A stretch of 25,336 nt of DNA from a virus (Duplodnaviria > Heunggongvirae > Uroviricota > Caudoviricetes). The stretch lies in IMG/VR virus record IMGVR_UViG_2706794669_000003. One strand, given 5' to 3'. A program made the translations under genes and the position numbers. Below, piece by piece: positions 1-25,336 of the stretch; position 1 is the stretch's first letter, and each line of letters opens with the position of its first letter. The notes under the pieces were generated by a model. That model was not told the DNA's origin. It did no database searches and saw only the letters and a list, made by a program, of their open reading frames with translations.

Positions 1-200
1 CCACGGGAATATCTGCGGCAGCGGGCTTGTAATGGGTTAAGTGATAACAGATGTCTGGAAATATAGGGGCAAATCCAATCGTCGCCGTATTCCCGTATTA
101 ACAGAGACCGTAGCCCGACGGGGAACTCCTTCTGCGCGAGTGTGCGGGAATAATCAAAAACGATGCACACCGGGGTTACCGGGTACACATATTTCATCAT
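1..200 (-). CDS. hypothetical protein, 5' portion only; ORF runs off the left window edge
   Basis: Minus-strand ATG-ATG at 200-195 (plus-strand cat cat). That frame has no stop (plus tta/cta/tca in register) down to position 1, about 66 codons, beginning MMKYVYPVTPVCIVFDYSRTLAQKEF. Same strand and direction as the two upstream accessory genes. No clear SD; the + ORF 41..244 on the opposite strand looks like Arg-rich junk. Weak call. Confidence 0.25.
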   Translation of the reverse strand, partial: MMKYVYPVTPVCIVFDYSRTLAQKEFPVGLRSLLIREYGDDWICPYISRHLLSLNPLQARCRRYSR

Positions 201-245
201 GCCAGCGAGTCCGGTTCTGGCACGGAAGAAACCGGACGTTATGAT

Positions 246-656
246 TTAGTGCGGAAATATTTGTGTAGTGTTCTGTATGTTCTCAGTAAAGAGTAATGAA
301 TTATCAAAGGTATAGTAATACCTTTTGTTTTCGTGGATATTTGTAATCCATCTGAAAACCCCTGCTGTAGCAAGATTTTTCCTGTATTCGTAAAATGATA
401 ACTCTCCTGATTTGAATCCTTTTAAGGTGGCTTCTATAAGGCATTTATTTTTTGAAAATCTTACATTTACAACCTTACCCTGTCCTTTTATTAAAACCGT
501 ATTATCGTTTTCAAGAACAAGATGAATATTCTCTGTGGCTAAATAGTAAATGTAATGTGAGACATTGTGACGTTTTAGTTCAGAATAAAACCAGTGATAG
601 TTTAAATTATTTCGCACTTTATCGAATATTTGTTTAAAAATGGCAACCTGAGCCAT
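246..656 (-). CDS. YbcV-like (DUF1398-type) lambdoid prophage accessory protein, function unknown
   Basis: Track ORF 246..671 (141 aa). Internal ATG at 656 is preceded by GAAGG 7 nt upstream, so I prefer the 136-aa form ([18 protein letters not shown]...). About 35% GC, far below the neighbouring phage genes. From memory it resembles E. coli DLP12 YbcV, which sits at this position before the terminase genes; not verified by search. Confidence 0.7.
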
Positions 657-713
657 TGTAGTACCTTCCATGTGATATGAGGGGGCGTAGTCTGCACGAT
701 TATCTAAATTGCT

Positions 714-947
714 TCAATCTGGTCTAACCTGTTTTCTGAGCAATTCAGTAATGTCACTCTTTTCTTTGTTTGCTTCAGGCGAAACTCTTTTTTCTGAGCA
801 CAGTCTCCGGCGGCAGGCTTCAATGACCCAGGCTGAGAAATTCCCGGACCCTTTTTGAACAAGAGCGATGTTAATTTGTTCAATCATTTGGTTAGGAAAG
901 CGGATGTTGCGGGTTGTTGTTCTGCGGGTTCTGTTCTTCGTTGACAT
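714..947 (-). CDS. small basic protein, YlcI/YnfO-like (DUF3950-type), possible DNA-binding or regulatory protein
   Basis: Track ORF 77 aa, MSTKNRTRRTTTRNIRFPNQMIEQINIALVQKGSGNFSAWVIEACRRRL... Arg-rich N-terminus followed by a short structured segment. Lies immediately upstream of and co-directional with the YbcV-like gene. Family assignment is from memory of lambdoid prophage gene order. Confidence 0.6.
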   Translation of the reverse strand: MSTKNRTRRTTTRNIRFPNQMIEQINIALVQKGSGNFSAWVIEACRRRLCSEKRVSPEANKEKSDITELLRKQVRPD

Positions 948-1109
948 GAGGTTGCCCTGTATTCAGTGTCGCTGATTTGTATTGTCTGAAGTTGTTTTTA
1001 CGTTAAGTTGATGCAGATCAATTAATACGATACCTGCGTCATAATTGATTATTTGACGTGGTTTGATGGCGTAGATGCACGTTGTGACATGTAGATGATA
1101 ATTATTATC

Positions 1110-1311
1110 ATTTTGCGGGTCCTTTCCGGCGATCCGACAGGTTACGGGGCGGAAGGCGCGCGGGTTTTCGCTATTTATGACAATTTTCCGGTTTAAGGCG
1201 TTTCCGTTCTTCTTCGCCGTAACCTAATGTTTTTATTTAAAACACCCCCTGAAAAGAAAGGAAACGACAGGTGCTGAAAACGGGCTTTTTGGCCTCTGTC
1301 GTTTCCTTTCT
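1110..1311. other. cos: cos packaging site: cosN nick region at 1147-1158, cosB with Nu1-binding repeats R3 (1199-1214), R2 (1255-1270, inverted) and R1 (1296-1311)
   Basis: ...gatccgacaggttacg|GGGCGGAAGGCG|cgcgggttttcgctatttatga... is nearly identical to the lambda cos junction as I recall it, except in the 3' half of the 12-nt cohesive-end sequence. CGTTTCC-type repeats follow in the R3/R2/R1 arrangement, directly upstream of Nu1. Confidence 0.85.
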
Positions 1312-1335
1312 CTGTTTTTGTCCGTGGAATGAACA

Positions 1336-1855
1336 ATGGAAGTCAACAAAAAGCAGCTGGCTGACATTTTCGGTGCGAGTATCCGTACCATTCAGAACTG
1401 GCAGGAACAGGGAATGCCCGTTCTGCGAGGCGGTGGCAAGGGTAATGAGGTGCTTTATGACTCTGCCGCCGTTATAAGATGGTATGCCGAAAGGGATGCT
1501 GAAATTGAGAACGAAAAGCTGCGCCGGGAAGTTGAAGAACTGCGGCAGGCCAGCGAGACAGATCTCCAGCCAGGGACTATTGAGTACGAACGCCATCGAC
1601 TTACGCGTGCGCAGGCCGACGCACAGGAGCTGAAAAATGCCAGAGACTCCGCTGAAGTGGTGGAAACCGCATTCTGTACTTTCGTGCTGTCGCGGATCGC
1701 AGGTGAAATTGCCAGTATTCTCGACGGGATCCCCCTGTCGGTGCAGCGGCGTTTTCCGGAACTGGAAAACCGACATGTTGATTTCCTGAAACGGGATATC
1801 ATCAAAGCCATGAACAAAGCAGCCGCGCTGGATGAACTGATACCGGGGTTGCTGA

Positions 1856-1881
<26 letters not shown>
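1336..1881 (+). CDS. Nu1: terminase small subunit
   Basis: 181-aa ORF. N-terminal HTH-like segment QLADIFGASIRTIQNWQEQGMPV. Starts just after cosB and overlaps the start of A. Length and sequence match lambda gpNu1 as I recall it. Confidence 0.97.
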
Positions 1882-5602
<3,721 letters not shown>

Positions 5603-5622
<20 letters not shown>

Positions 5623-6922
5623 TCTCCCGCATATTGCCAGCATGGCTTTTAATGAGCCGCTGATGCTTGAACCCGCCTATGCGCGGGTTTTCTTTTGTGC
5701 GCTTGCAGGCCAGCTTGGGATCAGCTGCCTGACGGATGCAGTATCCGGCGACAGCCTGACTGCCGGAGAGGCACCCGCGGCGCTGGCGTTATCCGGTGAT
5801 GATGACGGACCACGACAGGCCCGCAGTTATCAGGTAATGAACGGCATCGCCGTGCTGCCGGTGTCCGGCACGCTGGTCAGCCGGACGCGGGCGCTGCAGC
5901 CGTACTCGGGGATGACCGGTTACAACGGCATTATCGCCCGTCTGCAACAGGCTGCCAGCGACCCGATGGTGGACGGCATTCTGCTCGATATGGACACACC
6001 GGGCGGAATGGTGGCGGGAGCATTTGACTGCGCTGACATCATCGCCCGTGTGCGTGACATAAAGCCGGTATGGGCGCTGGCCAATGACATGAACTGCAGC
6101 GCAGGTCAGCTGCTTGCCAGTGCCGCCTCCCGGCGTCTGGTCACGCAGACCGCCCGGACAGGCTCCATCGGCGTCATGATGGCTCACAGTAATTACGGCG
6201 CTGCACTGGAGAAACAGGGCGTGGAAATCACGCTGATTTACAGCGGCAGCCATAAGGTGGATGGCAACCCCTACAGCCATCTACCGGATGATGTCCGGGA
6301 AACATTGCAGTCCCGGATGGATGCAACCCGCCGGATGTTTGCACAGAAGGTGTCGGCATATACCGGCCTGTCCGTGCAGGCTGTGCTGGATACCGAGGCT
6401 GCAGTGTACAGCGGTCAGGAGGCCATTGATGCCGGACTGGCTGATGAACTTGTTAACAGTACCGATGCGATCACCGTCATGCGTGATGCACTGGATGCAC
6501 GTAAATCCCGTCTCTCAGGAGGGCGAATGACCAAAGAGACTCAATCAACAACTGTTTCAGCCACTGCTTCGCAGGCTGACGTTACTGGCGTGGTGCAAGC
6601 GACGGAGGGCGAGAACGCCAGCGCGGCGCAGCCGGACGTGAACGCGCAGATCACCGCAGCGGTTGCGGCAGAAAACAGTCGCATTATGGGGATCCTCAAC
6701 TGTGAGGAGGCTCACGGACGCGAAGAACAGGCACGCGTGCTGGCCGAAACCCCCGGTATGACCGTGGAAACGGCCCGCCGTATTCTGGCCGCAGCACCAC
6801 AGAGTGCACAGACGCGCAGTGACACTGCGCTGGATCGTCTGATGCAGGGGGCACCGGCACCGCTGGCTGCAGGTAACCCGGCATCTGATGCCGTTAACGA
6901 TTTGCTGAACACACCAGTGTAA
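5603..6922 (+). CDS. C: prohead protease / head maturation protein (ClpP/SppA-like)
   Basis: GTG at 5603 preceded by aggaggagaa. Gives 439 aa starting (M)TAELRNLPHIASMAF, the lambda gpC length, and overlaps the B 3' end by 20 nt. The track ORF starts further upstream (5468) inside B. Confidence 0.9.
6317..6922 (+). CDS. Nu3: capsid scaffolding protein, nested in-frame within the 3' third of C
   Basis: In-frame ATG at 6317 (MDATRRMFAQKVSAYTGL...) to the C stop gives 201 aa, matching the lambda Nu3 arrangement. The nested start is assigned by analogy. Confidence 0.75.
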   Translation: MDATRRMFAQKVSAYTGLSVQAVLDTEAAVYSGQEAIDAGLADELVNSTDAITVMRDALDARKSRLSGGRMTKETQSTTVSATASQADVTGVVQATEGENASAAQPDVNAQITAAVAAENSRIMGILNCEEAHGREEQARVLAETPGMTVETARRILAAAPQSAQTRSDTALDRLMQGAPAPLAAGNPASDAVNDLLNTPV

Positions 6923-6931
6923 GGGATGTTT

Positions 6932-7264
6932 ATGACGAGCAAAGAAACCTTTACCCATTACCAGCCGCTGGGCAATAGTGACCCGGCTCATACCGCAACC
7001 GCGCCCGGCGGATTGAGTGCGAAAGCGCCTGCAATGACCCCGCTGATGCTGGACACCTCCACCCGTAAGCTGGTTGCGTGGGATGGCACCACCGACGGTG
7101 CTGCCGTTGGCATTCTTGCGGTTGCTGCTGACCAGACCAGCACCACACTGACGTTCTACAAGTCCGGCACGTTCCGTTATGAGGATGTGCTCTGGCCGGA
7201 GGCTGCCAGCGACGAGACGAAAAAACGGACCGTGTTTGCCGGAACGGCAATCAGCATCGTTTAA
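6932..7264 (+). CDS. D: head decoration protein
   Basis: 110 aa from the second ATG ([27 protein letters not shown]...). The track ORF starts 2 codons earlier at 6926. Length and sequence match lambda gpD. Confidence 0.93.
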
Positions 7265-7285
7265 CTTTACCCTTCATCACTAAAG

Positions 7286-7306
7286 GCCGCCTGTGTGGCT
7301 TTTTTT
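7286..7306 (+). terminator. terminator-like hairpin plus U7 tract in the D-E intergenic region
   Basis: GCCGC-ctgt-GTGGC stem (one G-U pair) at 7286-7299, followed by ttttttt at 7300-7306. Confidence 0.35.
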
Positions 7307-7319
7307 ACGGGATTTTTTT

Positions 7320-8345
7320 ATGTCGATGTACACAACCGCCCAGCTGCTGGCGGCAAATGAGCAGAAATTTAAGTTTGATCCGCTGTTTCTGCGTCTCTTT
7401 TTCCGTGAGAGCTATCCCTTCACTACGGAGAAAGTCTATCTCTCACAAATTCCGGGACTGGTAAACATGGCGCTGTACGTTTCGCCGATTGTTTCCGGTG
7501 AGGTTATCCGTTCCCGTGGCGGCTCCACCTCTGAATTTACGCCGGGATATGTCAAACCCAAGCATGAGGTGAATCCGCAGATGACCCTGCGTCGCCTGCC
7601 GGATGAAGATCCGCAGAATCTGGCGGACCCGGCTTACCGCCGCCGTCGCATCATCATGCAGAACATGCGTGACGAAGAGCTGGCCATTGCTCAGGTCGAA
7701 GAGATGCAGGCAGTTTCTGCCGTGCTCAAGGGCAAATACACCATGACCGGTGAAGCCTTCGATCCGGTTGAGGTGGATATGGGCCGCAGTGCGGCGAACA
7801 ACATCACACAGTCCGGCGTCACGGAGTGGAGCAAGCGTGACAAGTCCACGTATGACCCGACCGACGATATCGAAGCCTACGCGCTGAACGCCAGCGGTGT
7901 GGTGAATATCATCGTGTTTGACCCGAAAGGCTGGGCGCTGTTCCGTTCCTTCAAAGCCGTCAAGGAGAAGCTGGATACCCGTCGCGGCTCTCATTCCGAG
8001 CTGGAGACAGCGGTAAAAGACCTGGGCAAAGCGGTGTCCTATAAGGGAATGTATGGCGATGTGGCCATCGTCGTGTATTCCGGACAGTACGTGGAAAACG
8101 GCGTCAAAAAGAACTTCCTGCCGGACAACACGATGGTGCTGGGGAACACTCAGGCTCGCGGTCTGCGCACCTATGGCTGCATTCAGGATGCGGACGCACA
8201 GCGCGAAGGCATTAACGCTTCTGCCCGTTACCCGAAAAACTGGGTGACCACCGGCGATCCGGCGCGTGAGTTCACCATGATTCAGTCAGCACCGCTGATG
8301 CTGCTGGCTGATCCTGATGAGTTCGTGTCCGTTCAACTGGCGTAA
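7320..8345 (+). CDS. E: major capsid protein
   Basis: 341 aa from ATG 7320 (MSMYTTAQLLAANEQKFKFDPLF...). Lambda gpE length and sequence. The track ORF begins upstream at 7293. Confidence 0.97.
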   Translation: MSMYTTAQLLAANEQKFKFDPLFLRLFFRESYPFTTEKVYLSQIPGLVNMALYVSPIVSGEVIRSRGGSTSEFTPGYVKPKHEVNPQMTLRRLPDEDPQNLADPAYRRRRIIMQNMRDEELAIAQVEEMQAVSAVLKGKYTMTGEAFDPVEVDMGRSAANNITQSGVTEWSKRDKSTYDPTDDIEAYALNASGVVNIIVFDPKGWALFRSFKAVKEKLDTRRGSHSELETAVKDLGKAVSYKGMYGDVAIVVYSGQYVENGVKKNFLPDNTMVLGNTQARGLRTYGCIQDADAQREGINASARYPKNWVTTGDPAREFTMIQSAPLMLLADPDEFVSVQLA

Positions 8346-8347
8346 TC

Positions 8348-8374
8348 ATGGCCCTTCGGGGCCATTTTCTCTCT
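8348..8374 (+). terminator. strong hairpin (UUCG tetraloop) plus U-rich tract immediately after E
   Basis: ATGGCCC-ttcg-GGGCCAT: 7-bp stem at 8348-8354/8359-8365, followed by ttttctctct. Confidence 0.4.
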
Positions 8375-8386
8375 GTGGAGGAGTTC

Positions 8387-8785
8387 ATGACGAAAGATGA
8401 ACTGATTGCCCGTCTTCAGGAGCTGGGTGAGCAATTGAACCGCGATGTCAGTTTGACGGGAACGAAAGAAGAACTGGCGCTTCGTGTGGCAGAGCTGGAA
8501 GAAGAGCTTGATGACACGGATGAAACTGCCGGTCAGGACACCCCTCTCAGCCGGGAAAATGTGCTGACCGGGCATGAAAATGAGGTGGTATCAGCGCAGC
8601 CGGATACCGTGATTCAGGATACGGCTGAACTGGTCACGGTCGTGGCACTGGTGACGCTGCATACTGATGCACTTCACGCCACGCGGGATAAACCTGTGGC
8701 ATTTGTGCTGCCGGGAACGGCGTTTCGTGTCTCTGCCGGTGTGGCAGCCGAAATGACAGAGCGCGGCCTGGCCAGAATGCAATAA
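8387..8785 (+). CDS. FI: DNA packaging / head assembly protein FI
   Basis: 132 aa from ATG 8387 (MTKDELIARLQELGEQLNRDVSL...), SD ggaggag upstream. The track ORF starts at 8348. Confidence 0.92.
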   Translation: MTKDELIARLQELGEQLNRDVSLTGTKEELALRVAELEEELDDTDETAGQDTPLSRENVLTGHENEVVSAQPDTVIQDTAELVTVVALVTLHTDALHATRDKPVAFVLPGTAFRVSAGVAAEMTERGLARMQ

Positions 8786-8796
8786 CGGGAGGCGCT

Positions 8797-9150
8797 GTGG
8801 CTGATTTCGATAACCTGTTCGATGCTGCCATTGCCCGCGCCGATGAAACGATACGCGGGTACATGGGAACGTCAGCCACCATGACATCCGGTGAGCAGTC
8901 AGGTGCGGTGATACGTGGTGTTTTTGATGACCCTGAAAATATCAGCTATGCCGGACAGGGCGTGCGCGTTGAAGGCTCCAGCCCGTCCCTGTTTGTCCGG
9001 ACTGATGAGGTGCGGCAGCTGCGGCGTGGAGACACGCTGACCATCGGTGAGGAAAATTTCTGGGTAGATCGGGTTTCGCCGGATGATGGCGGAAGTTGTC
9101 ATCTCTGGCTTGGACGGGGCGTACCGCCTGCCGTTAACCGTCGCCGCTGA
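8797..9150 (+). CDS. FII: head-tail connector protein FII
   Basis: 117 aa, GTG start (MADFDNLFDAAIARADETIRGYMG...). Lambda gpFII length and position. Confidence 0.93.
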   Translation: MADFDNLFDAAIARADETIRGYMGTSATMTSGEQSGAVIRGVFDDPENISYAGQGVRVEGSSPSLFVRTDEVRQLRRGDTLTIGEENFWVDRVSPDDGGSCHLWLGRGVPPAVNRRR

Positions 9151-9161
9151 AAGGGGGATGT

Positions 9162-9740
9162 ATGGCCATAAAAGGTCTTGAGCAGGCCGTTGAAAACCTC
9201 AGCCGTATCAGCAAAACGGCGGTGCCCGGTGCCGCCGCAATGGCCATTAACCGCGTTGCTTCATCCGCGATATCGCAGTCTGCGTCACAGGTTGCCCGTG
9301 AGACAAAGGTACGCCGGAAACTGGTAAAGGAAAGGGCCAGGCTGAAAAGGGCCACGGTCAAAAATCCGCAGGCCAGAATCAAAGTTAACCGGGGGGATTT
9401 GCCCGTAATCAAGCTGGGTAATGCGCGGGTTGTCCTGTCCCGCCGCAGGCGTCATAAAAAGGGGCAGCGTTCATCCCTGAAAGGTGGCGGCAGCGTGCTT
9501 GTGGTGGGTAACCGTCGTATTCCCGGCGCGTTTATTCAGCAACTGAAAAACGGCCGGTGGCATGTTATGCAGCGTGTGGCCGGGAAAAACCGTTACCCCA
9601 TTGATGTGGTGAAAATCCCGATGGCGGTGCCGCTGACCACGGCGTTTAAACAGAATATTGAACGGATACGGCGTGAACGTCTTCCGAAAGAGCTGGGCTA
9701 TGCGCTGCAGCATCAACTGAGAATGGTAATAAAGCGATGA
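9162..9740 (+). CDS. Z: tail completion protein Z
   Basis: 192 aa. Lambda gpZ length and position; stop overlaps the U start. Confidence 0.93.
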   Translation: MAIKGLEQAVENLSRISKTAVPGAAAMAINRVASSAISQSASQVARETKVRRKLVKERARLKRATVKNPQARIKVNRGDLPVIKLGNARVVLSRRRRHKKGQRSSLKGGGSVLVVGNRRIPGAFIQQLKNGRWHVMQRVAGKNRYPIDVVKIPMAVPLTTAFKQNIERIRRERLPKELGYALQHQLRMVIKR

Positions 9741-10132
9741 AACATACTGAACTCCGTGCAGCCGTACTGGATGCACTGGAGAAGCATGACACCGGGGCGA
9801 CGCTTTTTGATGGTCGCCCCGCTGTTTTTGATGAGGAAGATTTTCCGGCAATTGCCGTTTATCTCACCGGCGCTGAATACACGGGCGAAGAGCTGGACAG
9901 CGATACCTGGCAGGCGGAGCTGCATATTGAAGTTTTCCTGCCTGCTCAGGTGCCGGATTCAGAGCTGGATTCGTGGATGGAGTCCCGGATTTATCCTGTG
10001 ATGAGCGATATCCCGGCACTGTCAGATTTGATCACCAGTATGGTGGCCAGCGGCTATGACTACCGGCGCGACGATGATGCGGGCCTGTGGAGTTCAGCCG
10101 ATCTGACTTATGTCATTATCTATGAAATGTGA
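9737..10132 (+). CDS. U: tail terminator protein U
   Basis: 131 aa [26 protein letters not shown]... Lambda gpU length and position. Confidence 0.95.
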
Positions 10133-10139
10133 GGACGCT

Positions 10140-10880
10140 ATGCCTGTACCAAATCCTACAATGCCGGTGAAAGGTGCCGGGACCACCCTGTGGGTTTATA
10201 AGGGGAGCGGTGACCCTTATGCGAACCCGCTTTCAGACGTTGACTGGTCGCGTCTGGCAAAAGTTAAAGACCTGACGCCCGGCGAACTGACCGCTGAGTC
10301 CTATGACGACAGCTATCTCGATGATGAAGATGCAGACTGGACTGCGACCGGGCAGGGGCAGAAATCTGCCGGAGATACCAGCTTCACGCTGGCGTGGATG
10401 CCCGGAGAGCAGGGGCAGCAGGCGCTGCTGGCGTGGTTTAATGAAGGTGATACCCGTGCCTATAAAATCCGCTTCCCGAACGGCACGGTCGATGTGTTCC
10501 GTGGCTGGGTCAGCAGTATCGGTAAGGCGGTGACGGCGAAGGAGGTGATTACCCGCACGGTGAAGGTCACCAATGTGGGACGTCCGTCGATGGCAGAAGA
10601 TCGCAGCACGGTGACGGCGACGACCGGCATGACGGTGACACCCGCCAGTGCTTCCGTAGTGAAAGGGCAGAGCACCACGCTGACCGTGGCATTCCAGCCG
10701 GATGGCGCAACCGACAAGAGCTTCCGTGCGGTGTCTGCGGATAAAACAAAAGCCACCGTGTCGGTCAGTGGTATGACCATCACCGTGAAAGGTGTTGCTG
10801 CAGGCAAGGTCAACATTCCGGTCGTATCTGGTAATGGTGAGTTTGCTGCGGTTGCAGAAATCAACGTCACCGCCAGTTAA
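10140..10880 (+). CDS. V: major tail tube protein
   Basis: 246 aa from ATG 10140 ([22 protein letters not shown]...), SD gaggacgct. C-terminal Ig-like region ([23 protein letters not shown]). The track ORF starts at 10110. Confidence 0.95.
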
Positions 10881-10895
10881 TCCGGAGAGTCAGCG

Positions 10896-11318
10896 ATGTT
10901 CCTGAAAACCGAATCATTTGAACATAACGGTGTGACCGTCACGCTTTCTGAACTGTCAGCCCTGCAGCGTATTGAGCATCTCGACCTGATGAAACGGCAG
11001 GCAGAACAGGCGGAGTCAGACAGCAACCGGAAGTTTACTGTGGAAGACGCCATCAGAACCGGCGCTTTTGTGGTTGCGATGTCCCTGTGGCATAACCATC
11101 CGAAGAAGACGCAGATGCCGTCCATGAATGAAGCCGTTAAACAGATTGAGCAGGAAGTGCTTACCACCTGGCCCACAGAGGCAATTTCTCATGCTGAAAA
11201 CGTGGTGTACCGGCTGTCCGGTATGTATGAGTTTGTGGTGAATGATGCTCCTGAACAGGCAGAGGACGCCGGGCCTGCAGAGCCTGTTTCTGCGGGAAAG
11301 TGTTCGACGGTGAGCTGA
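10896..11318 (+). CDS. G: tail assembly chaperone G
   Basis: 140 aa, lambda gpG position. Ends shortly after the slippery heptamer. Confidence 0.93.
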   Translation: MFLKTESFEHNGVTVTLSELSALQRIEHLDLMKRQAEQAESDSNRKFTVEDAIRTGAFVVAMSLWHNHPKKTQMPSMNEAVKQIEQEVLTTWPTEAISHAENVVYRLSGMYEFVVNDAPEQAEDAGPAEPVSAGKCSTVS

Positions 11319-11734
11319 GTTTTGCCCTGAAACTGGCGCGTGAGATGGGGCGACCCGACTGGCGCGCCATGCTTGCCGGGATGTCATCCACGGAGTATGC
11401 CGACTGGCACCGCTTTTACAGTACCCATTATTTTCATGATGTTCTGCTGGATATGCACTTTTCCGGGCTGACGTACACCGTGCTCAGCCTGTTTTTCAGC
11501 GATCCGGAGATGCATCCGCTGGATTTCAGTCTGCTGAACCGGCGCGAGGCTGACGAAGAGCCTGAAGATGATGTGCTGATGCAGAAAGCGGCAGGGCTTG
11601 CCGGAGGTGTCCGCTTTGGCCCGGACGGGAATGAAGTTATCCCCGCTTCCCCGGATGTGGCGGACATGACGGAGGATGACGTAATGCTGATGACAGTATC
11701 AGAAGGGATCGCAGGAGGAGTCCGGTATGGCTGA
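10896..11734 (+). CDS. T: tail assembly chaperone G-T fusion made by programmed -1 ribosomal frameshift
   Basis: Slippery G GGA AAG at 11294-11300 near the G 3' end. The -1 frame continues ...GKVFDGELSFALKLAREMGRPDW... to a stop at 11734, overlapping the H start. This is the conserved G/G-T arrangement. Confidence 0.8.
11294..11300 (+). promoter_or_regulatory. -1 programmed frameshift slippery site (G GGA AAG)
   Basis: Heptamer GGGAAAG sits in the G frame as G GGA AAG, at the position where the T frame opens. Confidence 0.8.
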
Positions 11735-14288
11735 ACCGGTAGGCGATCTGGTCGTTGATTTGAGTCTGGATGCGGCCAGATTTGACGAGCAGATGGCCAG
11801 AGTCAGGCGTCATTTTTCCGGTACGGAAAGTGATGCGAAAAAAACAGCGGCAGTCGTTGAACAGTCGCTGAGCCGACAGGCGCTGGCTGCACAGAAAGCG
11901 GGGATTTCCGTCGGGCAGTATAAAGCCGCCATGCGTATGCTGCCTGCACAGTTCACCGACGTGGCCATGCAGCTTGCAGGGGGGCAGAATCCCTGGCTGA
12001 TCCTGCTGCAACAGGGTGGTCAGGTTAAGGACTCCTTCGGCGGGATGATCCCCATGTTCAGGGGGCTTGCCGGCGCGATCACCCTGCCGATGGTGGGGGC
12101 CACCTCGCTGGCGGTGGCGACCGGTGCGCTGGCGTATGCCTGGTATCAGGGCAACTCAACCCTGTCCGATTTCAACAAAACGCTGGTCCTTTCCGGTAAT
12201 CAGGCGGGACTGACGGCAGATCGTATGCTGGTCCTGTCCAGAGCCGGGCAGGCGGCAGGGCTGACGTTTAACCAGACCAGCGAGTCACTCAGCGCACTGG
12301 TTAAGGCGGGGGTAAGCGGTGAGGCTCAGATTGCGTCCATCAGCCAGAGTGTGGCGCGTTTCTCCTATGCATCCGGCGTGGAGGTGGACAAGGTCGCTGA
12401 AGCCTTCGGGAAGCTGACCACAGACCCGACGTCGGGGCTGACGGCGATGGCACGCCAGTTCCATAACGTGACGGCGGAGCAGATTGCGTATGTTGCTCAG
12501 TTGCAGCGTTCCGGCGATGAAGCCGGGGCATTGCAGGCGGCGAACGAGGCCGCAACGAAAGGGTTTGATGACCAGACCCGCCGCCTGAAAGAGAACATGG
12601 GCACGCTGGAGACCTGGGCAGACAGGACTGCACGTGCATTCAAATCCATGTGGGATGCGGTGCTGGATATTGGTCGTCCTGATACCGCGCAGGAGATGCT
12701 GATTAAGGCAGAGGCTGCGTTTAAGAAAGCAGACGACATCTGGAATCTGCGCAAGGATGATTATTTCGTTAACGATGAAGCACGGGCGCGTTACTGGGAT
12801 GATCGTGAAAAAAAACGCCTGGAGCGGGATGCAGCCCAAAAGAGGGTAGATCAACAGCGTCAACAGGACAAAAATGCGCAGCAGCAGAGCGATACCGAAG
12901 CGTCACGGCTGAAATATACCGAAGAGGCGCAGAAGGCTTACGAACGGCTGCAGACGCCGCTGGAGAAATATACCGCCCGTCAGGAAGAACTGAACAAGGC
13001 ACTGAAAGACGGAAAAATCCTGCAGGCAGATTACAACACGCTGATGGCGGCGGCGAAAAAGGATTATGAAGCGACGCTGAAAAAGCCGAAACAGTCCGGC
13101 GTGAAGGTGTATGCGGGCGATCGTCAGGAAGACAGTGCTCATGCGGCCCTGCTGACGCTTCAGGCAGAACTCCGGACGCTGGAGAAGCATGCCGGAGCGA
13201 ATGAGAAAATCAGCCAGCAGCGCCGGGATTTGTGGAAGGCAGAAAGTCAGTTCGCGGTACTGGAGGAGGCGGCACAACGTCGCCAGCTGTCCGCACAGGA
13301 GAAATCCCTGCTGGCGCATAAAGACGAGACGCTGGAGTACAAACGCCAGCTGGCTGCACTTGGTGACAAGGTTACGTATCAGGAGCACCTGAATGCGCTG
13401 GCGCAGCAGGCGGATAAATTCGCACAGCAGCAACGGGCAAAACGGGCAGCCATTGATGCGAAAAACCGGGGGCTGACTGACCGGCAGGCAGCGCGGGAAG
13501 CCACGGAACAGCGCCTGAAGGAACAGTATGGCGATAATCCTCTGGCGCTGAATAACGTCATGTCAGAGCAGAAAAAGACCTGGGCGGCTGAAGACCAGCT
13601 TCGCGGGAGCTGGATGGCAGGCCTGAAGTCCGGCTGGAGTGAGTGGGAAGAGAGCGCCACGGACAGTATGTCACAGGTTAAAAGTGCAGCCACGCAGACC
13701 TTTGATGGTATTGCACAGAATATGGCGGCGATGCTGACCGGCAGTGAACAGAACTGGCGCAGCTTCACCCGCTCCGTGCTGTCCATGATGACAGAAATTC
13801 TGCTTAAGCAGGCAATGGTGGGGATTGTCGGGAGTATCGGCAGCGCCATTGGCGGGGCTGTTGGTGGCGGCGCATCCGCGTCAGGTGGTACAGCCATTCA
13901 GGCCGCTGCGGTGAAATTCCATTTTGCAACCGGGGGATTTACGGGAACCGGCGGCAAATATGAGCCAGCGGGGATTGTTCACCGTGGTGAATTTGTCTTC
14001 ACGAAGGAGGCAACCAGCCGGATTGGCGTGGGGAATCTCTACCGGCTGATGCGCGGCTATGCGGAAGGTGGTTATGTGGGCGGTGCCGGAAGTCCGGCGC
14101 AGATGCGGCGGGCTGAAGGCATTAATTTTAATCAGAACAATCACGTGGTGATTCAGAACGACGGTACGAATGGTCTGCCAGGTCCACAGATGATGAAGGC
14201 CGTGTATGACATGGCCCGCAAGGGTGCCCGTGATGAAATTCAGACACAGATGCGTGATGGTGGCCTGTTCTCCGGAGGTGGACGATGA
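11727..14288 (+). CDS. H: tail tape measure protein
   Basis: 853 aa, the lambda gpH length. Long Ala/Gln/Lys-rich predicted coiled coil and a Gly-rich C-terminal segment. Overlaps the T stop and the M start. Confidence 0.96.
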   Translation: MAEPVGDLVVDLSLDAARFDEQMARVRRHFSGTESDAKKTAAVVEQSLSRQALAAQKAGISVGQYKAAMRMLPAQFTDVAMQLAGGQNPWLILLQQGGQVKDSFGGMIPMFRGLAGAITLPMVGATSLAVATGALAYAWYQGNSTLSDFNKTLVLSGNQAGLTADRMLVLSRAGQAAGLTFNQTSESLSALVKAGVSGEAQIASISQSVARFSYASGVEVDKVAEAFGKLTTDPTSGLTAMARQFHNVTAEQIAYVAQLQRSGDEAGALQAANEAATKGFDDQTRRLKENMGTLETWADRTARAFKSMWDAVLDIGRPDTAQEMLIKAEAAFKKADDIWNLRKDDYFVNDEARARYWDDREKKRLERDAAQKRVDQQRQQDKNAQQQSDTEASRLKYTEEAQKAYERLQTPLEKYTARQEELNKALKDGKILQADYNTLMAAAKKDYEATLKKPKQSGVKVYAGDRQEDSAHAALLTLQAELRTLEKHAGANEKISQQRRDLWKAESQFAVLEEAAQRRQLSAQEKSLLAHKDETLEYKRQLAALGDKVTYQEHLNALAQQADKFAQQQRAKRAAIDAKNRGLTDRQAAREATEQRLKEQYGDNPLALNNVMSEQKKTWAAEDQLRGSWMAGLKSGWSEWEESATDSMSQVKSAATQTFDGIAQNMAAMLTGSEQNWRSFTRSVLSMMTEILLKQAMVGIVGSIGSAIGGAVGGGASASGGTAIQAAAVKFHFATGGFTGTGGKYEPAGIVHRGEFVFTKEATSRIGVGNLYRLMRGYAEGGYVGGAGSPAQMRRAEGINFNQNNHVVIQNDGTNGLPGPQMMKAVYDMARKGARDEIQTQMRDGGLFSGGGR

Positions 14289-14614
14289 AAACCTTCCGCT
14301 GGAAAGTGAAACCCGGTATGGATGTGGCTTCGGCCCCTTCTGTAAGAAAGGTGCGCTTTGGTGATGGCTATTCCCAGCGAGCGCCTGCCGGGCTGAATGC
14401 CAACCTGAAAACGTACAGCGTGACGCTTTCTGTCCCCCGTGAGGAGGCCATGGTACTGGAGTCGTTTCTGGAAGAGCACGGGGGCTGGAAAGCCTTTCTG
14501 TGGACGCCGCCTTATGAGTGGCGGCAGATAAAGGTGACCTGCGCAAAATGGTCGTCGCGGGTCAGTATGCTGCGTGTTGAGTTCAGCGCAGAGTTTGAAC
14601 AGGTGGTGAACTGA
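14285..14614 (+). CDS. M: minor tail protein M
   Basis: 109 aa, lambda gpM position. ATGA overlap with H. Confidence 0.95.
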   Translation: MKTFRWKVKPGMDVASAPSVRKVRFGDGYSQRAPAGLNANLKTYSVTLSVPREEAMVLESFLEEHGGWKAFLWTPPYEWRQIKVTCAKWSSRVSMLRVEFSAEFEQVVN

Positions 14615-15312
14615 TGCAGGATATCCGGCAGGAAACACTGAATGAATGCACCCGTGCGGAGCAGTCGGCCAGCGTGGTGCTCTGGGAAATCGATCTGACA
14701 GAGGTCGGTGGAGAACGTTATTTTTTCTGTAATGAGCAGAACGAAAAAGGTGAGCCGGTCACCTGGCAGGGGCGACAGTATCAGCCGTATCCCATTCAGG
14801 GGAGTGGTTTTGAACTGAATGGCAAAGGCACCAGTACGCGCCCCACGCTGATGGTTTCTAACCTGTACGGTATGGTCACCGGGATGGCGGAAGATCTACA
14901 GAGTCTGGTCGGCGGAACGGTGGTCCGGCGTAAGGTTTACGCCCGTTTTCTGGATGCGGTGAACTTCGTCAACGGAAACAGTGACGCCGATCCGGAGCAG
15001 GAGGTGATCAGCCGCTGGCGCATTGAGCAGTGCAGCGAACTGAGCGCGGTGAGTGCCTCTTTTGTACTGTCCACGCCGACGGAAACAGATGGCGCTGTTT
15101 TTCCGGGACGTATCATGCTGGCCAACACCTGCACCTGGACCTATCGCGGCGATGAGTGCGGTTATCACGGTCCGGCGGTCGCGGATGAATATGACCAGCC
15201 AACGTCCGACATCACGAAGGATAAATGCAGCAAATGCCTGAGTGGCTGTAAGTTTCGCAATAACGTCGGCAACTTTGGCGGCTTCCTTTCCATTAACAAA
15301 CTTTCGCAGTAA
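14614..15312 (+). CDS. L: minor tail protein L (tail tip)
   Basis: 232 aa, lambda gpL length. Cys cluster near the C-terminus (CTWTYRGDECGYHG...CSKCLSGC). Confidence 0.95.
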   Translation: MQDIRQETLNECTRAEQSASVVLWEIDLTEVGGERYFFCNEQNEKGEPVTWQGRQYQPYPIQGSGFELNGKGTSTRPTLMVSNLYGMVTGMAEDLQSLVGGTVVRRKVYARFLDAVNFVNGNSDADPEQEVISRWRIEQCSELSAVSASFVLSTPTETDGAVFPGRIMLANTCTWTYRGDECGYHGPAVADEYDQPTSDITKDKCSKCLSGCKFRNNVGNFGGFLSINKLSQ

Positions 15313-15317
15313 ATCCC

Positions 15318-16061
15318 ATGACAGAGACAGAATCAGCGATTCTGGCGCACGCCCGGCGATGTGCTCCAGCGGAGTCGTGCGGCTTCGTGGTAAGAACGCC
15401 GGAGGGGGAAAGATATTTCCCCTGCGTGAATATCTCCGGTGAGCCGGAGGCGTATTTCCGTATGTCGCCGGAAGACTGGCTGCAGGCAGAGATGCAGGGT
15501 GAGATTGTGGCACTGGTCCACAGCCACCCCGGTGGTCTGCCCTGGCTGAGTGAGGCCGACCGGCGGCTGCAGGTGCAGAGTGATTTGCCGTGGTGGCTGG
15601 TCTGCCGGGGGGCGATTCACAAGTTCCGCTGTGTGCCACATCTTACCGGGCGGCGCTTTGAGCACGGGGTGACGGACTGTTACACGCTGTTCCGGGATGC
15701 TTACCATCTGGCGGGGATTGAGATGCCGGATTTTCATCGTGAGGATGACTGGTGGCGTCACGGTCAGAATCTCTATCTGGATAATCTGGAGGCCACAGGG
15801 CTGTATCAGGTGCCGTTGTCAGCGGCGCAGCCGGGCGATGTGCTGCTGTGCTGTTTTGGTTCATCGGTGCCGAATCATGCCGCCATTTACTGTGGTGACG
15901 GCGAGCTGCTGCACCATATTCCTGAACAACTGAGCAAACGAGAGAGGTATACCGACAAATGGCAGCGACGCACACACTCCCTCTGGCGTCACCGGGCATG
16001 GCACGCATCTGCCTTTACGGGGATTTGCAACGATTTGGCCGCCGCATCGACCTTCGTGTGA
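15318..16061 (+). CDS. K: tail tip assembly protein K (MPN/JAMM-like N-terminal region plus NlpC/P60-like C-terminal region)
   Basis: 247-aa ORF starting 6 nt after the L stop. HSHPGG motif and a Cys/His pair (DCYTLF...HAAIY). The 199-aa start used in the lambda annotation corresponds to the internal ATG at 15462. Confidence 0.9.
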   Translation: MTETESAILAHARRCAPAESCGFVVRTPEGERYFPCVNISGEPEAYFRMSPEDWLQAEMQGEIVALVHSHPGGLPWLSEADRRLQVQSDLPWWLVCRGAIHKFRCVPHLTGRRFEHGVTDCYTLFRDAYHLAGIEMPDFHREDDWWRHGQNLYLDNLEATGLYQVPLSAAQPGDVLLCCFGSSVPNHAAIYCGDGELLHHIPEQLSKRERYTDKWQRRTHSLWRHRAWHASAFTGICNDLAAASTFV

Positions 16062-16630
16062 AAACGGGTGCCGAAGCCATCCGGGCGATGGCCACACAGC
16101 TCCCTGCGTTTCGTCAGAAGCTGAGCGACGGCTGGTATCAGGTGCGTATTGCCGGGCAGGATGTTAGCACGTCCGGATTAACGGCACAGTTACATGAGGC
16201 TCTGCCTGACGGCGCTGTGATTCATATTGTTCCCAGAGTCGCCGGGGCCAAGTCAGGTGGTGTATTCCAGATTGTCCTGGGAGCAGCCGCCATTGCCGGA
16301 TCATTCTTTACCGCCGGAGCCACCCTTGCAGCATGGGGGGCTGCCATTGGTGCCGGTGGTATGACCGGCATTCTGTTTTCTCTCGGTGCCAGTATGGTGC
16401 TCGGCGGTGTGGCTCAGATGCTGGCACCGAAAGCCAGAACTCCCCGCACACAGACAACGGATAACGGTAAGCAGAACACCTATTTCTCCTCACTGGATAA
16501 CATGGTTGCCCAGGGCAATGTTATGCCTGTTCTGTATGGTGAAATGCGCGTGGGGTCACGTGTGGTATCTCAGGAGATCAGCACGGCAGACGAAGGGGAC
16601 GGTGGTCAGGTTGTGGTGATTGGTCGCTGA
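15959..16630 (+). CDS. I: tail tip assembly protein I
   Basis: 223 aa, overlapping the K 3' end by about 100 nt as in lambda. Gly/Ala-rich hydrophobic central segment. Confidence 0.93.
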   Translation: MAATHTLPLASPGMARICLYGDLQRFGRRIDLRVKTGAEAIRAMATQLPAFRQKLSDGWYQVRIAGQDVSTSGLTAQLHEALPDGAVIHIVPRVAGAKSGGVFQIVLGAAAIAGSFFTAGATLAAWGAAIGAGGMTGILFSLGASMVLGGVAQMLAPKARTPRTQTTDNGKQNTYFSSLDNMVAQGNVMPVLYGEMRVGSRVVSQEISTADEGDGGQVVVIGR

Positions 16631-16690
16631 TGCAAAATGTTTTATGTGAAATCGCCTCCGGGCGGTTTTATCGTTTATGGAGCATGACGA

Positions 16691-19600
16691 ATGGGTAAAG
16701 GCAGCAGTAAGGGGCATACCCCGCGCGAAGCGAAGGACAACCTGAAGTCCACGCAGCTGCTGAGTGTGATCGATGCCATCAGCGAAGGGCCGGTTGAAGG
16801 TCCGGTGGATGGATTAAAAAGCGTGCTGCTGAACAGTACGCCGGTGCTGGACAGTGAGGGGAATACCAACATCTCCGGCGTCACGGTGGTGTTCCGGGCA
16901 GGTGAGCAGGAGCAGTCACCGCCGGAGGGATTTGAATCCTCCGGCTCCGAGACGGTGCTGGGTACGGAAGTGAAATATGACACGCCGATCACCCGGACCA
17001 TCACGTCGGCAAACATTGACCGACTGCGTTTTACCTTCGGTGTACAGGCACTGGTGGAAACCACCTCAAAGGGAGACAGGAATCCGTCTGAAGTTCGCCT
17101 GCTGGTTCAGATACAGCGTAACGGTGGCTGGGTGACGGAAAAAGACATCACCATTAAGGGCAAAACCACCTCGCAGTATCTGGCCTCGGTGGTGGTGGAT
17201 AACCTGCCGCCGCGCCCGTTTAATATCCGGATGCGCAGAATGACGCCGGACAGCACCACAGACCAGCTGCAGAACAAAACGCTCTGGTCGTCATACACCG
17301 AAATCATCGATGTGAAACAGTGCTACCCGAACACGGCACTGGTCGGCGTACAGGTGGATTCGGAGCAGTTCGGCAGCCAGCAGGTGAGCCGTAATTATCA
17401 TCTTCGCGGGCGCATTCTGCAGGTGCCGTCGAACTATAATCCGCAGACGCGGCAATACAGCGGTATCTGGGACGGAACGTTAAAACCGGCATACAGCAAC
17501 AACATGGCCTGGTGTCTGTGGGATATGCTGACCCATCCGCGCTATGGCATGGGGAAACGTCTTGGTGCGGCAGATGTGGATAAATGGGCGCTGTATGTCA
17601 TCGGCCAGTACTGTGACCAGTCGGTGCCGGACGGCTTTGGCAGCACGGAGCCGCGCATCACCTGTAATGCCTGGCTGACCACACAGCGCAAGGCGTGGGA
17701 TGTGCTCAGTGATTTCTGCTCGGCGATGCGCTGTATGCCGGTATGGAACGGGCAGACGCTGACGTTCGTGCAGGACCGACAGTCGGATAAGGTGTGGGCC
17801 TATAACCGCAGTAATGTGGTGATGCCGGATGATGGCGCGCCGTTCCGCTACAGTTTCAGCGCCCTGAAAGACCGCCATAATGCCGTTGAGGTGAACTGGA
17901 TTGACCCGGATAACGGCTGGGAGACGGCGACAGAGCTTGTGGAGGATACGCAGGCCATTGTCCGTTACGGTCGTAACGTCACGAAGATGGATGCCTTTGG
18001 CTGTACCAGCCGGGGGCAGGCACACCGCGCCGGGCTGTGGCTGATTAAAACGGAACTGCTGGAGACGCAGACCGTGGATTTCAGCGTGGGTGCTGAAGGG
18101 CTTCGTCATGTACCGGGCGATGTCATTGAAATCTGCGATGATGACTATGCCGGTATCCGCACCGGCGGGCGCGTGCTGGCGGTGAACAGCCAGACCCGGA
18201 CGCTGACGCTCGACCGTGAAATCACGCTGCCATCCTCCGGCACCACGCTGATAAGCCTGGTTGACGGGCAGGGGAATCCGGTCAGCGTGGAGGTCCAGTC
18301 CGTCACCGACGGCGTGAAGGTAAAAGTGAGCCGTGTTCCTGACGGTGTTGCTGAATACAGCGTGTGGGGGCTGAAGCTGCCGACGCTGCACCAGCGATTG
18401 TTCCGCTGCGTGAGTATCCGTGAGAACGACGACGGCACGTATGCCATCACCGCCGTGCAGCATGTGCCGGAAAAAGAAGCCATCGTGGATAACGGGGCGC
18501 ACTTTGACGGCGACCAGAGCGGCACGGTGAATGGTGTCACGCCGCCAGCGGTGCAGCACCTGACTGCCGAAGTCACCGCAGACAGCGGGGAATATCAGGT
18601 GCTGGCGCGCTGGGACACGCCGAAGGTGGTGAAGGGCGTGAGCTTCCTGCTCCGTCTGACCGTAACAGCGGATGACGGCAGTGAGCGGCTGGTCAGCACG
18701 GCCCGGACGACGGAAACCACTTACCGCTTCACACAACTGGCGCTGGGGAACTACAGGCTGACAGTCCGGGCAGTAAATGCGTGGGGGCAGCAGGGCGATC
18801 CGGCGTCGGTATCGTTCCGGATTGCCGCACCGGCAGCGCTGTCGCGGATTGAGCTGACGCCGGGCTATTTTCAGATAACCGCCACGCCGCATCTTGCGGT
18901 TTATGATCCGACGGTACAGTTTGAGTTCTGGTTCTCGGAAAAGCGGATTGCGGATATCAGGCAGGTTGAAACCACAGCACGCTATCTTGGCACGGCGCTG
19001 TACTGGATAGCCGCCAGTATCAATATCAAACCGGGCCATGATTATTACTTTTATATCCGCAGTGTGAACACCGTTGGCAAATCGGCATTCGTGGAGGCTG
19101 TTGGTCAGCCGAGTGATGATGCATCCGGTTATCTGGATTTTTTCAAAGGCGAGATAGGGAAAACCCATCTGGCTCAGGAGCTGTGGACGCAGATTGATAA
19201 CGGTCAGCTTGCGCCTGACCTGGCTGAAATCAGGACGTCCATTACGGATGTCAGCAATGAAATCACGCAGACCGTCAATAAGAAACTGGAAGACCAGAGT
19301 GCGGCAATTCAGCAGATACAGAAGGTTCAGGTTGATACAAATAATAACCTGAACAGCATGTGGGCTGTGAAGCTGCAGCAGATGCAGGACGGACGCCTTT
19401 ATATCGCGGGTATTGGTGCCGGTATTGAGAACACCCCTGACGGCATGCAGAGTCAGGTGCTGCTGGCGGCGGACAGGATTGCGATGGTTAATCCTGCGAA
19501 TGGCAACACAAAACCGATGTTTGTTGGTCAGGGCGATCAGATATTCATGAACGACGTGTTCCTGAAACGCCTGACGGCCCCCACCATTACCAGCGGTGGA

Positions 19601-20188
19601 AATCCATCGGCATTTTCCCTGACTCCGGACGGAAAGCTGACCGCTAAAAATGCGGATATCAGTGGCAGTGTGAATGCGAACGCCGGGACGCTCAACAATG
19701 TCACGGTAAATGAAAACTGTACGATTAAGGGCATGCTGGAGGCGACTCAGGTCAGAGGTGACTTCGTTAAAGCTGTATCCAAATCATTTCCGAAACAGGC
19801 TGGTACGTGGGGTAACACGGAAACACCAAACGGGACGGTTACAGTCACCATAAGCGATGATCATAACTTTGACCGCCAGATTATTATTCCGCCCATTATT
19901 TTTAACGGTATAGCGTATGACGATCCGGGGAGCGGAAATAACCCAGGAGGCACGCGATACACGGGTTATGGTTTTGAAGTTCGCAAAAACGGCGTATTAA
20001 TCGCATCCAGAGAAACTAAAGGTGCCATTCCCGGTAGTTACAGTGCAGTTATTGATATGCCTAGTGGTGGTGGTAGCGTCACTCTGGAGTTTAAGATTTT
20101 CCAGAAAGGCAATCAGGGGGCAGGCAATATCACCGACTGTACGGTGATTGTGACCAAAAAAGCGGCTTCCGGCATCAGTATTCGTTGA
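16691..20188 (+). CDS. J: tail tip fibre / host specificity protein J
   Basis: 1165-aa ORF in the lambda gpJ position. Fibronectin-III-like repeats in the middle. From memory lambda J is 1132 aa, so this copy is 33 codons longer. Confidence 0.95.
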
Positions 20189-20210
20189 AATATTTATAAC
20201 CCCAATAAAT

Positions 20211-20237
20211 GGCGTCAGGAATGACGCCTTTTTTATT
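20211..20237 (+). terminator. rho-independent terminator after J
   Basis: GGCGTCA-ggaa-TGACGCC hairpin at 20211-20228, followed by ttttttatt. Confidence 0.75.
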
Positions 20238-20258
20238 GCAGAAAAGCGAGAGGTAATT

Positions 20259-20775
20259 ATGCGTAAAGTTTGTGCAGCCATTTTGTCCGCAGCCATTTGC
20301 CTGGCCGTATCCGGTGCGCCTGCATGGGCGTCTGAACATCAGTCCACGCTGAGCGCGGGGTATCTTCATGCCCGGACCAACGTTCCCGGCAGTGATGATC
20401 TGAACGGGATTAACGTGAAATACCGTTATGAGTTTACGGATACGCTGGGGCTGGTGACGTCATTCAGCTATGCAGGAGACAAGAATCGCCAGCTGACCCG
20501 TTACAGCGATACCCGCTGGCATGAAGATTCCGTGCGTAACCGCTGGTTCAGCGTGATGGCGGGGCCGTCTGTGCGCGTGAATGAATGGTTCAGCGCGTAT
20601 GCGATGGCGGGTGTGGCTTACAGCCGTGTGTCGACTTTTTCCGGGGATTATATCCGCGTAACTGACAATAAGGGGAAAACGCACGATGTGCTGACCGGAA
20701 GTGATGACGGTCGCCACAGCAACACGTCTCTGGCGCACTGACGGTTTCATCGTGGGTGTCGGTTATAAATTCTGA
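20259..20775 (+). pseudogene. lom: lom (Ail/OmpX-family outer membrane protein) disrupted by a frameshifting internal deletion
   Basis: In-frame ORF 20259..20741 gives 160 aa with a signal peptide (MRKVCAAILSAAICLAVSGAPAWA) and ends ...NTSLAH*. The +1 frame overlapping the stop encodes ...LWRTDGFIVGVGYKF* (to 20775), the canonical C-terminal beta-strand with terminal Phe of this family. Confidence 0.8.
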
Positions 20776-20801
20776 TTAGCCAGGTAACACAGTGTTATGA
20801 C

Positions 20802-20828
20802 AGCCCGCCGGTTCAGGCGGGCTTTTTT
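20802..20828 (+). terminator. rho-independent terminator after lom
   Basis: AGCCCGCC-ggttca-GGCGGGCT hairpin at 20802-20823, followed by tttttt. Confidence 0.75.
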
Positions 20829-20839
20829 GTGGGGTGAAT

Positions 20840-23800
20840 ATGGCAGTAAAGATTTCAGGTGTACTGAAAGACGGCACAGGAAAACCGGTACAGAACTGCA
20901 CAATCCAGCTGAAAGCAAAACGTAACAGCACCACGGTGGTGGTGAACACGCTGGCCTCAGAAAATCCGGATGAAGCCGGGCGTTACAGCATGGACGTTGA
21001 GTACGGTCAGTACAGCGTTATTCTGTTGGTGGAAGGATTCCCGCCGTCACATGCCGGGACCATCACCGTGTATGAAGATTCCCGACCCGGTACGCTGAAT
21101 GATTTTCTCGGTGCCATGACGGAGGATGATGCCCGTCCGGAGGCACTGCGCCGTTTTGAGCTGATGGTGGAAGAGGTGGCGCGTAACGCGTCCGCGGTGG
21201 CACAGAACACGGCAGCCGCGAAGAAATCAGCCAGCGATGCCAGCACATCAGCCCGTGAGGCGGCAACCCATGCGACTGATGCTGCAGATTCAGCACGTGC
21301 AGCCAGCACGTCAGCCGGACAGGCCGCTTCGTCGGCTCAGTCAGCGTCTTCCAGCGCAGGAACGGCATCAACAAAGGCCACTGAAGCCTCAAAAAGTGCT
21401 GCCGCTGCAGAGTCCTCAAAAAGCGCGGCGGCTACCAGTGCCGGTGCGGCGAAAACGTTAGAAACGAATGCGGCAGCGTCACAACAATCAGCAGCCACTT
21501 CTGCATCCACCGCGACCACGAAAGCGTCAGAAGCTGCCACCTCAGCCCGGGATGCGTCGGCTTCAAAAGAGGCGGCAAAATCATCAGAAACGAACGCATC
21601 ATCAAGCGCCAGTAGCGCAGCTTCCTCGGCGACGGCGGCTGCAAATTCTGCGAAGGCGGCCAAAACGTCCGAGACGAACGCCAGGTCTTCTGAAACGGCA
21701 GCGGGACAGAGTGCCTCAGCTGCGGCAGGCTCAAAAACAGCGGCTGCGTCGTCTGCCAGCGCCGCGTCAACAAGTGCCGGGCAGGCCTCAGCCAGTGCCA
21801 CCGCCGCCGGAAAATCGGCAGAAAGCGCCGCATCATCCGCTTCAACAGCCACAACGAAGGCTGGCGAAGCCACTGAGCAGGCCACGGCAGCAGCGAGGTC
21901 AGCTTCCGCAGCGAAGACATCCGAAACGAACGCGAAAGCGTCGGAAACCCGTGCAGAATCCTCAAAAACGGCTGCCGCATCGTCCGCCAGTTCGGCGGCG
22001 TCATCGGCATCATCGGCGTCTGCTTCAAAAGATGAGGCGACCAGACAGGCGTCAGCAGCGAAGGGCAGCGCCACGACGGCATCCACGAAGGCGACAGAGG
22101 CTGCTGGTAGTGCGACGGCAGCAGCTCAGAGCAAAAGTACGGCGGAATCTGCAGCAACGCGCGCTGAGACAGCGGCAAAACGGGCAGAGGATATTGCATC
22201 CGCCGTGGCGCTTGAGGATGCGAGCACGACGAAAAAGGGGATAGTACAGCTCAGTAGTGCGACTAACAGCACTTCCGAGTCACTGGCGGCAACACCAAAA
22301 GCCGTTAAGGCCGCGTATGACCTGGCTAACGGGAAATACACCGCACAGGATGCAACGACAGCACAGAAAGGGATAATCCAGCTAAGCAGCGCGACCAACA
22401 GCACGTCTGAAACGCTGGCGGCAACGCCAAAGGCAGTAAAAGCAGCCAATGACAATGCTGAGAAACGTCTGCAGAAAGATCAGAACGGTGCGGATATCCC
22501 TGGCAAAGACACCTTTACGAAAAATATTGGTGCCTGCCGTGCCTTCGGTGGGTCAGTAAGCACAACAACAGGAAACTGGACGACTGCACAGTTTATCGAG
22601 TGGCTGGATTCTCAGGGAGCATTTAACCATCCATACTGGATGTGCAAGGGTTCCTGGTCTTATGGCAATAATAAAATCATTACTGATACTGGCTGCGGTA
22701 ATATTCATCTCGCCGGAGCTGTCATTGAAGTAATGGGGATAAAGTCAGCGATGACGATCCGCATTACCACTCCGACCACATCCAGCGGTGGCGGAACAAC
22801 CAACGCCCAGTTTACCTATATTAATCACGGAACAGATTATTCACCTGGCTGGCGAAGGGACTATAACTCCAGAAATAAGCCAACGGCATCAGAGATCGGG
22901 GCGCTACCGTCAGGTGGAACAGCAGTATCATCAGTTAATCTGGCTTCAAAAGGTCGGGTAGCCGCGCTGACAGACAATACGCAGGGGGCAGCAGGTCTTG
23001 AGTTATACGAGGTGTATAACAACGGATATCCAACAGCGTATGGAAATATCATTCACCTGAAAGGGATGACAGCCGTTGGCGAAGGTGAGTTACTCATCGG
23101 CTGGAGTGGTACAAGCGGTGCTCATGCTCCGGCATTTATTCGTTCACGACGGGATACGACCGACGCAAACTGGTCGCCGTGGGCGCAGCTTTACACCTCG
23201 GCTCATCCTCCTGCAGAGTTTTATCCAGTCGGTGCACCAATCCCGTGGCCATCAGATACCGTTCCGTCTGGTTATGCCCTGATGCAGGGGCAGACTTTTG
23301 ACAAATCTGCTTACCCGAAACTTGCAGCCGCTTATCCGTCAGGCGTGATCCCTGATATGCGTGGCTGGACGATTAAGGGCAAGCCCGCCAGTGGTCGTGC
23401 CGTATTGTCTCAGGAACAGGATGGCATTAAATCGCACACCCACAGCGCCAGCGCATCCAGTACGGATTTGGGGACGAAAACCACATCGTCGTTTGATTAC
23501 GGCACTAAATCCACGAATAACACCGGGGCGCATACGCACAGTCTGAGCGGCTCTACAAGTTCAGCTGGGGCCCACCAACATAGTCAGACTGGGCCCAGAA
23601 CGAATAGCGGGAGTCAACCTACTGGAATGTTTCCGGCAGGGAGTACTCAAGTTAGCGGGACTAATCAGGTTGGTATCAGTGGCTCATTAACCAGTGGCAC
23701 CTCCCAATGGGTAGGTAAATCATCTTCAGAAGGAAACCATACACACTCACTGTCCGGCACAGCAGCATCTGCGGGTGCACACGCGCATACTGTCGGTATT

Positions 23801-23923
23801 GGTGCTCATACGCACTCTGTTGCGATTGGTTCACATGGACACACCATCACCGTTAACGCTGCTGGTAACGCGGAAAACACCGTCAAAAACATCGCATTTA
23901 ACTATATTGTGAGGCTCGCATAA
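20840..23923 (+). CDS. stf: side tail fibre protein, enlarged and mosaic
   Basis: ATG at 20840 ([26 protein letters not shown]..., the lambda Stf N-terminus as I recall it). The track ORF starts at GTG 20834 and is 1029 aa. Long Ala/Ser/Thr-rich tract, fibre repeats, a tail-collar-like segment ([29 protein letters not shown]) and C-terminal His-x-His repeats. Stop overlaps the tfa start. Confidence 0.92.
21170..22234 (+). repeat. low-complexity Ala/Ser/Thr-rich degenerate repeat tract within stf
   Basis: About 350 codons dominated by A/S/T/K/E with recurring KTSETNA-like units. Open ORFs appear in most other frames across this stretch, a composition artefact. Confidence 0.7.
22235..22453 (+). 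repeat. two copies of a 29-aa phage tail fibre repeat, 132 nt apart
   Basis: [27 protein letters not shown] at 22235-22321 and [27 protein letters not shown] at 22367-22453. Nearly identical protein, diverged nucleotide sequence. Confidence 0.75.
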
Positions 23924-24504
23924 TGGCATTCAGAATGAGTGAACAAGCACGGACCATAAAAATTTATAACCTGCTGGCCGGAACTAATGAATTTATTGGT
24001 GAAGGTGACGCATATATTCCGCCTCATACAGGTCTGCCTGCAAACAGTACCGATATTGCACCGCCAGATATTCCGGCTGGTTTCGTGGCTGTTTTCAACA
24101 GTGATGAGTCATCGTGGCATCTCGTTGAAGATCATCGGGGTAAAACGGTTTATGACGTGGCTTCCGGCGACGCGTTATTTATTTCTGAACTCGGCTCATT
24201 ACCGGAAAATGTCACCTGGTTATCCCCGGAAGGGGAGTTTCAGAAGTGGAACGGCACAGCCTGGGTGAAGGATACGGAAGCAGAAAAACTGTTCCGGATC
24301 CGGGAGGCGGAAGAAACAAAAAACAGCCTGATGCAGGTAGCCAGTGAGCATATAGCGCCGCTTCAGGATGCTGTGGATCTGGAGATCGCAACGGAGAAAG
24401 AAACCTTGTTGCTGGAAGCTTGGAAAAAGTATCGGGTGTTGCTGAACCGTGTTGATACATCAACTGCACCGGATATTGAATGGCCAGTAGCACCTATAGG
24501 GTAA
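23923..24504 (+). CDS. tfa: tail fibre assembly protein (chaperone)
   Basis: 193 aa [39 protein letters not shown]..., matching lambda Tfa as I recall it. TAATG overlap with the stf stop. Confidence 0.95.
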
Positions 24505-24587
24505 ATTCGTAATGATTACCTAAATACGTTATTCTTTTGTTAAAAAAGTGATTTTGCTATAGGTAGGGAGTATGTTCTTGGATTAAG

Positions 24588-24620
24588 AATAAAAAATCGC
24601 CATGAAAGAGCTTCATGGCG
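24588..24620 (-). terminator. rho-independent terminator oriented for leftward (minus-strand) transcription
   Basis: 9-bp stem CGCCATGAA/TTCATGGCG (24598-24606 and 24612-24620) with a 5-nt loop. The A-run on the plus strand (aataaaaaat, 24588-24597) becomes a U-tract 3' of the hairpin on the minus strand. No U-tract follows on the plus strand. Confidence 0.6.
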
Positions 24621-24759
24621 AGTACATAAACGTACAAAATGTGATGAAAGTAGAGTGGCGTAAGCCACTATATTAAGATATGACAATAGCGAAGAAAAGT
24701 AAATAACATTTTATGGACGTTTAATTGTTAATTATAAAAACTAGAGTGCCCGATATTGT

Positions 24760-24861
24760 TTATCTTGCTTTAAAATAATGTACTCAAACCAAATTTTTGA
24801 GCTAAAAGCTCAAATAATATAAATGCAATAATAATGTTTAATAAGACAATTATCTTGCTTT
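24760..24861. repeat. 12-bp perfect direct repeat TTATCTTGCTTT (24760-24771 and 24850-24861) in the AT-rich region
   Basis: Exact 12-mer present twice, 90 bp apart, in a region of roughly 30% GC. Function unknown. Confidence 0.5.
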
Positions 24862-25253
24862 GTATTTTCATTTCGGAATACTGTTAAGTAACTTTGATGA
24901 CCCTAACAATAGATCGGAATTTTCTTAGAGTCAATGGTCACTGTTTTTGCTTGCAAAGCAAATGTTTTGGTGGTTATAAGTCGTCTTAATATAGTCACGC
25001 ATGCAACTTGTTCCATGCGGAGATTAAAGATTGGAATATAACGCGAAGATGGAATTAAATTACATTTGCAATAATTAATTTATTATTACTCAATAATTAC
25101 CGATATTATTATTGTAAATTAATCATTAGAATGCAAAAAGAAATGTAACGGCAAAATAAGAGGACGATAGCTGAGAAAAAAGCGTGCTTTCCCAATCTGG
25201 GGCAAATCACGTCTGAATGACACCTGAAAACAGGTGGTAGCCTCAAGAAGGCT

Positions 25254-25336
25254 GGTGATGCTGCCAACTTACTGATTTAGTGTATGATGGTGTTTTTGAG
25301 GTGCTCCAGTGGCTTCTGTTTCTATCAGCTGTCCCT
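25254..25336 (+). mobile_element. IS1 insertion sequence, left end (IRL), continuing beyond the window
   Basis: GGTGATGCTGCCAACTTACTGATTTAGTGTATGATGGTGTTTTTGAGGTGCTCCAGTGGCTTCTGTTTCTATCAGCTGTCCCT matches the IS1 left terminal inverted repeat and the start of insA as I recall them. GC content rises abruptly here relative to the flanking AT-rich DNA. Confidence 0.93.
25309..25336 (+). CDS. insA: IS1 InsA, 5' end only (truncated by window edge)
   Basis: GTG GCT TCT GTT TCT ATC AGC TGT CCC encodes (M)ASVSISCP, the InsA N-terminus. Confidence 0.85.

Follow-up and report, generated by a model that had tools for sequence, protein, structure and literature searches.

A mosaic cargo region after tfa in a lambdoid prophage, probably including a YncL-like small gene and a fossil serU attR arm

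Organization of the region between tfa and IS1

The window analysed here (the whole stretch of 25,336 nt from IMG/VR record IMGVR_UViG_2706794669_000003) contains, between the tail fibre assembly gene tfa and an insertion sequence at its right end, a region (24505-25253) whose features are collected in Table 1. An initial sequence-only reading had placed this region at the b-region position of a lambdoid prophage with tfa and IS1 as its boundaries, and both points were borne out: the tfa ORF ends at 24504, homology to tfaQ and tfaR of K-12 ceases at the tfa stop codon (position 6001 of relative L001 corresponding to 24505), and the left end of IS1A starts at 25254, the transposase reading rightwards and the window ending inside the element. 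The region had also been described as AT-rich at about 30% GC. This is correct for the region as a whole (31.4%, compared to 54.1% for the window), but not for its last 85 bp, which are at 48%; the low-GC portion is really 24505-25168, with block A at 29.9% and the linker at 24.4%. The reported absence of ORFs of at least 60 aa was confirmed, the longest ORF touching it being one of 52 aa on the minus strand with its start inside IS1.

Table 1. Features identified in and around the region between tfa and IS1
Feature	Position	Strand	Basis or remarks
tfa, tail fibre assembly protein, 193 aa	23923-24504	+	ORF; annotated thus in relatives; left boundary
Block A, AT-rich cassette, 578 bp	24505-25082	-	Putative minus-strand transcription unit (moron)
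Strong rho-independent terminator	24621-24597, T-run to 24588	-	Terminator scan
73-nt conservation island in 3' UTR	24597-24669	-	Terminator, 32-nt spacer and hairpin AGTGGC-UUAC-GCCACU
Unannotated 33-codon gene, predicted YncL-like small membrane protein	24871-24770	-	MKIQSKIIVLLNIIIAFILFELLAQKFGLSTLF
Candidate sigma-70 promoter	24906-24934	-	TTGACT, 17-nt spacer, TATTGT; consensus match only, 9/12
AT-rich linker, 86 bp	25083-25168	no strand	Gap between block A and block B homology
Block B, outermost 85 bp of a fossil serU-type attR, phage-side arm	25169-25253	+	
IS1 left end, IS1A type	25254-25336	+	100% match to IS1A

A conserved 33-codon ORF on the minus strand

The one conserved ORF of the region, encoding 33 aa on the minus strand of block A, had been missed by the earlier reading. 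It was found to be intact in all 33 haplotypes sampled, down to an identity of 78.6%. Its variable columns are distributed over codon positions 1, 2 and 3 as 8:2:13, its pN/pS is 0.14, and none of the twelve indel events identified in 536 nt lies within it. In neutral simulations 18% of ORFs remained intact, and none of 20,000 was intact with amino-acid changes as few as those observed. Judged from these substitution and indel patterns, the reading frame is under purifying selection; recombination among the lineages is evident (L059 is a chimera) and complicates arguments from conservation. The earlier suggestion of decayed DNA does not hold for the core of the region, where this apparently selected ORF lies.

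No annotation of the ORF was found in any record examined, NCBI PGAP leaving the position blank. The peptide gave no match in Pfam, PHROGs or PADLOC, and a literature search on its sequence found no paper. Using phmmer against 1.84 billion representatives, a database size at which YncL is unable to reach significance, the peptide matched only its own cluster and a frameshifted 43-aa variant present in one metagenome cluster. Scans of GTDB species-representative genomes with the terminator motif and a back-translated peptide motif revealed no relative outside E. coli strains, bar one chance match. The evolutionary depth of the family is shallow, since it was seen in E. coli strains alone and was absent from the GTDB species representatives.

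Other short elements of block A were compared among the same haplotypes. Two candidate ORFs proposed earlier, of 35 aa on the plus strand and 37 aa on the minus strand, are present in the window but are not conserved among the 33 haplotypes; together with ORFs of 31, 48 and 26 aa (the latter two on the minus strand) they were rejected, each being broken in 5 to 22 of them. The proposed 12-bp direct repeat TTATCTTGCTTT (24760-24771 and 24850-24861) is exact here, but matches at only 11 of 12 positions in all 32 other haplotypes. A single SNP private to this window accounts both for the exactness and for the I7/L7 difference in the 33-aa ORF, and the repeat was dismissed as a feature. Regarding the two hairpins described, that at 24654-24669 (AGTGGC/GTAA/GCCACT) is present, and that at 24946-24962 (TTTGCTT/GCA/AAGCAAA) is present here but destroyed in the divergent lineage. 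An 11-bp inverted repeat (24668-24678 and 24984-24994), considered as the ends of a mobile element, was dropped because approximately 0.3 such matches are expected by chance in AT-rich DNA of that length.

Relation of the 33-aa peptide to YncL

Among NCBIfam models the YncL family (NF000537) was the sole match of the 33-aa peptide (E = 9.4e-6), at 25.4 bits, which is below the curated cutoff of 35 for equivalog membership; the peptide of the divergent lineage also matched (E = 3.7e-5, 23.5 bits), and YncL of K-12 itself scores 68.6 bits. The BLOSUM62 local score between the peptide and K-12 YncL was 60, a value attained by none of 20,000 shuffles against YncL (mean 20.2, sd 4.1, maximum 54), and thirteen other small hydrophobic E. 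coli peptides scored 13-31. The alignment is ungapped over 28 residues with 11 identities (M1, S5, V9, L10, N12, A16, L19, F20, L22, F27 and G28), other replacements being mostly conservative. The predicted transmembrane segment (best 19-residue Kyte-Doolittle window) covers residues 7-25 in both. The similarity is significant beyond hydrophobic composition, and on these comparisons the peptide would be a YncL homologue in the broad sense. YnfT and YnaM (37 aa) of the K-12 prophages Qin and Rac are likewise small hydrophobic peptides encoded near the tail-fibre end of related prophages, but they show no significant sequence similarity (a score of 34 compared to 60 for YncL) and have other neighbours (ydfK/ynaE, pin).

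YncL of E. coli K-12 (b4598) is similar in length at 31 aa. Its gene is situated between patD and ortT and has the Shine-Dalgarno sequence AAGGTGG, whereas the ORF described here lies in a prophage cassette of 30% GC, is without such a sequence and carries a long conserved 3' UTR. In all lineages the 20 nt preceding the ATG (..CAGUAUUCCGAAAUG) lack a purine run of the Shine-Dalgarno type, and at the DNA level the cassette showed no similarity to the yncL locus of K-12 or its flanks. From its sequence, the 33-aa gene is a putative mobile, prophage-borne paralogue of YncL.

YncL is a small inner-membrane protein of the stress response, induced by stress and in stationary phase (PMC12542507, PMC10470546), and its production results in sublethal depolarisation and nucleoid condensation (PMC12542507). 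By homology, the 33-aa peptide would be expected in the inner membrane of the lysogen, where, if its function follows that of YncL, it would modulate membrane potential and stress physiology.

A hydrophobic peptide of this kind could alternatively be the membrane-depolarising toxin of a type I toxin-antitoxin system, checked by an antisense RNA. It is small and single-pass, the weak ribosome-binding site and structured mRNA recall those of toxins, a promoter-like site is present on the plus strand at 24680-24709, and production of the homologue YncL is known to depolarise the membrane (PMC12542507). However, YncL is not a known toxin of such systems and its effect is sublethal. No conserved antisense unit was identified (L014 has a disrupted version of the plus-strand hairpin at 24796-24814), nor a plus-strand terminator or a conserved plus-strand promoter/terminator pair. 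Furthermore, no long folded 5' UTR was found, and no toxin family of PADLOC or Pfam was matched. A toxin-antitoxin role is considered highly unlikely.

Predicted transcription signals and a conserved 3' UTR

Upstream of the 33-codon ORF, the -35 hexamer and the spacing of the candidate promoter are invariant in all lineages and the -10 hexamer is TATCGT in the divergent one; promoter-like matches are no commoner in the region than in shuffled sequence. Downstream of the ORF lies a minus-strand terminator that the earlier reading had overlooked. Its stem of 10-11 bp, TCGCCATGAA(G)/(T)TTCATGGCGA, which constitutes a perfect 10-nt inverted repeat (I4), is followed by TTTTTTATT. Two terminators were found by the scan compared to 0.4 expected in shuffles, and the U-tract of this one is weaker in the divergent lineage.

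The terminator forms part of a 73-nt island, with a spacer of sequence UCUACUUUCAUCACAUUUUGUACGUUUAUGUAC, and nowhere else in the region is conservation as high. Between the common lineage and that of 78% identity, the island diverges by 5.5% compared to approximately 30% in both flanks. Its variable positions are mostly in loops, in the spacer or in the outermost base pairs of the stems; one haplotype differs at an interior stem position, 24656, and the change G>A at 24664 gives a G-U wobble in the minus-strand RNA only. The 3' UTR as a whole folds with a z-score of -5.5. The island may be a 3'UTR-derived sRNA or a stabilising element.

The earlier reading had listed a small RNA locus among its options, and these observations raise the question of whether RNA is the functional product, with the 73 nt (24669-24597, minus strand) acting as a stand-alone or 3'UTR-derived sRNA of the Hfq type, or with the whole unit being a dual-function RNA. 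The low divergence of the island, the location of its changes, a stem change tolerated only in the minus-strand RNA and the fold of the 3' UTR, with a hairpin-spacer-terminator layout resembling that of sRNAs, are all in keeping with this. Against it, a search of Rfam with the window and an intact relative (E up to 10) identified no family matching the island or the region; a small patch of recombination could mimic the conservation of the island, and covariation is unavailable because the stems barely vary. Matches to MicC and Esr41 were at chance level (E of at least 1), and tmRNA and plastid matches in L001 were rejected as deriving from a serU fragment. As RNA function explains neither the pN/pS of 0.14 nor the YncL homology of the ORF, it would at most be an addition to the coding explanation, and it is regarded as possible though rather unlikely.

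Block A as a probably mobile cassette

Of 5426 complete E. coli genomes, 831 carry block A immediately downstream of tfa. The prophages containing it include att-lambda, Qin-site and sit-adjacent ones, and the cultured phages mEp332, ev099 and PhiR70_1 have it as well. In relative loci L005 and L013 a remnant of the tfa 3' end comes after it, and such remnants bracketing the cassette in two lineages suggest exchange by homologous recombination at tfa ends. In Qin and Rac of K-12 the cassette is absent and pin occupies its position after tfa. No DNA similarity of the cassette was found to the regions downstream of tfa in Qin, Rac and DLP12 of K-12.

As in phage morons, a strong terminator and an atypical composition were found together with a dispensable insertion between conserved phage genes. 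The promoter is represented by a conserved consensus match only. Similar to the morons of lambdoid phages (lom and bor of lambda, and cargo of the tail-fibre end or b-region), block A is a compact unit that brings along a promoter-like site and an intrinsic terminator, is located at a module boundary with aberrant GC content (30% compared to 54%), and occurs in some prophages but not in others that resemble them elsewhere. It differs from them in that its product is only 33 aa and was never annotated. The arrangement tfaD-ybcY-tfaX-appY of K-12 prophage DLP12 likewise shows an opposite-strand cassette after tfa followed by a tfa 3' remnant, with an AraC-family regulator gene (YdeO/GadX/AppY-type) at the prophage end. 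However, the DLP12 cassette is a ybcY methyltransferase pseudogene rather than a yncL-like gene, with no DNA similarity beyond tfa.

Linker and fossil serU attachment site

The linker, which separates the point where block A homology ends (L001 6578) from that where block B homology begins (L001 6665), was seen exclusively in the lineage with the AraC-like gene. In L001, block B continues into the 3' 62 nt of serU and a further 278 bp of chromosomal DNA, with 97% identity to K-12, and the match to the serU locus in intact relatives totals 340 bp. Of 5426 genomes, 5423 have the host part of this sequence at the native serU locus. In uninterrupted relatives (L001 6665-7199), phage DNA is contiguous with the 3' part of tRNA-Ser(CGA) and then with DNA downstream of serU, as expected of an attR; the same contiguity is seen in true serU prophages, and in the window only the outer 85 bp survive.

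Block B is situated at the right end of serU-integrated prophages, namely that of E. coli 042 and phage SerU-LTIIb (KU052038), in which the DNA directly before the displaced serU 3' fragment is 96.5% identical to 25169-25253. Unlike these, the attR described here is a fossil enclosed within a prophage from the att-lambda (bioA-ybhB) lineage rather than at a chromosome junction, and IS1 has removed its core and most of its arm. By eye, a direct repeat, TTGATTTTTCG, was seen twice in the deleted part of the arm (roughly L001 6780-6850). In uninterrupted relatives, the serU DNA is followed by a gene for a YdeO/GadX-like AraC regulator.

IS1 insertion and the downstream regulator gene

The identical IS1 junction was found in 79 complete genomes, and for this genome the situation beyond IS1 was inferred from such relatives, in which 550 bp are missing beside IS1. 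A check for a 9-bp target-site duplication was negative, the flanks being aagaaggct and cttattggc in relatives with the identical left junction. The duplication is absent because IS1 is associated with the 550-bp deletion, and the missing DNA together with this absence fits an insertion of IS1 plus an adjacent deletion rather than a simple insertion.

The existence of a cargo gene beyond the region, as had been proposed, was supported by uninterrupted relatives, in which the YdeO/GadX-like gene is on the plus strand 1505 bp after tfa. The further proposal that this gene was lost to IS1 was not, since it is intact 206 bp beyond IS1 in relatives with the identical junction. The region could be non-coding, H-NS-silenced regulatory DNA (a promoter or long leader) of this downstream gene, disrupted by IS1, which was the option that the earlier reading named first. 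H-NS typically binds AT-rich horizontally acquired DNA upstream of such regulators, as reported for appY, and the AraC-family gene does occupy the corresponding plus-strand position in intact relatives. However, the first 578 bp occur elsewhere without the AraC gene, namely in Qin-site and sit-adjacent prophages, which make up most of the 831 genomes. The fossil attR, with its serU-locus DNA, intervenes between block A and the AraC gene, so that the two were joined secondarily. In addition, what is conserved in block A lies on the other strand, and IS1-bearing relatives without the 550 bp of intervening DNA still keep the regulator gene. A regulatory role for the region is very unlikely.

Decayed or junk DNA, or the remnant of a gene truncated by IS1, was also considered. 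The region has no long ORF, and minus-strand frames are open from the IS1 junction, which had led to the proposal of a gene 5'-truncated by IS1. In intact relatives, however, the 55-aa minus-strand ORF crossing the junction spans a recombination joint, and it was rejected as it is frameshifted or different in other carriers of the segment. This junction-crossing ORF is not conserved among carriers. The cassette itself, in contrast to decayed DNA, has been conserved across 15% of the complete E. coli genomes. For 24505-24940 decay is largely refuted. The linker and the attR-arm fragment (25083-25253) are indeed non-functional leftovers for which decayed DNA is the best description; as an account of the whole region, decay is extremely unlikely.

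A probable mosaic cargo region

The region is not a featureless spacer or decayed DNA. It is probably a mosaic b-region, the cargo end of a lambdoid prophage, consisting of three unrelated pieces cut by IS1, of which the first is a moron with a 33-codon gene homologous to yncL and the third a serU attR fossil. The first piece would be a self-contained moron on the strand opposite to the late operon, reading in order from a promoter-like site through a short AU-rich leader, the 33-codon gene and a 150-nt 3' UTR with a conserved hairpin to a terminator that abuts the tfa stop codon. The third piece would be the distal phage-arm part of an old attR from a serU-integrating ancestor, the ancestral junction with its 340 bp of serU-locus DNA having been carried into the lineage presumably by aberrant excision or recombination. 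IS1 would later have inserted into the attR arm and deleted 550 bp to its right, placing it, in relatives with the same junction, 206 bp upstream of the YdeO/GadX-like regulator gene.

A more speculative proposal, and a doubtful one, is that of an unannotated dual-function moron carried by widespread lambdoid prophages (in 15% of complete E. coli genomes), the mRNA of which would encode a YncL-like membrane-depolarising micro-protein and have its unusually conserved 3' UTR processed into a trans-acting sRNA. If true, a prophage could tune the membrane energetics or stress state of its host, for example in superinfection exclusion, tolerance or the control of induction.

For genome annotation, the region has one new small gene to be added and several spurious ORFs to be ignored. 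Annotation systematically misses small membrane proteins, and the cassette, although roughly one complete E. coli genome in seven has it, is blank in the PGAP records examined. The region is also a record of phage history: att-lambda phages contain a fossil serU attR together with captured host DNA, and IS1-mediated deletions advance step by step toward a regulator gene of the acid-stress type. The YncL-like prophage gene may serve as a test case for lysogenic conversion by micro-proteins of temperate phages.

Composition and borders of the island

The region between tfa and IS1 (24505-25253) was found to have a GC content of 31.4%, compared to 54.1% for the whole window, with the low GC confined to 24505-25168 and the final 85 bp at 48%. 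An ORF scan identified no ORFs of 60 aa or more, in agreement with an earlier sequence-only reading, and the 12-bp direct repeat (24760-24771, 24850-24861), the two hairpins (24654-24669, 24946-24962) and the 35-aa (24934-25041, plus strand) and 37-aa (25016-24903, minus strand) ORFs which it had described were located as reported. Missed at that time were a 33-aa ORF and a strong intrinsic terminator, both on the minus strand. Local alignments and database counts indicate that the island is a mosaic of three parts, namely block A, a linker and the beginning of block B.

Features of the region between tfa and IS1 (window positions unless stated)
Feature	Position	Strand	Description
tfa	23923-24504	+	193 aa; stop codon is left border of island
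Block A	24505-25082		
Intrinsic terminator	stem 24621-24597, T-run to 24588	-	
Conservation island	24597-24669	-	Terminator, 32-nt spacer, AGTGGC/GCCACT hairpin
3' UTR	150 nt downstream of 33-aa ORF	-	Terminator at its end
33-aa ORF	24871-24770	-	
Candidate promoter	24934-24906	-	TTGACT, 17-nt spacer, TATTGT; upstream of 33-aa ORF
Linker	25083-25168		86 bp, 24% GC; found in the AraC-bearing lineage alone
Block B	from 25169; L001 6665-7199		535 bp in L001 (relative without IS1)
IS1 left inverted repeat	from 25254		Begins GGTGATGCTGCC; right border of island

Upstream, a full-length match to the Rfam family RF02111 ('IS009') was found inside tfa, towards its 3' end (24266-24464, plus strand), with 218 bits against a gathering score of 117. 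The model of this 'RNA gene' family seems to have been built from 3'-end sequence of tfa, which also survives in remnant form, as tfaX and as the pieces flanking block A. Within the gene for the side tail fibre (20834-23923, 1029 aa), a long Ala/Ser/Thr-rich low-complexity stretch (21300-22300, 60-66% GC) gives rise to several long spurious ORFs, both in alternative frames and on the complementary strand.

Distribution of block A

Of 5426 complete E. coli genomes, 831 carry block A, which begins at a tfa stop codon in every case and lies within prophages at att-lambda, at the Qin site or adjacent to the sit operon. The Qin-site copy L005 lies next to ydfJ (approximately 95.5% identity) with no AraC gene, and the sit-adjacent copies L014 and L013 share 93% and 78.6% identity, respectively. 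As a remnant of the tfa 3' end was found downstream of block A in L005 and L013, block A can be regarded as a cassette between tfa ends, an arrangement resembling tfaD-ybcY-tfaX-appY of DLP12, and suggesting that cargo cassettes are exchanged via recombination at tfa ends. In K-12, Qin and Rac differ in having the pin invertase gene where block A stands, with DNA homology ending exactly at the tfa stop codon. Remnants of the tfa 3' end in direct orientation were observed on either side of block A in both L005 (5584-5687, 6346-6420) and L013 (3824-3982, 4587-4686).

The 56 copies of block A sampled came from nine annotated loci, 46 contigs of IMG/VR and the window, and comprised 33 distinct haplotypes, with identity classes of approximately 99, 95.5, 93.5, 91 and 78.6%. 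Across window-equivalent 24505-25050, the haplotype of L059 and L047 matched the 78%-identity lineage on its left (to ~24660) and the 93% lineage on its right, and is thus recombinant. Recombination inside block A complicates arguments based on conservation.

A probable small gene related to yncL

The 33-aa ORF was intact in all 33 haplotypes. Its variable columns were distributed 8:2:13 over codon positions 1, 2 and 3, and the common and 78.6%-identity lineages differed by 12 synonymous and 7 non-synonymous changes (pS 0.61, pN 0.088, pN/pS 0.14). When neutral evolution was simulated using the substitution spectrum of block A itself, 18% of ORFs remained intact, and in none of 20000 runs did an intact ORF carry so few amino-acid changes as the observed one. 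The ORF itself was free of indels, against 12 such events in the 536 nt around it. The coding reading is weakest in that no Shine-Dalgarno sequence was found upstream of the ORF. The remaining candidate ORFs, including those of 35 and 37 aa, were each broken in 5 to 22 of the 33 haplotypes.

No PGAP feature was present at the 33-aa ORF in the genome records examined, no paper containing the peptide MKIQSKIIVLLNIIIAFILFELLAQKFGLSTLF was found in the literature searched, and a collection of 15 billion proteins held the exact peptide only as two unnamed metagenome entries. The metagenome protein P0003 (43 aa) is a variant reading MKIQ...LLAQKIWFEYIILKQDKQYRAL, with a frameshift after codon 26 (near an A5 run by inspection), and so at least one copy of the ORF has been inactivated or altered.

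The sole NCBIfam match of the peptide was YncL (NF000537; E = 9.4e-6, 25.4 bits, below the curated cutoff of 35 bits), which was also matched by the divergent-lineage peptide (E = 3.7e-5). Gapless alignment with residues 1-28 of K-12 YncL gave 11 identities and a score of 60, reached by none of 20000 shuffles (mean 20.2, sd 4.1), and residues 7-25 form the most hydrophobic 19-residue window of both proteins. The K-12 prophages lacking block A encode two identical hydrophobic micro-proteins of 37 aa at the corresponding end, YnfT (L010 2891-3004, Qin) and YnaM (L012 6294-6407, Rac), neither of which is homologous to the peptide (score 34, vs 60 for YncL). We conclude from these comparisons that the 33-aa ORF probably represents a real, unannotated, prophage-borne yncL paralogue.

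The candidate promoter is a consensus match only, of a type not enriched in the region; its -35 hexamer and spacing are invariant, with the -10 being TATCGT in the divergent lineage. The 3' UTR fold gave z = -5.5. Its conservation island showed just 5.5% divergence between lineages, while its flanks differed by ~30%; variable positions lay mostly in loops, the spacer or outermost stem pairs, and a stem change at 24664 keeps pairing only in minus-strand RNA. No Rfam family matching this island was found. Its conservation could reflect an RNA element (a 3'UTR-derived sRNA or stabiliser) or a small recombination patch. A pure sRNA would leave the coding signal unexplained, though one may coexist with the coding gene. 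For a type I toxin-antitoxin system, no antisense unit was found.

Captured serU sequence and IS1-mediated deletion

Copies of the full 749 bp, 98-99.5% identical, were found in 280 complete E. coli genomes and in phages mEp332, PhiR70_1 and ev099. In the uninterrupted relatives L001-L003, 1505 bp with no annotated gene separate tfa from a plus-strand gene for an AraC-family regulator (phrog_1450; best NCBIfam match YdeO, second GadX). Beyond this gene lie transposase remnants, followed by int/xis in the phages and by ybhB-bioA (att-lambda) in the prophages. This order identifies the island as the b-region of an att-lambda lambdoid phage.

The same 535 bp as block B of L001 forms the right end of a serU-integrated prophage of E. 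coli 042, and phage SerU-LTIIb carries a shorter 456-bp part (L001 6744-7199). Positions 6860-7199 of L001 share 97% identity with the K-12 chromosome, comprising the 3' 62 nt of serU (tRNA-Ser CGA) and 278 bp downstream; this host part lies at native serU in 5423 of 5426 genomes. Given its occurrence in serU prophages and this host match, block B is interpreted as a fossil attR, comprising phage arm, core and host DNA, from an ancestor that integrated at serU. Its present position within an att-lambda phage lineage implies that an aberrant excision, or a recombination event with a serU-integrated prophage, took place in the past. The cultured att-lambda phages mEp332 and ev099 carry this segment of E. 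coli core chromosome within the b-region. Of the phage arm, the window retains just the outermost 85 bp, the rest of block B, 6860-7199 included, having been removed by IS1. Also deleted are two copies of the direct repeat TTGATTTTTCG, ~55 bp apart in the phage arm (about L001 6780-6850) just left of the serU core, which by eye are candidate arm-type integrase sites.

That the island is the regulatory region of a cargo gene, here the AraC gene, is disfavoured because block A occurs without this gene and captured host DNA separates the two. Nor does cargo appear to have been lost to IS1 as had been suggested: in L004, one of 79 complete genomes with the window's exact junction, IS1 replaces L001 6750-7299 (a 550-bp deletion), and an undamaged AraC gene lies 206 bp past it. 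The anticipated 9-bp target-site duplication was absent, the flanks in L004 being aagaaggct and cttattggc. The window stops 83 bp into IS1, with the sequence beyond deduced from relatives. A second IS1 variant in IMG/VR contig L028 (11616/11617) has lost 191 bp more to the right, so that the IS1 end lies 15 bp upstream of the AraC-like gene's ATG, which suggests that IS1-mediated deletions advanced stepwise toward the regulator.

A gene truncated at its 5' end by IS1 had also been considered. Intact relatives do have a 55-aa ORF across the junction, but it spans a recombination joint, is frameshifted in L007 and is different in L009. Annotations of 55 aa in ev099 (L003 5615-5782, minus strand, 'hypothetical protein') and L007 (3834-4001, plus strand, 'capsid protein') look spurious; the ev099 ORF runs across the joint and lacks conservation among other carriers.

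Proposed role of the island

The island is real, and its linker, attR fragment and IS1 junction are ordinary prophage patchwork. The suggestion of decayed DNA holds for the linker and 85-bp arm fragment only, and fails for block A with its selected 33-codon ORF. This ORF, homologous to YncL, and the terminator form a compact minus-strand unit, the product of which, by homology, would be a single-pass inner-membrane micro-protein made in lysogens. Both stress and stationary phase induce YncL, and cells producing it undergo sublethal depolarisation of the membrane, condense their nucleoid and mount a phage-shock response (PMC12542507). YncL also serves as an in vivo substrate of the RseP protease (PMC10470546). 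Based on these effects, the role of the peptide is most likely that of a lysogenic-conversion factor modulating membrane energetics or stress state, with any specific benefit (e.g. exclusion, tolerance or control of induction) being speculation. The island can be taken to hold a genuine overlooked small gene, classed here as a phage moron encoding a small membrane protein of the YncL type.
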